Assembly (NCBI GenBank): GCA_016181175.1
Contig: JACOZV010000002.1
Coordinates: 64,115-128,114 of the forward strand
DNA length: 64,000 bases
From: Candidatus Yanofskybacteria bacterium
Lineage (GTDB): Bacteria > Patescibacteriota > Minisyncoccia > 2-02-FULL-40-12 > IGHO2-01-FULL-4-A
Reading direction: 5' to 3'
Shown here: piece by piece, positions 1 to 64,000 of the stretch
Position numbering within the stretch: the stretch's first letter is position 1
Layout: the number at the start of each line of letters is the position of its first letter
The notes under the pieces: generated by a model
Database searches by the model: none
What the model saw: the letters and a program-made list of their open reading frames with translations, nothing else
What the model was told of the DNA's origin: nothing
Translations under genes and position numbers: made by a program

Positions 1-214
1 CGCCCTTGAAACCCAGCATACCCGCAGAAGAAAAAGCAAAGATGTTACCATTCGGATCTGTCACAGACACGATGGTATTATTGTATGAAGAAGAAATATT
101 GATTGTCCCTTTAAACACCTGTTTTTTAGATGACTTTTTGGCCGTTCCAACATCTGCCGTGTTTTCGGCAGTCGTATTCTGTCCAGAAGTTGTTATGATT
201 CTTTTTTTACCCAT
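1..214 (-). CDS. rpsK: 30S ribosomal protein S11 (N-terminal part; runs off the window)
   Basis: Manual translation MGKKRII...[36 protein letters not shown]; ATG overlaps the rpsM stop (TAATG). Confidence 0.95.
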
Positions 215-600
215 TATGTTTTTTGTGCCGTTGGTTTCCTACCAGAACCCATGGTCTTTCTTACATTACCTCTTGTGGTGCGGGAATTGGTTTTTGTTCG
301 GCCATGGATTGGCAGGCGCCTCGCGTGTCTTACTCCGCGCCAGACACTGATTTCTTTCAATCTTTTTATGTTTTCTGAAACTTCGCGTCGTAAATCCCCC
401 TCAACTTTATAGTTGCGATCAATAATGCTTTGAATGCGATTGATTTCCTCCGAAGTTAGTTCTTTGGCGCGTTTATCTTTCGATACGTTTGCTGATTTTA
501 AAATTATTCGACTATTGGTCGGACCAATGCCGTATATATAGCTCAATGAGTACTCTATTTTTTTGTTGTCTGGAATATTAATTCCTGAAATTCTAGCCAT
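214..600 (-). CDS. rpsM: 30S ribosomal protein S13
   Basis: [10 protein letters not shown]...IYGIG...RTKTNSRT motifs; lies between rpmJ and rpsK. Confidence 0.98.
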
Positions 601-605
601 GATAG

Positions 606-719
606 TTAGCCCTGACGTTGTTTGTGTTTCGGATTACTGCAAATACAATACAACTTGCCTTTGCGGCGTACCAATTTGCAATTATTACATATTTTTTTTA
701 CAGAAACTCTGACTTTCAT
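606..719 (-). CDS. rpmJ: 50S ribosomal protein L36 (Zn-binding type)
   Basis: Manual translation [37 protein letters not shown]; below the ORF-track size cutoff. Confidence 0.97.
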
Positions 720-832
720 CCCGTTAGAAGTCGCTGCTACGCAGCCTTACGCATAAGTTACAGCTGCACAATAAGACTTTTGATTATTTATTAGTTATGA
801 CTGCAAACCCGTTAGGGCGACTTCTAACGGGA
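720..832. mobile_element. CCCGTTAG miniature inverted-repeat element, copy 1
   Basis: Terminal IR CCCGTTAGAAGTCGC/GCGACTTCTAACGGG; flanked by TTCAT direct repeats (715-719, 833-837); abuts the rpmJ start codon. Confidence 0.8.
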
Positions 833-852
833 TTCATATTTGTGCTTATGGC

Positions 853-1062
853 TTACCTGCGGTAGATGATTCTTCCTTTTGTCCCATCGGGGCTTAGTTC
901 CAGTGTTACTTTATCGCCAATTATCACCTTTATATGGTTCATTCTCATTTTTCCCGCTAAATACGCCAAAACTTCTCTACCATCGTTGAGTTTGACCTTA
1001 AATTTTGTGTCGGGCAAGGCATCTATAACAATGCCTTCTTCTTTTAATTTTTGATCACTCAA
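853..1062 (-). CDS. infA: translation initiation factor IF-1
   Basis: EGIVIDALPDTKFKVKL...LAGKMRMNHIKV..GDKV...GRIIYR. Confidence 0.97.
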   Translation of the reverse strand: MSDQKLKEEGIVIDALPDTKFKVKLNDGREVLAYLAGKMRMNHIKVIIGDKVTLELSPDGTKGRIIYRR

Positions 1063-1138
1063 GCTTTTATTTAAATAAAGAAAAAACCAGATTTCACTTG
1101 GAAATCAGGCTATTCTTAACCTTATTCCATTGTTTTTA

Positions 1139-1167
1139 AGTCTAGCAGAACGCTATTTGCATGTCAA
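1139..1167 (-). promoter_or_regulatory. sigma70-type promoter for infA-rpmJ-rpsM-rpsK
   Basis: TTGACA-17 bp-TAGACT with TG extension on the minus strand. Confidence 0.65.
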
Positions 1168-1171
1168 TCCC

Positions 1172-2869
1172 CTATTCTTTTTCTATGCTTATTTTAATTC
1201 TTGTCTGATCCTTCGGGATGCTTTTGACCCAAAATGGCGAAAGAGTAATACGGGCTGATTCAACTTCTTTCATGTTTTTAAAGTAATCACGTATGGCATC
1301 TTCTTTCATTCCCTGTATATCTTTGAGTATTTTTTCTTGATCTACTTTAACGGCTGCTTGTCCGGAAACTTGCATGTCAAAAGTCATTGTTGTGTTGTCA
1401 GTATTATTTTGGGGGTTGGTAGAGTTAAGTGTCAGGTTTTTTTCCACTAGTTCCAAATTACCCTTTTGGGAGATATAGTTTTTAATTAATTCTAAAATGT
1501 CAGATTCGCGAAAAGCTAGAGTACTAGCTGTCCCGCCAACTGTTATTTGGAAGTTTTCTACCGCCTCACCAACTTTGGCATTTGATATTGGCGGATCAAA
1601 TTTTATCATGATTGAATCCAGGATTTTTAGTTCGCCTGCCTGATCATTGAGTGATTGTAATATCTTTTCTTTAAGTTTTGCAGTAACAGCTTCCTGTCCC
1701 TTGATAAAATCTTCTTCGGTAACCACTTTTGAGAGTCCGATGACGCCGCCAGTCATTGGTTTTTCAGATTCAGCGTAGAAATCTTCAAACTTCGGTGTTC
1801 CTTCTAGACCGGGCACTGAAAAGGTGGTAGGAGCGATATTATATTCCGGTCCCGGCCTATCGGCATAAACTGCCGATTCAATCACGCCTTCTGTTGCTAC
1901 GGTGCCCGTCTTGGTCGCGGCTGGTACGGTGATAGTCTGGGGGATTCTGAAAATCAAGCCATCTTGTGATTTAAACCTGGTAGTGGCAACAAGACGTTGG
2001 GTCGTGAACCCCTTGTTGTATATAGTGATTTTACCGCTTGCTTTTTGGGCCACATCTTTCTGGCCGGTAGCCTCGAATGTACCGGACTCGCTGTCCTTAT
2101 AGCCAAAGCGCTGGCCGGGTATGCGATTAAAATCAAAATCTACTGATGTTGCCAAACTTGAGGCCGAAATCTTGAGTGGAAAGTTAAGGTCTTGTTTCTG
2201 GGGGCTGATTATTATTCGAGCGCTGCCAAGCGTAGTGTAGAGAACAAGAATTAAAACCAAAACCGCTCCGCTGGCTAGAAAAAATGGAGTTTTCCTGAAA
2301 ATTCCCGAAGCTTTTATTTTTTTTATTCGAGCAGTGTCTTGATTTGTCCGCGCCCAAACGCTTGTTATGTCGCCGGCAATTTTTTCTTCCTTAATTCCTC
2401 TTGTAATCTCCACGTCAAACGGGTTTGTTGTTTCTTCTTTAATTTTTATTGGCCGTTTTGTTTCATACTCTGGTCTTACAATATCTTTTATTACTTTGGG
2501 CATGGTTGTTGTTTTAACGGCTGCCAATTGAATGTCTGGCTCCGATTCAGCGTATTGTTCTACTGTGGTTTGTTCTGATGTACTTATCACTGTTGGACTG
2601 TCGTGTTTTTTGATTTCCGGAGACTTAATCAGCTCTATCTTATTTTGTGAAGCAAATTGTTCAACGATAGGATCGCTGGTCATTATGCTGACATGTTTGC
2701 CGGATGAATCCGCCTCGCGCTTGATGGCGGTGAAATGCTGGGATTGTCTTGCAAGCTTGGAACCCTTGGGAAAAATAAAAATTACCTCTTCAGACTCTGT
2801 ATTTTTGAACAAATCAAAAACCTCGTCAAAATTTTCATTTTTGAGGACATGGATTATTTTGGTTGACAT
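1172..2869 (-). CDS. CPR-type membrane-anchored protein with baseplate-J-like beta domain
   Basis: 565 aa; one TM near residue 200; KASGKITIYN, TTRF...GLIFR, ADRPGPEYNI and C-terminal PFWVKSIP pattern recalled from this family. Confidence 0.6.
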   Translation of the reverse strand: MSTKIIHVLKNENFDEVFDLFKNTESEEVIFIFPKGSKLARQSQHFTAIKREADSSGKHVSIMTSDPIVEQFASQNKIELIKSPEIKKHDSPTVISTSEQTTVEQYAESEPDIQLAAVKTTTMPKVIKDIVRPEYETKRPIKIKEETTNPFDVEITRGIKEEKIAGDITSVWARTNQDTARIKKIKASGIFRKTPFFLASGAVLVLILVLYTTLGSARIIISPQKQDLNFPLKISASSLATSVDFDFNRIPGQRFGYKDSESGTFEATGQKDVAQKASGKITIYNKGFTTQRLVATTRFKSQDGLIFRIPQTITVPAATKTGTVATEGVIESAVYADRPGPEYNIAPTTFSVPGLEGTPKFEDFYAESEKPMTGGVIGLSKVVTEEDFIKGQEAVTAKLKEKILQSLNDQAGELKILDSIMIKFDPPISNAKVGEAVENFQITVGGTASTLAFRESDILELIKNYISQKGNLELVEKNLTLNSTNPQNNTDNTTMTFDMQVSGQAAVKVDQEKILKDIQGMKEDAIRDYFKNMKEVESARITLSPFWVKSIPKDQTRIKISIEKE

Positions 2870-2929
2870 TAGCCAACCTAATTATAACACTTTTAATATA
2901 AACAATAAAAAAAACCGCGTATATGCGGT

Positions 2930-3526
2930 TTAACTTTGTCCAATCAGTTTTTGGTCGGGTTTTTCCATATCGGAAATATCTTGCCTTAAAACTCCAACTG
3001 TTTTTCGGAATTCATAAAACGTTAGAGGCTCGTTGTGAAAAGATGTCCATCTTAAAAAGCATGACTTAATACGAATATAAATGAAAAAACAAACAAGGAA
3101 ACCCATTGTTCCTGCAAAAAATTTAAAACCAAGATACCCAAGAGTATAAGTAGTATCACTTACTAACATCAATGAGCGTATAAATGACCAAAGAGAGATA
3201 GCCGATAACCCCAAGAGATTTAATTTTACAAAGTAGCGTAATGCCATGCTTAAAAGCAAAGATTTAAGAGTCATTTTATACACCTGCAGCTTCGTATTTT
3301 TGTTTTCCACAATGTCTTGGATTCTATAACTGGCTATGCCCAGTTTATTTACCAAAAAAAGTTCTACGGTACGTTTGGCTATTCCTCTGATATGCTCTAA
3401 CTTAGTTTGTCTTTTTTGTTCCAATTCCGATTTTTGTTTTTCTAATTCAAGCCATTTTTTCTCTCGGGCTTCCATTAATGCCAAAGCCAACGGGTCCTGC
3501 TTAAACAAGCTTGTTGAGTTTTTCAT
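2930..3526 (-). CDS. hypothetical membrane protein with N-terminal coiled coil
   Basis: 198 aa, SD-led, hydrophobic segments in the C-terminal half; N-terminus resembles 3545-4147. Confidence 0.75.
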   Translation of the reverse strand: MKNSTSLFKQDPLALALMEAREKKWLELEKQKSELEQKRQTKLEHIRGIAKRTVELFLVNKLGIASYRIQDIVENKNTKLQVYKMTLKSLLLSMALRYFVKLNLLGLSAISLWSFIRSLMLVSDTTYTLGYLGFKFFAGTMGFLVCFFIYIRIKSCFLRWTSFHNEPLTFYEFRKTVGVLRQDISDMEKPDQKLIGQS

Positions 3527-3544
3527 ATGATCCCCCTTTTATCC

Positions 3545-4147
3545 TTATTCAACAAGTTTCTGGCACTTGACTTCCAATTCGGCAATATTTTTTATACAGC
3601 AAGCGATAACTTTAGTCACGAGTTTGCCTAGCGGGGGTATGTTTGGATAAGAGTTCTTGAACAAAGTTTGTAAAACTTTACCTATTGAGTCTGTATTACA
3701 AACCCAATCATAAGCCACGGTAAGCATCGTCATGATTGTAAATGACATAAGCGGAATAACCGGGCTGATTAATCTGGATATTGCCATCCATCCGAGTAAG
3801 AAAGTTAGAGGGAGGGTTAACAAGGTAAATGGTTTTGTCATCCAATATATTCTTCTCCATTTTTTTAGGTCCATGATGACAGAACGCAATACTTTGATTT
3901 TTGAGTGAGTATCGTTCAGTACCCTATCAATATGTTGTGGTGTCATGTCTGCAAGTTCTTTTAAGTATTGCCTGCACAACTGATCAGGCAGGCTATTTAA
4001 ATGGATAATATAATTTTTTTCTTGTTGTTCAAGCTCCTCTTTTTTTTCTTGCTTTTTTAACTCTAATTTTTTGATTTTTTCTTGTTCGGCTTCTTGTATG
4101 GCAGTGGCCAATACGTCTTGACCGATTAATCCAGTTTGATTTTCCAT
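3545..4147 (-). CDS. hypothetical membrane protein with N-terminal coiled coil
   Basis: 200 aa, SD AGGAGG, two TM segments; QDVLATAIQEAEQEK resembles QDPLALALMEAREKK. Confidence 0.75.
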   Translation of the reverse strand: MENQTGLIGQDVLATAIQEAEQEKIKKLELKKQEKKEELEQQEKNYIIHLNSLPDQLCRQYLKELADMTPQHIDRVLNDTHSKIKVLRSVIMDLKKWRRIYWMTKPFTLLTLPLTFLLGWMAISRLISPVIPLMSFTIMTMLTVAYDWVCNTDSIGKVLQTLFKNSYPNIPPLGKLVTKVIACCIKNIAELEVKCQKLVE

Positions 4148-4161
4148 TTTCCCCTCCTTTT

Positions 4162-4947
4162 CTATGCAATTTGTAATGAGTTAAGCATGCTCTGGAATTT
4201 TTCCAGATTGAAAAGTTCTGCTTTTTCTGTTTTGACTTCCTTGGTTTCCAGCTCGCCATCCTTGACCCGCAAAAGCCACTCTCGGCTTAAAATAATCATC
4301 AGACCGTCAATGACTTTGCTTGGCCGTCTGAAGTCAAAATAATCCCGCAGTTCTTGATGGCTGATATCGTTTGACTCAACCCCGATCAACTGCCGGAAAC
4401 TTAGCCAGCCGTCCTCGGTTTTCAAAATGTGATTCAGTTTTATGTCCATCCTGACGGTTGTCAATTTGGACATTGACCCGCAACAGCGAATACTAGTTTC
4501 TTGAACCAGGTGTTCCCAATGAGCAAATGAGCGCAGTACCGTCATCAATGTTGCATCGCGCGGTTTGAAAATTTCCGCGTATTTCTGCAAGTCGGCAATC
4601 AATGTGGGATGTGAAGGAAAACAAGTCGTTTCATCCCAGGCAGTCGGACAACTTATGAGTTCGTCATTGAGATGGCTAATTAATTTATGTTGAGCTTCAA
4701 GAGCAATGGCTACAACATTAAGAAAATCAGAATTTTTGGTCAAAAGTTTCGAGTTGCCGATGGCAATTTTTGCGCGTATGGAATTGATTAGTAGTTGTAA
4801 CTTCTGCAGGCAGTCCGCATAGTCAATAAATATTGTGTTACCATGTTTCGTAAGCGCAAGTTCCTGGTTCACTACTGTCATTCTTGCTCCCAAATTTTCA
4901 AGGATCTTAGGTTGGTTTAACATAGCACAGATAATTGTTTCCGTCAA
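4162..4947 (-). CDS. hypothetical helical protein
   Basis: 261 aa ORF co-oriented in the operon; TTG start; no recognisable motif. Confidence 0.65.
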   Translation of the reverse strand: MTETIICAMLNQPKILENLGARMTVVNQELALTKHGNTIFIDYADCLQKLQLLINSIRAKIAIGNSKLLTKNSDFLNVVAIALEAQHKLISHLNDELISCPTAWDETTCFPSHPTLIADLQKYAEIFKPRDATLMTVLRSFAHWEHLVQETSIRCCGSMSKLTTVRMDIKLNHILKTEDGWLSFRQLIGVESNDISHQELRDYFDFRRPSKVIDGLMIILSREWLLRVKDGELETKEVKTEKAELFNLEKFQSMLNSLQIA

Positions 4948-4991
4948 ATTAAAAACTCTGGATTTCCAGAGTTTAAGTAAAAGAACAAAAA

Positions 4992-5975
4992 TTAAATGGA
5001 TTCTGCCGTTTGTGTCGGTTTTAGAGCAAGTTTTTCGGTGGTAGCTTGCAGGGTCTTGAGTTTGCCCATAATTCGGCTTTGGCCGGTTTGGAGCAGTTTC
5101 TTTAGGTCTGATGAAGCGATTCTGTAATTGTTAACCAAAGTTGCCGCATCTACCGCCGTTTCAATGGCGTTGAGCGAGGCCTGGAATGTCGCCACTACCG
5201 CATCCTTTGACGCGTACATTGACTGGTTCATGTCAACCATCGTCTGCGCCGAATCACGGATTACCGCAACCGGCCGGTAAATATTAACATAGTCAAAGTA
5301 TTGGCCTACGCCGCGGTGGAAAATTTCCAGTCCGGCGGAACAAACCTTGCTTAAAGTATGTATCAGCTCTTCGCCGATGATAATGTTAGATAGTAATTGT
5401 TCCAACAACTGAATCTTGCGTTTCTCCCGCTCTTCAGGATCTAAGATGCTAAATTCTTTGTCCAGAAGGCGCGCTACTTCTTCATAGATTGGCACGCCGG
5501 CCCGTTCGGCCATATAATGCTGTAACTGTTGGGCATCCCAGTTTTCTTTTTGCGCCGTTGCGATATCAGCCGCCAGATTATCCAGATCTTCAGCTTTGGC
5601 TTGGGCACAGGCAGCAATGTTACGCAATGCGTCCTGCGTATTGTTGACGTTGGTGCGCATTAGTCGTTCAATTAGCTCAAGAACGTCGTATTCCTCGGCT
5701 ATGAATTTCACCATGCCATCGGGCAGTGAGTCGTAGAATTTTCTGGGAATTATGAAATGCAATACCTGTGCCATTAAACTCCTTGTTCTGTCAGTCGGCA
5801 GGTCAAGAGCTTTCTTGACCAGTTTGTTGTTATTCGCCAGTTCTTCTTTGCTAGCGTTCAATGCCTTCATATTTTCTTTCAAAGACCTGTCGTTGGGTGA
5901 TTGGAAGTTTCTCTTATAACTTGAAACGGAAAACTTAGAAGATTGTCTGTTGCTTGGTACAATCATGTTTGTCAT
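4992..5975 (-). CDS. coiled-coil protein, possibly TelA/KlaB-like
   Basis: 327 aa, apparently all-helical, strong SD; family resemblance judged by eye only. Confidence 0.45.
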   Translation of the reverse strand: MTNMIVPSNRQSSKFSVSSYKRNFQSPNDRSLKENMKALNASKEELANNNKLVKKALDLPTDRTRSLMAQVLHFIIPRKFYDSLPDGMVKFIAEEYDVLELIERLMRTNVNNTQDALRNIAACAQAKAEDLDNLAADIATAQKENWDAQQLQHYMAERAGVPIYEEVARLLDKEFSILDPEEREKRKIQLLEQLLSNIIIGEELIHTLSKVCSAGLEIFHRGVGQYFDYVNIYRPVAVIRDSAQTMVDMNQSMYASKDAVVATFQASLNAIETAVDAATLVNNYRIASSDLKKLLQTGQSRIMGKLKTLQATTEKLALKPTQTAESI

Positions 5976-5989
5976 GGTTTCCTCCTTTT

Positions 5990-6442
5990 TTAGTTCGGAA
6001 AATAATAATTATCTTTGCCGTATATTGATTTTAATTTCTTTGTATGAATACGATACCAGAAACTGTAAAGCAAAAATTCATCGTAGCTGTTGTTTCTAGT
6101 ATGTAGGTTAACAAGGTCTATAGCCATCGTTATTAATCCTACCGGGTTGCTGATCACAAAAATAATTTGTATAATTGACCAAAACTTAGAGCGGTCGTAA
6201 ATCTTTTCAGCCAATAATTCTTTTTCTCTTTTTTCCAGACTGTCTACTTGATTTTTAGACAAGCCCTCAAACTTGTAAGCGAGTACGTAAAAAATATTTA
6301 AAAATTCACTTTTTCTATTTTGTATTTGAGTAGCTTGTTTAGCAGTCCGATGTTTTTCTTGCAATTCCCCTAACTTTTTCAAGAATCTTTCTTTTTCAGT
6401 ATTTGCAATTAATTTATTATCCATTGTGGCCCCATTATCCAT
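5990..6442 (-). CDS. hypothetical membrane protein (paralog of 6971-7447)
   Basis: Shares AY.F.GL...Q, hydrophobic P..G.I and RI..KL....G.D pattern with 6971-7447. Confidence 0.7.
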   Translation of the reverse strand: MDNGATMDNKLIANTEKERFLKKLGELQEKHRTAKQATQIQNRKSEFLNIFYVLAYKFEGLSKNQVDSLEKREKELLAEKIYDRSKFWSIIQIIFVISNPVGLITMAIDLVNLHTRNNSYDEFLLYSFWYRIHTKKLKSIYGKDNYYFPN

Positions 6443-6444
6443 GG

Positions 6445-6666
6445 CTATCTCCTAAAATATTTCTTGGCTATCAAATATACAGTTCCCACAACTACAGTCG
6501 GCAAGATAAGCCACGACGCGACTATCCACGCAATCCCGATCAGTCCGAAGGTGACTTTTAACGCCACATATCCGCCGATTGCCAATGCGCCAACCTTAGC
6601 CAATCCAGTCCATCGGTTTCTCGGAAAAGATATTGTCCAAGTTTCTCTTTTCGCCAGGTTATTCAT
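6445..6666 (-). CDS. small 2-TM membrane protein
   Basis: 73 aa, two hydrophobic helices, basic C-terminus; overlaps the upstream gene. Confidence 0.7.
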   Translation of the reverse strand: MNNLAKRETWTISFPRNRWTGLAKVGALAIGGYVALKVTFGLIGIAWIVASWLILPTVVVGTVYLIAKKYFRR

Positions 6667-6955
6667 CGTTTTTTCCTAGTTGATTCTTGTTTTTTACGTT
6701 TGCTAATATATTTTCTACTAACAGTTTTATGTTTGAAGTTGCTTGTTCGTGCGTGAAACCCATACTTATCAATTTGTCATATTGATCAAGCAGTTGTTCT
6801 TCAAAAACTTGATAATTAATTTGGGCATTGATTTTGGTTTGGATAAATTTACCCACAGCAAACATTCCAGCCGCAATTTTGATCAGGGGTTTAGCTTTTC
6901 TAAACAGCTGTTCCATATCAACGTCAGTTTTTGAAGTCGTGTTTTTTGGTGTCAT
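6659..6955 (-). CDS. hypothetical protein
   Basis: 98 aa, SD AGGAGG; leader nearly identical to that of 4992-5975. Confidence 0.7.
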   Translation of the reverse strand: MTPKNTTSKTDVDMEQLFRKAKPLIKIAAGMFAVGKFIQTKINAQINYQVFEEQLLDQYDKLISMGFTHEQATSNIKLLVENILANVKNKNQLGKNDE

Positions 6956-6970
6956 GGTTCCCTCCTTTAA

Positions 6971-7447
6971 TTAGTAACCGTCGTAGTCATATTCCCCATT
7001 TATGGCCTTATTTAATATTTCGTGGCAAATAAAATCCTCGCCGCACATTTTTTGTAGTTTTTTATAGATGCGGCAGTAATTAAAATTGGTAAACCGGGTT
7101 GCCAAATAAATCCACCCCAAGATAGGGACAAAACCAAATAGAATTTCCAATTTTGCCCGTGGTTTAGCTTTCGTAAGAATCAATTTGCTTAAAATTTTTA
7201 GTTTTTCAGGGGTATAGGTTTCTAACTGCTTACGGTCAAGACCATAAAAAGCATAAGCAAACCTGACAAAGCATATTGAAAAATTGATTCTTAAATGGCA
7301 TAATTTTTCGGCTTTTTTAGCGGTTGGGTTTTGTCTCTGCATGTTCATTATTTCTGCCAGAAGTTGTTCTTCAGGTTTATTTGCAATCATTTGTTCTCGT
7401 TGGTTGGTCATCGTTTGTTCTTGGACAGTAGTATTAGCATCTGTCAT
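6971..7447 (-). CDS. hypothetical membrane protein, first gene of the orphan operon
   Basis: ATG at 7447 follows GGAGG; paralog of 5990-6442. Confidence 0.7.
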   Translation of the reverse strand: MTDANTTVQEQTMTNQREQMIANKPEEQLLAEIMNMQRQNPTAKKAEKLCHLRINFSICFVRFAYAFYGLDRKQLETYTPEKLKILSKLILTKAKPRAKLEILFGFVPILGWIYLATRFTNFNYCRIYKKLQKMCGEDFICHEILNKAINGEYDYDGY

Positions 7448-7506
7448 AATTGCCTCCAAAGTAGAGATTTTTTGAGTATTTTAAAGGTTCAAAACTCACG
7501 GTTGAA

Positions 7507-7535
7507 AGTATAACTAAAACAATACAAGATGTCAA
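7507..7535 (-). promoter_or_regulatory. sigma70-type promoter of the 2930-7447 operon
   Basis: TTGACA-17 bp-TATACT on the minus strand. Confidence 0.7.
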
Positions 7536-7555
7536 GTTAAATGGGGTATGGTAAC

Positions 7556-7582
7556 AAAAAAACGGGTTTACCCGTTTTTTTT
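7556..7582. terminator. intrinsic terminator downstream of alaS
   Basis: A-tract, CGGG/CCCG stem, T-tract. Confidence 0.65.
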
Positions 7583-7593
7583 GATGAAAATTG

Positions 7594-9309
7594 TTAACTA
7601 ATGTCTGCCCTTATCCGCCGAGTACCAGCGGAGATTGATTCTTCTTTTTTTATTTTAAATTTGCCGATTTCGCCGGTGTGAGCAACATGAGGCCCTCCGC
7701 AGAGTTCACGGCTGAATGGCTTATCATCGGAGCCAATTGTGTATACCTTCACAATCGGCGGATATTTGAGTTTGAAGAAAGCCAAAGCGCCTTTTTTGAG
7801 CGCTTCTTCGTATGGCATTTCCCGCGTAGTTACCGGGAGGTCTTGATCAATGGCTTTATTCACGATTTCTTCAACTTGTTTGATGTCTTCGCTAGTCATT
7901 TTGCGTGGGAATGTAAAGTCAAATCTTAAGCGTTCTGGGGTAATGTCAGACCCGGCTTGATGCACTTCTTCGCCCAGTACTTTGCGCAATGAAGCATGCA
8001 GAAGATGTGTTGCGGTATGCAGACGTGTAACCTTGGCCAATTCTTCCTCGCTGCCGGCTTTTAATTCCCCGGTGTCCAATATTAACCCATGTCCGCCAAA
8101 TTTTTTTTCTGCGCCGGCACGTGATTTGGCCTGGTGTTTTTTAAATTCCTCATCAAACGCTTCACGAGTTAGATTTTTGGCTTTTCCTGAATCTTTAATG
8201 CTTTCGTAAGGTAAACCGTAACTCTCATAAAGTTTAAAAGCGGCTAACAAATCAACAATTTCTAATTTATTTAATTCTGCCAAACCACGCGACATCGTTT
8301 TCCAAAATTTTTCGGCTTCTTCTTTGAATACCTCCCGTATTTTATTCTCGTCCAAATTGGCATAGAAATATTTATATTCGTGAATGACAGAGTTCAATAT
8401 CTCATAAAGATTGGCGGTATCATTTCTTTTTACTATGATTCGACGTATCAAACGTCTCAAAACATAGCCCTGATCTTTATTTGAAGGTAAAACTCCGTCA
8501 GAAATAAGAAAAACAACTGCCCTAGCGTGGTCAGCAATGATTCTCGGTAGCCCATTTCCAAAAGCAAAGAGGTCTGTTTCAAAAATATTTTTTTTGTTTT
8601 GGACTGCCATTGCCAGCCGCTCTAGCCCCATACCGGTATCCACGCCCCGCTTCTTTAGGGGTTCAAATTTAAAATCTTTTGTACAATTATATTCATTAAA
8701 AACAATATTCCAAATTTCAACACCTTTAACATATATTTCTGTTGTCGGTCCGCAGGGACCCTCGTCTCCGGTGGGACCCCAAAAATTATCACGCAATCCA
8801 TTTATTCCTTTTCTCGCCTCTATTTTTATGTTTGGGTCAATTTTCTTCCAAATTTGTTCCGAATCTTTATCTGTTGGCACGGGGTCGGCTTTAATTTTTT
8901 TTAATTCAAATATCTCATGCGTGTCTGCTCCGCCAAATACCGAGATATAATCAATCTCTAACCCCATTTCCTTGGTGATAAATTCATGGGCGTATTCAAT
9001 CGCTTCTTTTTTCCAGTAACCGCCGAAACTGAAATTCCCGAGCATTTCAAAGAAAGTAAGGTGCGATTCGTCCCCCACCTCGTCTATATCAGAGGTACGG
9101 ATGCATTTTTGGATGGATGCGGCGTTGAGAGAACCAAAATCTTTCATCGGATCGGCTTCGCCGGTATAGTATGGTTTGAACTGCTGCATGCCGGCGGTAG
9201 TAAAAAGCACCGATGGATCATTCGGCAAAAGCGAGCTTGATGGAACAATCTTGTGTCCCCTATCTTCAAAAAACTTTAGGAATTTTTTGCGTATCTCAAG
9301 GTGTGTCAC
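7594..9309 (-). CDS. alaS: alanine--tRNA ligase (short form without C-Ala domain)
   Basis: LFTTAGMQQFK, HLTFFEMLGNFS, DTGMGLER, editing motifs HTATHLL and ELCGGPH. Confidence 0.97.
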   Translation of the reverse strand: MTHLEIRKKFLKFFEDRGHKIVPSSSLLPNDPSVLFTTAGMQQFKPYYTGEADPMKDFGSLNAASIQKCIRTSDIDEVGDESHLTFFEMLGNFSFGGYWKKEAIEYAHEFITKEMGLEIDYISVFGGADTHEIFELKKIKADPVPTDKDSEQIWKKIDPNIKIEARKGINGLRDNFWGPTGDEGPCGPTTEIYVKGVEIWNIVFNEYNCTKDFKFEPLKKRGVDTGMGLERLAMAVQNKKNIFETDLFAFGNGLPRIIADHARAVVFLISDGVLPSNKDQGYVLRRLIRRIIVKRNDTANLYEILNSVIHEYKYFYANLDENKIREVFKEEAEKFWKTMSRGLAELNKLEIVDLLAAFKLYESYGLPYESIKDSGKAKNLTREAFDEEFKKHQAKSRAGAEKKFGGHGLILDTGELKAGSEEELAKVTRLHTATHLLHASLRKVLGEEVHQAGSDITPERLRFDFTFPRKMTSEDIKQVEEIVNKAIDQDLPVTTREMPYEEALKKGALAFFKLKYPPIVKVYTIGSDDKPFSRELCGGPHVAHTGEIGKFKIKKEESISAGTRRIRADIS

Positions 9310-9473
9310 TATTTGTAATTAAACTTTTTAATAAATCGGCGTACAGTTTTTACAACAAGCAAAATAATAGCCAAAATCAAAAACAGCCACATCAACCAAA
9401 TGGTCAAACTTAAAACCAGACCAATCAAAAATAAACCGATAAAAATTGTAATTAAAGTTTCTAAGATACCCAT
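9309..9473 (-). CDS. small membrane protein (54 aa)
   Basis: Manual translation MGILETLITIFIGLFLIGLVLSLTIWLMWLFLILAIILLVVKTVRRFIKKFNYK*; stop overlaps the alaS start. Confidence 0.55.
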   Translation of the reverse strand: MGILETLITIFIGLFLIGLVLSLTIWLMWLFLILAIILLVVKTVRRFIKKFNYK

Positions 9474-9477
9474 TTTT

Positions 9478-9552
9478 TGGGGGGATCTAGGGGATTCGAA
9501 CCCCTGACCCTTCTGCCACAGAGAAGTGTGTTGCCATTACACCAAGATCCCC
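9478..9552 (-). tRNA. tRNA-His(GTG)
   Basis: G-1, acceptor GGGATCT/AGATCCC, anticodon arm CTTCT-CTGTGGC-AGAAG, TTCGAAT loop, C73, encoded CCA. Confidence 0.92.
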
Positions 9553-10031
9553 ATGAATTTCTTATGTTCGACTTTGTCGTGGTGGATAAGATAGTGACAA
9601 TTATGGCAAAGCCAAACCAAGTTTTCTATTTTATTGTTCATCCTATTCTCGTCTAAATGATGCACTGCTAAAATTCTCTTATCTTTTAACTTACAAAATT
9701 TACACGCCTGCTTGGCATGACTTCTTAAGAGAATATGTCTGTATCTATGCAGGCCGCCTTTCCAAAATGGATGTTTTTCTCCAGAGAAAAAAACATTTCT
9801 CCATATAGTCTGACATCTCTTTGTACAGAAAAATTTACCACTTTTCGAATGCCTTAATTCTTTAGGCATTTTCCATGCTAATTTATTGCATGTGGAACAA
9901 TTTATAAATTTACCGCGACGTTGTCCTATCGTTTGGCATTTACGCGAACAGTATTTCCCGCCGCCAATTTTTAAGTGATATGGTTTGATATAGGATTTAT
10001 TCTTACAAATGTGGCATGTGATGGTGGGCAT
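9537..10031 (-). CDS. HNH endonuclease with N-terminal Zn-binding repeats; stop codon lies inside tRNA-His
   Basis: CxxC...YCSRKC and CxxC...FCTKRC, GEKHPFWKGG, HHLDENRMNNKIENLVWLCHNCH. Confidence 0.85.
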   Translation of the reverse strand: MPTITCHICKNKSYIKPYHLKIGGGKYCSRKCQTIGQRRGKFINCSTCNKLAWKMPKELRHSKSGKFFCTKRCQTIWRNVFFSGEKHPFWKGGLHRYRHILLRSHAKQACKFCKLKDKRILAVHHLDENRMNNKIENLVWLCHNCHYLIHHDKVEHKKFMGILV

Positions 10032-10038
10032 TAACTAA

Positions 10039-10067
10039 ATTATATCTGTTTCTGCCTATTGTTGCAA
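10039..10067 (-). promoter_or_regulatory. promoter of the HNH/tRNA-His unit (leaderless)
   Basis: TTGCAA-17 bp-TATAAT, 7 nt before the ATG. Confidence 0.65.
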
Positions 10068-10092
10068 GACTGCTCTGTGGATTAAATCCTCT

Positions 10093-10116
10093 CTCTACCA
10101 TTGAGCTACGGCCACC
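10093..10116 (-). pseudogene. tRNA 5'-half relic (His-like)
   Basis: GGTGGCCG TA GCTC AATGGTA GAG = G-1, acceptor 5' strand and D-arm, then the structure is lost; His identity is inferred from the typical GGTGGC start. Confidence 0.65.
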
Positions 10117-10126
10117 ATACGGCAAA

Positions 10127-10173
10127 ATTATAACAAGTTTTTAATTTACTTTCAAGCTGAAATGCGATATAAT
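10127..10173. promoter_or_regulatory. back-to-back tRNA promoters
   Basis: Minus strand TTGAAA-17-TATAAT (10155-10127); plus strand TTTACT-17-TATAAT (10145-10173). Confidence 0.65.
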
Positions 10174-10188
10174 TAGCACTAATAAACA

Positions 10189-10260
10189 CCGCCCGTAGTT
10201 CAACGGACAGAACGAGGGACTTCTAATCCCTAAATCGAGGTTCGATTCCTCGCGGGCGGA
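10189..10260 (+). tRNA. tRNA-Arg(TCT)
   Basis: Acceptor CCGCCCG/CGGGCGG; anticodon arm AGGGA-CTTCTAA-TCCCT; TTCGATT loop. Confidence 0.93.
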
Positions 10261-10263
10261 CAT

Positions 10264-10476
10264 ATGAAAATTTGGAAATGGCTTTTATATATTACTAATA
10301 ACGAGGAAAAATCACGGCACGAAGAGCTTTTTGATGTTGCCTTTTTTAGTCTCAATACCATTGCGGTTGTTTTTGGAATTGTTATGTTTATAATCCACAA
10401 CGAACCACAGTGGATACCGATTCTTGTTATTGAGTATACTTGGGCATTAGATAGTATGAGACACAATAGGCCATAA
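10264..10476 (+). CDS. small membrane protein
   Basis: 70 aa with hydrophobic core, between two tRNAs. Confidence 0.6.
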   Translation: MKIWKWLLYITNNEEKSRHEELFDVAFFSLNTIAVVFGIVMFIIHNEPQWIPILVIEYTWALDSMRHNRP

Positions 10477-10516
10477 ATATTTAGAAAAGGGTATTCTACA
10501 AATTTATAAATTTATA

Positions 10517-10587
10517 CGGGCCGTGGTGTAACGGTAGCACGAGACGTTTGGGACGTTTTAGCCCGAGTTCGAATCTCGGCGGCCCGA
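10517..10587 (+). tRNA. tRNA-Pro(TGG)
   Basis: Acceptor CGGGCCG/CGGCCCG; anticodon arm AGACG-TTTGGGA-CGTTT; TTCGAAT loop. Confidence 0.92.
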
Positions 10588-10598
10588 CAGTTAAAATC

Positions 10599-10634
10599 GC
10601 GGGTATCGTATAGTGGCAGTACGGCAGTTTTCCA
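10599..10634 (+). pseudogene. tRNA-Gly(TCC) 5'-half relic
   Basis: GCGGGTA TC GTAT AGTGGCA GTAC G GCAGT TT TCC A, then breaks off after position 37; no 3' half. Confidence 0.75.
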
Positions 10635-10657
10635 TATGTTTTGGTAATTAATTTGCT

Positions 10658-10704
10658 ATATAAAACAAAAGGCCTCCGGGGTATGGAGACCTTTTGTTTT
10701 ATAT
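10658..10704. terminator. bidirectional terminator between convergent tRNA units
   Basis: ATATAAAACAAAAGG.CTCC ... GGAG.CCTTTTGTTTTATAT. Confidence 0.7.
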
Positions 10705-10705
10705 G

Positions 10706-10776
10706 AGCGGGTAACGGGATTTGCACCCGTGTCTACTCCTTGGAAGGGAGTCATACTGCTGCTATACTATACCCGC
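10706..10776 (-). tRNA. tRNA-Gly(TCC), atypical D-loop
   Basis: Acceptor GCGGGTA/TACCCGC; anticodon arm ACTCC-CTTCCAA-GGAGT; T-arm ACGGG-TGCAAAT-CCCGT; U73; D-loop lacks GG. Confidence 0.8.
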
Positions 10777-10780
10777 AATT

Positions 10781-11452
10781 TTATTGCGATAACACACCAT
10801 ATATCCAACCCTTTATTCTCCTAAATAGTTTTACCCCAAAAGCAATATTTCCATTTGCCTTTATAGTAACATGAGCAGTACCAAAAGGCAGCTTTTTTCT
10901 TTTATAGATTTTTTTATTTTCTCTGCGATCTATTTGTACTTTTTGGAAGTTTTTATCAGACAAACCAGTTTCTTTTTTCCAGAATTTGATTGATTCATTA
11001 ATGTTGTTATCAGGGTATAAATGAAGTCTTATGGCAAAGTTATCATCTGGCAAGCCGATTATTTCTTTAAACCATCTTATGGAGAGCCTTATTACTGCTG
11101 GATCAGCATTGATTACTCGAATAATATCATTATTTTTAGTACCCTCTCCTATATAAATGCCAAGTCCTAAAAGCCACAAGTCTCGGTTGCTAAGTTTTCC
11201 GATTTCTTTAGCGCCAGCTTCAAGTAATTCCTTAGTTTCTTGTACTTTACGATTGTGGCTTTTTTCGGCTGATTTCATGGGCCCGCGGTATATTCTATCT
11301 AAAACTTCTATGTTAGGAGTAAACTTACGATCTCTAAACCAGTCACTTAGAGTACTTTTTGATATTCCTATACTTGCCGAGATCATGTTATAGGAGTATC
11401 CCCTATCTCTTAGTTTTGTTGCCTGATTTTTAAGTTTATTAATTCTGGTCAT
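10781..11452 (-). CDS. HTH plus LAGLIDADG-like putative homing endonuclease
   Basis: HTH LRDRGYSYNMIS..IGISKSTLSDW; helix LLGLGIYIGEG; ATG 11452 is 6 nt after TATAAT; ends 4 nt before tRNA-Gly. Confidence 0.6.
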   Translation of the reverse strand: MTRINKLKNQATKLRDRGYSYNMISASIGISKSTLSDWFRDRKFTPNIEVLDRIYRGPMKSAEKSHNRKVQETKELLEAGAKEIGKLSNRDLWLLGLGIYIGEGTKNNDIIRVINADPAVIRLSIRWFKEIIGLPDDNFAIRLHLYPDNNINESIKFWKKETGLSDKNFQKVQIDRRENKKIYKRKKLPFGTAHVTIKANGNIAFGVKLFRRIKGWIYGVLSQ

Positions 11453-11570
11453 AGCCTCATTATACCAGACTATAGTCACGGGTTCAATAAAATCGGAATT
11501 AAAAAGTGTGGCAGTTGTAGAATTTATCTGCATCTAATTTTCCCTTCAATCAAGCAGTTTATTCTCATTG

Positions 11571-11651
11571 CCCCCTACCCGCTCCCCCAGTCCAACTGGG
11601 ACCCCCTCACCCACAGTTGGAATGGGGAGTCGAGTTTGACTCGCCTCCCCA
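11571..11651. other. GC-rich double-hairpin element with strong G/C strand skew
   Basis: TCCAACTG/CAGTTGGA and TGGGGAG..CGAGT/ACTCG..CTCCCCA stems in an AT-rich spacer. Confidence 0.5.
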
Positions 11652-11696
11652 ACTATATAATTATATTAAGAATAAAAAGTCTGACTTTTTATTCTT

Positions 11697-11885
11697 ATGA
11701 ATAAGTATTACGTATACACATTGCTCTCACTTAAAGATAGGCGATTTTATGTTGGTTTCACCGCCAACCTAAAAAACCGTCTTCAGCAACACGCTCACCA
11801 AGATGCCAAAGCCAGAGAAGTGTTTCTCAAAAGTGGTTTTGGCAGAAACCAAATGAAGCAGGCATTAAAACAAACACTTTTGTAG
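11697..11885 (+). pseudogene. small GIY-YIG nuclease with probable internal deletion
   Basis: YYVYTL..FYVGFTANLKNRLQQH joined directly to DAKAREVFLKSGFGR; the usual central segment appears missing. Confidence 0.65.
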
Positions 11886-11943
11886 CCTATTTCCTATACT
11901 CGCTCCACAATAAAAAAAAGCTGATTTTTATTAATCAGCCTAT

Positions 11944-12270
11944 CTACTGCTTTGAGTTTTTACGACTCTTCGTCATCTGAAGTAATAACTTTAAATCACT
12001 AGTCGGCTCTTTTTTATACATTGAAAGCAACTCATTTCTTGTAATAATTTCTGCTTTATCACGAATAAGGTCATTGATGTGTCGACGAGTATACCAATCA
12101 ACGCCGTTTTCTCTTATGAACTTTTTGTCACCTGGACAACTATTGAGTGCATAAAAACCTGGCTTTTCGAGAAAACTCTCGTGCCTAACTACAATACCGA
12201 GCACTCTTCCGAAAACACAAACAATATCCCCACGCTTTAGTTTTGTTTGTGAAGTAATCAGTGTTGCCAC
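11944..12270 (-). CDS. hypothetical protein
   Basis: 108 aa; SD GAGGGAG; followed by a hairpin and T-tract. Confidence 0.6.
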   Translation of the reverse strand: MATLITSQTKLKRGDIVCVFGRVLGIVVRHESFLEKPGFYALNSCPGDKKFIRENGVDWYTRRHINDLIRDKAEIITRNELLSMYKKEPTSDLKLLLQMTKSRKNSKQ

Positions 12271-12474
12271 AAAAACTCCCTCATATGCATAGAACTGACT
12301 CCCAATTTAACTCATTTGAATTATCTCTGCAAGTAATTAATCCTAACTACTTCTATTGCCAAGCTAGGTATATAAAATAAGTCTGTAGCTGATTCCCAAT
12401 AGGTTCTCCCTCGGGAATACTCGGGACAGGTAACGTCATCTACTAACCCGCTCCAAGAAAAATAAAACCACTTC

Positions 12475-13125
12475 TTAAGAAGTGGCTAGAGTCTGCAATT
12501 TTTGAAGGGCTTTATGGCGTTGGGATTTTACATTTCCCAATGAACACCCGAGTATGCGGGCGATTTCTTTATATTCAAATCCTTCTAAGTCGCGTAACGC
12601 TAGAGTTTCTTTATAACCCGGGGGCAAACCACGCATAAGTTTGTTTACAGATAATTTATTTGGCACGTTTTCTAATGTGCGATCAGGTTCGCCAATTTCA
12701 CTTTTTCTGAACACACACCGATCGCCATGCGTAATAACTTCACCTCGCAATGTGCTTACTATTCTGCCTTCGTCTGTAACCTGACATTCTTGCAGTTCTT
12801 CAATTGAAAAAACGTAATATTTCTTGCGGCGGCAAGACATAAGAAAAACATTAACGGCAATTCTATGAAGCCAAGTATAGAAACCGGCGTTTCTTTTAAA
12901 AGTGCTTAGTTTGGAAAAGGCCAATATAAATGTATCCTGAAGAAAATCTTCAGAATCGTGCACGTTACCCTTTGTTAGTCGCATAAAAACCAAAAAAATT
13001 CTTTGCTGGTATTTCTCAAAAAGCTCGCCAAATGATGATTTATCTCCTGATAAAACTTTATCTATAATCTGAAAATCAGCCGTGTTATTGTTGTGGCTTT
13101 TTATTTCGTAATCGTTTTTTGGCAT
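12475..13125 (-). CDS. ECF RNA polymerase sigma factor
   Basis: Region 2 (EDFLQDTF, FYTWLHRIAVN) and region 4 (LPPGYK...EIARILGCSLGNVKSQ); ATG 13125 follows GGGGAGG. Confidence 0.9.
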   Translation of the reverse strand: MPKNDYEIKSHNNNTADFQIIDKVLSGDKSSFGELFEKYQQRIFLVFMRLTKGNVHDSEDFLQDTFILAFSKLSTFKRNAGFYTWLHRIAVNVFLMSCRRKKYYVFSIEELQECQVTDEGRIVSTLRGEVITHGDRCVFRKSEIGEPDRTLENVPNKLSVNKLMRGLPPGYKETLALRDLEGFEYKEIARILGCSLGNVKSQRHKALQKLQTLATS

Positions 13126-13204
13126 TTTGCCATCCTCCCCCAATTTGTTAAAAAACACTTCACATAGCTTAGCATAAACATTTTATTTAGTCAATCTTGT
13201 GCGG

Positions 13205-13240
13205 TAAATTAAAAACCGCTATTACGCGGTTTTTAATTTA
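13205..13240. terminator. bidirectional-type terminator
   Basis: 15-bp perfect stem TAAATTAAAAACCGC/GCGGTTTTTAATTTA. Confidence 0.65.
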
Positions 13241-13258
13241 ATAATACCTTAGACCTGT

Positions 13259-13335
13259 CCCATTAGAGAGTCCGATATCGGAAACAGTGCTCATGTAATT
13301 CACCGGTGAGTGATTTGAGCGTACTCTCTAACGGG
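13259..13335. mobile_element. CCCGTTAG miniature element, copy 2 (diverged)
   Basis: CCCATTAGAGAGT...ACTCTCTAACGGG. Confidence 0.65.
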
Positions 13336-13350
13336 ATCCAAAGTACTATT

Positions 13351-13632
13351 TTATAAAACTGCTTCTTTGAGCGCTTTAGCTGGAGTAAATTTGGCCTTTT
13401 TGGATGCTTTTACTTGAACCTGCTCTCCTGTTCTGGGGTTACGTGCCATACGGGCTGGGCGGTCAACAACCTTAAAAACTCCGAAACCGCTCAAATTTAA
13501 TTTCTTGTCTCCGCTTTTCATTGCCTTAACGACTTCTTCCAAAACAATGTCCAGATATTCTCCGGCTTGTTTCTTGGAGACATTCCACCTGTCGGCTAAA
13601 GTTTGAACAAATTGATTTTTCTTGACTGGCAT
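13351..13632 (-). CDS. hup: HU family DNA-binding protein
   Basis: LSGFGVF...RPARMARNPRTGE...F.PAKALK. Confidence 0.95.
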   Translation of the reverse strand: MPVKKNQFVQTLADRWNVSKKQAGEYLDIVLEEVVKAMKSGDKKLNLSGFGVFKVVDRPARMARNPRTGEQVQVKASKKAKFTPAKALKEAVL

Positions 13633-13704
13633 AAGACACCCCCTTTCTTTGATAGAGATGGTTTTAAAATCATCTCAAACTTTTAACTTTAAATTAAACT
13701 ATAA

Positions 13705-15237
13705 TTAGCGCGCATATTCAATAGCTCTTGTTTCTCTAATCACATTCACCTTAATTTCTCCAGGATATTTCATTTCCGATTCTATTCTTTTAGCGATATC
13801 ACGTGCCAATTTCATGGCTGTAAGGTCGTCTACCTTAGTTGGAGTTACAAAAATTCTCAATTCCCGTCCTGCCTGGATCGCATATGATTTTTCAACGCCC
13901 TCAAAGGAACTGGCTATTTTCTCTAAATCCTCTAAGCGTTTTAGGTAAATTTCTACCGTATCGCGTCGTGCTCCCGGTCTGGCTCCAGAAATTGCATCAG
14001 CCGATTGCACTATTCTTGATTCAAGTGTTGAATACGGGTATTCCTCGTGGTGTGCTTCCATGGCCGCGACCACCTTCTCGTCCGTGCCAAATTTTTGTAA
14101 AAGCTTGCGGCCTATCTCAACATGTGTTCCTTGAACCTCGTGATCTACTGCCTTTCCTATATCATGGAATAAAGCGCCTTTTTTTGCAACCATTACGTCC
14201 GCGCCAATTTCAGCTGCAAGCATGCCTGATATGTGAGCCATCTCAATTGAATGCAATAATACATTTTGGCCAAAACTTGTCCTAAATGCAAGACGTCCAA
14301 GTAGATAAGTCAATCTGGGGTCAACAGTGCCAGCGCCCACTTCAAATAATGCCGCCTCTCCCGCCTGTTTTATTTTTTCATTTATTTCGGCTTTTGCTTT
14401 TTCTACCGTTTCCTCAATTCTGGCTGGATGAATACGTCCGTCAGCAATAAGTTTGTCTATTGTCAGTTTGGCAATTTGTCGGCGTACAGGGTCAAAACCA
14501 GAAACAACCAGTACTTCTGGAGTGTCATCAATAATTATATCAACTCCGGTTAATCGTTCAATGGTCTTTATATTTCTTCCTTCCTTACCAATTATTTTGC
14601 CCTTTACCTCGTCAGACGGCAAGGCCACAACAGTAGTCATAGCGTCGGAAATATGGGATCCAGCGTACCGCTGAATGGCAGAGGTCAAAACCTCCCGTGC
14701 CTTCTTATCCACCTCTTCTTTGTTGGATTGTTCAAATTTACGTATTTTTTCAACTAATTCGTTTTTGTACTCATCTTCGAGGTTTCTGAAAAGTATATCT
14801 TTTGCTTCATCTTTTTTAAGGCCGGCTATCTTTTGAAGTTCTTGATTTTGGGTTTGTAATTTTGTTTCTAACTCTATTTTTAATTCGCTGACCTCTGCAA
14901 CTTTGGAGGTAACAATTTGCTTTTCTTTGTCCATATCTTTTGCTTTGGTATCAAGTTCTGCCTCACGTTTAGCCAGCATGTTTTCAATTCTTACCAATTG
15001 CTGATGTCGTTCTTCCTCTACCCTTTTGGCTTCTTCCAGAGTTTTTAAAGAATTATTTTTTGCTTCCAAAATTAAATCCTGAGCCTTATTTTTGGCTTCG
15101 GTTAGGAGATTTTCAGCACGAGTACGTGCTGAACTTATTTTCTTGTTTGTAAGAAGGAGACTAAGTAAATAACCTACCGCGAGACCAGAAAGTAACGCTA
15201 AAACCCCTCCAATAACGGAGTAGATGCCAATATTCAT
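13705..15237 (-). CDS. rny: ribonuclease Y
   Basis: N-terminal TM, coiled coil, KH domain (KGKIIGKEGRNI), HD domain (FHDIGK), DAISGARPGAR. Confidence 0.97.
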   Translation of the reverse strand: MNIGIYSVIGGVLALLSGLAVGYLLSLLLTNKKISSARTRAENLLTEAKNKAQDLILEAKNNSLKTLEEAKRVEEERHQQLVRIENMLAKREAELDTKAKDMDKEKQIVTSKVAEVSELKIELETKLQTQNQELQKIAGLKKDEAKDILFRNLEDEYKNELVEKIRKFEQSNKEEVDKKAREVLTSAIQRYAGSHISDAMTTVVALPSDEVKGKIIGKEGRNIKTIERLTGVDIIIDDTPEVLVVSGFDPVRRQIAKLTIDKLIADGRIHPARIEETVEKAKAEINEKIKQAGEAALFEVGAGTVDPRLTYLLGRLAFRTSFGQNVLLHSIEMAHISGMLAAEIGADVMVAKKGALFHDIGKAVDHEVQGTHVEIGRKLLQKFGTDEKVVAAMEAHHEEYPYSTLESRIVQSADAISGARPGARRDTVEIYLKRLEDLEKIASSFEGVEKSYAIQAGRELRIFVTPTKVDDLTAMKLARDIAKRIESEMKYPGEIKVNVIRETRAIEYAR

Positions 15238-15438
15238 TGTGTTGTAGTAGCATAAACATTACGTATACGTAGTACGTAGCGAGTAATATGTAGAAAACTC
15301 CATATTACTTTCCGCTTGCTGCGTGCGTATTGCTTAGAAAGTTAAGTTTAAGATAAATAAGACCTGATTTAATTATAGTCTAAATAAACGCGGCCGTCAA
15401 ACAAATGTAAAAGCGGGCTACTTGGCCCGCCCGAACTC

Positions 15439-15825
15439 CTAATCGGCTATTTTATGTTTTATTTTCTTACTTTCGTCTTTTTTAGAACAGGTAAGGCATT
15501 CCGTTGCCCAAGGAATTGCTTTTAGGCGTATTGTGGGAATCTTACTTTTGCAAGAGAGGCAGAAGCCATAGTTTCCATTTTTAATGTTCAAAATTGCCTG
15601 ACTTATTTTAAAAATTTGCTTTGCGCAGCCATTGGCAAGGTGCAGATTGACTTCTTGATCCAAAATTGTGCTGGCAAGATCCGCGGAATCCCTTAGTCCA
15701 TCTTCTCCGATGGCAACAAGGCCCCTAAGTGCTTGTTTTTGTCGGTCAAGGCATTCTCTTAATTTTAACCCAAGAAGTTCTTCCCGTTTCTTTAGAAAGC
15801 TTTCTGTTAAAGCCATATTATTCAT
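15439..15825 (-). CDS. DksA/TraR family C4 zinc-finger protein
   Basis: DSADLA tip motif; YGFCLSC...RLKAIPWATECLTC. Confidence 0.85.
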   Translation of the reverse strand: MNNMALTESFLKKREELLGLKLRECLDRQKQALRGLVAIGEDGLRDSADLASTILDQEVNLHLANGCAKQIFKISQAILNIKNGNYGFCLSCKSKIPTIRLKAIPWATECLTCSKKDESKKIKHKIAD

Positions 15826-15930
15826 CCTCCAAGTAGTAAAAGAACGCCTAATACCCGCCTAAATTGATAATAGTAAATCAAAACATATATGTCAATAAAC
15901 AATAAATATCCTTTTTGTTATCATGGTGAG

Positions 15931-17508
15931 ATGGCAGAAAATAAAAAACCACTAGTTTTGGCGATTTTGGACGGTTGGGGTTTCAACAAAAAAGAAGTTG
16001 GTAACCCGATTGCAATGGCAAACAAACCCACCCTTGATAGACTCGTCAGCCAATTCCCAATGTTGCTTTTGCAGGCATCTGGTTTGGCGGTAGGTATGAC
16101 CTGGGGTGAATCCGGAAACAGCGAAGTTGGCCATTTGAATATTGGCGCAGGACGAGTTATTGAACAGTATCTTTCGCGCATTAACCGTGCGGTTAAGGAC
16201 GGTTCTTTTTTTGTCAATGACGCATTAACCGGTGCGTTTGATCATGCCAGAAAAAACAGTGGACAAGTTCATCTTGTGGGACTGTTAACTTCCGGCACGG
16301 TGCATGCCGACTTTTCGCACATTGTTGCCTTGCTTGAGTTCGCCCGCCAAAAAACCACCCTGGATGTTTATTTGCATTTATTTTTGGACGGTAAGGATTC
16401 CGGTTTACAAGAAGCGCCAGCATTGTTGGAAAAACTAAGTTTAGAAATAACAAGCAAAGGTTGCGGCAAAATAGCAACTCTTATTGGGCGTAATTTTGCA
16501 ATGGATAGGGACAATAATTGGGGCTCAACAGAGCGTTCTTATCGTTTATTGACTGCCGGCGAAGGCGAAATGAGTGATGACTATATAAAAACGGTAAAGA
16601 ATTATTATGCATCGGGCAAGAATGATTCCACCATGGAGGCCATAGTCAATGCCAAGTCAGGATTTAAGATCATAAACGAAAACGATGCCGTTATTTTCTT
16701 TAATTTCAGGGAAGACAGCATGAGGCAAATTTTGAAACCGTTTGTTGAGGAGGGTTTTTCACTATTCCAAAAAAAGGACTTAAAGAATGTATTTATTTGT
16801 ACCATGACCAAATATTCGGAAAACCCTATTGCTCATGTGGCGTTTGCGCCGCCAATAGTTATTAACAGTTTAGCAGAGGTGTTGGAGAATAACGGTATGA
16901 ACCAGTTTCATATAGCCGAAAGTGAAAAATACGCCCACGTAACCTATTTTTTTAACGGTTTAAGAGAACAAGGATTTAGTAAAGAAGTTGATGTTTTTAT
17001 TGAATCTGATAAAAATAGTCCGCAAGAACCCGCAATGAAAAGCAAAGAAATTGCTGAAAAAGTTATTGGGGAAATCAATAAAAATATTTACGATTTTATT
17101 ATTTTAAATTTTGCTAATGCCGATATCTTAGCTCATACTGGTGATTTTAAAACTGTAACTAAGGGCATTGAGGCGGTTGATTCGGCGCTTGGTTTGGTTG
17201 TAAATAAGATTCTTGAATTGGACGGGGTTATGATCGTTACTTCCGATCATGGCAATGCCGAATCACTGGTTTACCGTAGTAGCGGTGAAGCGGAAACGAG
17301 GCACAATGATAGTCCAGTGCCGTTTTATTTGGTGGGTCAGCAATACCAAACCAATAAAACCACGGAAAGAATTGCTCAAGAAACAAGTGAGATAGCGGGC
17401 ATACTCGGCGATATTGCGCCGACAATTCTGGAGCTAATGGGCATTTCCCAACCCGAAGAAATAACCGGGAAGAGTCTATTGCCGCTACTGGTAGCAAATA
17501 CTACTTAA
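15931..17508 (+). CDS. gpmI: 2,3-bisphosphoglycerate-independent phosphoglycerate mutase
   Basis: ILDGWG, GNSEVGH, AESEKYAHVT, TSDHGNAE. Confidence 0.95.
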   Translation: MAENKKPLVLAILDGWGFNKKEVGNPIAMANKPTLDRLVSQFPMLLLQASGLAVGMTWGESGNSEVGHLNIGAGRVIEQYLSRINRAVKDGSFFVNDALTGAFDHARKNSGQVHLVGLLTSGTVHADFSHIVALLEFARQKTTLDVYLHLFLDGKDSGLQEAPALLEKLSLEITSKGCGKIATLIGRNFAMDRDNNWGSTERSYRLLTAGEGEMSDDYIKTVKNYYASGKNDSTMEAIVNAKSGFKIINENDAVIFFNFREDSMRQILKPFVEEGFSLFQKKDLKNVFICTMTKYSENPIAHVAFAPPIVINSLAEVLENNGMNQFHIAESEKYAHVTYFFNGLREQGFSKEVDVFIESDKNSPQEPAMKSKEIAEKVIGEINKNIYDFIILNFANADILAHTGDFKTVTKGIEAVDSALGLVVNKILELDGVMIVTSDHGNAESLVYRSSGEAETRHNDSPVPFYLVGQQYQTNKTTERIAQETSEIAGILGDIAPTILELMGISQPEEITGKSLLPLLVANTT

Positions 17509-18577
17509 TTATTCCTCCGCCTAGAGCTTCTTGACCACGATAAAATACGGCTGATTGGCCTGGCGTTACAGCTTTGGCGGGATTTTTGAAACTCACAGTC
17601 AATCCTTTACCATCGGCAGTAATTGTTGCCGGAAGTGATTTACTGCGGTACCTGATTTTAACAAATACTTTTGCGGGTAATTTGGGTTTGTCGGTGACCC
17701 AACTTAGTTTTGTAACTCGCGTATTTTTAGATAGGAGTTCTTTATCACCTGTTTGTTTGGCCACATAAATAATATTTTTTTTGATGTTTTTACTGACTAC
17801 AAAATAAGGTCCTTGCCCGTCCTTTATGTCTAGACCGTGACGTTGGCCAATAGTGTAATAAAAAACGCTGTCATGCTGGCCAAGAATTTTACCTGTTTCA
17901 GACAATATAATATTTCCCGGTTTAGGCTTTATGTAATTTTTCAAAAACTCTTTCATATCCAACTGGCCCACAAAGCAAACGCCCTGACTATCTTTTTTAT
18001 TGTGATTGGGCAATCCGAATTTTTTAGCTAATTTTCTGACTTCCGGCTTTGTATAATCTCCAATTGGGAAAAGGCAATATTTTAATCGTTTTTGTGTTAG
18101 CGTCCATAAAAAGTAAGACTGGTCTTTGTTTTGGTCTTTGGCAGTACGTAGCACGTAGTCCGCAGTATGTGACTTACTACGTTCTGTCTTTCTGATATAG
18201 TGTCCTGTCGCAATATAATCCGCTCCTTCGGCCAATGCTTTTTTGAGGAATAAGCCAAATTTGATTTCCTTATTGCACATTACATCGGGATTGGGGGTTG
18301 TGCCTGTGCGGTAAGAGTTAATCATGTAACTAACGACTTCTTTTTCATATTCTTTTGAAAAATCCCAAGTTTTAAACTCGATGCCGATTTTTGAAGCCAC
18401 CCTCATGGCGTCTCTCCTGTCCTGTTCCCAGTTGCAGTAATTGGAAGCTGGCGGAGCCCATGGTTTAAAAAAGACCCCAGTCACATTATGGCCTTGTTTT
18501 TTTAAGAGTGCAGCCGCGACAGAAGAGTCTACGCCTCCCGACATTGCCACATAAACTTTGATTTTAGCTACTTTCAT
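17501..18577 (-). CDS. mnmA: tRNA-specific 2-thiouridylase MnmA
   Basis: AMSGGVDSS, TPNPDVMCN, ATGHY, KDQSYFL, TPGQSAVFY. Confidence 0.97.
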   Translation of the reverse strand: MKVAKIKVYVAMSGGVDSSVAAALLKKQGHNVTGVFFKPWAPPASNYCNWEQDRRDAMRVASKIGIEFKTWDFSKEYEKEVVSYMINSYRTGTTPNPDVMCNKEIKFGLFLKKALAEGADYIATGHYIRKTERSKSHTADYVLRTAKDQNKDQSYFLWTLTQKRLKYCLFPIGDYTKPEVRKLAKKFGLPNHNKKDSQGVCFVGQLDMKEFLKNYIKPKPGNIILSETGKILGQHDSVFYYTIGQRHGLDIKDGQGPYFVVSKNIKKNIIYVAKQTGDKELLSKNTRVTKLSWVTDKPKLPAKVFVKIRYRSKSLPATITADGKGLTVSFKNPAKAVTPGQSAVFYRGQEALGGGIIK

Positions 18578-18651
18578 AATTAAATTATTTTACAACTTTT
18601 AATTAATTTTGTCACTTTATGCAAAATAAAACGGCTGTTTGCCGCTTTTTG

Positions 18652-18840
18652 TTACTCTTTCTGGTTGTGGCAGTTTTTTAAATGATCGTCTGTAGAGCCA
18701 TGCCTTATATCCCTTCCACAAAGTCCGCACCTAGAACAGCAGGCCATCACGTGTTTAATCATATTACTACTCCTATGGCAACCGCACCAGCATTGGTGCG
18801 GACATGATCCAGTAGCACAAACTAATGATTCTTCAGACAT
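18652..18840 (-). CDS. small Cys/His-rich protein
   Basis: 62 aa with 10 Cys; SD-like leader and terminator hairpin. Confidence 0.5.
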   Translation of the reverse strand: MSEESLVCATGSCPHQCWCGCHRSSNMIKHVMACCSRCGLCGRDIRHGSTDDHLKNCHNQKE

Positions 18841-19003
18841 TCATACCCCTGTTTTTTTAAACATCTTTAACTCCAGTTAAATTATAGTAATTTTTGGAAA
18901 CAACAACAAGACCTTGCATTTCTTTTGGGTTTATGTTATAATGATTTTGGTCGAATTAAAACAGATTATATATAGTCTATTTGAACAAAATACAAATTAT
19001 GAA

Positions 19004-19114
19004 TCCCGTTAGAAACAGCCCTAGCGGGTTCATAAAGATAAAGTATATTTTTAACAAGCCAGTACGGTAAAATATAAGCCAAACTTATGTTTTACTGTTA
19101 CTGTCTCTAACGGG
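19004..19114. mobile_element. CCCGTTAG miniature element, copy 3
   Basis: ATGAA-TCCCGTTAGAAACAG...CTGTCTCTAACGGG-ATGAA; the right repeat is the start codon of the next gene. Confidence 0.8.
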
Positions 19115-19312
19115 ATGAAAACTTTAACATGCAAGGATTTAGATCCTACTTTGGCTTGTGATTATAAAGCCACGGGTATGGATGAAACAGAGGTCATGCA
19201 AAACATGATGACTCATGCCAGAGAAGCTCACGCCGACAAAGTCGGCGGCCTGACAGATGAGCAAATGACTGATATGATGACGCCGCACATCAAAGATGAA
19301 GCTGCGATGTAA
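19115..19312 (+). CDS. DUF1059-like small metal-binding protein
   Basis: MKTLTCKDL...CDY...EVM...HAREAH. Confidence 0.8.
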   Translation: MKTLTCKDLDPTLACDYKATGMDETEVMQNMMTHAREAHADKVGGLTDEQMTDMMTPHIKDEAAM

Positions 19313-19359
19313 TCTCAAATCAAAACCCGCCGATGAGGCGGGTTTTGATTTGAGATTAC
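19309..19359. terminator. bidirectional terminator with 23-bp perfect stem
   Basis: GTAATCTCAAATCAAAACCCGCC-GATGA-exact reverse complement; contains both convergent stop codons. Confidence 0.8.
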
Positions 19360-20636
19360 AAACTATTACCAATATCTGCAAAAAGATTTAAATTTTTGAT
19401 TGCCTGGAATTTTTTTAAATAATTTAAGGTTTCCAGCCTGAATATTTTCGTGGTTTGCGGAAAATCTAATTGTCTGCTTAACCATGCCAGGCCATATTTA
19501 TTAACCGATTTAATTACTCTGCCTGGCCCGCCATTGTAAGTAGCGGCTAACATTTCTTCGGTAATGCCAAAGGATTTTATAACATCCTGTCTTGTTGTTT
19601 TATCTGCTATTTCTTTCCTGTGGCTGTCAAAAAAAAGTACCATTGCTTTGATTGCGTTAATATGATTCGCCATACCCGAATTATAGTTTTTGATTAATTT
19701 TGCTTTTGGATATCTACTTACCATGTTGTCATATGTTGATTTAATAAACTGGGCCAATCCGGATGCTCCGGCCGGAGAGCCGGTATAACGGTAAGCAAGC
19801 TCTTGGTTGGCTCCGATTACTGCAAGTACGCGCTCGCTTAATTCCTGCCCGCCGTCTGTAGCACTTGAAAAAGAATCGGGGTCAACATGCTCAACAACGA
19901 TGATGTTTCTTACTAAGTCTTTACTTATGTTTTTCGTTACTAATGTTCCGGGTAGGAATCGAGACGTAACTTTATCTGTTTCTAATTCTGCGAAAGCTTG
20001 GTCAATATTTTTCTCGAGGTATATTTTACCAGTCTCAATAGTTTCAACTATATGAAGCCGTTTGGAATAAGGGGCGTAAACTATATCCGTGTACTGACTT
20101 TTTGATTTTTCCGGCAAACTAGCGAGATATTTGCTAGGAAAAAGGTATTTATTGGCTACCACAATTAATTTTGGATGATCCGGTATCTCATAAAAAGTGT
20201 TAAAACTGTTCCACCATTTTACGTTGATGTTGATTTTTTTATCGTTATTAATCGGCGCAATGTAGCACGTCACGCAGGGTTCAAGCGTGATAACTCCGGT
20301 TTTTTTATAATTTTTAATATCTTGCTCCCTGACCCATACTCTTTGTTCAAAAATATCGCCGCTTTCGGTGTCTAATAGCGCAAACGCTATTTGTTTTCGT
20401 ACCAGTTCGCTGGTTGGTTTTTTATTTTTGGTTTCAAAAATAAGAGGCGGCGACTTCCTCAATAAATCCATTCCTTCTTGGATTTTTTGTAAAATAGAAA
20501 AACGGGGCGCATGACCAGCAGGAAGTATTACGGCCGGTTTGTTTATAACCGTTATTTCTCCGGCATAATCAAAATTTATCCAGCCAAAAAAACCTGAAAG
20601 CATTACTGCCGCTACTAAAAAATAAAAATACCTCAT
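19356..20636 (-). CDS. exported lytic-transglycosylase-like protein
   Basis: Signal/TM N-terminus; VVEH, SPAGASGLAQF and ATYNGGPGRV SLT-like motifs. Confidence 0.7.
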   Translation of the reverse strand: MRYFYFLVAAVMLSGFFGWINFDYAGEITVINKPAVILPAGHAPRFSILQKIQEGMDLLRKSPPLIFETKNKKPTSELVRKQIAFALLDTESGDIFEQRVWVREQDIKNYKKTGVITLEPCVTCYIAPINNDKKININVKWWNSFNTFYEIPDHPKLIVVANKYLFPSKYLASLPEKSKSQYTDIVYAPYSKRLHIVETIETGKIYLEKNIDQAFAELETDKVTSRFLPGTLVTKNISKDLVRNIIVVEHVDPDSFSSATDGGQELSERVLAVIGANQELAYRYTGSPAGASGLAQFIKSTYDNMVSRYPKAKLIKNYNSGMANHINAIKAMVLFFDSHRKEIADKTTRQDVIKSFGITEEMLAATYNGGPGRVIKSVNKYGLAWLSRQLDFPQTTKIFRLETLNYLKKFQAIKNLNLFADIGNSL

Positions 20637-21946
20637 AAATTTTGTTCAATAATTGCAGCTTTTCTTTGGACGCTATTAGCATAATTGACACAACCTGATT
20701 TTGTGCTTGCACTATTTCCGCAGTAATATCTTTTTGATGCGGCTATTTCACCGGCCCGAGTTTTACTGTCAGCTCCGTCGCGAGCAAGCTTGGCTGCCGC
20801 CGCAACAAATGCGTCTTCTATGCTCCAGGGATTCGCAGGATTATGACCGGTCAGTCTGGATACTTCTTCCCTATATCCCATCCAGGTAGACGGAATAAAC
20901 TGGGCCGGACCCATGGCGCCTCCCCAACTAGAGCCGCATGAAATAGGGGTTTGAAAAGGATCTTTACCTAGTTCCGTGGTAATATTTAGAAATAAAGCAA
21001 GGTCTCTTGTTGGATGTATGCCCTTAGTGTAGATTTGGCCATTTGTAATCCTGCGCGTAGAACCGCTTGTCTTGTCGATTATATAACATTTCCCGACATT
21101 GCCTCCTAGCACGCTTTCCTGTTCAAGTTCAGCAAGTAAAAAAGCTGGACGGATGCCTGCTCCTATGGCGGCAAGATTACCATATTTGATTGCTTCTTCT
21201 ACTGAAATGCCATTTTGTATCAAGTATCCAATCTGGTCTTTTATTGCTTGAATATCTTTTTGGGATTTTTTCACTAATTCCTGGTATTTTGACTCCTGAC
21301 CCTTGGTATCTTTTAAGAGCTTGTTTTTTTGATTTTTTGTTTGATCTAGAGTATTCTTTTCCGCCTGTTCAAGATTTTTTAATTTTTCAAGATCATTTTT
21401 TTTACTGAGCAAAGCTTCCTCTTTTTGTTCCAGGTCAGCTTTGAGGTCTTTGGTGCCGACGATTGTTGTCCGTAAATTATTTTGAGTGTCCTGTAGATTT
21501 TTTAAATTATCAAAAAAATTGGAGAGCGTCGCGTGCTTGAGAAGCACCTCGGTGAGATTTTCCTGGTCAGCCTGATAAAGTATTCTGATATATTTAGCCA
21601 GAGCAATTTTGTGAGTATTAAGTTTGCCTTGAGCAATTTCAATTTGTTCCTGTGTGTTGGCGGTTTCTATGCCGGTCTGCACAATGGCTATTCCAAGGCT
21701 TTTGATTTCAAGTTGGACCTTGTTTATTTGGGCGTTAAGACTGCTTATCTCACCGGACAAAGTTCTTGCCTTCTGACTGTTTGCGTCAATCTGTCGCTGG
21801 TATTCGTCAATCTGGCGCTGTATTTCTTCAATTTGTCGATTTCGCGCGTCAATTTCTTCCTGTAAGTCGGCGCTGGTATCTGAAAATGGCCAAAAAATGG
21901 CCAATAGCAACATGATAACTGACAAAATAATAACCCTTTGGGTCAT
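20633..21946 (-). CDS. coiled-coil plus lytic murein transglycosylase
   Basis: Signal peptide, long CwlO/PcsB-like coiled coil, LEQES, GGAMGPAQFIPSTW. Confidence 0.85.
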   Translation of the reverse strand: MTQRVIILSVIMLLLAIFWPFSDTSADLQEEIDARNRQIEEIQRQIDEYQRQIDANSQKARTLSGEISSLNAQINKVQLEIKSLGIAIVQTGIETANTQEQIEIAQGKLNTHKIALAKYIRILYQADQENLTEVLLKHATLSNFFDNLKNLQDTQNNLRTTIVGTKDLKADLEQKEEALLSKKNDLEKLKNLEQAEKNTLDQTKNQKNKLLKDTKGQESKYQELVKKSQKDIQAIKDQIGYLIQNGISVEEAIKYGNLAAIGAGIRPAFLLAELEQESVLGGNVGKCYIIDKTSGSTRRITNGQIYTKGIHPTRDLALFLNITTELGKDPFQTPISCGSSWGGAMGPAQFIPSTWMGYREEVSRLTGHNPANPWSIEDAFVAAAAKLARDGADSKTRAGEIAASKRYYCGNSASTKSGCVNYANSVQRKAAIIEQNL

Positions 21947-21988
21947 AGGGTTATTATAACAAATTCAGGATAAGTTTTTAAGTGTAAA

Positions 21989-22414
21989 TTAAGGATTGAT
22001 CACAATCTGACCGTTAACGGATGGTTTGAGGTGATCGTGCCAAGGACAAGTTTTGGCTTCGTTGAAAGTAAAAGAATACGACTCGCCGTTGTTTATGCCG
22101 TGAAGCGCGTCAAAGCCGGGGCAAATTTGGTGTGTCGGGTGCATGCCCGATGCTGGCCAGTGCGGAATACTATTGTCATTGATAAATTTAATCGTGTCAC
22201 CAACTTTTATATTAATCGTGTTTGGAGTAGCCGTCCCGTTAGTAAAAGTGATAATGACGGTTTGACTTGATGGCATTATACTAACCGTCGGGGTGGTATT
22301 TGCGCTGGTCATAGGCATTTCGGTCGTATCCGGCGCGATTGTAGGTTTTTGCTTTAAAATTAAAACAGCCAATACTAGACCAATTCCTATCACAATTATT
22401 AGTGCAGTTTTCAT
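21989..22414 (-). CDS. membrane-anchored cupredoxin-like protein
   Basis: IKVGDTIKFIN, HWPAS.MHPTH, YSFTF...WHDHL. Confidence 0.75.
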   Translation of the reverse strand: MKTALIIVIGIGLVLAVLILKQKPTIAPDTTEMPMTSANTTPTVSIMPSSQTVIITFTNGTATPNTINIKVGDTIKFINDNSIPHWPASGMHPTHQICPGFDALHGINNGESYSFTFNEAKTCPWHDHLKPSVNGQIVINP

Positions 22415-22462
22415 TATTATAGATTAGCATGAAACAATACAAAATGCTAATCTGATTATACT

Positions 22463-23842
22463 GTGATTATAAAAATAAAAAAATATCTTTTTGGATCAAT
22501 TTTCCGACGCGGCGCAACACTTTTGACGTTCTTAACCTTGGGCAGTTACGTCCTCGGATTGTTGCGGGACATATTGTTTGCAAGAGTTTTTGGCGCTTCG
22601 CGCTTACTGGACGTTTATAACGCGGCTTTTATTATTCCCGACCTTCTTCTAAATATATTTGTTGCCGGTGCCTTGACGGCGGCATTTGTTCCCATATTCA
22701 CCCACCTTTATGCCCACAATGAGGATGCTGAAGCTGAAAAAGTCGCGACCACAATGCTGGTTGCCGCGCCGTTCATTCTCTTGATTTTAGCCATTCCGGT
22801 TTTTATTTTTATGCCGCGTTTGGCAGACATCATTACTCCCGGATTCGCTTTTGAGGATAAAGAATTGTTAGTGTTAATGGCACGTCTTTTATTGCTGTCA
22901 CCTATAATTTTTGCCGTTTCCAATACGTTGGGCAATATTCTCATTTCTTTTGAAAGATTTTGGGGTTATGGGCTAGCGCCAATTTTTTATAACCTGGGTA
23001 TTATTATCGGCATTCCGCTTGCCAAAATGTTCGGGCCACTAGGTTTAATTGAAGGCGTAATTATAGGAGCATTATTACATCTTGCTGTTCGTTGGACCGA
23101 CATCGCGAAGAGCCGTTTTCAGTGGAGATTTACGACTCGCCCCGCACCACAATCTTCATGGATTTCAAGATTGTGGTGCGGGGTACAATGGCGCCATCCT
23201 GAATTCCGTAAAATTCTCAAGCTTATGATTCCACGCATGGCCGGTCAGCCGATTGAGCAAGTTACTTTTTTCATTTTTACAAATATAGCTTCAACATTGG
23301 CCGTAGGTTCAATTGTGGTGTTGAGTTTTGCCCGTAATTTTCAAAGCGTTCCAGTTAGCTTGTTTGGCATAGCATTTTCTACTGCTGTTTTTTCTTCTCT
23401 TGCCAAAAAAGCCGCCCTTGGAGATCGGGTCGGCTTTTTATACCATTTACGCGAAACTGCTAAAGTTTTGGGGATCATGACTGGCTTATCCGTTTTATTT
23501 TTCTTTTTCTTTGGGGAATGGGTAGTGCGCCTACTTCTTGGCGGCGGTCGTTTCCTTGAATCAGATGTGTTACGCACCGGCCAGCTCCTTGCCATCTTTG
23601 CTTTCGCAATCCCAGCCGAGAGCTTCATGCACCTCATCGCCCGCTCATTTTACGCGCTTAAGGATACCTGGACTCCGCTTTTTGTTACCCTGCCGGGCTT
23701 GGCCATAATTGCTATCTTGGCTAAATTACTGCTTCCCGTTATGTCACTTAATGCATTGCCGTTTAGCTATTTTATAGTGCTTACTGTTGAGGTGGGGCTA
23801 TTAACTTTGATACTCTTACAGAAACTGCGCAGATTAAACTGA
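22463..23842 (+). CDS. murJ: lipid II flippase MurJ
   Basis: LGLLRD...FGA...DVYNAAF.IPD...GALTAAFVP; multi-TM. Confidence 0.9.
   Translation: MIIKIKKYLFGSIFRRGATLLTFLTLGSYVLGLLRDILFARVFGASRLLDVYNAAFIIPDLLLNIFVAGALTAAFVPIFTHLYAHNEDAEAEKVATTMLVAAPFILLILAIPVFIFMPRLADIITPGFAFEDKELLVLMARLLLLSPIIFAVSNTLGNILISFERFWGYGLAPIFYNLGIIIGIPLAKMFGPLGLIEGVIIGALLHLAVRWTDIAKSRFQWRFTTRPAPQSSWISRLWCGVQWRHPEFRKILKLMIPRMAGQPIEQVTFFIFTNIASTLAVGSIVVLSFARNFQSVPVSLFGIAFSTAVFSSLAKKAALGDRVGFLYHLRETAKVLGIMTGLSVLFFFFFGEWVVRLLLGGGRFLESDVLRTGQLLAIFAFAIPAESFMHLIARSFYALKDTWTPLFVTLPGLAIIAILAKLLLPVMSLNALPFSYFIVLTVEVGLLTLILLQKLRRLN
23140..23183. repeat. in-frame palindrome in murJ
   Basis: 17-bp perfect stem CCCCGCACCACAATCTT/AAGATTGTGGTGCGGGG; encodes RPAPQSSWISRLWCG. 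Confidence 0.8.
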
Positions 23843-23846
23843 AATT

Positions 23847-24629
23847 TTAATTGGGATAAACAACGACAATGGTTTTTCTGCCAGTTTTAACGTATTCTTC
23901 CGGGTTTGCAACATCCCAGCCGTCACCTCCGGTAGGAGCATCGTGAATTGCATTAAATAAAACCTCGTCATCGTAAACATAATTCTGCCCTCGTTTTGTT
24001 CCTACGTCATTAGTAATAAAATCGCCGTCTTTGGTGACGCCTTTGATTACAAGCATATGATAAACAGGTCCAGGCTGGCGATAATAAGGATTTCCAGCCA
24101 TTTGCCCGGCAAGTGGCACTATAACAGGCCTGCCGGCCAGAATATGCGATTTAATGGTTTCTATAGATATATCATTCAAGACATCTACCTTTTTATAACC
24201 AAAATATTCACGCAACATTATTGATGTTTCTTTTGCGGTGGTATGAAAGTAATAACCGAATCTCTTTTTCTGCCATTCAACCAGTTTGAGTATCTCTTTG
24301 TCTGCAATTTCGGGCGTAATCGTTTCATTTTTATAAAATTTGTCCACCAAAATCGCCGAAGTTTCTTCGCACGACTCTTGATAGGGCAAACTCCAGTCGG
24401 CATATGGTGCCTGTGGTGAAAACGGCACGGCAAGATTTATGCCAGCAAAATCAATAATGGTTCCTGAAGGTGAGACCAAAGGAGTTTGGGTTATAACAAT
24501 TCTTGTTTCTTCTGGCAAACTTTGTTTTTTAACAAAATCACTAAAAGTCGGCCAAAATAGATGTTTAAAGGAAATAAACGCAAAAACCGCTAAGATAAAA
24601 ATTGTGGCAAACAAGATGTATTTTTTCAT
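23847..24629 (-). CDS. peptidase C39-like protein
   Basis: VPFSPQAP...QESCEE (Cys), YHMLVIKG (His), ITNDVG. Confidence 0.75.
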   Translation of the reverse strand: MKKYILFATIFILAVFAFISFKHLFWPTFSDFVKKQSLPEETRIVITQTPLVSPSGTIIDFAGINLAVPFSPQAPYADWSLPYQESCEETSAILVDKFYKNETITPEIADKEILKLVEWQKKRFGYYFHTTAKETSIMLREYFGYKKVDVLNDISIETIKSHILAGRPVIVPLAGQMAGNPYYRQPGPVYHMLVIKGVTKDGDFITNDVGTKRGQNYVYDDEVLFNAIHDAPTGGDGWDVANPEEYVKTGRKTIVVVYPN

Positions 24630-25585
24630 TTTATTGGGTTTGTTTTTTTAAAATTTTCAATCATAGAAATATCACTGGGGTCTGTGCCGTAGTCTTTGGC
24701 AAGAAAGTACGAGGTCCACATGGCGGTCAGTACGCTAGCGAATGATTTGTGCCACAAAGACGGGCCGGTAACACTGGCCGCCAGAATAGTGAATCCCCTA
24801 TCCTCAAAAATTTTCTTTGTTGCCGTTATTCTTTTTTGAATTTGGGGTGCATCGTCGGGGTCATCAAGAAAAATAAAAGCAAAATCTTGGTTTAATTTGC
24901 CGCTGAATCCTACCATTTCGTTATGATTTAGCTCCGGCACAAAATTATAAAATGCCGGAATTTTAGCCGTTTCATTAAAACTGATTTTCCAATACCTTGC
25001 CAATCCGGCATTTGTCCCTGAAGAATAAATGAGAGGCATTTTATCTTGTAATTTTTCTGCCAATTTTTTACCTATTGTTTCATAATCTTCAGTAATAAGA
25101 GATTCGACCAGTTCGCTCATATCATTCAGTATAGATTCTTCACCCATAGCTTTAAGTGTTGCTCTAATACTATAGCCAATCGCAAAACGCGGATTATTAT
25201 TAATTGAAGGAAAATTAATGTATGGGACATTGTTTTTTTGCGCTAGTTCCAATAATTTGCCGCCCGTTGCAATCACAATTAAAGGCAATTTTCTCGCCAG
25301 AGCTTCTTCAAAACCAGATATCGTTTCTTCCGTGTTGCCTGAATAAGAACTCGCTATAACCAGATAATCTTTTAATTCAGTTTCTTTAATATCTGGTAAT
25401 CCGTAATCCCTATGAATAATAATATCCAGCTTGGGCTTCCAGCTTTTGATAATTCCCGTCGCCAAATTAGACCCGCCCATCCCGCAGATAATGTATTTAT
25501 CATGTTTCTGAAAACTGCCGGCGTTTTCAATAAGCGGTTCGTAATCTAGTTGTTGCGGCAAGTTTTTGATTATTTCTTTTAACAT
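24626..25585 (-). CDS. bifunctional phosphoglucose/phosphomannose isomerase (SIS)
   Basis: CGMGGS, SSYSGNTEET, NETAK, PELNHNE. Confidence 0.9.
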   Translation of the reverse strand: MLKEIIKNLPQQLDYEPLIENAGSFQKHDKYIICGMGGSNLATGIIKSWKPKLDIIIHRDYGLPDIKETELKDYLVIASSYSGNTEETISGFEEALARKLPLIVIATGGKLLELAQKNNVPYINFPSINNNPRFAIGYSIRATLKAMGEESILNDMSELVESLITEDYETIGKKLAEKLQDKMPLIYSSGTNAGLARYWKISFNETAKIPAFYNFVPELNHNEMVGFSGKLNQDFAFIFLDDPDDAPQIQKRITATKKIFEDRGFTILAASVTGPSLWHKSFASVLTAMWTSYFLAKDYGTDPSDISMIENFKKTNPIK

Positions 25586-25663
25586 AATTTAATTTTATCA
25601 AAATTATTGAAAAGTAAAAGGGGCAACCAGTTGTCGGTTGCCCCTTAAGGGAAAATGCAGAAA

Positions 25664-27298
<1,635 letters not shown>

Positions 27299-27371
27299 TT
27301 AATTTCCAATTTTTAATTTTTAAACATTAGAAATTATTTATAAAATTATAAAATTAAAAATTATAAAAAAA

Positions 27372-27659
27372 TTATTCTATAATCGCTAATATGTTTTCTT
27401 CTTTTGCTATCAAGTATTCCTTGCTGTCAATTTTAATCTCGTCGGGTCCGTATTTGGTAAATAAAACTTTGTCGCCTTTTTTGACGTTCATTTGAATTTT
27501 TTTGCCACTCTCATCCATGCGTCCCGATCCGACTGCAATTATTCGGCCTTTTTCCGGTCGTTCCTTGTCTACGGTTTCAGGTAAAATAATCCCGCCCTTC
27601 TTTTTTTCTTCATAAAGCGGTTCTATTAGAACGCGGTCTCCCAATGGTTTAATTTTCAT
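27372..27659 (-). CDS. groS: co-chaperonin GroES
   Basis: MKIKPLGDRV...GGIILP...VKKGDKV. Confidence 0.98.
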   Translation of the reverse strand: MKIKPLGDRVLIEPLYEEKKKGGIILPETVDKERPEKGRIIAVGSGRMDESGKKIQMNVKKGDKVLFTKYGPDEIKIDSKEYLIAKEENILAIIE

Positions 27660-27666
27660 GCAAATT

Positions 27667-27766
27667 TGTCAAAGCGCGGTGGAGCGTAGCGGAACGAGCA
27701 TCGGCTAACAAATTAATATCATCTGTTACCATGCTCGGCTTCGCTATGCTTGTCTGCGCGTGGACA
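27667..27766. repeat. 100-bp imperfect hairpin in the groES 5' leader
   Basis: TGTC..GCGC..AGCGTAGCGGA..CGAGCAT..TAACA paired with TGTTA..ATGCTCG..TTCGCTATGCT..GCGC..GACA. Confidence 0.6.
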
Positions 27767-27771
27767 GCTAT

Positions 27772-27798
27772 TTAGCACTTAAGGCTCTAAAGTGCCAA
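27772..27798. promoter_or_regulatory. CIRCE element (HrcA operator)
   Basis: TTAGCACTT-N9-AAGTGCCAA versus consensus TTAGCACTC-N9-GAGTGCTAA; upstream of groESL, next to a TATAGT box. Confidence 0.85.
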
Positions 27799-27858
27799 TA
27801 CACTATAATTGCAAAAAACAAAAACCCCGTCAAGGGGTCTTATTTATTTGCTGCAGTT

Positions 27859-29571
27859 TCAAAAAATCCAGAATTTTTTCTTATTTTTTATTTTTTGTTC
27901 TGCAACTTTTGGAGTAAATTCTACTTCTCCTTTTATGAGATGTGCATTGTCCGGCAGTTCAATTTTTGCCAATATTTCAATTTCGTATTTTATCGGCTTG
28001 CTTGTCCAGACATTCCTCTTTTCGTCAGATTCTACCGGCAGTTCGTCCAGAGATAGATTACTGGCGGTAGCCGGTATTTTGGCGTCTATGTTTGGGGGTT
28101 TTGTGACGCTTGAGCCAAATATTAGCTGGATATTTAAGACAGGCGACTCGTTAGGCTTAACTTTTTCGGGGTCGGCATAGTATACATAAAGCGCGTTTCT
28201 GTCAGAAATTTTATTTAGCAATTCAACGCTTTCTGGTTTCGGTTTTAAATAAGGCAAGATTTTGGCTGCCAATTCATCGCCACTAGTGATATGTAATTCT
28301 TTGTCCAAATATTTCTGATCTAAAACCAGTAAATTCTTAGAAGTCCACTCTTCGTCGCCCACGGCAACTATAGAAAACTCCAGCGCTATCTTGTCATTTG
28401 CCCTTTCTGTTTTTACCAGTGTTGCTTTCTGAAGTTCAAGAGTTTTGTATTTTGGTCTTGTTTTTAATGTTATGCGTATATTTTCAACAACAGGATTCAA
28501 ATCTTCTTCCGTAAGCATTTTGACGACAGAGCCTACGGTAGTTCCTGTTCCGGTGGCACCCGTATAGTAGATTTGTGCTAGGCCGGTAGTATCTATGCGA
28601 ACTTCGGCGTCAACATCCAACAGCCTGTCTATCAACTGCACATCGCGCATTATTACCGACGCGATGTTTCCATTTGTGCGCGGTGTGTATGCAAAAAAAT
28701 ATTGGCTTACCATTTTTCTTGAAAAATAATTTTCTAAAACCACATCCATTTCAAAAAATTTTGGCATAATACCCAGTTTGGCAGCTTGACCATATGGGCT
28801 TTCAAGAAATACCGTTCCTAGCATCGGTCCGATCGGCTCAATAATTTTTGAAGATATGCTTTGTTGCGGAATTGATGCGAGGACCCTGGCTTTCCAGAAC
28901 GGGAGTGCGGTAACACCCGCTGGATTGGCACGATGCCCCAAGGTAAATAAAAAGTTTTTATTTTGAGGAAAGGCCAGTGTTACTGTTCCGCCACCGCACG
29001 ATGCACTACTACCCCAGTAATCACAAAAAGCGTACATTTCGCCGGCGTTAATTTCGTTTATGGCCGGCTCTAGAGTTAAAAAGCGCGTGGATGGCGGTTC
29101 TTGGATAAGTTTGTTCGGTAGTCTGACAACTTCCGGTCTAAACCCGACCATCAGTTCAATCGGCGTAACCAGAGCATAAGATTTTTTTTGAAACGTTGGC
29201 GCCGCGGCTATGGCGCCGATAACCCTGCCCTTAATGTATAAAGGGCTTCCGGACATGCCCTGCAAAACAGCGGCTTCTTTTATAATTTCATTGCCGTCAC
29301 TGTCCTTAGGACCGCCTGAAAGTAAAACTAAAATATAATAATGGTCGTCCCAAGTGCTGTGTATGTCTACGACGTCAAAATCAAATTTTTCAGCTTCTAT
29401 ACCGCGAAATACGGTTAAACCGTAACCCTTGTCACCCGGTTTGATCTGGTTTAAGGGCAAGATTTCTTGTGCTTGAATAAAAGGTGAAAATGACAAAAAT
29501 AGAATTAAGATAAAAGCTAAAAATAATAGCAAGAATCTGTAGAAACTTGCTCTCAAAGACATTGTTGGCAT
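27859..29571 (-). CDS. exported SpoIVB/S55-like serine peptidase
   Basis: Signal peptide; IKPGDKGYGLTVFRG; QGMSGSPLYI.GRVIGAIA; TPIELM. Confidence 0.8.
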   Translation of the reverse strand: MPTMSLRASFYRFLLLFLAFILILFLSFSPFIQAQEILPLNQIKPGDKGYGLTVFRGIEAEKFDFDVVDIHSTWDDHYYILVLLSGGPKDSDGNEIIKEAAVLQGMSGSPLYIKGRVIGAIAAAPTFQKKSYALVTPIELMVGFRPEVVRLPNKLIQEPPSTRFLTLEPAINEINAGEMYAFCDYWGSSASCGGGTVTLAFPQNKNFLFTLGHRANPAGVTALPFWKARVLASIPQQSISSKIIEPIGPMLGTVFLESPYGQAAKLGIMPKFFEMDVVLENYFSRKMVSQYFFAYTPRTNGNIASVIMRDVQLIDRLLDVDAEVRIDTTGLAQIYYTGATGTGTTVGSVVKMLTEEDLNPVVENIRITLKTRPKYKTLELQKATLVKTERANDKIALEFSIVAVGDEEWTSKNLLVLDQKYLDKELHITSGDELAAKILPYLKPKPESVELLNKISDRNALYVYYADPEKVKPNESPVLNIQLIFGSSVTKPPNIDAKIPATASNLSLDELPVESDEKRNVWTSKPIKYEIEILAKIELPDNAHLIKGEVEFTPKVAEQKIKNKKKFWIF

Positions 29572-29650
29572 TTCATATCCTTGTTTGTGAATGAACCAAT
29601 ATGGTATAAAATTACTCCCAAGATTCAGTCTTGTCCAGCCGGCATGTTTG

Positions 29651-30667
29651 TTACCGAGTTAGCCCTGAGTCTTTCTCGATTGCAAATTCCGACAGACCCA
29701 GAGAATTTAAACGTTCATTGTAGGCAAGGACTGTTCTTGCCTCTATTGAGTGCGGATGAAACTCCAGTTGCAGGTTGTTAAATACTACTCGTCCTCCGGC
29801 TTGATGTGTGGCCGGGTTGTTCGCGATACGTTTTGATTGATATTTTTGCGCCGAATATTCAAGCCAATCGCCAAATTTTGTATTTAAAATTATTTCACAG
29901 GTTCCGCTTAAATTTGAGGTCAATCTCCGTTTTGTTTCGATGCAGTTTTTTATGTTCCAATAATAAGAATAATCCAATACCCATCCGTTTTCTTTCATAA
30001 ATTCACTTACTATCTCGGCATTCTTTAAATATATGGGTATCAAGTTGGCGTATGTCTGCGCATTGTAGATGCTTTTAAAAGGTATGTTCAAGGACCGTTC
30101 AGTTACGAAATGATTAGTGCAAATTTTGTCAGGGGCTATGCGATCGGTTCCTCGGCGGCGCATTCCCAACAAAAACAGTGTTCCCAAAATTAAAAATCTG
30201 TTTAACCAAATCCGGTCGTATTTTGTCACAACCAAAACATCAAGATCGCTAAGCTCGTCGGTATTGTTCATGGCTAGCGAACCGGATGCGAAAATGGCCC
30301 GTACGTATGGAATCAGACGCAACCATCGGACGGTACGCCTGGCCATATGCCATTTGCGCGCGGCAATCTTTTCGCGTTTCAGACGTAATGGCAGCAGATA
30401 TTCGCGATCAAATAAAAAATAGTAGCCGTCCACGCAACTGACGATCTGCTCAATAAACAATTGGTCGAGTTCTTTCTTTATTTCAACATAGCTACAAGGC
30501 TTTGAAACTTCTGAACTGTTGAGATGCTTGAAGACTATTAAACGAGCAAAAATCTCCTCTGCCTTCAGAGGAAAATCAAAAATATCGTAATAGGCCAATG
30601 TTGCAAGGATATTTTTTTTAAGTTCTGGCACCATCAAAACACTATCAAATAAACGGGTCAGTTTCAA
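29651..30667 (-). CDS. CPR-type nucleotidyltransferase-fold protein
   Basis: TLAYYDIFDFPL, SGSLAM...SDLDVLVV. Confidence 0.7.
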   Translation of the reverse strand: MKLTRLFDSVLMVPELKKNILATLAYYDIFDFPLKAEEIFARLIVFKHLNSSEVSKPCSYVEIKKELDQLFIEQIVSCVDGYYFLFDREYLLPLRLKREKIAARKWHMARRTVRWLRLIPYVRAIFASGSLAMNNTDELSDLDVLVVTKYDRIWLNRFLILGTLFLLGMRRRGTDRIAPDKICTNHFVTERSLNIPFKSIYNAQTYANLIPIYLKNAEIVSEFMKENGWVLDYSYYWNIKNCIETKRRLTSNLSGTCEIILNTKFGDWLEYSAQKYQSKRIANNPATHQAGGRVVFNNLQLEFHPHSIEARTVLAYNERLNSLGLSEFAIEKDSGLTR

Positions 30668-30703
30668 AATTGTAAAAATAAAACCGCGTATCGGGCGGTT
30701 GTG

Positions 30704-31219
30704 CTATTTGGTTTTTTTGATTTTGAAAACCACTTTGGCTTTTTGCGGGTCATATTTTATTTTTTTTGAACGTTTGGTCCAAAAACGGGAAGTGGCCGGT
30801 TCAATATTGTATGACTGGTTACCGTCTAAATTAACCGGCTTTGGCGCTTTGCTTTTTAAAAATATAGTCCCCAAAAATGGTTTAAAGCGATTCGGAATTT
30901 TTAAAGGAATAAATTTGTAATCTATTTTTTCAACCGTTTCCACTTGAGGTATCCCATTGTTACTAAATACGTCAAACATCTCATAACGGCCTTCCGGAAC
31001 TAGCCATACCCAGTTCTTGGGTTCCAATACAATATAATATTTGTCCAAATAAATATAATGCGTGTGCTCCGGATAAGGAGTATGCCTGACGACCAATAAC
31101 CACTTAAACTTTCCGTGCGGTTTTGGCGGATTAACAATTTCCTGTTTTTTTGCAAAACCACTTCCAACGCTAAACAAAACAATCCAAGTCCAAAAAAACA
31201 AAAAAGGCATTTTTTTCAT
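30704..31219 (-). CDS. exported hypothetical protein
   Basis: Signal peptide; basic, aromatic-rich; own terminator. Confidence 0.6.
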   Translation of the reverse strand: MKKMPFLFFWTWIVLFSVGSGFAKKQEIVNPPKPHGKFKWLLVVRHTPYPEHTHYIYLDKYYIVLEPKNWVWLVPEGRYEMFDVFSNNGIPQVETVEKIDYKFIPLKIPNRFKPFLGTIFLKSKAPKPVNLDGNQSYNIEPATSRFWTKRSKKIKYDPQKAKVVFKIKKTK

Positions 31220-31360
31220 TTTTCACCGCGTTTTTTAAAAATAACTTTGTAAGATCATTCTTGCACGATTAGGATTACCACGCAAATTATTGTCGGAAAC
31301 CTAAATAAAAAGCCCGTTTTTACGGGCCTGTCTAACAACTGTCGTCTGGCACCAGATTTT

Positions 31361-31663
31361 TCAGCTCTGGCACTTTGGCTTACACTTGCAAAGTTCTTTC
31401 TTGCAGTGGTTGGTACACCGTGGATCTTCGCCTGCCGGTGGCTTGCATTCCGAATTTGGCGGGTTGCTGGGATTATTTTGTCCCCAGCATACACAATTGG
31501 CTTTTTTGCCGTTTCTTTGAAAATTGTGGCATTCAGCCACACCGTCTGGCTGCGCTTGAGCGACTTCTTTTGATTGAGGCGATTGTCCCTGTAAAATCAT
31601 TGAACCGACAATCGTGCCGGCAAGAAACAATATCATAACAGACACATTTATTCGTTGTCTCAT
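31361..31663 (-). CDS. small exported Cys-rich protein
   Basis: Signal peptide; 9 Cys in the C-terminal ~57 aa; strong SD. Confidence 0.65.
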   Translation of the reverse strand: MRQRINVSVMILFLAGTIVGSMILQGQSPQSKEVAQAQPDGVAECHNFQRNGKKANCVCWGQNNPSNPPNSECKPPAGEDPRCTNHCKKELCKCKPKCQS

Positions 31664-31723
31664 GCTCCCCTCCCTTTGTTATAAAGAACTGCGTGAATTA
31701 AACATAACAAATCTATTTCAAGT

Positions 31724-32800
31724 TTACAAGATTTTTATTATCAGCAATAGCAATACGACTCCGGGTAAGGCCAAAATTTCCCACCAGACATTCTTACTTT
31801 CGCTGAAAGCAACCAGGCGCGGTGTAAAGGTGCGGTTTGTATTAACCGCATTTTTGAGAAAACCTTGAACACCGCTGACTGTGGCGGTGGAATCAATGGC
31901 GTAAAGCTCGCCGCCTGTTTTTACCGCTATTTCGTTCAGGCGCTGTGTTTTAAGACCGGTTTGAATGGTTGTTTTTACGGTTTTGTTGTAATCGTTTGGG
32001 TCGTAAGCCTCGATAACCGTCTTTTTGCCGTTTTTTGTGCCTACACCAATTGAATAAATTTTTATTTTTCTTTTATTCAACTCTCTAATTCCTGGATTCA
32101 GATTTCCCCCGTCGTTATCATCCCCATCGCTGAACAAAAACATGATCCTGTTATTTTTAAACCATGAACCGCCGGTAGAACCGGCGCTCTTTTTAAAAAA
32201 ACCGTCCTGTTTATCCATGGATTTAGACACGTGTTCAATCGCGTTTGCCATATTGGTATTAAGCTGCGAATCTTCCTGATAAACTGACGGGTGTGAAATT
32301 TCCGCCAGTTGCGACCTGAAAACATTAAAATCATCGGAAAGCGGCATCCGCCAGACGGAATGTGTTCCAAAGATAAATAATGTTACCCTATCTCCCTGTT
32401 TAAGCGTGCCGCCGTCAACAAATTCGGCAATTGATGCTTTCATAATATACAGCCGTGTTTTTTCCCCAATATCATCTGTTTTTGTAGAAAACGAGTGATC
32501 TACGATAAACCCAACATCAATGTTACCGCCTGGAGTTAATTTTACGCCCTTGTTTATCCTTGGGCCTGCCAAGGCGATTACAGATAGGCCGCAAACGGCC
32601 AATACCACAATCAGGGACAAATCTTTGCCAAAAAGTTTATATTTTGAATACTTTGACTTTTTGGGTCGATAAATAACCTTGAGAATTAAAGTGGCGATAA
32701 TTATCGCCACCAGCAGCCTCAAAAGATTAAAAAAAGAAAAATAGATTGGTTCTGAAAAATACAAATTTTCAAGCCAGTATTGAATGTAGCTCATATTCAA
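31724..32800 (-). CDS. vWA-domain membrane protein (BatB/MxaL-like)
   Basis: N-terminal TMs, MIDAS DHSFS, FSDG, C-terminal TM. Confidence 0.8.
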   Translation of the reverse strand: MNMSYIQYWLENLYFSEPIYFSFFNLLRLLVAIIIATLILKVIYRPKKSKYSKYKLFGKDLSLIVVLAVCGLSVIALAGPRINKGVKLTPGGNIDVGFIVDHSFSTKTDDIGEKTRLYIMKASIAEFVDGGTLKQGDRVTLFIFGTHSVWRMPLSDDFNVFRSQLAEISHPSVYQEDSQLNTNMANAIEHVSKSMDKQDGFFKKSAGSTGGSWFKNNRIMFLFSDGDDNDGGNLNPGIRELNKRKIKIYSIGVGTKNGKKTVIEAYDPNDYNKTVKTTIQTGLKTQRLNEIAVKTGGELYAIDSTATVSGVQGFLKNAVNTNRTFTPRLVAFSESKNVWWEILALPGVVLLLLIIKIL

Positions 32801-33546
32801 CCCTCTCTTCTTGTTCCGGGCTTATTGTTCGGGTTGGGCTTATCTCCGCTTTTTCTATCCAAATCCAATGTGCCCTTACCGGGAGCCTCGCCTTCAAGAT
32901 CACCGGGGTTTTTGCCTTTTTTGCCGCCCTCGCCAAGCATTATCCTAATCTTAATTGGTTTTGGTTCCAGCGCGCGTGCCGCTGCTGACGGGTCAGTAGT
33001 CAAGTCGTAATTCCACTTGGGCGGTAATGTTGAGAACGGATCTTTTTTCACGGCCTGTTCGTAATCATCTTTAGTGGAAGCAGACATTTTAATCGCTTGT
33101 TCTTGCATTGTTTGGCGTGTTTTTCCGCCCATTCTTAAGGATTGTTCGTAAAGTCCCTGCGCAAGACGCCACTTTGAATTGGATCTCATGTAATAAGACC
33201 TATAATCGTCGTTGTTGCTAAGTTCTTGTATAACTCTTTCGTAGTTTCCCGTTAAGTAATCGTAAGCCGATTTGAAATATTGGGCATCTTTGAAAAAACG
33301 TTTATTGATCTGGCCGTCCAATCGCAGTGGATGCAATTTTTTATTTAACTCGTAAAAATTTTGAAGATTTTGCAAATTTTCCCTTGCGGCTAATTGATCG
33401 CCGCGCGAAACTGCCCCACTGAAAGCATCGGCAGTTCTATAAAATTCTTTGCCGTTAAAAAGAAAAGCCTCCACAAAACAAAAAATAAACAATATTATGG
33501 TTGCCAAAACAATCCGGCCGAATGTAAATCTTCTGATTTTTTCCAT
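32797..33546 (-). CDS. TPR-like protein (BatC/MxaK-like)
   Basis: TM, helical body, KDDYEQAVKKDP...KWNYDL, charged tail. Confidence 0.6.
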   Translation of the reverse strand: MEKIRRFTFGRIVLATIILFIFCFVEAFLFNGKEFYRTADAFSGAVSRGDQLAARENLQNLQNFYELNKKLHPLRLDGQINKRFFKDAQYFKSAYDYLTGNYERVIQELSNNDDYRSYYMRSNSKWRLAQGLYEQSLRMGGKTRQTMQEQAIKMSASTKDDYEQAVKKDPFSTLPPKWNYDLTTDPSAAARALEPKPIKIRIMLGEGGKKGKNPGDLEGEAPGKGTLDLDRKSGDKPNPNNKPGTRREG

Positions 33547-33626
33547 TTTGACCTGCCTCTTCAATTGGAAAAGAACGTTTATGTCAGATTATAACTAAAT
33601 TAAAAAGCTGTCTAGTGACAGCTTTT

Positions 33627-34808
33627 TTACACCACCCTCTGGAATTTCCAGAATATCAATCTGGTCAATATCGCAAGGGCGTAAAATACAAGCGAAACAA
33701 CCAGCGGCAAACGATAGATATGCTGTTCAACGGTAAGACTTTTTACCGCGATTACTGCGGGGTTGAGCCGGTCGAGACGCTGACGGATCTGGCCAAGAGA
33801 CGGTCGGTTTGCGGCTATAAAATACTCGCCGCCGTATTGTCTTATCTGCCTTAACAGTTGTTCCGGTAGTTTTACCTGCGGTGCGTCATCGCTTCCGTGG
33901 ATTTTTCTTTCCGCGTCTTTGTCGGGGTCTATATAAACAAGAAACGGAACAATGCCTCTCTTTGCCAGCTCTTTAAGCTGTGGCTCCGGGTCTCGGCTGG
34001 AGGCGCCATCCGTAGCTATTATAATTGATCTTCTTTTGATTGAAGGATTTTTCTTAATTTCCTGGGTAATTTTAGGGTCGCCCTTTTCGTCAAAAAGTTT
34101 ACTTCCGGCTTCAAGACCCAGAAAAAGATCAGACTCGCCGCCGAATGGTTCTGCCATGAAATCTTTTACGATGAACATCCCTTTGTAGAAATCGATTCTT
34201 GGCGTATCCGGATCGGCAATAACCAAAGGACCGTTTTCAACGCTGAAAAGAAGACTGTCGGTATCTGTTGTAAAGTCCGCTATTCTGTAAGGATTGGAGG
34301 CGTAAACGATAAAGGCTGCCCTGTCATTTTTGTCCCCGCGTTCGGCAATTAATTTCAAAATGAAGTCGCGCACGATTTCAGCCCTGCTTATCTGCTGATT
34401 TTTAAACTTGAAACCCATTGAAACAGAACTATCCTCAAGATAAATTATTTCCCTAGATTGAGTAGATTTTACCTCTCTGCTCAAAAGAACATAAGGATCC
34501 GCAATGGCCAGCAGGAGACAACTCGATGCCAGTAGAATAAATGTTGTCGGGCTAAGGTCCAATACTCGGTGCCAAAATCCAGGTTTGTCACGCGACTCAA
34601 AACGATATCCAGAATGTTCGTAATAACTTTTTTCCCGCCTTTGACGAAAGTAGGGCCACGATATTTTTAACAAAAGAGCCGCTCCCAGTAATATCGCGGC
34701 CCAAACTGTAAAATTCGCCTGCTTGAACTGAACAACAGTCCAGTCGGTATGTAAAAAATCGTAAAAATTAACCCCAATCAATTCACGGAGTTCGTAATAA
34801 AAATTCAT
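33627..34808 (-). CDS. vWA-domain membrane protein (BatA/MxaC-like)
   Basis: LAIADP, MIDAS DSSVS, DRAAFIVY, ATDG, C-terminal TM. Confidence 0.8.
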   Translation of the reverse strand: MNFYYELRELIGVNFYDFLHTDWTVVQFKQANFTVWAAILLGAALLLKISWPYFRQRREKSYYEHSGYRFESRDKPGFWHRVLDLSPTTFILLASSCLLLAIADPYVLLSREVKSTQSREIIYLEDSSVSMGFKFKNQQISRAEIVRDFILKLIAERGDKNDRAAFIVYASNPYRIADFTTDTDSLLFSVENGPLVIADPDTPRIDFYKGMFIVKDFMAEPFGGESDLFLGLEAGSKLFDEKGDPKITQEIKKNPSIKRRSIIIATDGASSRDPEPQLKELAKRGIVPFLVYIDPDKDAERKIHGSDDAPQVKLPEQLLRQIRQYGGEYFIAANRPSLGQIRQRLDRLNPAVIAVKSLTVEQHIYRLPLVVSLVFYALAILTRLIFWKFQRVV

Positions 34809-35911
34809 TTGCCCCTCCGGAATAATTTTGTAAGCCATTCAGCCAATTCCCGCTTTCTTTCGTGTAACTTATACCTGAAAATCCTGACTGGCCTCAATTC
34901 ATTGGCCCCATATTTCAATAATTTTATTTCTTGTTCTAAAAATTTTACATTAGTTTTTTTATGGGTGAACAACATGTCATCGTAAATTTGAAGGTTTAAG
35001 CTCAATAAACGCAGCAACTCATTTACCCTGCTTGAGGGTTCCATTTTAAAAATTTTGGCAATTACTTCTTTGGTCGTGTCGGCTTCTGATAGGTCTGGGA
35101 TGGATGACAACAATAATCGTCGCAGTTCGTTATACAGATGTCCTATTGCTTCTTCTGTTTTATCAGAACTTGAATCTGTTTTTACATAAACCAGTAACCT
35201 GTCAAGGATATTGCAAAATTGTTTTAATGCTTCTTTGGGAACAAGCCGTTCTTCATGTGCGGCGATTTCTACGCCAAGATGCGCAGTTTTGGATATGCCG
35301 GTTTTCCTGGCGGCGTAAACAATCGGTTTTCTGAACAATAAGAATAAAACCGTGCTGAACATAAAAGCTAACCCGCCCATTAAACCTTTAAATATATTCT
35401 CCTGTCTTTTAAAAGATCCGAAATCAATTTGGTCCATAATGTCATTGGCGTCCTTAATCAGAACGCTGTCGTAGCGCAGTTTAACGCCGGGTGTTTTAAA
35501 TTCTTTTGTTTCCAAATTTTCCAGTGTTTTGCCGGCCTCTTCCTTTACATAAAAAAATGTTTGTTCCGGAATGATCATCTCGCCTTTTTTTTCACCAATG
35601 TGTCTAAGATAATAAATTAAATCCACGTAATTTTCTTTTTTGTATTTGCGCTGATTGCGCAATTCGAGGTTGTAACCCTTTGCCGGATCAAGCTCAAAGG
35701 GACTGAAAGACATATTTTCAGGTTTGGCTAGATCGAATAAAGGCCGATAACCGTCCAGCCAACGGACTGTGTAGATTAACTGTATTTCTTGCCAGTTTGT
35801 AAAAGCCGTCATTGAAACCCGCGGAGGGTCAATAATGACCGGCATTTCTTCTTGGGCCAATAATGCTCTGGCGAATAACATGAATGATAAAATCATTACT
35901 TTTCTGAACAT
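34805..35911 (-). CDS. exported/membrane protein (BatD/MxaA-like position)
   Basis: True start probably ATG 35911 (MFRKVMILS, signal peptide); the ORF-track extension reads through a repeat element. Confidence 0.6.
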   Translation of the reverse strand: MFRKVMILSFMLFARALLAQEEMPVIIDPPRVSMTAFTNWQEIQLIYTVRWLDGYRPLFDLAKPENMSFSPFELDPAKGYNLELRNQRKYKKENYVDLIYYLRHIGEKKGEMIIPEQTFFYVKEEAGKTLENLETKEFKTPGVKLRYDSVLIKDANDIMDQIDFGSFKRQENIFKGLMGGLAFMFSTVLFLLFRKPIVYAARKTGISKTAHLGVEIAAHEERLVPKEALKQFCNILDRLLVYVKTDSSSDKTEEAIGHLYNELRRLLLSSIPDLSEADTTKEVIAKIFKMEPSSRVNELLRLLSLNLQIYDDMLFTHKKTNVKFLEQEIKLLKYGANELRPVRIFRYKLHERKRELAEWLTKLFRRGK

Positions 35912-35977
35912 CCTAATCCCCAATTTGTCAAAGTTCTTTGTTGCAACAAGGATAAATAAAATATGTTTAACCGTCAA

Positions 35978-36047
35978 CCCCGTTAGAAGTCTCACTCGTG
36001 CCGAAAGCACGAGTCTGTTTGACCTCGGCGAGGCTACTTCTAACGGG
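35978..36047. mobile_element. CCCGTTAG miniature element, copy 4 (70 bp)
   Basis: GTCAA-CCCCGTTAGAAGT...ACTTCTAACGGG-GTCAA; internal ACTCGTGC/GCACGAGT hairpin. Confidence 0.8.
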
Positions 36048-36087
36048 GTCAATCCTTCTCAAATTAAAAAGTCGAGGTAAACCTCGA

Positions 36088-37026
36088 CTATTTATATATC
36101 TGTTTTCTTTGTAACAAAAATTGCGCCAATTCATTAAAATGATTACCAAAATTTAAAATCGTTGAATCAACACCAGATTTTTTAAGTTTCCTTCTGAACT
36201 CTTCCCTTTTCTCAACAAATCCTCGCCTGATATTGACCGCGTTTTTACTTTTAATTTTTTCAAAAGCACCTGTTTCAGCGTCTTTTACCAAAACTGTACC
36301 GGAGCTGTTTTGCCAAGAAAATTCATTCGGCTCGTCAAGAAAAATGGCAATCACGTTCCAGTTGTGTTTGGCAGACAAAGCTTCCAAGAGTTTAAAATCA
36401 ATTTCAAACCTTCCGCCAACTTCGTCCGTAAAATCGGACAGTATTATTATGGAACATTGGCGTTTAAATCTGGCTACTAGCCAGGTCAGGATCGGATTGA
36501 TGCCAGATTGGTAAGTTGAGGGTCCATTCTTACTCTTGGCATCAGCAAATTCACTTTCTTTTTCCAGCAACATTTTCATGGCAAGAAATATTTCTCCCTG
36601 ACCGAGTTTGGGCCGCAGATAAAATTCTATTTTGCTTGAAAATGCCACAATGCCCGCCGGATCATGAAAATAATTTGCCGCCAATCCCAGGGCGCCAACC
36701 AAGTGGAGCATGAGCTTGAACTTGGAATTTTCTTCATTGAAGCCAACAAACACCGATGGCGAAAGATCAGCCAAAATTATAGCCGGGGCGTTCTTGGTTT
36801 CTATCCTATCAACCTTATAAACTATCTTCGGCCATGTACGCATGCTTAATGACCAGTCAATGTTTAGCATTGGTTCACCTGGACGCCATGCGTTTATGCT
36901 GTGCATTTCATAACCCGCACCCTTAAAAGGACTAGCATGCTCCGCCATCAGGAGATTTTTAACCTTTCTTCTGAAAATCTCTTGTTTAATCTTCATTAAT
37001 TCGCTGAATAGTTTTTCTATCTCCAT
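36088..37026 (-). CDS. DUF58-domain protein
   Basis: EHASPFKGAGYE...WRPGE...IDW..S.R; ADLSPS; ILSDF. Confidence 0.85.
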   Translation of the reverse strand: MEIEKLFSELMKIKQEIFRRKVKNLLMAEHASPFKGAGYEMHSINAWRPGEPMLNIDWSLSMRTWPKIVYKVDRIETKNAPAIILADLSPSVFVGFNEENSKFKLMLHLVGALGLAANYFHDPAGIVAFSSKIEFYLRPKLGQGEIFLAMKMLLEKESEFADAKSKNGPSTYQSGINPILTWLVARFKRQCSIIILSDFTDEVGGRFEIDFKLLEALSAKHNWNVIAIFLDEPNEFSWQNSSGTVLVKDAETGAFEKIKSKNAVNIRRGFVEKREEFRRKLKKSGVDSTILNFGNHFNELAQFLLQRKQIYK

Positions 37027-38162
37027 TTTGGCTGTTCCGTCATTGCCAAAATTTCTTCAAAAACAATTTCTTTGGTGGTGGTGTATTCTTTGCCCGGCGC
37101 TAAAACTAATCTGTGGACTATCACATTCCCAGCAACTTCTTTAACGTGTTCGGGTCTTACCTCCATACTGCCATCAAAAAATGATCTAACTCTTGCAGCA
37201 GCTTCAAGATGAAAATTAACTCTCGGACTGGCGCCGACTGCAACGTTTTCTTTAAGGAATTTGCCAAGCAGAGTGTTTGGGTCAGTAACTTTTGGATTGG
37301 GGTCGGTATTACGCAATAAACGTGTCAGATAATCGCTGGCCATGGAGGAAGTCTCAACGTGCATATTGATCCAGTGAGCACAAGCCAAGACTTCTTGCAA
37401 ATCGGTGACCTGTTCAATTTTCTTACCGATTACAGTGGCAGCCCTGATTTTTTTTTCCTCTTCCAGCGTGGGCCTATCTATAGGAATAGTTAAAGTAATC
37501 CTATCTAATTCGGCCATAGGGTTAGGATATGATCCCTCTTCTTCTCCAAAAATGTTTTCTGTAAGTAAAACCATGAAGAAGCGTGGCGATTTAATGTCAT
37601 TGTAATCTCCTGATAGCGGAAACAGGGGAAGTGTCGGCATAACCTGTTCACTATCGTCTATGTAATCACTTTTCGGACTTATTGCCCTTTCTTCCATTGC
37701 TTGTATTAGAGCGGACTTTGTCCTTGGCGGCATGCGGTTGCCTTCGTCTATTAATATAATGTGGTTAAAAATCGGGCCGGGTTTGAATTGCACCCTTCTT
37801 TCGCCTTTTGCATTTTCTATCATGACTTGGCCGCCTAAAATATCATAAGGAAGAAGATCTGGAGTGCCTTGGATGACTTTGAAATTTGCCTTGATAGATT
37901 TAGCCAAAGATTTTGAACCGTCAGTTTTTCCGATTCCGGTGCCACCCCTGAACATTATGTGTGGCTGGCCAACAGATTTGATGCTTCCTATCTCATCTGA
38001 ATAAGGCACAAGTATAAAAAGGTCTTCGGTCAGTAGTCCCAATGGCTTTTCAAGGCCGATAAGCCATCGGATTGTCTGTTCATAAATTTTGTTTCTTACG
38101 TTCCTGATGTAGTCTGCTGTAATTTGACTCAAATCAATACCTTGCGGCAAGTTATAATTCAT
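37017..38162 (-). CDS. moxR: MoxR-family AAA+ ATPase
   Basis: Walker A GGTGIGKT, IQGTPDLLPYDI, Walker B ILIDEGNR, GASPR. Confidence 0.9.
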   Translation of the reverse strand: MNYNLPQGIDLSQITADYIRNVRNKIYEQTIRWLIGLEKPLGLLTEDLFILVPYSDEIGSIKSVGQPHIMFRGGTGIGKTDGSKSLAKSIKANFKVIQGTPDLLPYDILGGQVMIENAKGERRVQFKPGPIFNHIILIDEGNRMPPRTKSALIQAMEERAISPKSDYIDDSEQVMPTLPLFPLSGDYNDIKSPRFFMVLLTENIFGEEEGSYPNPMAELDRITLTIPIDRPTLEEEKKIRAATVIGKKIEQVTDLQEVLACAHWINMHVETSSMASDYLTRLLRNTDPNPKVTDPNTLLGKFLKENVAVGASPRVNFHLEAAARVRSFFDGSMEVRPEHVKEVAGNVIVHRLVLAPGKEYTTTKEIVFEEILAMTEQPKWR

Positions 38163-38267
38163 AAATCCTCACTTCTTTTTAAAGTTCTTAGTTGATTGGA
38201 TAATAGTTGAGACCCATAATTCAGTCAATGGTTCAGGGTTAAATAAAAAGCCCTCTTTTGTGAGGAC

Positions 38268-39128
38268 TTATTGTGTGTTTGCAAGTTGTGCCATTAGCTT
38301 TTTAAGTTCTGACGCGGGCACAAGAAAAAGTGTATTCCACGGCTTCTGGATTATTTTACCTTTTCTAAACTCCAGTCCGCCGGGCAACTCGTTTGAGTTG
38401 ATGCCCACTATTTCATTTCTATTATTGACCGTGGGGCCGCCGCTTAGGCCGCTAAAACCCCTATCTACGGCAAGCCTATGCTCTTCCGTTGTATTTATTT
38501 GAGTAAATATGTTCGTGGCTTCGGCTAATATTTTTGACGAACCGCGTATGGTTTTATTTTGCATCAAAACGTTTAGATTAGTTATTTTTCCTTCCAGACT
38601 GTCATATACGAATTCCCCGTTGTTTCCTAATATATCATAATAATTACGGTATATCGGCAAAATTTCTTTGCCTTTTTGATGCATTGTTGGATGCGGGTGT
38701 ATACCCCTTACAAAAATTTGGTCGCCAACATTTACTTGCTCGGCTATTTTATACGGTTCCGGAAAAGTTGTCGGGTCAAAATTTCCGCTTATTTGAATAA
38801 CCACCAAATCGGTAATTGGCGGGAGTTTCAAAAGAAAACCGTCGTATACTCTACTGTTGAAAAATATTTTGCACTGGCCGTCGCTTTCACTGCCGACAAA
38901 ATGTTTTGCTGAAGCAAAGCGTCCCTTTTGCTTGTCAACCAAAAAAGCGGATGCTGAAATAAATGGCGCGCCGTTCCTCTCCCTTATAACCAGCGCCTCT
39001 CTAACGGTAGAATTTTGCTGATATCGTCTTGCTTCCTGATAAATATTCAATTCATTTGCGGAGGGTCCGCAACCATAAATACTTAGGAAAATAAGCATAA
39101 ATAAAAAAAATGCAATTCGTGTTTTCAC
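38268..39128 (-). CDS. trypsin-like serine protease lipoprotein
   Basis: Lipobox IYGC; triad SAKH, TDL, GLSGGP. Confidence 0.8.
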   Translation of the reverse strand: MKTRIAFFLFMLIFLSIYGCGPSANELNIYQEARRYQQNSTVREALVIRERNGAPFISASAFLVDKQKGRFASAKHFVGSESDGQCKIFFNSRVYDGFLLKLPPITDLVVIQISGNFDPTTFPEPYKIAEQVNVGDQIFVRGIHPHPTMHQKGKEILPIYRNYYDILGNNGEFVYDSLEGKITNLNVLMQNKTIRGSSKILAEATNIFTQINTTEEHRLAVDRGFSGLSGGPTVNNRNEIVGINSNELPGGLEFRKGKIIQKPWNTLFLVPASELKKLMAQLANTQ

Positions 39129-39140
39129 TTTGCCAGCCTC

Positions 39141-40364
39141 CTATTCATTTAAGACCGACTCAATTTTTGGCAACGCCCAATCTATTTCTTCTTTGGTAAC
39201 TATCAATGGCGGGCTGAATCTCAACGTATGTTCGTGGGCGATACCGCACAAAATTCTTTTCTCTAGTAGTCTGCCGCGATAATAATCAGTTTTAAGTAAC
39301 GGATGCAGTTCCACTCCTATCAAAAGGCCTGATCCCCTGACTTCTTTTATAGTGTGACTTTTAAGTTTTTCAAGTTTTCTTAGAAAATATTCTCCTACTT
39401 CCCATGCTTTTCTGACAAAAAAGGGGTTCTCTTTTAGTATATCAAGGACTTCACAAGCTACGGCACAAGCCAGAGGGTTGCCGCCAAAAGTACTTCCATG
39501 ACTGCCGGGGTCAAGAACACTCATCACATCTTTGCGTCCAACCACTGCAGAAATAGGCAAAAGGCCGCCACCAAGCGCTTTGCCGAGAATTAACAGGTCT
39601 GGCTTTGCTTCAAAAGCCTGATGGGCAAACATCATTCCTGTTCTGCCAAACCCGGTTTGAATTTCATCCAATACAAAAAGTGTGTTGTTTTTTTTGCATA
39701 CACGTTCCGCTTGCGTTAAATAATCGTCAGGCGGAATATTGATGCCGCCCTCGCCCTGAATCGGTTCCACTATAAAGGCGGCTGTGTTTTTGTTTATGAC
39801 ACTTTCCAAAGCATTAATATTTCCAAAAGGAATGCTTAAGCATCCTGGCAATAATGGCCCGAAATCCTTGCGATAAGCTTCTTCTGTTGACAGAGATAAA
39901 ACACCCTGGGTCCGGCCGTGAAAATTATTATAGCAGGAGATGATTCCAGCAGAATTGCGGGGTACGCCTTTGGTTCTATATGCCCACCTCTTGGCAATTT
40001 TCATCGCAGTTTCTACCGCTTCAGCGCCGGTATTCATTGCTAAAACTTTATCCATTGAACAAAATTCTGCCAGCTTGCTGCAAAACTTAGTGTATGGTTC
40101 AGTATAATAACTGCCGGTAACTAATGCTAGTTTTTGAGCTTGATTGATGAGGACGGACACAACGCGATCATAATATTCTCCGCTTCTGCCGAAGATAACG
40201 GCGGAATAACCAGCGATCATGTCAAGAAAATCAGTTTGATTTTCGTCGTTTCCCAGCCGACAACCCTTTCCTCTGTCCAAAACCAAAGGATAGCGTGTGT
40301 AATGATGTGCGCTGAATCTTTCCGTTAATTCAATGGTCTCCTCATTTGTCAAAGAACGTTCCAT
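39141..40364 (-). CDS. rocD: ornithine aminotransferase (class III PLP)
   Basis: MNTGAEAVETA, FHGRT, EPIQGEGG, DEIQTGFGRTG, GKALGGG, HGSTFGGNPL. Confidence 0.88.
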   Translation of the reverse strand: MERSLTNEETIELTERFSAHHYTRYPLVLDRGKGCRLGNDENQTDFLDMIAGYSAVIFGRSGEYYDRVVSVLINQAQKLALVTGSYYTEPYTKFCSKLAEFCSMDKVLAMNTGAEAVETAMKIAKRWAYRTKGVPRNSAGIISCYNNFHGRTQGVLSLSTEEAYRKDFGPLLPGCLSIPFGNINALESVINKNTAAFIVEPIQGEGGINIPPDDYLTQAERVCKKNNTLFVLDEIQTGFGRTGMMFAHQAFEAKPDLLILGKALGGGLLPISAVVGRKDVMSVLDPGSHGSTFGGNPLACAVACEVLDILKENPFFVRKAWEVGEYFLRKLEKLKSHTIKEVRGSGLLIGVELHPLLKTDYYRGRLLEKRILCGIAHEHTLRFSPPLIVTKEEIDWALPKIESVLNE

Positions 40365-40440
40365 TTTTATCCTCACATCCCCATAAATAACTATCTAAAA
40401 ATACGTTTGAAAAATACCAAGAAATATAGTAATGTGTCAA

Positions 40441-40550
40441 TCCCGTTAGAAGTAGCCCTAACGGGTTCATGAACCAAAGTTGATGCTTAATAATACTAGT
40501 GCAGTGACCATAAGTAAAACTTATGTGTTGCCGTTACTACTTCTAACGGG
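40441..40550. mobile_element. CCCGTTAG miniature element, copy 5
   Basis: GTCAA-TCCCGTTAGAAGTAG...CTACTTCTAACGGG-ATCAA. Confidence 0.8.
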
Positions 40551-40560
40551 ATCAAGGTGG

Positions 40561-40624
40561 ATCCCGAACGAAACAGCCTTTGCTGACAATAAAATAGGGT
40601 TACAGTGGCTATCTAAACGGGGAT
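40561..40624. repeat. degenerate CCCGTTAG-like element adjacent to copy 5
   Basis: ATCCCGAACGAAACAGCC...GGCTATCTAAACGGGGAT. Confidence 0.4.
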
Positions 40625-40695
40625 TAATAAACCCGACTTGTTAATAAGGCACGGAAATGATTTACTCGTGTAAATCATTTCCTGTCTCGTACGGG

Positions 40696-42033
40696 ATGGA
40701 AATTAACCTAAAAACAATTCCCAAGACCGCTGGCGTGTATTTTTTCCGTGATAAACATGGCAATTTGTATATTGGCAAAGCGGTCAACTTAAAAAATAGG
40801 ATTAGTTCATATTTCAATAAGCAGCCAAAAGACCCGCGTATCTCCAAAATGTTAGAAATGGCGGAGAAAGCCACGTTTAAAAAAACTGATTCCGAAATTG
40901 AAGCTTTGATACTTGAATCGCAGCTTATTAAAAAATATAAGCCGCCATTCAATGTAATGCTTCGTGATGACAAACAGTATTTTTACGTCGGATTTACCAA
41001 AGAAAAATTTCCCAAAATTTTTTTATCCCATCAAATACAAAACATCGGTCCGTTCACTGACGGCAACGCTTTAAAAGTAGCAATGCGTTTGTTACGCCGC
41101 TTATTTCCTTATTGTACCTGCGGGCAGGCGCACAATAACTTTTGCTTGAATTATCACATCGGTAATTGCATAGGGTTTTGCTGTCTGAAAAGTCAGAACC
41201 CGGAATCCAAAAAACAGAATCTAGAATTATATAATAAAAATATAAAAGCCATAAAAGAAATTTTAACCGGCAAACGAGATGTTTTGATTAAAAAATTAAA
41301 AAAAGAAATGTTGGGATTGGGCAAAAAACATGATTTTGAAAAGGCCATTGAATTCCGCAACAAAATCCAAAAACTGGAAAAGGTTTTTGAAAACGCCCAA
41401 GTTCTGCTTAATTCTAAATACACGATACTAAATACAAAAAAAGGGTGGAAACTGAATAATCCATTCGCTGAGCTTCAGAACGTTCTAAATTTACCACATC
41501 AGCCCAAAAGGATTGAGGGTTATGATGTTTCTAACATTCAGGGTAAGTTTGCCACTGGTGCAATGGTTGTTTTTATCAATGGCCATCCGGATAAAAGTCA
41601 GTATCGCAAGTTTAAAGTTGGGTCTGAAAGCGTGCCTAATGACATTGCCATGCTCAAAGAGATATTAACGCGGCGGTTTAATCACTCAAAGTGGCCGTAT
41701 CCTGATTTGATAATCGTAGATGGCGGTAAAGCGCAACTTAATATTGCGGCTAAAATCATCTATGGTCATCGCAAGACCATAGATCTTGCGATGACGCAAA
41801 ATCAGATTCCAATTATCGCTCTGACTAAAAATGTCAAACATCGCGGAGATCATATTTACACAACCAATCCAATAAAATTGTCTGCCAATAATTACGGGAC
41901 AAGTAAAAAAACGGCTATGCCGCTTGAAAAATTACCCAAGTCTGTTAAAAATTTAATTTTGCAAATTGATTCTGAAGCCCATAGGTTTGCAGTCAGTTAT
42001 TATAGAAAATTACATCTAGAGTCGGCAAAATAA
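40696..42033 (+). CDS. uvrC: excinuclease UvrC-like (no C-terminal HhH domain)
   Basis: GVYFF...YIGKAVNLKNRI; UVR domain; RIEGYDVSN; PDLIIVDGG; EAHRFA. Confidence 0.88.
   Translation: MEINLKTIPKTAGVYFFRDKHGNLYIGKAVNLKNRISSYFNKQPKDPRISKMLEMAEKATFKKTDSEIEALILESQLIKKYKPPFNVMLRDDKQYFYVGFTKEKFPKIFLSHQIQNIGPFTDGNALKVAMRLLRRLFPYCTCGQAHNNFCLNYHIGNCIGFCCLKSQNPESKKQNLELYNKNIKAIKEILTGKRDVLIKKLKKEMLGLGKKHDFEKAIEFRNKIQKLEKVFENAQVLLNSKYTILNTKKGWKLNNPFAELQNVLNLPHQPKRIEGYDVSNIQGKFATGAMVVFINGHPDKSQYRKFKVGSESVPNDIAMLKEILTRRFNHSKWPYPDLIIVDGGKAQLNIAAKIIYGHRKTIDLAMTQNQIPIIALTKNVKHRGDHIYTTNPIKLSANNYGTSKKTAMPLEKLPKSVKNLILQIDSEAHRFAVSYYRKLHLESAK
41765..41795. repeat. in-frame palindrome in uvrC
   Basis: 12-bp perfect stem GTCATCGCAAGA/TCTTGCGATGAC; encodes GHRKTIDLAMT. 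Confidence 0.75.
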
Positions 42034-42278
42034 AAACGGCCCAGTTTTGACACAAAGTCTCTGCTGAACCGCTGCGTGTTGTATTATGTTGCCGGGACGC
42101 ACTTACACGCCGTAGCGCCCTCCGCTTCGGGGTTTTTCTCCCCAGGGTTTCCGCCTCCCCTTCATCATAAACCTGGCATGGCCAACAACCTTTCTTTGTC
42201 TCGTTATGGTCACGGCGTGACCATAACGGCCTCCTAATTAAGAACAATGTTTCGCTAGGCCGGAAACTTTCAGCCTAT
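42027..42278 (-). ncRNA. candidate ~250-nt small RNA
   Basis: TTGACT-17-TATAAT (42313-42285); GC-rich hairpins; terminal stem CGGTTCAG/CTGGGCCG followed by TTTTTATTTT. Confidence 0.5.
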
Positions 42279-42359
42279 ACGTATATTATACTCCTAAACA
42301 AATAAAAAGTCAAGGTTTGCATATGAATGGTACGATGCTATACTGGTAATTGCCTTAAT

Positions 42360-42695
42360 ATGGCTATTTTTATAAGGCTTTTTGCTAATATACTGGGTCT
42401 GTATTTAGCCAATCTCTGGGTAAGCGGTTTTGGTGTAATTGACGGCTGGCAAGCATATTTAATAGCCGGAATTACGCTTGGCATTCTTAATTTAATTGTT
42501 AGACCGATATTAAAAGTAATAACTTTCCCTTTGATTGTTATTTCACTGGGACTATTCTTGATTGTAATAAATGCCATAATACTTTGGCTGACAGCACAAC
42601 TCACAGGCTATATAATTATAGAAAGTTACGTTTCCCTATTGTGGGCCACGATAGTCGTAGCGGCAGTAAATTTCATAGCTCATTGGCTAAAGTAG
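42360..42695 (+). CDS. phage-holin-family (YvlD-like) membrane protein
   Basis: LGILNLIVRPILK.ITFPL...SLGLF..VINA. Confidence 0.85.
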   Translation: MAIFIRLFANILGLYLANLWVSGFGVIDGWQAYLIAGITLGILNLIVRPILKVITFPLIVISLGLFLIVINAIILWLTAQLTGYIIIESYVSLLWATIVVAAVNFIAHWLK

Positions 42696-42706
42696 TAAAT
42701 TCATAA

Positions 42707-42916
42707 ATGCTAATTACCATTATTCAACTGATTCTCGCCGTTCTCTTAATTGCGGCAATATTATTACAACAGCGCGGTACCGGTCTCTCCGGCGCTTTTG
42801 GCGGTGAGGGAAGCGTTTATTCCACGCGCAGAGGTATAGAAAAAACACTTTTTGCTTCAACAATTATTGTCGCTATTTTATTTTTTGGTGTTTCAATAGC
42901 TAGGCTATTGCTCTAA
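42707..42916 (+). CDS. secG: preprotein translocase SecG
   Basis: ILLQQRGTGLSGAFGG...RRGIEK. Confidence 0.92.
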   Translation: MLITIIQLILAVLLIAAILLQQRGTGLSGAFGGEGSVYSTRRGIEKTLFASTIIVAILFFGVSIARLLL

Positions 42917-43023
42917 ATCGAGTTTTTGTGCTGAGTTGCGGGAACTATTTTTTTATTTAACCCAGACCTTGTCACAAAACCGTTAACCCAATTAACGACT
43001 ATAACCAATTAGATAATTTTTTC

Positions 43024-44835
43024 GTGTCTCCAAAGAAGGAAAAAGACAAAAAACTATCGAACAGAATGAGTTGGCCAAAAGAGTGGTTATACTCCATTTT
43101 GCCTTCTAGAAAACAGCTCAGGCATTTACCCAAAGTACTTTCTCCAAAAGAAAGAAAAATTATTCTTGTTTTGTTTGTAATTACAATAGGGTCTCTAGTG
43201 GCTATGCCCCTAGCTGCATTTTATCATTTTACAAAACCAGTTCCGTCTTTTGGCGGTAGTCTGACCGAGGGTATTATAGGTGTGCTCAAGTATCTTAATC
43301 CGCTTCTTGCCCAAAACAATGACGCAGATAGAGACTTGGTCAGTTTGGTTTTTGACGGCTTAATGCGTTATGACGGCCAAGGAAAAATTGAGAATGGACT
43401 CGCACAATCTTATGAAATATCTACAGACGGACTGACTTATACTTTTAAATTACGTGACAACCTCAAGTGGCATGATGGCAAACCTCTTACATCTGATGAT
43501 GTAGTATTCACAATCCTCACCGCGCAAAACGCTGATTACGGCAGTTCACAAAGAATCATCTGGCAAGGGATTGAAGTAAGCAAGGTGGACGATCAAACGG
43601 TAGTTTTCAAATTAAAAAATAAATATGCCCAATTTTTAAACAACACCACACTGGGAATTTTGCCAAAACATATCTGGGAAAATGTAAAACCAGTCAATTT
43701 TAGTTTGTCGGATTTTAATATAAAACCCATTGGTTCAGGACCGTACAAATTTTATAAGATTAGGCGAGACAGTTCTGGTAATATTATATATTTTGAATTA
43801 GCTCCATTCGAAAAATATTATGTCGGCAGACCGTATATATCCAGAATTACTTTTAAATTTTATCAATCTGATGAACAACTTTTAGTCGCATACGGCAATG
43901 GAGAGGTTGAGGGTTTGGGCTTTCTTTCGCCGCAAAAATTAAATTCAATCAGATTTCTAGGTCAGTTAAAAATTAGAAAACTTCAATTGCCAAGATATTT
44001 TGCGATATTTTTTAATCAGAATCGAAGTAAATTGCTAACTGATAAAAATTTGCGGCTTGCTTTAAGCTACATGACCGACAAGGAAAAACTTCTAGAAAAC
44101 ATACTGGAAAATAACGGCATGGCCATCAATTCACCAGTGCTTCCCGGCATTGTTAACATACCCGATAGCATAACAAAATATGATTTTAATCTAGAGACGG
44201 CTAATAAAATTTTAGAAGATGCGGGGTGGAAATATCCCGCCAGTTCTTCAGCTGATATTAATATTCGGGAAAAATCCCCTCCCCCGCCAAAAAACAAAAA
44301 AGAAAGTCCGGGGGAACCGACAAAATTGGAAATTAAACTGACCACATCTGATTGGCCAGAGCTTATTGCTGTTGGAAATGAAATTAAAAAACAATGGGAA
44401 GTCGCTGGCGTGCAGGTTTTATTGGAAATTTTGCCGTTGCCAGAGCTTCAGCAAGCAATAAAGAGCCGTGAATACGACGCATTGCTTTTTGGGGAAGTTT
44501 TGTCACTGGATCCTGACCCTTTTAGCTTTTGGCATTCTTCGCAAAAACGAGATCCAGGGCTTAACTTAGCGTTATATGACAATAAGGATGCCGATAAGTT
44601 GCTGGAAGAAGCCAGACAAATTCTTGATGATTCCGAGCGCTTGTCAAAATATGATGATTTTCAAAAAATTGTGGTCAATGATGTCCCTGTAATATTCCTT
44701 TACAGCCCGGATTATCTATACGCGCAACCTACCAAGATAAAAGGAAATGAAACAAAATTAATTTCTGTACCCTCTGATCGTTTTGATACGATTAATAAAT
44801 GGTATATAGAAACAAAAAGAATCTTAAGGAAGTAA
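43024..44835 (+). CDS. ABC-type peptide-binding protein (family 5)
   Basis: LAQSYEISTDGLTYTFKLR...WHDG.PLTSDDVVFT; PIGSGPYKF. Confidence 0.88.
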   Translation: MSPKKEKDKKLSNRMSWPKEWLYSILPSRKQLRHLPKVLSPKERKIILVLFVITIGSLVAMPLAAFYHFTKPVPSFGGSLTEGIIGVLKYLNPLLAQNNDADRDLVSLVFDGLMRYDGQGKIENGLAQSYEISTDGLTYTFKLRDNLKWHDGKPLTSDDVVFTILTAQNADYGSSQRIIWQGIEVSKVDDQTVVFKLKNKYAQFLNNTTLGILPKHIWENVKPVNFSLSDFNIKPIGSGPYKFYKIRRDSSGNIIYFELAPFEKYYVGRPYISRITFKFYQSDEQLLVAYGNGEVEGLGFLSPQKLNSIRFLGQLKIRKLQLPRYFAIFFNQNRSKLLTDKNLRLALSYMTDKEKLLENILENNGMAINSPVLPGIVNIPDSITKYDFNLETANKILEDAGWKYPASSSADINIREKSPPPPKNKKESPGEPTKLEIKLTTSDWPELIAVGNEIKKQWEVAGVQVLLEILPLPELQQAIKSREYDALLFGEVLSLDPDPFSFWHSSQKRDPGLNLALYDNKDADKLLEEARQILDDSERLSKYDDFQKIVVNDVPVIFLYSPDYLYAQPTKIKGNETKLISVPSDRFDTINKWYIETKRILRK

Positions 44836-44976
44836 CTAGCAACTAGCAATAAACTACGAAACTATTGACTACGGTTGCTAGTTTTGCTATAATGAAATTT
44901 CATATTTAGAAACTCGTCATTTTGGCTCAATGTGCTAAATTACATGGTTTTTAATCTTTTTAATTTAACCACTCAA

Positions 44977-45060
44977 GCTCGGGTGGTGGAATTGGCAGAC
45001 ACGTTAGCTTCAGGAGCTAATGGACGCAAGTCCGTGGGAGTTCAAATCTCCCTCCGAGCA
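44977..45060 (+). tRNA. tRNA-Leu(CAG)
   Basis: Acceptor GCTCGGG/TCCGAGC; anticodon arm TTAGC-TTCAGGA-GCTAA; long variable arm; TTCAAAT loop. Confidence 0.93.
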
Positions 45061-45070
45061 CAATAACTTT

Positions 45071-45550
45071 TTGAAAAAACAAGAAAAACCCAAAATAGTT
45101 TTATTTGATTCTTACATCAAAACTGTCAAAAACAGTATCGGTTCAAATTTATTTCGTAATTTTTATTGTAAAATTGGCAGTAAAACAGTAGACGTTCTTG
45201 AAGACGGTAATCTGTCATGCGCAAAATTTGTTTCCTCAATTCTTTATCTTTTTAAATTAATTTCCGATATGCATACCACTGTTTCTGGAACTGTGGCCGA
45301 TCTTCAAAAATCAGGCTGGATTCAAACTGCAAAGCCGAGAGTGGGCACGGTAATTGTTTGGGAGGCCAAAAAAGTCAAGAACGGAAATTTTCACAAGCAC
45401 ATCGGATTTTATATAGGTAATAAACGGGTCATAAGCAGTAGTTACGAAAAACACCAACCGATAGTGCATCATTGGACTTACGGGACTAAAAATAGCAAGC
45501 CGGTGCGTAAAGTGGAACAAATATTTTGGAATAAAAGTTTAATTAAATAG
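45071..45550 (+). CDS. NlpC/CHAP-like papain-fold protein
   Basis: LSCAKFVS (Cys), GTVIVW, HKHIGFYIG (His); TTG start after the tRNA. Confidence 0.6.
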   Translation: MKKQEKPKIVLFDSYIKTVKNSIGSNLFRNFYCKIGSKTVDVLEDGNLSCAKFVSSILYLFKLISDMHTTVSGTVADLQKSGWIQTAKPRVGTVIVWEAKKVKNGNFHKHIGFYIGNKRVISSSYEKHQPIVHHWTYGTKNSKPVRKVEQIFWNKSLIK

Positions 45551-45563
45551 AAGTCTTTAAAAA

Positions 45564-47456
45564 ATGAGTGAAGAAAATATAACACAATTAACATCAGTAA
45601 AAACTCAAACCGATAAGCAAACGGGTACACAAAGGTCAGAATCTCAACGAGTGAGGCCTAGGCGCAGCAGAGCTCCACGATACAAGGATCGGAGGGACTT
45701 GCCGCGTTCCAGACGCCTTGCGCCTATTGAACGTCCACAACGTCAGGAAAGCGCTGGTTCACCGGATGAAACTGTCAAGATAATTCCCTTGGGCGGCCTT
45801 GGCGAGGTTGGCCGCAATATGTGCGTACTGGAATATAAAAATGACATCATGATAATAGATGTTGGTTTTGGTTTTCCGGAAGAAGATATGCCGGGTATTG
45901 ATTATACCTTACCGAATATTGCCTACTTGGACGGTAAGCAAGACAGGATAAAAGGAATAGTATTAACACACGGCCACATGGACCACATTGGCGGCTTGCC
46001 ATACCTGATTACACGGCTTGGTAATCCCACAATCTATGCGGCAAATCTTACGCGCGGACTAGCTATTAAGCGCCATCAGGAATTCCCTCACCTTCCAGAA
46101 CTGGACATAAACCTTGTCCACCCAGGAGAAATAATTCATTTGGGTGAATTTGAGGTTGAATTTTTTCATGTCAATCATAACATTCCCGACGATACGGCGC
46201 TCATCATCACTACACCAGCAGGTCGGATTGTCCACACTGCTGATTTTAAATTTGACCCCCAGCCACTCAATGAAGAACCGGCCGATTTGAATTTTATTAA
46301 AAGTATCGGTGACCGTGGGGTTTCAACTTTGATGATTGATTCAACCGGCGCTGAAAAAGACGGCAAATCAATTTCTGAAAGCATAATTCAGGAAAATTTA
46401 GAGAAAATTTTCATTGAATCAAGCGGCGGTGGTATGATTGTCGCCGCTACCTTTTCTTCAATCATTAATCGAATCCAGCAGTTGGTAACGTTATCGGAAA
46501 AATACGGCCGCAAAGTTATATTTGATGGTTTTAGTTTGAAAAGTAATGTTGAAATAGCCAAGGAATTTAATCAGATTAAGATTAAGAAAGAAACCCAGAT
46601 ACATATTTCGGAAATAGACAGATATCCGCGTTCCAAAATCACACTTGTTGGCACCGGCGCGCAAGGAGAAGACCGCGCTGTTTTGATGCGTATTGCTTCC
46701 GGCGAACATCGCTATGTTAGGTTGCAAAAAAAAGATGCGATTATATTTTCGTCATCTGTGATCCCTGGAAATGAAAGGACTGTGCAGCGGCTAAAGGACT
46801 TGCTTTATCGCATGGGCGCCAGGGTCTATGACTATAACATGATGGATATCCATGCCAGCGGACATGCTTACCGCGACGATTTGAGGCAGATGATGAGTCT
46901 AATAAGGCCCAAGACCCTGATGCCGATTCATGGTCAATATTCAATGATGGTTAATAACGGTTTTTTGGGACAAAAAGAAGGAATAAAAGAAGAAAACACA
47001 ATAATAGCTGACAACGGTTCCATAATTCATATTCTGGACCCCAAGTTTATTGATCGCAAGATACCAATTAACTGGTGGTTTGATAAAAAAACAGTTCCTT
47101 CAGACAGTATTATGGTAGACGGTCTTGGTATCGGGGACATCGGCAATGTCGTTTTGCGCGACAGACAGGTATTAGCAGAGGACGGAATGTTTGTGATCGT
47201 GGCCCTTATTGATTCTAAAACTGGCCGCGTCAGGGGCAGTCCCGACATTATTTCACGCGGATTTGTTTATCTAAAAGAAAACAAGGAACTTTTGATGCAG
47301 GTCCGCAAAAAGGTAAGATTTATCGTAGAACGTAAAACCATGCGCCCAATTAATTGGGTAGATCTTAAAGATTTAATAAGAGACGAGGTTGGGCTTTTCT
47401 TGTTCCAAAAAACCGAGAGACGGCCAATGGTTTTACCGGTGGTAATTGAAATTTAA
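45564..47456 (+). CDS. rnj: ribonuclease J
   Basis: PLGGLGEVGRNM, THGHMDHIGG, HASGHA, RRPMVLPV. Confidence 0.96.
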   Translation: MSEENITQLTSVKTQTDKQTGTQRSESQRVRPRRSRAPRYKDRRDLPRSRRLAPIERPQRQESAGSPDETVKIIPLGGLGEVGRNMCVLEYKNDIMIIDVGFGFPEEDMPGIDYTLPNIAYLDGKQDRIKGIVLTHGHMDHIGGLPYLITRLGNPTIYAANLTRGLAIKRHQEFPHLPELDINLVHPGEIIHLGEFEVEFFHVNHNIPDDTALIITTPAGRIVHTADFKFDPQPLNEEPADLNFIKSIGDRGVSTLMIDSTGAEKDGKSISESIIQENLEKIFIESSGGGMIVAATFSSIINRIQQLVTLSEKYGRKVIFDGFSLKSNVEIAKEFNQIKIKKETQIHISEIDRYPRSKITLVGTGAQGEDRAVLMRIASGEHRYVRLQKKDAIIFSSSVIPGNERTVQRLKDLLYRMGARVYDYNMMDIHASGHAYRDDLRQMMSLIRPKTLMPIHGQYSMMVNNGFLGQKEGIKEENTIIADNGSIIHILDPKFIDRKIPINWWFDKKTVPSDSIMVDGLGIGDIGNVVLRDRQVLAEDGMFVIVALIDSKTGRVRGSPDIISRGFVYLKENKELLMQVRKKVRFIVERKTMRPINWVDLKDLIRDEVGLFLFQKTERRPMVLPVVIEI

Positions 47457-47522
47457 AAAAACCGCTTGAAAAAGCGGTGTTTTTGGGACAGATATTCTCA
47501 AAATATGAAATAAAAGTTATAA

Positions 47523-47789
47523 TCAGTTTGATTGCGCTGAATCAGACTGTTCATTTAATTTACAACAATTATTTGAATCGGCATGTTCACCCCAGCCCTT
47601 ATGTATATCATGGAAACGTAAGCCATGTCTCATTCTCCAATGGAATTTATGTCCGTCCTCACATATTGAACACCTTCTGGGACACATGCAAGTTACAATA
47701 ATCGGCGAGTCGCAACCAGGAATTTCGCATTTAAAATACGGGTATTGAAATTGCTGGAATTGATCTGGTTGGCCAGTCTGTTGATCCAT
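47523..47789 (-). CDS. small Cys/His-rich protein
   Basis: 88 aa, CEIPGC, CMCPRRC, several His; terminator downstream. Confidence 0.5.
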   Translation of the reverse strand: MDQQTGQPDQFQQFQYPYFKCEIPGCDSPIIVTCMCPRRCSICEDGHKFHWRMRHGLRFHDIHKGWGEHADSNNCCKLNEQSDSAQSN

Positions 47790-47850
47790 CTAAATATCCT
47801 AAAATAACCTGAAAAAGATCCGACTCATAAACTACTACTAACTATATAAT

Positions 47851-48834
47851 ATGTCAAATAGAATCTTCTCCGGAATCCGTCCCTTAGGCAAACTACATCT
47901 GGGCAATTATCTTGGGGCAATAAAAAATTGGCTGGAACTACAAAATTCACCTGAAACCGAGCGAGCAATTTTTGCAGTAGTAGACTACCATGGCATTACT
48001 ACCCCGTTTGACCCGAAAACTTATCATCAACAAACAATGGATGCTGTTTTGGATTTTCTTGCCGCGGGTCTAGACCCCGATAAATCACTACTCGTCCTTC
48101 AGTCGCACATTCCGCAGCATACTGAACTTGCTTGGATTTTTAATACAATTACTCCCATCGGCTGGCTGGAACGTTTGCCGACATACAAAGAAAAACTGGC
48201 AGAAACTGATAGTAAATATAATCATTTGGGACTTCTTGCATATCCGGTACTGATGGCCGCGGATATTTTAGTTTATAAATCAAATCTTGTGCCGATTGGA
48301 GATGATCAAAAAGCCCACATAGACATAACAAATGAAATAGCAAAAAAGTTTAATCATATGTTTGGTGAAACTTTTGAACCGGTTAAATCACACAAAGCTG
48401 AGGGCGAGCGTATTAAATCGCTTCAAGACCCAACCAAAAAGATGTCTAAATCAGGTGACGAAGGCATTGCTCTAAATGATTCAGCAGACACAATTCATGA
48501 AAAAATAAAAAAAGCCGTAACCGATTCCGGCCACGAGGTTATTTTTGACCCGAGTAAAAAACCGGCAATTTCTAATTTAATTACTGTTTACCATTTGCTA
48601 TCTCAAAACAGTATTAGTGAGATTGAGAAAAAGTACGGAGACAAAACCTATGCCGAATTTAAAAATGACCTTGCCGAAGTTGTAGTAAATTTCCTTAAGC
48701 CGTTTCAACAGAAACGCAAAGAGCTAGAAAATAATTCGGCTTATGTTGAGAGGATCTTGCAAGAATCTGAAGAACGTGCTAAAATAATAGCATCTAGCAC
48801 TTTGGCAGAAGTCAAAGAAAGGATGGGACTCTAA
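47851..48834 (+). CDS. trpS: tryptophan--tRNA ligase
   Basis: HLGN and KMSKS motifs; YPVLMAADIL. Confidence 0.97.
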   Translation: MSNRIFSGIRPLGKLHLGNYLGAIKNWLELQNSPETERAIFAVVDYHGITTPFDPKTYHQQTMDAVLDFLAAGLDPDKSLLVLQSHIPQHTELAWIFNTITPIGWLERLPTYKEKLAETDSKYNHLGLLAYPVLMAADILVYKSNLVPIGDDQKAHIDITNEIAKKFNHMFGETFEPVKSHKAEGERIKSLQDPTKKMSKSGDEGIALNDSADTIHEKIKKAVTDSGHEVIFDPSKKPAISNLITVYHLLSQNSISEIEKKYGDKTYAEFKNDLAEVVVNFLKPFQQKRKELENNSAYVERILQESEERAKIIASSTLAEVKERMGL

Positions 48835-48836
48835 AC

Positions 48837-48950
48837 ATGGAAACGGTGTTGTTGGTTTTATTTATTTGGTTTTTCTTATCAATTCCAACCGCTTTAATTT
48901 GCGGCAAATTATTAGCCAAAACCCACAAACATTATCCGTTGGCGGACTAG
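48837..48950 (+). CDS. possible 37-aa single-TM protein
   Basis: METVLLVLFIWFFLSIPTALICGKLLAKTHKHYPLAD* exactly fills the gap after trpS. Confidence 0.4.
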   Translation: METVLLVLFIWFFLSIPTALICGKLLAKTHKHYPLAD

Positions 48951-49729
48951 AACATTTTGAGAAGGTTTTTAATTAAAGTTTTTGTATCTTGTGGTCCCTT
49001 AACCTTGAAACAATCAACGCCAGTACGGGAAGCGGCATAATCATTCCCGCCAGGGAAAAGAGCATCGCCCACAAACAACATCTCGCCAAATTCAATTCCG
49101 AGATGTTTTTTTATTTGCTTAATACCGTATTCCTTGTCAATTCCCTTGCGTGTTACGTCAATTGAGGTATATCCCGCCGCCCTTACTTCAAAATCCGGCA
49201 GATAACTCTGTAGCATTTCGGCTATTTTAAGTTTTAGTTCGCCCTGTTCCTCTTTCCACTCTTTTTTAATGTCTAATGGGGCATTTTGACCAAGAGCTGA
49301 AAAAGTTATTTCGGATCCTCTGTCTTCCACAACTTTCTGGTACACATCTTCGGGGTGGTAGTTAAGTTCAGCAAATACTTTATCAAAAGCGTCAAATATT
49401 TTTTTCTTTTCTTCTTCGGAAAAACTCAACACATAAACTTGTCGCCAATCACCGGTATCATATTTATAAAAAGAGGTAGCGGTAGTAGGGAATAAAAAAA
49501 GATTTATCAATTTATCGCCTGTGATATTTAGTTTTGACAGAAGCTGTTTTTGAAACATCTCGTACTTGCCTCCTCCAATTATTGCCACCAATTTTTTATC
49601 AAGCAATTTTTCAAGCAATTCCGCCATTTCTGAATCCATGTCCGACTTACTTTCCGTAAGGGTTCCGTCCAAATCAAAAATAACCAGTTTCACTTTTTTG
49701 TACTTTTCGTTTATTCTTTGGAGGGACAT
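48947..49729 (-). CDS. HAD-IIB hydrolase, phosphomannomutase-like
   Basis: FDLDGTL, VEDRGSEITFSALG, SIDVT..GIDK, FVGDA...GGND. Confidence 0.85.
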   Translation of the reverse strand: MSLQRINEKYKKVKLVIFDLDGTLTESKSDMDSEMAELLEKLLDKKLVAIIGGGKYEMFQKQLLSKLNITGDKLINLFLFPTTATSFYKYDTGDWRQVYVLSFSEEEKKKIFDAFDKVFAELNYHPEDVYQKVVEDRGSEITFSALGQNAPLDIKKEWKEEQGELKLKIAEMLQSYLPDFEVRAAGYTSIDVTRKGIDKEYGIKQIKKHLGIEFGEMLFVGDALFPGGNDYAASRTGVDCFKVKGPQDTKTLIKNLLKMF

Positions 49730-51080
49730 GCTATTTAGAAAATTCAAACACATCTATATGATTGGCATAAAGGGCACGGGAATGTCTGCCTTGGCTGTAA
49801 ACTTCAAGCATATGGGTATCGAGGTTATCGGCTCTGATTGTGCCGAATCTTTTTTTACGGATAAATTGCTAAAACGCCAAAAAATAAAATTTTTATCACC
49901 TTTTTCTGCAAACAATATCCCAGACAATACTGATTTGGTCGTCGTCTCTACGGCATATAATAACAAAAATGTTGAAGTTAAAGAAGCGGAAAAGCGCAAG
50001 TTACCCATACTTATCTACCCTCAAGCAATCGGTCTTTTAACAAAACAATTGCCGTCGGTTGCCGTTTGTGGAAGCCACGGCAAAACAACGACTTCCGGAA
50101 CTTTGGGCTTCCTACTTAGCAAAACAGCCTATAGGCCAATTATAAATGTGGGTTCAATTGTGCCCCAATTGCTTAAATATAAAGCGTGCAGACCGAAGCT
50201 CCTGATTTTTGAAGCCGATGAGTATCAAAATAAGTTTGAATATTTTTATCCTCAAACCGTAATTCTTACAAATATTGATTACGACCATCCAGATTATTTC
50301 AAAACCCCGGCACATTACAAGTTGGCATTTAAAAATTTTATCAAAAGAATCCCCCGCACTGGCCTACTGATTTACTGCGCGGATGACAAAAATTGTCGTG
50401 ATGTCGCCCGCCTTGCCAAATGCAAAAAAATAAGCTACGGCTTCTCAGATCAGGCAGATTTTAAAATAAAAGTACTGGAAATATTATCCAACAGAATGGG
50501 GTTTGCGGTTAATGGCATCGGCCGGTTTGATTCTCAATTGATCGGCAACCACAACAGTTTGAATCTGACAGCGGCAATTGTCTGTGCCACTCATTTGGGT
50601 ATTAATAATAAAACAATAAAAAATGCCATTACAAATTTCACTGGCACAAAAAGACGGCTTGAGATTGTTAAAAAAATTAACATTAACGGGAATGCCTGCG
50701 TCGTGATTGATGATTACGGCCACCATCCAACTGAAATTAAAGCCACAATCGCCACGATTAAAACCGCCTACCCCGATAAAACTCTTTGGACTGTCTTTCA
50801 GCCACACACATTTTCAAGAACCGAAGCCTTGTTTGATAACTTTTCCAAGTGTTTTACCAAGTCCGACAAAACCGTCATACTTGATATATATGCATCCAAA
50901 CGTGAAACTGAAGGCAAAGTTAATTCACGAGACTTAGTTAAAAAAATAAATTCGTTGAATGTTGTTTATAAGCCAGATATTGTCACGGCTGTAAAATTCC
51001 TTAAAACCAAAATAAAAAACCCAAGCATTATCCTTACTCTCGGAGCAAGCAATGTTTGGGAATTAAGCAGTCTTTTATAA
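49728..51080 (+). CDS. murC: UDP-N-acetylmuramate--L-alanine ligase
   Basis: IGIKGTGMSALA, GSHGKTTT, EADEY, DDYGHHPTE, FQPHTFSRT. Confidence 0.95.
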   Translation: MLFRKFKHIYMIGIKGTGMSALAVNFKHMGIEVIGSDCAESFFTDKLLKRQKIKFLSPFSANNIPDNTDLVVVSTAYNNKNVEVKEAEKRKLPILIYPQAIGLLTKQLPSVAVCGSHGKTTTSGTLGFLLSKTAYRPIINVGSIVPQLLKYKACRPKLLIFEADEYQNKFEYFYPQTVILTNIDYDHPDYFKTPAHYKLAFKNFIKRIPRTGLLIYCADDKNCRDVARLAKCKKISYGFSDQADFKIKVLEILSNRMGFAVNGIGRFDSQLIGNHNSLNLTAAIVCATHLGINNKTIKNAITNFTGTKRRLEIVKKININGNACVVIDDYGHHPTEIKATIATIKTAYPDKTLWTVFQPHTFSRTEALFDNFSKCFTKSDKTVILDIYASKRETEGKVNSRDLVKKINSLNVVYKPDIVTAVKFLKTKIKNPSIILTLGASNVWELSSLL

Positions 51081-51082
51081 AT

Positions 51083-52180
51083 ATGCTATCTATTGGAATA
51101 GTCGGCCTTCCAAACGTGGGCAAAAGCACACTCTTTAAGGCGCTGACTAAAAAACAGGTTGACATACATAACTACCCTTTTACCACAATTGATCCAAACG
51201 TGGGTGTGGTTGGCGTACCCGATGAACGACTTGAATTATTGGCTAAAATGTCCCATTCAGCAAAAATCGTGCCGACAGCAATTGAGTTCATAGATATCGC
51301 CGGACTTGTAAAAGGCGCAGCTGCCGGAGAAGGCTTAGGCAACAAGTTCCTTGCCAATATACGCGAAGTAGACGCCATTGCCGAAGTGGTAAGGGTTTTT
51401 GAAGATGAAAAAATAACCCATGTTCACAAAAAAATAGATCCGACTAACGATATAGAAATTATAAATACCGAACTAATGCTTGCCGACTTGGAAACGGTCA
51501 ATAAGCGTCTGGACAAAACAAAAACAAACGCCCCTGAAACGGTTATTGAAACATCGGCTTTGCGAAAATTAAAATTAGGCCTGGAATCGGGAATATTGGC
51601 AGTAAATATCACGCTTGAAGATAAAGAAAAAGAAACAGCCCGCGAGCTAACTCTGCTGACAAACAAAAAATTTATTTATGTGCTTAATGCTTCTGAAAAA
51701 CAACTGAAGAACGGGTGGCAACCATCCTTCGTTAAAACTTCGGAGGGCAAGCCCGACGAAAAACTCAAAAAAGTAATAGGCGATAACGATTACGTGGTAT
51801 TGACCAGCACTTTTGAGTTATTGCTTTCAGAATCCGCACCTGAAGAACAAAAAATATTTTTAGAAGAAGTTGGGCTAAAAGAAAGCCGCCTGGATGAGTT
51901 GATTAAAAATGCCTACCACACTCTTGGATTAATTACTTTTTTAACAACCGGCGAAGATGAGACACGTGCCTGGACTTGCCAAGCCGGCACCGCGATACCA
52001 CAGGCGGCACGGGCAATCCATACCGACTTTGAGCAATTATTTATCCGAGCCGATGTAATAAACTGGCAAAATTTGCTTGCCGCAGGTTCATGGAGTAACG
52101 CACGCCAAACCGGTAAAATTCATACTGTCGGCAGGGATTACATTATTCAAGATGGCGATGTCGTAGAGATAAAAATCTGA
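51083..52180 (+). CDS. ychF: redox-regulated ATPase YchF
   Basis: [30 protein letters not shown]. Confidence 0.96.
51722..51753. repeat. in-frame REP-like hairpin in ychF
   Basis: TCCTTCG-TTAAAACTT-CGGAGGG-CAAGCC; encodes [10 protein letters not shown]. Confidence 0.6.
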
Positions 52181-52264
52181 AACAATACCAAACTTTACGA
52201 ACCCCTCATCAAAATCATCCCCCGCTAGGGGGATTTTAATTAATAAAAAAGCCGATTATTTCGG

Positions 52265-52816
52265 CTAGATACTATTGGAACGATGGATGCGGTAACGATG
52301 TTCGCGCTCTGCCAGACCAAGAAATGGAAATTTGAGAGCTAGTTTATTATAAATTAAATTACGTGCTTGTTTAAATGTATCAGCACGTTCCCAGTTGGCC
52401 GTTTCTACAGTTATATCATCAATGCTATCTACAAAACTCATCAAGAAATATCGAGCCAGCATTATGACATTCGCTGCTCGAGTTGCCTCACAAAAAATCG
52501 TAATCCTAATAGTGTCTGGGAAGCCATGAAAATCCATATGCTCTGATGCTTTTTGAATATTTTTAAAAGTAGTGTAGGAATTTGTTTCGAGCATTACTAC
52601 TTCTAAACCGATTTTACTTTTAACATAATCGTGCATTAAATCAGCTTCAGAAACATTAGGAGAAGTTTTCTTTTGAGTATAACCACCACAGAAAACTATG
52701 GCATAAGGTTTATTTTTTTGAATAAATCTTACAATACGATCAAGATATGATCTTAATGGAGTATCTAAATGACAACCATAACCACAAATGACAACAACAT
52801 GCTTCTTTCCGGTCAT
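52265..52816 (-). CDS. DUF218/YdcF-like protein
   Basis: VVICGYG, IVFCGG, SEADLM, ETNSYTTFKN. Confidence 0.75.
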   Translation of the reverse strand: MTGKKHVVVICGYGCHLDTPLRSYLDRIVRFIQKNKPYAIVFCGGYTQKKTSPNVSEADLMHDYVKSKIGLEVVMLETNSYTTFKNIQKASEHMDFHGFPDTIRITIFCEATRAANVIMLARYFLMSFVDSIDDITVETANWERADTFKQARNLIYNKLALKFPFLGLAEREHRYRIHRSNSI

Positions 52817-52963
52817 TCTGGGCCTCCAATTGTGAAAAAACACTAACTAAATCATTATACGGTAATCTCCTAGATTTGTAAATAGCCATGCCATCAAATT
52901 TTTTATTTTTTGTTCCTGGAAATATAAGCGAGCTATAGTGCCTTTTGTAAATCAGCCAAGCGA

Positions 52964-53175
52964 AACCCCTGTCTAAGAAATCATTCATGGCAGGCTTTGG
53001 TAACAAATAAGGCGAGCGAGCAGCGGAAAGCCGAGACCGCAAACCCGTAAGCCCGGCCCTAAAGCGGGGTTAGTTTGCGCTTGCGCAAACTAAGGTTGAG
53101 GAAAGCTCGGAAGGATTCCGCGTTGCGAGCGAGTTATATTTGTCAAAGCCGAATGTTGATTTCGTGATAGGGGTT
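52964..53175. mobile_element. 212-bp foldback (MITE/REPIN-like) element
   Basis: Nested IRs AACCCCT..GAAATCA/TGATTTC..AGGGGTT and GGCTTTG..ACAAATA/TATTTGTCAAAGCC; internal TTAGTTTGCGC/GCGCAAACTAA. Confidence 0.6.
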
Positions 53176-53183
53176 GAGCGGGA

Positions 53184-54044
53184 TTAGATTTTTCCCACGG
53201 ACCCGAAGAGTTCCAGATATTTTTTAATCATTCTCTTCATCTCTTCATAAGATGGCTTGAGGTATTTATAGGGCGTGGTTTGGGTGGGTTCTTTTTCAAG
53301 TTCTTCATGCAGGGTGTCACGATAAGCTACGCGAAGTTCAGTGTTAATATGAACATTGGCGATGCCATTTTGTATCGCCATTTTTATTTCTTCAACAGGT
53401 AAACCAGAGGCGCCATGCAATACCAGCGGTACTTCTGGAACGACTTGAGTAATTTTTTTAAGATGTTCTATGTCCAAATGCTCTTCCTGCTCTGTAACAA
53501 TGCCGTGAATATTGCCAAAAACTACGGCTAGACGATCAACTCCAGTAAGTGTAACAAAATCCTGCGCTTGTTCGGGTTGTGTATAATCGAAAGGACTTAT
53601 TTCAATCGCGGTTTGTACTTCAGAGCTTCCCCGCAGATAGCCAAGCTCGCCCTCCACCGCAATTTCGGAATTGATTGATTTGGCGTATTCTTTAACTTTT
53701 TTAGTAAGCTCTATGTTTTCTTCAAGTTTCAGCTTGGATGCATCTATTAATACCGTATCGTAACCACTGTCAATGGCGGCTTTGGCAGTTTCCCAGCTTT
53801 TATGATGGTCAGAGTTCAAAAAAACCGCGTGGCCTTCTTTCTGATACGATTCCACTAAAGCCACAGCCTGTTCTCGTCCAATAAAATCAGCTTCGCCCTC
53901 TGAAGTTCCGACCATAATCGGTGATTTCATTTCCGTCGCTGCCTCAACAAACGCCTTAAGCTGATCCGCCGTGGAAAAATTAAAATGCCCCAGCGCCCAC
54001 TGGTCTGCCATTGCTTCTTGAAAATATTGTTTTAGAGTCTTCAT
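53184..54044 (-). CDS. fba: class II fructose-bisphosphate aldolase
   Basis: LNSDH, VEGELG, GNIHG, LVLHGASG, HINTE. Confidence 0.92.
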   Translation of the reverse strand: MKTLKQYFQEAMADQWALGHFNFSTADQLKAFVEAATEMKSPIMVGTSEGEADFIGREQAVALVESYQKEGHAVFLNSDHHKSWETAKAAIDSGYDTVLIDASKLKLEENIELTKKVKEYAKSINSEIAVEGELGYLRGSSEVQTAIEISPFDYTQPEQAQDFVTLTGVDRLAVVFGNIHGIVTEQEEHLDIEHLKKITQVVPEVPLVLHGASGLPVEEIKMAIQNGIANVHINTELRVAYRDTLHEELEKEPTQTTPYKYLKPSYEEMKRMIKKYLELFGSVGKI

Positions 54045-54097
54045 GTATTTTATATTGCTTACTCCTCAGGGCAAGTCCTTTGTTTTTCGTCATTCAT

Positions 54098-54211
54098 CCC
54101 GTTAGAAGTCGCTGCTATGCAGCTTTGCACACAAATTACAATTTACACAACAAAACTTTAAATTATTTGCTAGCTACGACCGCGAACCCGTCAGGGCGAC
54201 TTCTAACGGGA
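54098..54211. mobile_element. CCCGTTAG miniature element, copy 6
   Basis: Close homolog of copy 1; supplies the last codons (PLEVALTGSRS*) of CDS 54174-55460. Confidence 0.8.
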
Positions 54212-55460
54212 TAAATCCTTCTATTATATTTTTTTCTACCAACTCCTCAATCTTATCACGTCCTAGATATTCAATGAAAATTTTATTCCATAAAGCCTCC
54301 TGCTGGTGATAAAGATATTTTATCTCGCCTTTTTTGACCAATGACATCACCAAATCTATCAAGTCAAAACTTATCAATTCCTCATCTGTTTTACCACTAA
54401 TACCATCAGAAAAAAAGTCACCAACAAAATCTAATCCCTGCCAATAGCCAAATGCTTTGCCCCCAGCACCAAGAAATGTGCCAATTTTACCCAAATCTCC
54501 TTCGGCTTTATACCAATGTTCCGCTTCAGGGTTAAAATGCGGCTCCAAAAGACGAAAGTCATTTGGGTCATCTTTTGCCAGATATCTTTGCACTATTCGC
54601 AAACTATTTTCGTTCGGTAATGGCGCCTCACTTACATCACCGCGCAAAAGCGATTTTAATTTAATGGTAAAATCGGCCTCGCTGGAAAATTTCCTGAATA
54701 ATTTAGAATAAAATGGCACTTCGTTTAAATAGTGAAGAATAAGAGTGAAAAGTCTTAAGGTTTCACCGGGAGTATCAATTTTGAGTGGTATTACAAAAAT
54801 AATCCCCAATTCTTTGAGATGGCTAACGTTGTGATATTTTTTCTCCAGAAATTTTTCGGCAACATCTAACCATTGCGGCTCAAGGACCCTCAATTCCACT
54901 TCACGTTCTTCAAAATCACCGGCAGTTAATTCATTATATGCTTCATCAAAAAACTTATGCATCCAAGCCTCATCTTGAGCAAAACGGAGCGCGCTAAAAA
55001 CCTGCTCAAAACCCTGTTTCTTAACTAATTCAGCAACAGTCCCATAACCAAAATGGTTAAGAAGATTTTGCGGCGTAAACTTTTCGAGCATCTGGATTGC
55101 TTTTTCTTTTTTAATGAAGAACCCGGGTTTCGGCTTGTTGAGAGCAAAAGCTGTTTCGCAAATTTTTGCACAAACCAACGCGGTTTTTGAAAGATCTGGT
55201 TTACCCAAAAAATTATACAAGTGTTCATCCATGTGGGTTAGCCGTTTGATAAGAATATTATAAACATCCCCAGTACTGCATGAACCCAACGATAATCCCA
55301 ATTCTTCCAATGTTCTCCTGGTTAAAATCGTATTTTCCTCGGCTATTCGTTCCATAACACCACTTTTACCAGTCAGTTTATTCATCTTTTGCTCCAAATC
55401 TAAAAGCACCTCCGGTGGGGTACGTAATATGCGAGCAAGTTTTGTATGGACTTCTGACAT
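54174..55460 (-). CDS. conserved hypothetical protein in the sugar-phosphate gene block
   Basis: 428 aa; KYHNVSHLKELG, PHFNPEAEHW, YLYHQQEALWN; function unknown. Confidence 0.75.
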   Translation of the reverse strand: MSEVHTKLARILRTPPEVLLDLEQKMNKLTGKSGVMERIAEENTILTRRTLEELGLSLGSCSTGDVYNILIKRLTHMDEHLYNFLGKPDLSKTALVCAKICETAFALNKPKPGFFIKKEKAIQMLEKFTPQNLLNHFGYGTVAELVKKQGFEQVFSALRFAQDEAWMHKFFDEAYNELTAGDFEEREVELRVLEPQWLDVAEKFLEKKYHNVSHLKELGIIFVIPLKIDTPGETLRLFTLILHYLNEVPFYSKLFRKFSSEADFTIKLKSLLRGDVSEAPLPNENSLRIVQRYLAKDDPNDFRLLEPHFNPEAEHWYKAEGDLGKIGTFLGAGGKAFGYWQGLDFVGDFFSDGISGKTDEELISFDLIDLVMSLVKKGEIKYLYHQQEALWNKIFIEYLGRDKIEELVEKNIIEGFIPLEVALTGSRS

Positions 55461-55513
55461 GTGTTAATAATTCTTATTTTTCAACGTTTTTTTAGCATTT
55501 TTACTTTTAAAAC

Positions 55514-55543
55514 TTGACAAACACAAGGCAACTTTGCTATACT
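55514..55543 (+). promoter_or_regulatory. strong sigma70-type promoter facing a non-coding region
   Basis: TTGACA-18 bp-TATACT with TG extension. Confidence 0.75.
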
Positions 55544-55549
55544 TAAGGT

Positions 55550-56035
55550 AAGGCTTAGAGATGAAGAGGTGAGGTTGTGGGATAACCCTCAACCGACACC
55601 ATACTTTCGGTGTCACGTTAATTTCCCTCTGTCTATCTTTACACGTGTCTCCGGGCAGTAGGGATTTGAAACCGATCTCCATTTCTAAGCCCGGCTCTTT
55701 TACCAAATCTGCGAACACCGCCCCTACATTCCCGCCTTTGTTGCGGTGATCCAAGTAAGTCATTCGGGGAGGTTCGCATCAAGCTGGCAGTAGCTCATTT
55801 GGAAGTTTAAGTGTTGGGTGCACCCGATACTGCAGTTACTTTCAAGTAAAGTGCTGCCTGCAAGTTTCGGAGACCGATCCGGCGGGTTCTCGATTGTAAG
55901 GGCAACAGCTACCGGACGATCTTTGGGAAGCCCCGTTCCAGAGAAACCGACATAGAGGGGTGTTAAAACGGTCCTTGTCAGTTCCGCCTAGAGAACTGGC
56001 CGTAGCCTGGGGTAACGCACCCCAGGCTTTTTTAT
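55550..56035 (+). ncRNA. candidate large (~480 nt) structured ncRNA
   Basis: GC-rich multi-stem region between promoter and terminator; wobble pairs read as G-U on the + strand; no credible ORF. Confidence 0.65.
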
Positions 56036-56038
56036 TTT
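56004..56038 (+). terminator. intrinsic terminator
   Basis: AGCCTGGGGT-AACGC-ACCCCAGGCT followed by a T-tract. Confidence 0.85.
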
Positions 56039-56167
56039 AAAAAATTCTCTTCCAATTATTATTCCCAAGGCCCAAGGCCGTTTCTTTTAAATATCATAAA
56101 CTTGTTTCAAATTACTAGAAGCCGATACCAATCAGCAATTTTTATCACTTTTATAATTGCTAAGGAG

Positions 56168-56277
56168 AGGATGTTATTTACCGGCGTAGGCGGACACTTT
56201 TTGTGAAAAATCCCAGCAGGGTGGATTGAACAAAAAGAGTCCGCGTAGCCGGTAGGTAAAGTGTCTTACTACATCCT
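56168..56277. repeat. 110-bp foldback element
   Basis: AGGATGT..TTACCGGC GTAG GCGGAAC-like arm (GCGGAC.CTTTTTGT) paired with ACAAAAAG.GTCCGC GTA GCCGGTAG..ACATCCT. Confidence 0.6.
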
Positions 56278-56287
56278 TGAAACGAAT

Positions 56288-57271
56288 TTATGATATTTTT
56301 ATTTCAACCAACGGCCATGGGCCCCAATCATCTTTTTTAAGAATCCCCTCTTTGCTCCCCACTTTCGTAACAACCGATGACGAATTGGCCGTAGCAAACT
56401 GCATCGCCTTTTTGATGTCCCCGCTTCGCATATATTCTGCCACAAACCCAGAATTAAAAGCATCCCCCGCCCCCGTGCGTTCAACAACCGGCGAATCAGG
56501 CACTCCCGCACTATATGTAACACTACTTTTAAATACTTTGGAACCGTTATGTCCATCAGTCAGTATAATCATGCCGCAACAGGTCTTGGCCAACCTATTA
56601 AATGTTTCCGTTATATCATCGGGATTTGTGCCAACCAGTTGTGCGCCTTCTTCTTTATTGACTGCAAAAATATCAATATGTTTCAAAAACGGTTCTAATT
56701 TTTCAAAACCATGTTCTAGTTCTTTACCGCCAGGATTACAAGCAATTTTAATTTTATTTTTGACAGCATGATTAACTAAAGCACCAAAGAGGTCATAATG
56801 CCCGCCCAAAGAATCAATATAAAACCAGTCTGCCCTGAGCCTACTAAAGGGTATTTCCTTAACATTAAAATGCTGGCCCTCGCCTTTGTAACTTAGTATG
56901 GTGCGTTCTGCGTCAGGGTGGACAAGTATTGTTGAATAAGCGGTAAAACCATCGGCATGTTTTTGAAAAATTGGCCCAACTTTTTCTTTTTTTAATTCAG
57001 TCAAAATTTCCTCTCCTGCCATGTCGTTGCCTACAACGCCAACACAGGCAGTTTTTAATCCCTGTCTTCCAAAGGTAACCGCGGCATTAGTCCCGCCACC
57101 GCCAGTAGTAAAAATAATTTCTTTTACTTCGAGTTTGGAACCAAGCGAAAAACATTGTTCAACGCCAGTTGGAGAATCGGCATGTTTCCTCACCTCAACA
57201 TTTTCCATTTTCAGGAAAACATCGCGTGTGGCCGAACCTACCACTACAACATTATATTTAGAATTAAACAT
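56288..57271 (-). CDS. PfkB-family carbohydrate kinase
   Basis: GGGGTNAA, VNKEE, ERTGAGDAF. Confidence 0.92.
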   Translation of the reverse strand: MFNSKYNVVVVGSATRDVFLKMENVEVRKHADSPTGVEQCFSLGSKLEVKEIIFTTGGGGTNAAVTFGRQGLKTACVGVVGNDMAGEEILTELKKEKVGPIFQKHADGFTAYSTILVHPDAERTILSYKGEGQHFNVKEIPFSRLRADWFYIDSLGGHYDLFGALVNHAVKNKIKIACNPGGKELEHGFEKLEPFLKHIDIFAVNKEEGAQLVGTNPDDITETFNRLAKTCCGMIILTDGHNGSKVFKSSVTYSAGVPDSPVVERTGAGDAFNSGFVAEYMRSGDIKKAMQFATANSSSVVTKVGSKEGILKKDDWGPWPLVEIKIS

Positions 57272-57275
57272 TTTA

Positions 57276-57911
57276 TTATTTTGTTATTTCTTTTAGTTTT
57301 TTTATAGCTTCGGCTTGATCTTTGCCTTCCCAAATATAACTTCCCACCACAAACATATTCACACCCGCTTCAATCAATTTGGGTGCTGTTTCAGGCGTTA
57401 TTCCCCCGTCTACTTCAACTGTCTTGTCGGGATAATAAAAGTGAAAATCTTTAATTTTGTCTATCACAGTATCTACGAACTTGCCGCCATAGAATCCCGG
57501 CTCAACAGTCATAAAATGTACAAAATCAATTTGATCAATAAAAGGTTCGATTTTAGCAATTGGGGTTTGCGGATTTAGGGCAATGCCAATAGTTTTGTCT
57601 GCTTCCTTTACGGCATCAATGACTTCTTGAGACTTGTTTGTCGCTTCAATATGAAAAATGAACTTGTCAGCCGGAGTTTCAAGCCAACGCACTATGTGGT
57701 TTTCCGGTTTAGAGACCATAAGATGCACCTCAAATTTTAAATTAGTATCAAGCGACTCCATTTCTTCAAAACCTAGTATGGTCATGTTTGGAACAAAAAT
57801 GCCATCGGCAATATCAAGATGAACCCTTTCGGCATGTGCCTCCATCGCTGCAATTTTTTCCAGCAGTTCCTCCCTGTTTTTTACAAGAATTGCCGGTATG
57901 ATTTCAATCAT
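57276..57911 (-). CDS. rpe: ribulose-phosphate 3-epimerase
   Basis: HLDIADG.FVPN, EVHLMV, MTVEPGF.G, VDGGI. Confidence 0.95.
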   Translation of the reverse strand: MIEIIPAILVKNREELLEKIAAMEAHAERVHLDIADGIFVPNMTILGFEEMESLDTNLKFEVHLMVSKPENHIVRWLETPADKFIFHIEATNKSQEVIDAVKEADKTIGIALNPQTPIAKIEPFIDQIDFVHFMTVEPGFYGGKFVDTVIDKIKDFHFYYPDKTVEVDGGITPETAPKLIEAGVNMFVVGSYIWEGKDQAEAIKKLKEITK

Positions 57912-58900
57912 TTAACTAAATTAGGCGGCGTCCTGCCTTCCAACGCCTCTATTATATTGTCTGCTGCAAGTTTTGACATCTTATCGCGAGTTTCTTTGGT
58001 TGCTGAGGCAATGTGCGGCGTTAATATTACATTATCAAGTTCTTTAAGTTCAGACGTAATTTCAGGCTCATGTTCAAAAACGTCAATTGCGGCCCCGCGA
58101 ATCAAACCTTTCGACAAGCTTAGGGCAAGCGCTTTTTCATCAATTATTGGCCCGCGTGAAGTATTGATCAAATAAGCAGATTGTTTAATTTTTTTTAACC
58201 GCTCTTCGTTTATGAGGTGATGTGTTGAATCTAAAAGAGGTACGTGAATTGATACAAAATCGCATTGAGGCAAGAGGTCATCAACGCTAGCAACATAAAC
58301 CGCACCGTATTCTTTTTCAAAATCGGAATTCTGGTTAGGGTCATAGTATAAAACTTTCATGTCAAATCCCTTAACAGCATGGTGGGCAACGCGAGAACCG
58401 ATGCGGCCCAAACCAAGCACTCCAAGAGTTTTACCGGAAACATCTGTGCCAAGTAACAATTCCGGCCCCCAAGCACTATATTTACCGTCACGCGAAAACC
58501 TATCAGCTTCGGCAATACGGTGGGCAATTGCAAGCATTAATGCAAAAGTGTGTTCGGCGACAGTATCAGTCAATACACCGGGTGTGTTTGTTACCATAAT
58601 CCCTCGCTGTTTTGCGGCTTCAAGATCAATATTATCAAAACCGACCGCATAGTTGGCGATTATTTTTAGCGTGGGCAAGCCGACATCCATTACTTCGGCA
58701 GTAACCTGGTCGGTTAAAATTGAAAGTAAGGCATCAAAGGGTTTCCCTTCGCTCTGAGCTTGCCGAAAGGCGGCAACCATCTCTTCTTTGGTCGCCGCTC
58801 TTTCTCTTGCCGCTTCATTAACGACGATATCGTAACCCTTGTCACGTAGTGTTTTAAGGCCGACTTCCGGAATTGGTCTTGTTACAAAAATTTTTGCCAT
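57908..58900 (-). CDS. D-2-hydroxyacid dehydrogenase (glyoxylate/hydroxypyruvate reductase-like)
   Basis: AVGFDNID, NTPGVL, GLGRIG, INTSRG, DVFEHEP, TPHIAS. Confidence 0.92.
   Translation of the reverse strand: MAKIFVTRPIPEVGLKTLRDKGYDIVVNEAARERAATKEEMVAAFRQAQSEGKPFDALLSILTDQVTAEVMDVGLPTLKIIANYAVGFDNIDLEAAKQRGIMVTNTPGVLTDTVAEHTFALMLAIAHRIAEADRFSRDGKYSAWGPELLLGTDVSGKTLGVLGLGRIGSRVAHHAVKGFDMKVLYYDPNQNSDFEKEYGAVYVASVDDLLPQCDFVSIHVPLLDSTHHLINEERLKKIKQSAYLINTSRGPIIDEKALALSLSKGLIRGAAIDVFEHEPEITSELKELDNVILTPHIASATKETRDKMSKLAADNIIEALEGRTPPNLVK
58107..58129. repeat. in-frame REP-like element (CCTTCGACAAGCTCAGGG family)
   Basis: CCTTTCGACAAGCTTAGGGCAAG; encodes LALSLSKG. Confidence 0.6.
58745..58770. 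repeat. in-frame REP-like element (same family)
   Basis: Minus strand CCTTTCGGCAAGCTCAGAGCGAAGGG; encodes AFRQAQSEG. Confidence 0.55.
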
Positions 58901-59352
58901 TATTTTTCTAAGTCTTTTATTTTATTTACCCTTCTGATATGTCTCTCCTCGCCAGAAAATTTAGTTTCTAAAAATGTTTTCACTATTTCTTTGGTCAATT
59001 CTTCATTGATATAATCTGCCGATACCGCTAACACATTGAGGTCCTCATCCTTTACCGAAGCTTTTACTTGCTCGGCGCTTGAAGCCGTACCGGCACGCAC
59101 GCCTTTGATTTTATTAGCCGCAATCGCGACCCCAATTCCGGACCCGCAAATCAAGATGCCTTTAGCGTCTTGACCCTGAGCTAGTCGAAGGGTTACCTTT
59201 TCTCCGACTGATTTTGAAAAATCCGGATAATCGTCATCTTTGTCATATTTAAAAGATCCTGCATCTTCAAACTCATATCCCCAATCCGAAAGGCAAGACT
59301 TAATCTTTTCTTTTAACTCATATCCACGATGATCGGCACCGAGATATACCAA
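58900..59352 (-). CDS. rpiB: ribose-5-phosphate isomerase B
   Basis: GADHRG, DYPD, CGSGIG..IAANK, RHIRRV. Confidence 0.95.
   Translation of the reverse strand: MVYLGADHRGYELKEKIKSCLSDWGYEFEDAGSFKYDKDDDYPDFSKSVGEKVTLRLAQGQDAKGILICGSGIGVAIAANKIKGVRAGTASSAEQVKASVKDEDLNVLAVSADYINEELTKEIVKTFLETKFSGEERHIRRVNKIKDLEK
59171..59192. repeat. in-frame REP-like element (same family) in rpiB
   Basis: Minus strand CCCTTCGACTAGCTCAGGGTCA; encodes LRLAQGQ. Confidence 0.65.
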
Positions 59353-59407
59353 GTAGAAAGTAGAAAGTAGAAAGTAGAATTTGATTCTAGATTCTATTTT
59401 CTAGATT
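59351..59407. repeat. heptamer tandem array with inverted partner
   Basis: (AAGTAGA)x4 followed by TTCTAGA TTCTATT TTCTAGA. Confidence 0.7.
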
Positions 59408-60380
59408 ATGTTTGTCTGTTTAAATACTGCACCGCGCTTAGTAGCGCTACGCAACCTTGCCCGGCGGCAATAACTATCTGTTTGAACGGAACATCAGTAA
59501 CATCTCCGGCGGCGTAAAGACCGGGGATATTTGTTTCGCAGTTTTTATTAACAACTATCTCGTAGAATTTGTTTTTTTCTACTTCCGGCGGGACTAAACC
59601 GGAATTAGGTATCATGCCGATATGTATAAAAATACCTTCAGATTTTATTTCCTGCGCGGCACCATTTTTGTCAGTATATTTTAGCCCTGTCACAAATTCT
59701 TGGCCCAAAATTTCTGAAGTATTGGCATCATAAATTATCTCAACATTTTGCTTAGTTTTCAAATTGTCAATTAGGACTTGATCACCCTTAAATTCCGGGT
59801 TCTTGTTAATCACATAAACCTTGCTGGCAATATCAGCCAGCATCAAAGCTGATTCAAGCGCGGAATTACCGCCACCGATTGTAGCTACTATTTTACCCTT
59901 AAATAACGGCCCATCACAAGTTGTGCAGTAACTCACACCCTTGTTGCGGAATTCTTTTTCGCCAGGCACATTTAATTCGCGTGGATGAACGCCCGTCGTT
60001 ACAAGGACGGCCCTTGTAGTATAGTCGTACTTGACCTTCGGGGCTTCTTGACTATCGGTTAATTTTTCTGCCGCCATTTTGAGTCCTGCCCCAGTTTTTG
60101 TGGTTATGCAAAATGTCCCATCGGGCATTTTGGTTATTCTCTCCACCTCCACGCCCTCTTCAATCTCAACCTTATACGAGTCAAGATGCGCGCGGAACTG
60201 TTGAGCAAGGGCTATACCGTCTGTTTTAATAATCCCCGGCCAATTAGCTATTTCGCCTGATGTAGCCACTTCACCGCCAAAATCCTTGGTGATTATCTTA
60301 AAATTCAAATTCCGTCTCGCAGCGTAGATTCCGGCAGTTGTAGCGGCGGCAGACCCACCGATTATAATCAGATCAAACAT
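59406..60380 (-). CDS. trxB: thioredoxin-disulfide reductase-like flavoprotein
   Basis: GVSYCTTCDG, IGGGNSA, AAGDVT. Confidence 0.85.
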   Translation of the reverse strand: MFDLIIIGGSAAATTAGIYAARRNLNFKIITKDFGGEVATSGEIANWPGIIKTDGIALAQQFRAHLDSYKVEIEEGVEVERITKMPDGTFCITTKTGAGLKMAAEKLTDSQEAPKVKYDYTTRAVLVTTGVHPRELNVPGEKEFRNKGVSYCTTCDGPLFKGKIVATIGGGNSALESALMLADIASKVYVINKNPEFKGDQVLIDNLKTKQNVEIIYDANTSEILGQEFVTGLKYTDKNGAAQEIKSEGIFIHIGMIPNSGLVPPEVEKNKFYEIVVNKNCETNIPGLYAAGDVTDVPFKQIVIAAGQGCVALLSAVQYLNRQT

Positions 60381-60422
60381 AAGAAAATTATAACATGTGT
60401 TTGAAAAAAATAAAAAAACAGG

Positions 60423-60824
60423 CTATGGGCCTGTGGGTTGGTGTGTATTAAAATCTTGCCAAAGTTCTTCCTCTTCTTTAGAACACCCTTGGAAACTGAA
60501 GGACATTGAAGCACCGGCAAATGCGTACAAAAGAATAAAAACCAACCATAAGTCGTTAGAAATGGGAAGCGTTGACACAGACAGTGGGGACACACTGAGT
60601 CCAAGAAGTAGAGCCAAAACCATAAGAAATAAGATGCCAATTGTTGCCCCGATAAAAGCCCGCTTGATTTTGGTTCTCTTTCTAATAGACACGAGCTGTT
60701 GACCATATTTTTCTTCGAAAAGTTTATTTTTCTTTTCTTCTCTTCTACATTCAACTAAATTCAATCCGCACTCTGGACAAAAATCTTCAGGATTCCCGCT
60801 TTCAATATCTTCCATGCTTCCCAT
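60423..60824 (-). CDS. hypothetical 2-TM protein with CxxC...C N-terminus
   Basis: FCPECGLNLVEC; two hydrophobic helices. Confidence 0.6.
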   Translation of the reverse strand: MGSMEDIESGNPEDFCPECGLNLVECRREEKKNKLFEEKYGQQLVSIRKRTKIKRAFIGATIGILFLMVLALLLGLSVSPLSVSTLPISNDLWLVFILLYAFAGASMSFSFQGCSKEEEELWQDFNTHQPTGP

Positions 60825-60853
60825 CTCCCATATTTTTAAGCTACTATTGATGT

Positions 60854-62260
60854 ATGGCTGAATACAAGAAAGTTTATCTTATAATTTTAATAATTACAAG
60901 CCTGGCCACTCATTTTTTGTTTTTCGGCCAGCCGCGGGAAACGGTGTTTGACGAGGTGCATTTCGGCAAATTTATCTCGGGATATTTCACCCATGAATAT
61001 TTTTTTGACATTCACCCTCCGCTAGGCAAGCTTCTGATTTCCGGGGTGGGCTATGTGTCTGGTTTTGAGCCGGGTTTCAGTTTCGCCCAAATCGGCCAGC
61101 AATTCCCCGATAACACTTATCTCTGGCTACGTCTCTTGCCTACTATTGCCGGCATGCTCCTGCCAATTGTAGTCTATTTTCTGATTCTGCAACTAGGAAT
61201 GTCGCGACTGGCGGCATTTGTAGGCGGAATGCTTGTTGTTCTAGAAAACGCCACGTTAGTCCAGTCGAGGTTCATCTTGCTTGATTCTTTACTGCTTTTA
61301 TTCGGTTTCTCGGCTCTGTTATTTTACTTTTTCTACCACCCACCCGCACAACATCGCATGTCGTACAAGTGGGGGTATTTGCTTTTAAGCGGCATTTTGA
61401 GCTCATTGGCGATTTCGGTTAAATGGACCGGCGCCTCTTTCTTGGCAATAATCGGCATGCTCTATCTAATTGATTGGCTTAATTCAGAAAAAAAACTAAT
61501 ACATTTAATAAGGGGGGTGGCATTTTTGTTTTTTGTGCCAGTCGTTATTTATTTTTCAATTTTTGCTTTACATTTTTCACTTCTAACCAAATCCGGCCCC
61601 GGCGACGCCTTCATGACTCCAACATTCCGCAAAACTCTTACCGGAAGCACAGACAGTAAAAACCCGGATCTTAAGCCACTCAATATTTTTGAAAAATTCA
61701 AAGAACTTAATTTTCAAATGTATAGGTCCAATGCCGGTCTGGCTGCAGGCCACCCCTATTCCAGCAAGTGGTACACCTGGCCGTTTATGATTAGGCCCAT
61801 ATACTACTGGAACCAAAGTCCAAATGACAAAGTCCAAATGACAAACGGCGGCCAACAATCTAAAATATATTTTCTGGGTAATCCTGTCATCTGGTGGACA
61901 TCTACAATAGCCATGTTTTTCTTAATCATCAGCCTAATCGCGCAAATATTTAGACGAGCACTATCAAAAATCATCAAAATGCGGATTCCGGTTTTGCTTG
62001 CTGGCGCATATTTTTTAAACATATTGCCCTTTGTCGGTATAAGGCGGGCAATGTTTTTGTATCACTACTTAATCGGTTTAATTTTTGCCATAATCGCTTT
62101 AGTTTATCTATTAGATCGGTTGCCAAATAAAAAAAGAGCTTTTATCGCTCTTTTGATCGTTAGTATCGCGGCTTTTGTTTTTTTTATGCCGCTAACTTAT
62201 GGCCTACCGCTCACTGAAAAATTATACAATCTACGGGTTTGGTTACAAACTTGGCTATAA
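60854..62260 (+). CDS. PMT/GT39 protein O-mannosyltransferase-like
   Basis: VFDEVHFGKF, FFDIHPPLGK, QSRFILLD, HPYSSKWYTWP, FLYHY. Confidence 0.88.
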   Translation: MAEYKKVYLIILIITSLATHFLFFGQPRETVFDEVHFGKFISGYFTHEYFFDIHPPLGKLLISGVGYVSGFEPGFSFAQIGQQFPDNTYLWLRLLPTIAGMLLPIVVYFLILQLGMSRLAAFVGGMLVVLENATLVQSRFILLDSLLLLFGFSALLFYFFYHPPAQHRMSYKWGYLLLSGILSSLAISVKWTGASFLAIIGMLYLIDWLNSEKKLIHLIRGVAFLFFVPVVIYFSIFALHFSLLTKSGPGDAFMTPTFRKTLTGSTDSKNPDLKPLNIFEKFKELNFQMYRSNAGLAAGHPYSSKWYTWPFMIRPIYYWNQSPNDKVQMTNGGQQSKIYFLGNPVIWWTSTIAMFFLIISLIAQIFRRALSKIIKMRIPVLLAGAYFLNILPFVGIRRAMFLYHYLIGLIFAIIALVYLLDRLPNKKRAFIALLIVSIAAFVFFMPLTYGLPLTEKLYNLRVWLQTWL

Positions 62261-62263
62261 AAT

Positions 62264-62884
62264 TCAAAAACTCACAGCCCTGGCTTTTTTATAAGCCTCT
62301 TCGGTAATTTCCCAATTCAAGTTTTTCCAAAATGCGGCAATATAAGCCTTGCGGTCTGAACCATGATCTATGAAATAAGCGTGCTCGTATACGTCTAAAG
62401 CAATGATAGGAATACAACCCCAGACGGCATGGTCGTGCGTGTCACCGTTGTATTGTTTGAGGTTTTTCTCATGTAAATCCCAAACTAGCACTGCCCAGCC
62501 GCGCGCAGCCATGGCACATTCGTTGAAGTATTTCTGAAAATTTTCAACCGAGCCCCACTTATCCGATATTGCCGCCGATAATTCCGGCGCTTTTTTGTGG
62601 TCCCCATCACCGCCAAGCGCGCCAAAAAACCACTCATGCAGATAAATACCATTGACGGCAAAACTCTCACCAAGCTTCAGCGCTCTTAATTTGCTGTAAG
62701 ACGTATTCCCACCAGGAGCCGTACCCCCTATAATCTCGCCTCTTAGCTTAACTAGTTCCTCACCAACCTCATTGGCTTTGTCGACGTAACCCTTATAAAG
62801 TTTGCCGTGGTGGATTTCGTTGGTTTTTTGGGAAATGCCTTCTAAATCCTTATCAAATGGCAGAGGTTTTAATTCATATGACAT
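62264..62884 (-). CDS. Fe/Mn superoxide dismutase family
   Basis: IHHGKLY, LHEWFF, LDVYEHAY. Confidence 0.88.
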   Translation of the reverse strand: MSYELKPLPFDKDLEGISQKTNEIHHGKLYKGYVDKANEVGEELVKLRGEIIGGTAPGGNTSYSKLRALKLGESFAVNGIYLHEWFFGALGGDGDHKKAPELSAAISDKWGSVENFQKYFNECAMAARGWAVLVWDLHEKNLKQYNGDTHDHAVWGCIPIIALDVYEHAYFIDHGSDRKAYIAAFWKNLNWEITEEAYKKARAVSF

Positions 62885-62889
62885 GGTTT

Positions 62890-63126
62890 TTATTTTAACT
62901 TGAGTGATTCACTAATTTTTTCACGGTCAAAACCGATTATAATTTGTCCGTTTATAATTATGACGGGTACGCCCATCTGGTGGGTCTTGTCTAACATCTC
63001 CTGGCGTTTGGCCATATCGTTAGCCACATCGTGTTCAGTATACTCTACATTATTTTTCTTGAAAAATTCCTTGGCCATTTTACAATACGCGCACCATGGG
63101 GTTGTATAAATTTCTACCGTGTTCAT
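62890..63126 (-). CDS. glutaredoxin-like (NrdH/YruB) protein
   Basis: YTTPWCAYC, GVPV, GFD. Confidence 0.9.
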   Translation of the reverse strand: MNTVEIYTTPWCAYCKMAKEFFKKNNVEYTEHDVANDMAKRQEMLDKTHQMGVPVIIINGQIIIGFDREKISESLKLK

Positions 63127-63189
63127 ATTTTAATTATACCAAAATTTTAATCAACAGCAAGGATTTTTTAGGATAAATAAAAAGCCCGC

Positions 63190-64000
63190 TTATTTATGCG
63201 AGCCCGATTGTTGACTTTTTAAGTGTAATCTCACCAAAAAAAGATTATCGCGAATTTCTTTATTATCAGGAAACCTTCGATTAAGCTCTTCCAATACGGG
63301 CAAAACTTCATTATCCATACGTCCGGCCTGTTTAACCAGAATATCCTGAAAAACAAATTTTTTATCCATTTCAACGTCCTTGGCCCACCAGTAGCCAGAA
63401 TTGCAAGCCATTGCCTGCCTTAGCCAGCGGAAAACATCTTCTTGTTTAAAGTCATCTCCCAAGATCTCATAAGTCTTTGATTTCCAGGCAATCGCCCATC
63501 TTTTATAAAACCCCTCGTAAGCAGCCTTATTAAGAAGGTGCTTGCTTAAAGCAAAGACGTATTTGGCAGAGCACAATGATCCATCAAGTTCCATTGTCCT
63601 TTTGAGGATTATCAAACTTTCCGCAGTCTCACGGTCAGATTCCGCGTAGGATTTCAGGCCAGACTCAAATTTCGCTATAAAACCGGCGTAACGGATTTTT
63701 ATCATTGCCCTAAGGAAAAGATTTTTAACGTCATTCGGATTGCCGGCAAGATTTTCTTGAGTTAATGCCAATCCCGCAAATACTTCTTCTTTAAACTTTT
63801 CCACCAAATATTGGGCATGCGTGTTTTTACGAACTGTGTCTATGTCCGCACTTTCAGTTCGTAATTGTGAGGGTAGGACTTTAGACAATTCTTGCCATAA
63901 AATTTCAGCTAACAATTGGCAAAAAAATGGTTCTTTAGGAAAAGCGGCTCGAAGTTCTTCCGCTTCTTTTCTGGCTTCCACGGTTTTGCCTGAATAGTAG
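63190..64000 (-). CDS. hypothetical helical protein, probably truncated at its 5' end by the window edge
   Basis: Frame of ORF 63190-63981 stays open to the end of the window. Confidence 0.65.
   Translation of the reverse strand, partial: YYSGKTVEARKEAEELRAAFPKEPFFCQLLAEILWQELSKVLPSQLRTESADIDTVRKNTHAQYLVEKFKEEVFAGLALTQENLAGNPNDVKNLFLRAMIKIRYAGFIAKFESGLKSYAESDRETAESLIILKRTMELDGSLCSAKYVFALSKHLLNKAAYEGFYKRWAIAWKSKTYEILGDDFKQEDVFRWLRQAMACNSGYWWAKDVEMDKKFVFQDILVKQAGRMDNEVLPVLEELNRRFPDNKEIRDNLFLVRLHLKSQQSGSHK

Follow-up and report, generated by a model that had tools for sequence, protein, structure and literature searches.

In the window, which is the whole stretch of 64,000 nucleotides of Candidatus Yanofskybacteria DNA analysed here, a nuclease gene together with its own complete tRNA-His stands where the congeners have their native tRNA-His gene, and a stub of a resident-type gene has stayed next to it. 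From the comparison with related loci, we consider it probable (about three chances in four) that this cassette of about 0.6 kb is a homing element of the free-standing kind: its nuclease would cut tRNA-His genes lacking the HNH gene in the anticodon-loop region, and repair would copy the cassette into them.

Organization of the cassette

The elements of the locus all lie on the minus strand and are given here from the upstream to the downstream end:

10127..10155, minus strand: P1, the promoter of the resident tRNA-His, upstream of the relic; TTGAAA-17-TATAAT with a TG extension, 11/12 matches
10093..10116, minus strand: 5' relic of a resident-type tRNA-His, GGTGGCCGTAGCTCAATGGTAGAG; 24 bases with G-1, the acceptor 5' strand GTGGCCG and the D-arm to about position 23
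10081..10092, minus strand: degenerate stretch, AGAGGATTTAAT, compared with 20 relic-bearing loci
10069..10080, minus strand: CCACAGAGCAGT, with the CCACA(G) motif; its exact reverse complement, ACTGCTCTGTGG, is the anticodon arm in the native tRNA-His of the congeners
10039..10067, minus strand: P2, the cassette's own promoter; TTGCAA-17-TATAAT, 10/12 matches
9537..10031, minus strand: HNH endonuclease gene, 164 aa; ATG at 10031, last five codons and stop codon inside the tRNA
9478..9552, minus strand: substitute tRNA-His(GTG) with encoded G-1, C73 and CCA; acceptor GGGATCT/AGATCCC; ARAGORN 9551-9478; Rfam 62.1 bits
9474..9477, minus strand: right junction AAAA, between the CCA of the tRNA and the ATG of a 54-aa membrane ORF

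The first-pass annotation had described a consensus promoter, a tRNA 5' half that stops after the D-arm, a second promoter, a leaderless HNH gene, and an intact tRNA-His whose first 16 nt also encode the C-terminus and stop codon of the HNH protein; all of these are present at the positions listed, and the intact tRNA was confirmed by both ARAGORN and Rfam. Because the -10 box of P2 ends 7 bases before the ATG, the HNH mRNA would be leaderless, and because G-1 is encoded at 9552, the overlap between the HNH ORF and the tRNA amounts to 16 bases. The acceptor and D-arm of the intact tRNA had also been described as unlike those of the relic, and the two indeed match at 5 of 24 positions.

A divergent tRNA-Arg flanks the cassette on one side, and the conserved 54-aa ORF and the AlaRS genes on the other; the HNH gene is the only sizeable ORF within it. 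The substitute is the sole tRNA-His of the 776-kb assembly. An annotation of the locus can rightly let the HNH ORF end within the tRNA, and should not read the stub as an essential gene that is broken. The host is a tiny groundwater bacterium, and its genome is referred to below as G000.

Identity of the relic

Aligned locally with the 5' halves of 78 tRNA-His, the relic of the window scored 21.5, against a maximum of 14.5 in 243 shuffled controls. It is identical at 24 of 25 positions to the 5' end of the intact tRNA-His of locus L068, and its first seven bases, GGTGGCC, are the same as in the tRNA-His of the congeners. Several positions of its D-arm are not those of the native tRNA of the congeners (18-19 of the 24 bases match), and the genome's own tRNA-Ile(tat) matches the relic at 20/24, the 24 bases alone being not His-specific. 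We assign the relic to tRNA-His because of the conserved tRNA-His promoter context in the congeners, the G-1+GTGGCC start common to them, the match to L064/L068, and the 12-mer at 10080-10069, which is an inverted copy from the anticodon arm of the congeners. Rfam did not call the relic in the interval 9000-12000, as it is too short. No 3' relic was detected downstream of the window's cassette (score 8.0; shuffle maximum 14.5). The stretch at 10081-10092 is probably the decayed remainder of a longer relic, since better-preserved members of the family have relic positions 26-37 and a short spacer there, and the window's relic as a whole reads as a truncated, older version of the family relic, without its 3' counterpart.

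A chance origin of the relic was rejected in view of the shuffle controls and the congeners' empty allele (see below). The possibility that the downstream copy arose by tandem duplication of a tRNA-His within the locus was likewise rejected, because that copy matches the relic at only 5 of the 24 5' positions and because its nearest type (GGGGATTA...) lies in another family's cassette, behind the HNH gene of G027; this HNH is among the closest relatives of the window's protein (59-60% identity).

Empty, filled and decayed alleles among the congeners

The HNH protein was found in none of the six congeners and in 11 of 60 relatives, the window's genome included. In G005 and G002, P1 is followed directly by an intact G-1+GTGGCC tRNA-His without an HNH gene, which is the empty allele that the first-pass annotation had proposed to look for, an intact GGTGGCC-type tRNA-His directly after the same promoter. 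G001 and G003 carry a native GGTGGC-type tRNA-His, also without HNH, and in G004 P1 is followed by GGTGGTC, where the contig ends; the P1 sequence is common to three of the five native-type congeners (G005, G002 and G004). An insert of ~150 bases behind the native tRNA-His of G001 and G002 matched nothing in Rfam. A free-standing homing endonuclease gene is expected to be scattered among close relatives, some of which keep an empty allele of the locus, and the congeners show this pattern.

The sixth congener, G006, carries a tRNA identical to that of the window at 74/74 positions, preceded by a decayed HNH remnant from which 49 internal bases and the 5' part are missing. The identity of this remnant to the window is 99% over 105 bases and 94% over 33, and that of the AlaRS gene next door is ~80%. 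Together with the relic's D-arm, which is unlike that of the congeners but close to that of L068, this gives an indirect hint of one-way gene conversion that carried flanking markers along. HNH-less relatives with a GGGATCT-type tRNA had been named beforehand as evidence against the homing interpretation; G006, the sole congener with such a tRNA, fits that interpretation rather than refuting it, because the decayed HNH remnant precedes its GGGGATCT-type tRNA. The decayed copy is also what an invasion-degeneration cycle leaves behind. At the right junction, the similarity between the window and G006 ends at AAAAATG, and in G003 the ATG of the 54-aa ORF overlaps the CCA of the native tRNA. The same 49 bases are skipped in contigs of the sequencing runs X3 and X4, both of which also contain the window's allele; the covered parts of contigs from runs X3-X6 showed no HNH-less allele of the window's own species.

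The HNH family is linked to tRNA-His and to its relics

A total of 179 relatives of the HNH protein were found among 185,579 species genomes, and the best 80 of the 179 were kept for locus analysis. In these best 80, which come from other Patescibacteria-type genomes, 76 HNH genes lie immediately upstream of a tRNA-His: ARAGORN placed a tRNA-His on the same strand at -23 to +26 bases in 74, and two more were recognized by eye. The 3' end of the ORF falls inside the tRNA-His in 38/80 and 2-26 bases short of it in 36/80. The layout of P2 recurs across the relatives, with TTTACA or TTGACA, then TAAAAT or TATAAT, then 6-8 bases to the ATG. A tree of the HNH proteins made by a quick method (73 rows) is poorly resolved, with 11 of 70 inner branches well supported, and on it the state changes 19 times between overlap and gap.

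A 5' relic was counted from a score of 15 upward, the highest score among 243 shuffles being 14.5; by this measure one is kept in 20 of 81 loci and was undetected in 61, and every one of the 20 is a tRNA-His 5' half. The first-pass annotation had asked whether HNH homologs end inside tRNAs whose identity matches that of an upstream relic, and the 38 ORFs ending inside tRNA-His, together with the uniform identity of the detected relics, bear this out. Fifteen of the 20 relics span G-1 through the anticodon (position 37, G37), and all 20 end 44-61 bases before the ATG, mostly 54-57. A 3' relic was detected downstream in five of 75 loci and not in the other 70 (shuffle maximum 14.5); in L060 and L093, its acceptor strand complements the 5' relic of the same locus, so that the cassette is enclosed by the two parts of a single disrupted gene. 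Because most relics reach the anticodon and some loci keep the 3' half downstream, the insertion point is placed in the anticodon-loop region. Loci L071 and L091 share homology from within a few bases of the relic end to the 3' end of the tRNA, and their relics and upstream flanks are unrelated. Judged by its sequence organization, the family is a nuclease plus whole-tRNA cassette within a disrupted resident tRNA-His gene, in the anticodon-loop region.

Some of these observations might instead be explained if the HNH gene nested in tolerant tRNA leaders without targeting tRNA-His, the foreign tRNA having arrived by ordinary recombination and the relics being by-products of unrelated rearrangements. 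More distant HNH relatives do closely precede a tRNA-Ser(tga) or a tRNA-Leu(taa), with no convincing relic on unscored inspection by eye, relics are absent from most loci, and in L052 and L100 the tRNA-His is upstream of the HNH gene. Unrelated rearrangements, however, are hard to reconcile with 15 of 20 relics stopping at G37 and all 20 keeping their narrow distance from the ATG, nor with the L060 and L093 cassettes lying between the two halves of one gene; moreover, the close family is tied to a single tRNA identity, a tRNA-His following the HNH gene or HNH pair in 77/80 loci (best 80 of 179). We regard this explanation as quite improbable. An ORF of 250 aa next to tRNA-Gly in the window, also inspected by eye and unscored, showed no convincing upstream relic.

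The insertion point beside the anticodon resembles that of the bacterial tRNA group I introns, which would favour a derivation of the HNH gene from an intron ORF, and group I introns are indeed among the places where HNH ORFs are found (PDB 1U3E, an HNH homing endonuclease). Yet a search of 9000-12000 with Rfam at E up to 10 gave only four tRNAs reaching the gathering score and no intron family, in agreement with the intron-free unit that had been proposed from the first, and the ORF is followed by a complete tRNA rather than a 3' exon, the window lacking a 3' half altogether. Neither a ribozyme core nor a contiguous 3' exon was found; the nuclease gene lies in no intron or intein but stands by itself as a leaderless gene, preceded by a tRNA stub and followed by a complete tRNA. 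Derivation from an integrase-type island with a tRNA attachment site agrees no better with the locus: the duplicated part is the tRNA 5' half, whereas integrases duplicate the 3' end, no direct repeat of the tRNA 3' end was found, and there is no integrase or other recombinase gene in the cassette, since the HNH gene is its only sizeable ORF. A degenerate intron or an island of this kind is highly improbable as the origin of the cassette.

The CCACA(G) motif

In 41 of 81 loci, a CCACA has its end 30-60 bases upstream of the start codon, where shuffled sequences gave 1.25 loci on average and 4 at most. This conserved CCACA(G) and the anticodon of the relic together make a palindrome. The 12-mer ACTGCTCTGTGG is absent from the 78 tRNA-His of the library and present in G001, G002 and G005. 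I-TevI represses its own expression through an operator that resembles its homing site. By analogy, the CCACA(G) motif and the relic, just upstream of the -35 box of the HNH promoter, may be a candidate operator, with the difference that the motif is here an inverted copy of the anticodon-loop sequence and the site is a putative one.

The HNH protein and the selection acting on it

The N-terminal half of the protein contains two four-cysteine modules (C6/C9/C28/C32 and C45/C48/C69/C73), and the C-terminal half a zinc-type HNH core formed by C110, C113, H124, H125, N137, C142, C145, H146 and H150. In an alignment of 73 sequences, the eight cysteines and histidines of the core are invariant and N137 is nearly so, the HNH motif being framed by two CxxC pairs; the window's copy keeps every invariant residue. 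The catalytic motif of the HNH superfamily is thus present, and it aligns with the HNH regions of IscB and of group II maturases. The match to PHROG 1271, 'HNH endonuclease', has an E-value of 2.2e-13 over residues 3-159, and that to Pfam HNH_3 reaches 22.5 bits, under the cut-off of 24.8. Searches of Pfam, NCBIfam and PHROGs returned HNH-type families only, and no GIY-YIG domain. As regards the beta-beta-alpha-metal fold of the superfamily, the AlphaFold2 model (pLDDT 92.7) has strands at 121-125 and 138-142, followed by a helix at 143-151; among its domain matches in the PDB (Foldseek), the best were McrA, Gme HNH, Cap5 and IscB, none of them reaching E 0.001, and the N-terminal cysteine modules had no convincing structural relative there. 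The nuclease of the window looks functional.

In one clade, dN/dS is 0.07-0.11 at a dS of 0.75-1.3, which is near-saturated; in the same clade the relic is 97-100% identical, the spacer 63-79% and the flanks 50-67%. The high identity of the relic fits its renewal from functional native alleles through repeated homing. In the clade of L043, L046, L054 and L059, the cassette and the flank upstream of it have diverged to about the same extent, and therefore long vertical persistence under strong purifying selection is indicated. Eight pairs of loci compared for cassette and flank showed no excess identity of the cassette, and therefore no sign of recent transfer in those pairs.

Vertical persistence under purifying selection is also expected of a domesticated gene, and we asked how well the data fit a module in which the HNH gene, the conserved 5' half and CCACA(G) form an immobile, vertically inherited unit that benefits the host in the expression or processing of tRNA-His. 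The low dN/dS at near-saturated dS, the relic conserved beside a diverged spacer, the clade in which cassette and upstream flank have diverged alike, the conserved position of CCACA in 41/81 loci and the retention of the arrangement in 76/80 relatives (best 80 of 179) would all agree with it. On the other hand, all six congeners lack an intact HNH gene and get by with a plain tRNA-His, and the copy of G006 has decayed. The 5' half is dispensable, because it is truncated in the window and missing from 61 of 81 loci, and the sister cassettes of L071 and L091 sit in unrelated flanks beside different relics. Such a domesticated module is in our view unlikely.

Proposed mechanism and comparison with known systems

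Under the homing interpretation, the HNH protein would cut a native tRNA-His in the anticodon-loop region and the cassette would be copied into the break by repair, the two relic halves and the flanks serving as homology arms. The whole tRNA carried by the cassette would make the loss of a single-copy essential gene harmless without an intron, and the substitute tRNA would escape cutting because its stems differ from those of the target. Position by position, 12 relics differed from their intact partners in all stems, and no single candidate 'immunity' position emerged. P1 and P2 may both transcribe through the HNH gene into the tRNA, and trimming of the tRNA by RNase P would then strip the stop codon from the HNH mRNA. 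After fixation in a lineage, the relics would decay first and the nuclease afterwards, with the window mid-way along this course and G006 further along.

A homing endonuclease in an essential gene normally survives within the shelter of a self-splicing intron or an intein. The solution here would be a different one, the element bringing a spare copy of the gene that it destroys. The intron-encoded I-HmuI (PDB 1U3E, E 0.095), with a marginal sequence similarity, is comparable in its use of an HNH catalytic domain for mobility into a conserved gene; in enzymes of the I-HmuI type a self-splicing intron preserves the host gene, whereas here no ribozyme is detectable and a spare tRNA takes its part.

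SegB of phage T4 is a free-standing homing endonuclease encoded in the tRNA gene cluster of the phage; its recognition site includes a conserved tRNA-gene motif, the T-psi-C stem-loop, and it promotes its own inheritance and that of neighbouring tRNA genes, with loss of the recipient's markers in the tRNA region (PMC2330249). The two systems have in common a free-standing nuclease gene amid tRNA genes, but SegB is a phage GIY-YIG enzyme and ours an HNH protein in a cellular, Patescibacteria-type chromosome, where a single-copy tRNA-His would be the target and the junction is found at the anticodon. A disrupted tRNA relic and an ORF fused to a substitute tRNA are found here and do not figure in the abstract on SegB (PMC2330249).

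In fungal mitochondria, free-standing homing endonuclease genes are flanked by partial duplicates of the invaded gene, namely the C-terminal parts of atp6 and cob (PMC6279837). The resemblance lies in an intron-less nuclease gene beside a working copy and a leftover partial copy; the mitochondrial cases concern protein-coding genes of organelles, their partial duplicates are 3' ones and their enzymes are of the LAGLIDADG or GIY-YIG types, whereas here a tRNA gene is interrupted in the anticodon region and the element brings a complete substitute gene. We class the cassette as a form of free-standing homing endonuclease, one for which the literature searched gave no description in bacterial tRNA genes.

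Significance

The region next to the anticodon is about where tRNA introns lie and where split tRNAs are joined. It is conceivable, and we offer it tentatively, that intron-free homing elements are widespread and still active in Patescibacteria, breaking single-copy essential tRNA genes beside the anticodon and paying for it with a portable whole tRNA, with the 5' half and the inverted CCACA(G) acting as homology arm and nuclease operator. Such elements might drive the replacement of tRNA-His, and by extension of other tRNAs, from lineage to lineage, and might offer a way for split or permuted tRNA genes to arise at the level of DNA.

If the nuclease cuts native tRNA-His genes, this would explain the varied acceptor and D-arm sequences of tRNA-His among these genomes, and an essential single-copy tRNA would be replaceable horizontally. 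The family would also be a source of compact nucleases (164 aa) with long, predictable targets, and a cycle of invasion, fixation and decay could be read within one genus, from the empty alleles of G001, G002, G003 and G005 through the filled one of G000 to the decayed one of G006.

Organization of the tRNA-His locus

The elements of the locus lie on one strand and are listed below from 5' to 3'.

10155-10127, minus: P1, promoter of the resident gene, TTGAAA-17-TATAAT with a TG extension, near-consensus (11/12 matches)
10116-10093, minus: relic GGTGGCCGTAGCTCAATGGTAGAG, 24 bases, putative 5' leftover of a resident-type tRNA-His gene, reading as tRNA G-1, acceptor strand and D-arm
minus: degenerate stretch of 12 bases between the relic and CCACAGAGCAGT
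10080-10069, minus: CCACAGAGCAGT
10067-10039, minus: promoter P2, TTGCAA-17-TATAAT (10/12 matches)
10031-9537, minus: HNH ORF, 164 aa
9551-9478, minus: tRNA-His(GTG), with an encoded G-1 at 9552

All the parts named by the first-pass annotation are present: promoter, tRNA 5' stub, second promoter, HNH gene and intact tRNA-His, which overlaps the end of the HNH ORF by 16 bases when G-1 is included. The -10 box of P2 is 7 bases from the ATG; P2, the leaderless HNH gene and the whole substitute tRNA-His are here called the cassette. Four A's, a 54-aa membrane ORF and AlaRS follow the tRNA-His on its 3' side. The cassette provides the single tRNA-His of the G000 assembly, from which the window comes (776 kb, 7 contigs, 44 tRNA genes). 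Over the whole assembly, ARAGORN also found a tRNA-Ile with anticodon TAT, and tRNA-Asn was not found among the 44 tRNA genes of the 7 contigs.

The HNH protein matches Pfam HNH_3 below threshold (22.5 bits, cut-off 24.8), and PHROG 1271 ("HNH endonuclease") covers residues 3-159 (E 2.2e-13). Its core, CxxC...HH...N...CxxCH...H, aligns with the HNH regions of IscB and maturases in a four-sequence profile. Invariant in 73 aligned relatives are C110, C113, H124, H125, C142, C145, H146 and H150, as well as eight N-terminal cysteines that make up two four-cysteine modules. The AF2 model is confident (pLDDT 92.7). In a Foldseek search the HNH domain resembled McrA, Gme HNH, Cap5 and IscB only weakly, every match falling short of E 0.001. 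The protein is predicted to join a zinc-finger DNA-binding part to an HNH nuclease.

Empty, filled and decayed alleles in the genus

Congener loci (G001-G006) were collected by a DNA search with window positions 9100-10800 and then read individually. None of the six congeners gave a hit for the HNH protein, which was detected in 11 of 60 relatives, G000 counted. The filled allele of G000 has P1 and a divergent tRNA-Arg upstream, a 5' relic, an intact HNH gene and a tRNA-His of the GGGGATCT type. An empty allele, with an intact tRNA-His right after the promoter, had been predicted, and it was found in G002 and G005, where the same P1 and tRNA-Arg are followed directly by a tRNA-His of the G-1+GTGGCC type with no HNH gene. 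P1 also occurs in G004, followed by GGTGGTC at a contig end (partial tRNA-His, no HNH seen), and G001 and G003 carry a GGTGGC-type tRNA-His among other neighbours, again with no HNH.

In G006 the upstream context is different, but the tRNA-His is of the GGGGATCT type, identical to that of the window in 74/74 positions, and only an HNH remnant is left, which has lost its 5' part and, through a 49-base internal deletion, the catalytic core. Its identity to the window is 99% over one segment of 105 bases and 94% over another of 33 bases, compared with about 80% for the AlaRS next door, and the similarity between the two genomes ends at AAAAATG, immediately past the tRNA. In sequencing runs X3 and X4, contigs that skip the same 49 bases and carry a junction of the G006 type were found alongside the window's allele; they bridge window positions 9308-9471 and 9572-9622 (skips of 162 and 49 bases). 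Since these joints match the G006-type locus, a carrier of the decayed allele co-occurs with the window's organism there. At the level of sequence, we regard the anatomy of the cassette and its empty, filled and decayed alleles as established.

A separate observation concerns the native tRNA-His of G001, which is followed by an insert of ~150 bases (L114, about 748-895, reverse strand) and then by a second copy of the last 19 tRNA bases (GAATCCCTCTGGCCACCCA); in G002 (L023, after 1725) an insert begins similarly. No Rfam family matches the insert of G001/G002, which looks like a different small element exploiting the tRNA 3' end.

Linkage of the HNH family to tRNA-His

A search of 185,579 species genomes gave 179 HNH relatives, of which the best 80 were analysed (48-61% identical, almost all from Patescibacteria-type genomes). 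A same-strand tRNA-His shares 15 bases with the end of the ORF (16 counting G-1) in 36/80 loci and 21-23 bases in 2/80, and a TAA or TAG within the tRNA D-loop serves as the stop codon of the overlapping ORFs. The expectation that HNH homologs end inside tRNAs therefore holds for 38/80 loci, and a further 36/80 ORFs stop 2-26 bases short. With L075 and L089, whose adjoining tRNA-His has an odd T-loop, was missed by ARAGORN and was found by eye, tRNA-His lies immediately downstream in 76 of these best 80 loci, and we consider the tRNA-His specificity of the family established from these loci. As for the others, the tRNA follows a second HNH copy in L076, the locus stops at the ORF in L072, and in L052 and L100 the tRNA-His is about 90 bases upstream of HNH, with a short TGTGG...CCACA palindrome between them and no tRNA after the ORF. 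The T-loops of the substitute tRNAs are often non-canonical, e.g., GGGGGCAGCACCC, GGAGCATAACC and GGTGCAAATCC (L075, L089, L113, L082, L061, L087 and others).

Tandem pairs of diverged HNH paralogues with one tRNA-His behind them occur in 18/81 loci (the 80 plus the window; L053, L057, L061, L065, L066, L068, L070, L071, L076, L077, L082, L088-L091, L095, L103, L107), and also in G038 (L003/L012). The weaker copy is 36-50% identical to the query, and the pairs might represent a two-subunit arrangement.

Relics of the resident gene

After annotated tRNAs had been masked, the 160-base stretch 5' of every HNH gene or pair was aligned to 78 tRNA-His 5' halves. A 5' relic scored at least 15 in 20/81 loci and above 20 in 17, against a maximum of 14.5 in 243 shuffles; in the majority of the 81 loci none was found. 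That relics share the His identity of the downstream tRNA, as first proposed, is borne out by these 20 loci. All 20 relics end 44-61 bases before the ATG, mostly 54-57, and 15 of them start at G-1 and extend far enough to include the anticodon (TGTG or TGTGG). Most show strong differences from the intact copy that follows. The same alignment approach found 3' halves downstream of the intact tRNA in 5/75 loci (shuffle maximum 14.5); the window has none (score 8.0). In L060 and L093, the acceptor strand of the 3' relic pairs with the 5' relic of the same locus; by their sequences, promoter, HNH and a complete substitute tRNA interrupt the resident gene of these two loci in its anticodon region. 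Homology between the sister cassettes L071 and L091 runs from within a few bases of the relic end to the tRNA 3' end, whereas neither the relics nor the upstream flanks of the two are related, which points to a tRNA that travels with the nuclease and a relic that belongs to the host.

The window's relic covers positions -1 to about 23, shorter than most in the family, and its 24 bases are by themselves not His-specific: they match the G000 tRNA-Ile(tat) at 20/24 and the congeners' tRNA-His at 18-19/24. Its D-arm is closer to the tRNA-His of the L064/L068 type (24/25) than to that of the congeners, so the relic may have been co-converted from a donor instead of deriving from the lineage's own gene.

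In 41/81 loci a CCACA motif has its end 30-60 bases ahead of the start codon, mostly at 44-46 (shuffle mean 1.25, maximum 4), and the same holds for CCACAG in 27/81. Combined with the relic anticodon, CCACA gives TGTGG-N3-10-CCACA in 11/81 loci (shuffle mean 0.01); in L045 the palindrome arms reach 14 bases, in L044 about 9. The constant place of the motif immediately 5' of the -35 box hints at a putative binding site. In the window the motif extends as CCACAGAGCAGT, whose reverse complement is identical to the anticodon arm of the congeners; this 12-mer is in 0/78 library tRNAs, yet it occurs in G001, G002 and G005. Self-complementarity of the anticodon stem makes three origins look alike here: an inverted copy, bases kept from the 3' side of the stem, and a repair scar.

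Selection on the nuclease and the relic

Among L043, L046, L054 and L059, HNH dN/dS is 0.07-0.11 at dS 0.75-1.3; alignment data establish that the gene is under purifying selection with its catalytic residues intact. Across these loci, identity amounts to 97-100% for both the relic and the intact tRNA, 63-79% for the spacer and 50-67% for the flanks. A neutral relic is expected to have diverged at such depth. We favour a reading in which each homing of the cassette into a functional native allele renews the relic from that allele; alternatively, the conserved relic may have a function of its own, as homology arm or operator. The main rival, that HNH is a domesticated gene, also fits the selection and relic-conservation data of these four loci. 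The HNH tree is weakly supported, and transfer tests are beyond its power.

Other possible tRNA-linked elements

A 250-aa ORF (11533-10781, minus strand) stops 4 bases before a tRNA-Gly(tcc) at 10776-10705; it matches HTH_3, and by eye its LLGLGIYIGEG stretch recalls LAGLIDADG enzymes. The tRNA-Gly(tcc) of G005 has the same acceptor stem with different D, anticodon and T arms, sits on the strand opposite to tRNA-His and has no such ORF alongside. The ORF and its tRNA may be a second nuclease-plus-tRNA cassette. Distant HNH relatives (L005, L013, L006-L011) are found directly upstream of tRNA-Ser(tga) (2 loci) and tRNA-Leu(taa) (6), several ORFs extending 15-42 bases into the tRNA; no convincing relic was seen there by eye.

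Proposed mechanism and related systems

The earlier reading, that the nuclease cuts the resident tRNA-His gene and the cassette supplies a replacement, is supported overall, and we consider the finding real, with a mechanism that we infer as follows. The nuclease would cut or nick HNH-less tRNA-His genes close to the anticodon, and the cassette would be copied by repair, with homology provided by both tRNA halves and the flanks. Its different stems would spare the substitute tRNA from cutting, and with the substitute present the cell would lose the resident gene without harm. Transcription from P1 and P2 would both run via the HNH gene into the tRNA, and RNase P trimming would remove the ORF stop codon, which may restrict nuclease levels.

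The closest system is T4 SegB, a free-standing homing endonuclease whose recognition site includes a tRNA-gene motif and which takes neighbouring tRNA genes along (PMC2330249). The layout of a working copy plus a leftover piece has its closest analogue in mitochondria, where free-standing nuclease genes adjoin partial duplicates of atp6 or cob (PMC6279837). The passage covered in a CPR genome paper (PMC7143001) mentions a 23S rRNA intron nuclease only, and full-text searches of freely accessible papers gave no account of a bacterial tRNA gene split by an HNH cassette that brings its own substitute.

The cassette most likely belongs to free-standing homing endonuclease biology. After replacement the nuclease would be free to decay, as in G006, and the substitute, as the sole tRNA-His, would not be losable.

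Follow-up and report, generated by a model that had tools for sequence, protein, structure and literature searches.

The window, a stretch of 64,000 nucleotides (G000:C6:64115-128114) within the 776-kb, 7-contig genome (G000) of an ultra-small groundwater bacterium, Candidatus Yanofskybacteria, contains a cassette that is likely selfish, disrupting an essential tRNA gene while itself providing the only copy that works. The resident tRNA-Gly(TCC) gene is split and a complete tRNA-Gly(TCC) lies within the insert, bearing out the tRNA-replacing cassette that a sequence-only reading of this DNA had proposed, and the insertion is real and recent. The cassette is interpreted, with a probability of about 0.75, as a free-standing homing-type element, the protein of which would cut the resident gene near its anticodon while its own tRNA would rescue the cell.

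All parts of the cassette were found where that reading had placed them (Table 1), including the Gly half that stops after position 37. The cassette carries a promoter, a gene for an HTH-LAGLIDADG-like protein, tRNA-Gly(TCC) and a terminator, with only one ORF inside it. This ORF codes for 223 aa from an ATG at 11452 and its stop codon lies 4 nt before the tRNA; a start at 11533, given as an extension in the ORF list, was ruled out, as the conserved promoter indicates 11452. The arms of the terminator hairpin are 20 nt long and 95% complementary (z-scores of -7.1 and -10.5 on the two strands), while the longest inverted repeat of the 3-kb region has arms at 10592-10634 and 10741-10783 that are 77% complementary. 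No integrase was present among the ORFs listed for 5-16 kb of the window, no direct repeat flanks the insert and no intron family was detected in an Rfam scan of 8-14 kb. A split or intron-containing tRNA was also considered and ruled out, given that 22 nt are missing between the halves and that no intron model matches.

Table 1. Features at and around the tRNA-Gly(TCC) cassette, in window coordinates.
Feature	Position	Strand	Basis or remark
tRNA-Arg(TCT)	10189-10261	+	Resident cluster; tRNA calling and Rfam
70-aa ORF between Arg and Pro	10264-10476	+	Synteny marker, 80% identical in same-genus G005
tRNA-Pro(TGG)	10517-10588	+	Resident; Gly(TCC) normally comes next
Left scar: 5' half of resident tRNA-Gly(TCC), positions 1-37	10599-10634	+	36/36 against intact G005 and G056 alleles
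Inserted cassette, 936 nt, inverted relative to resident gene	10635-11570	-	Comparison with G005 allele
Predicted bidirectional intrinsic terminator: hairpin with A/T tails on both sides	10658-10704	.	Folding z-scores
Complete replacement tRNA-Gly(TCC)	10705-10776	-	tRNA calling; Rfam 62.9 bits
223-aa gene: N-terminal HTH, long helix (residues 48-84), single LAGLIDADG-like domain	10781-11452	-	
LAGLIDADG-like domain, residues 86-223	10784-11197	-	Profile and predicted-structure comparison
HTH domain, residues 1-54	11291-11452	-	Pfam HTH_3; structural matches for residues 1-44
Predicted leaderless promoter	11453-11488	-	-35 TTGAAC 11482-11487, 17 nt, extended -10 11459-11464, 6 nt, ATG
Right scar: T-stem 3' strand and acceptor 3' strand of resident gene or of downstream duplicate	11571-11584	+	

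The resident gene can be recognized by comparison with a genome of the same genus (G005). G005, whose RNase Y is 94% identical to that of the window host, has the gene order His, Arg, small ORF, Pro, Gly(TCC), HU, with the Gly gene intact and the family gene absent from the locus. The first 36 nt of this syntenic allele (L141) are exactly those of 10599-10634, and the G056 allele (L142) also agrees at 36/36; these two are the only ones among 149 distinct Gly(TCC) alleles to match the relic in full. The relic ends with position 37, immediately 3' of the anticodon. At 11571-11584 the window repeats the final 14 bases of the G005 allele, a string which occurs once in the genome and which adds a 3' end of the relic to the earlier description. 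G005 duplicates its Gly 3' end approximately 175 nt downstream, and the window bases past the right scar fit this duplicate slightly better. The right scar is either the end of the resident gene, with 22 nt absent from the 3' anticodon stem to the T-loop, or its 3'-end duplicate, with more lost. Whichever origin it has, 10635-11570 is, on the same sequence comparison, an opposite-orientation insert in the anticodon loop. The 5' halves of relic and replacement tRNA had been described as nearly identical; this holds as 20/24 for the first 24 positions, and over all 36 they differ at 9, of which 4 fall within that first stretch, another 4 in the anticodon stem and the last at position 32. The likeness exceeds chance, given the full match of the relic to two Gly(TCC) alleles.

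Present and absent alleles thus occur at an orthologous site. G006, also of the same genus, has no family gene at this place, like G005, while both the window and L193, a close host (RNase Y 92%), are occupied; the L193 cassette is another one, which shares the site but runs in direct orientation and follows a 5' relic of 22 nt. With respect to the junctions, one contig of sample X1, which may be the source sample, spans 10605-11750 without a difference and another (10535-10634) joins Pro to the relic. In X2 and X3, two further samples of the same study, the left junction lies in contigs covering 10605-10783 and 10605-10787, which hold 30 bases on the tRNA side, one below the bridging threshold, and the right junction is bridged by contigs covering 10754-12429 (X2) and 11451-11643 (X3). 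In a second study the gene is covered by short low-depth pieces and neither junction is bridged. Intact alleles of other organisms in the sequencing samples diverge from the window at exactly 10634.

The tRNA-Gly(TCC) of the cassette is the sole TCC decoder among the 45 tRNA genes called in the genome, where GGA accounts for 2597 of 11444 Gly codons (327 long ORFs); by standard wobble rules the replacement tRNA is therefore needed. It has A18 with G55 in place of G18 with U55. A18 and G55 occur together in 13 of the 149 distinct alleles and G55 with G18 in none, a pattern of pairing which indicates selection on tRNA structure. No description of an A18-G55 pair was found in the literature searched. 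The same paired change is present in the tRNA-Tyr of the genome (G000:C4:8759-8843), which has an AGCAG D-loop and a TGCAAA T-loop. Other features of the tRNA complement of G000 include a tRNA-Ile with the anticodon TAT (G000:C3:56776-56850), unusual in bacteria and the tRNA to which one branch of the family is tied in relatives, and a region (G000:C3:311916-312189) in which tRNA-Lys(TTT) is accompanied by a perfect 50-nt repeat of its 3' portion and by a detached Lys 5' fragment. tRNA-Asn is absent from the 45 called genes, and a targeted look also found none (a relaxed ARAGORN search allowing introns returned noise only); it may be unassembled or interrupted.

For the altered anticodon stem of the replacement tRNA, which had been described as swapped, a deliberate exchange that confers immunity finds no support. 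The mean pairwise difference per site in this stem is 0.64 for Gly(TCC) versus 0.46-0.64 in six other tRNA types, with stem pairs kept in 725 of 735 cases. The same stems are found in alleles linked and unlinked to the gene, the unlinked L138 being identical to the linked L060 and L083. Hypervariability of the stem as a Gly(TCC)-specific arms race was accordingly rejected, since other tRNAs vary about equally, and no sequence feature was found that separates linked from unlinked Gly(TCC) alleles. The G55 T-loop variant was likewise rejected as a general mark of immunity (8/129 linked and 5/26 unlinked rows) and is a candidate mark for the sub-branch of the window only; T55 is kept in 111 of the 129 linked tRNAs. 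The nearest alleles to the replacement include unlinked ones, and G006 has an A18/G55 allele without the gene, which may be the leftover of an earlier invasion or simple allele diversity. In this genome the motif GTTCRA is absent from the replacement tRNA and was removed from the resident gene by the deletion; since it is gone from both copies, the T-loop is as good an immunity candidate as the stem, against which stands the T55 kept by most linked tRNAs.

The cassette protein possesses an HTH_3 domain at residues 15-54 (Pfam, E 7.8e-6), a domain also found in 86 of 109 aligned members of its family at E<=0.1. There are 416 homologues at E<=0.001, and a broader profile extends to 4,194 clusters (50% identity) at E<=1e-10. 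Some longer members of 380-576 aa have extra HTH repeats or several matched stretches (P0128, P0132, P0137-P0139, P0195, P0265). No LAGLIDADG family was among the top 25 Pfam families for the 109 members, with HTH models alone matching; NCBIfam gave no match for the protein and a single-sequence PDB search no LAGLIDADG match. The family profile, on the other hand, matches the second motif of I-DmoI (E 0.0076), aligning Glu103 with E117 and Lys106 with K120. A motif helix (residues 89-102) leads into an invariant G102-E103-G104; Glu103 (codon 11144-11146) and Asn115 are invariant in the 109 members and Lys106 is at least 90% conserved. Residues E117 and K120 of I-DmoI are catalytic and both are absent from WhiA, according to PMC3384342.

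AlphaFold predicts an HTH, a 37-residue helix and an alpha/beta domain, with a pLDDT of 88 for the whole protein and 93 for the domain alone. When the structure of the domain was compared using VIA, 10 of the top 11 rows were LAGLIDADG proteins with Z 5.0-7.0, the whole model giving a similar result. The match to I-DmoI has a Z of 6.9 (rmsd 2.7 over 87 residues), and an extra helix is inserted in the domain. The best Z is 7.0, tied with WhiA (Z 6.9), and values of Z below 8 can reflect a common arrangement. Foldseek returned nothing at E<=0.001 with either model and ranked OmpA-like domains first, ahead of I-DmoI (rank 10, E 0.053); these were not accepted as relatives, having an rmsd of 6-8. 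The top cluster of the ESM Atlas (score 0.97) bears an automatic LAGLIDADG name, which is a lead only. The suspicion that the protein would turn out to have a LAGLIDADG-like fold is thereby upheld at modest Z, and the protein is probably a divergent LAGLIDADG member without a match in any curated family. The Gly(TCC) clade is under purifying selection, with dN/dS at 0.15 in the closest pair and at approximately 0.04-0.08 in 7 pairs whose dS is nearly saturated.

The leaderless start proposed earlier is supported by the homologues, 75 of 128 having the start codon 6 nt past a -10 box, with a TTGAAC-like -35. YGAAC occurs within 75 nt upstream of 89 of 128 Gly-branch genes. In control windows the figure is 17 of 113 and at ORF starts across the genome 54 of 599, while other catalytic branches have it in 29 of 49 versus 6 of 48. 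Among 24 leaderless-like starts in the genome, expected to include that of the cassette gene, just 1 has such a -35. On the opposite strand YGAAC is the tRNA T-loop motif, and this antisense T-loop motif is a candidate binding site in the family promoters. The resemblance to a tRNA extends further: 11465-11488, read on the other strand, agrees in register at 17 of 24 positions with positions 35-59 of the resident allele; the spacers of 67 promoters fit a tRNA profile better than all 2000 shuffles, with the qualification that the promoters are related and the absolute score is negative; and the -35 box of L017 is itself the T-loop in a complete tRNA 3' relic. From these similarities the promoter may be the descendant of a captured tRNA half, an operator for the HTH, or both. 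The SegB site contains a conserved T-arm motif (PMC2330249) and I-TevI represses its own gene (PMC3384342).

A search of genome contigs with the single protein returned nothing and the homologue loci were obtained by an alignment-based search; those with names are mostly Patescibacteria, a few have other labels, and the closest is a Yanofskybacteria bin. Gly(TCC) follows the gene directly on the same strand at 79 of the 80 best among 170 genome loci, and likewise at 78 of the 80 best among 471 metagenome loci. In the merged set, 129 of 132 distinct close homologues are linked to Gly(TCC), agreeing with the adjacent tRNA that was anticipated; of the three unlinked genes two (L002, L182) run into a contig edge and the third (L179) is preceded by its tRNA on the opposite strand. 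There is one tRNA per branch in a tree of 81 proteins, namely Gly(TCC), Gly(GCC) twice, Ile(TAT), Lys(CTT), Met(CAT), Gln(TTG) and, upstream, Glu(TTC). The wider family was counted for 68 proteins at 67 loci of relatives, out of approximately 157 matches. Proteins with the EG motif adjoin a same-strand tRNA in 38 of 45 cases, as does one E-to-K variant in a Gly(GCC) branch, whereas of the 22 proteins of the YWRER-type branch without the catalytic Glu (L087, L088, L095, L096 and 18 more loci) none do, one lying at a contig end. tRNA linkage is tied to the catalytic residue across the branches of the family, although this amounts to one evolutionary contrast, as kin are not independent. The motif GTTCR is found at the start codon in 13 of 23 non-EG rows, and the YWRER branch looks like a domesticated regulator, a candidate for an independent WhiA-style case. 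G000 itself has three paralogues on C3, these being a YWRER-type gene with no adjacent tRNA (52874-53584), a gene directly behind tRNA-Glu(TTC) (82052-82813) and a gene whose stop runs into tRNA-Arg(CCT) (G000:C3:84228-84887). No relative was found among 50,697 phage records. Distant relatives do lie inside tRNA clusters on five viral contigs of 60-260 kb (L241-L245), possibly a vehicle for other branches.

The Gly(TCC) branch was found in 3 of 60 relatives, in none of 25 other genomes of the same family and in 5 of 151 genomes of the class, all of these counts involving incomplete genomes. The native order of Pro then Gly is present in 28 of 132 cassettes, 3 are inverted with respect to Pro, and in G057 the copy of the gene is frameshifted beside an intact tRNA. 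The protein tree of the Gly clade, a quick version which omits L002, L039, L040, L060 and L228 due to frame problems or truncation, broadly follows host groups, which suggests spread mostly among related lineages and long residence. The native gene order and the host-like tree also fit long vertical residence. The native order would also suit a domesticated, non-cutting WhiA-like regulator of the neighbouring tRNA, moved by ordinary gene transfer, whose insertion broke the redundant resident gene by chance, and to this can be added the tie of WhiA for top structural match, the HTH, the strong purifying selection and the promoter motif common to the family. Such a regulator is nevertheless unlikely here. 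WhiA lacks the catalytic acid (PMC3384342), yet Glu103 is invariant in the 109 members, and the Glu-less branch is the very one without a tRNA; the clade is also sparse among the genomes of the class, and repeated landings in the same anticodon loop, in both orientations, are unexpected by chance.

These landings are documented by scars, which were searched for with a profile scan of 260-nt flanks using distant regions as controls (a simple pattern scan of relatives proved too loose for counting Gly halves). On the opposite strand, 9 of 128 upstream regions held a 3' half and 4 of 125 downstream regions a 5' half; on the same strand, 3 of 128 upstream regions held a 5' half. The scar classes unexpected under insertion numbered 1, 0 and 0 and the distant controls gave 4 weak matches in 196 regions. 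Same-strand (9) and opposite-strand (5) 3' pieces downstream resemble 3'-end duplicates and were excluded from the scar counts; the 3' half of L164 was missed by the profile scan and found by nhmmer. The same-anticodon relics that were expected beside homologues do exist, at about 16 of 132 loci, of which several share an origin, two are barely above threshold and some are perhaps ordinary 3'-end duplicates, but most loci have no scar. The longest 5' halves end at positions 36 (L044) and 37 (window) and the longest 3' halves begin at 33 (L164, L002) and 36 (L017). No scar half crosses the anticodon loop, which brackets the break to positions 33-37 and is consistent with a staggered cut at the anticodon. 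Of 132 loci only the one in the window has both halves, and together with the intact allele of the congener it offers an assay a defined substrate, along with predictions of where the cut falls and of which allele resists it.

Quite unlikely is a break or inversion made by another tRNA-end element, such as a GIY-YIG mini-element or an integrase, with the LAGLIDADG-like gene merely hitch-hiking. The GIY-YIG fragment at 11697-11885 and the tRNA 3'-end duplicates that are also present at loci without the gene speak for it, but between its two scars the insert has nothing besides gene, tRNA, promoter and terminator, no integrase is listed among the ORFs of 5-16 kb, and the other scarred loci have just this gene family in common. 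As for the fragment itself, it forms part of 11590-11885 (+), in which two strong hairpins (z -4.6) past the right scar are followed by 62 aa of GIY-YIG sequence (E 3.6e-8), the whole probably being a decayed tRNA-end mini-element. A further 26-nt stretch with the tRNA-end-like ACCCGCTCCA lies downstream of the sigma-factor gene (12431-12456) and has a 96% match near the Gly gene of G056.

Very unlikely, too, is an attack at the RNA level, in which an anticodon nuclease or binder would act on tRNA-Gly with the linked tRNA as antidote, making the cassette an addiction module and not a homing element. The gene lies 4 nt from its tRNA in the same orientation, and each pairing involves one isoacceptor, as would suit such a module; the scars, however, are in DNA and centred on the anticodon loop, the nearest folds are DNA endonucleases, and linked and unlinked tRNAs have the anticodon loop in common. 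A local inverted duplication or assembly artefact, suggested by the half and full genes forming an inverted repeat around a strong hairpin, is already largely refuted and scarcely credible, the relic being identical to alleles of other genomes and 9/36 off the neighbouring copy, its 3' end unique and its junctions present in contigs of several samples.

For the homing-type element the following course of events is proposed. The cassette would enter on foreign DNA and be transcribed from its own leaderless promoter, after which a homodimer of the protein would make a staggered double-strand break within positions 33-37. If the flanks of donor and recipient match, recombinational repair would swap the cassette in without leaving a scar, as is usually seen; with mismatched flanks, the cassette would be joined into the break in either orientation and with some trimming, as in the window. 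From then on only the cassette tRNA would read GGA and it would be kept, while the nuclease gene may later decay. More speculatively, the HTH might bind GTTCRA, the T-loop motif, thereby directing the enzyme to tRNA genes and allowing it to repress its own promoter. A much wider scheme can be imagined, possible but doubtful as a whole, in which the family would consist of modular isoacceptor-specific tRNA-gene nucleases whose HTH docks on the universal T-loop motif, whose 37-residue helix serves as a ruler and whose LAGLIDADG dimer reads and cuts the anticodon arm. The promoter would be a captured antisense tRNA 3' half that doubles as operator, cutting and replacement by thousands of such proteins would drive the horizontal turnover of single-copy tRNA alleles across Patescibacteria, and one branch would have been domesticated as a non-cutting regulator.

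A second cassette lies nearby at 9478-10116 (-), with a His-like 5' relic, a gene for a 164-aa HNH protein and a complete tRNA-His, and looks like a direct-orientation version of the same strategy. The parallel drawn between the two in the sequence-only reading is plausible: the intact, syntenic His genes of G005 and G002 start with the sequence of this relic, and the HNH protein had no match in the 20 loci tested, G005 and G002 included.

The cassette would represent a route by which a homing-type gene can enter an essential single-copy gene without an intron, namely by destroying it and bringing a replacement. If confirmed, this would help to explain the mosaic tRNA alleles of Patescibacteria and the family, unannotated and comprising about 4,200 clusters, would supply compact natural nucleases as a panel in which every member targets a single tRNA gene. 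In the literature searched, outside which most subscription journals lay, no description of the family or of a chromosomal cassette of nuclease and replacement tRNA was found.

Integrative elements insert in tRNA genes and carry a fragment that restores them. The cassette is like these in its insertion in the anticodon loop and in the preservation of tRNA function, and differs in having no integrase and no direct att repeats, in its use of either orientation and in the deletions at its junctions; it also brings a whole foreign allele where integrative elements bring a restoring 3' piece. Closer parallels are SegB of phages T4 and T6 and other free-standing homing endonucleases with their intronless homing (PMC2330249, PMC2988022, PMC13096335), where a stand-alone nuclease gene likewise sits among tRNA genes and spreads with the neighbouring tRNAs. 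For such elements, resistance of the home allele to its own enzyme and an inheritance bias in crosses are characteristic. The T-arm motif of the SegB site (PMC2330249) is the T-loop motif enriched in the promoters of the cassette family. SegB is a GIY-YIG enzyme of phages that tolerates many tRNAs, while the cassette family is LAGLIDADG-like, resides on bacterial chromosomes and has one isoacceptor per branch; the SegB-type cut is usually far from the gene, whereas the cassette lands in the gene that is broken and replaces it. WhiA (DUF199) also joins a LAGLIDADG fold to an HTH, but there the HTH is C-terminal and the catalytic residues are absent (PMC3384342), while in the cassette protein the HTH is N-terminal and E103 invariant. 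The closest LAGLIDADG homing endonuclease by both profile and fold is I-DmoI, and single-motif homodimers are known in I-CreI, I-MsoI and I-CeuI. Enzymes of this kind build their active site from two motifs and cut both strands at a specific site, leaving short 3' overhangs. With the LAGLIDADG enzymes the protein has in common the motif helix ending in an acidic residue and Gly, the alpha/beta core and a Lys at the position of I-DmoI K120; it differs in lying outside an intron or intein, in its N-terminal HTH on a 37-residue helix and in a Z of at most 7. Finally, in intron and intein elements the essential gene is rescued by splicing, whereas here the rescue would come from a full replacement copy within the cassette.
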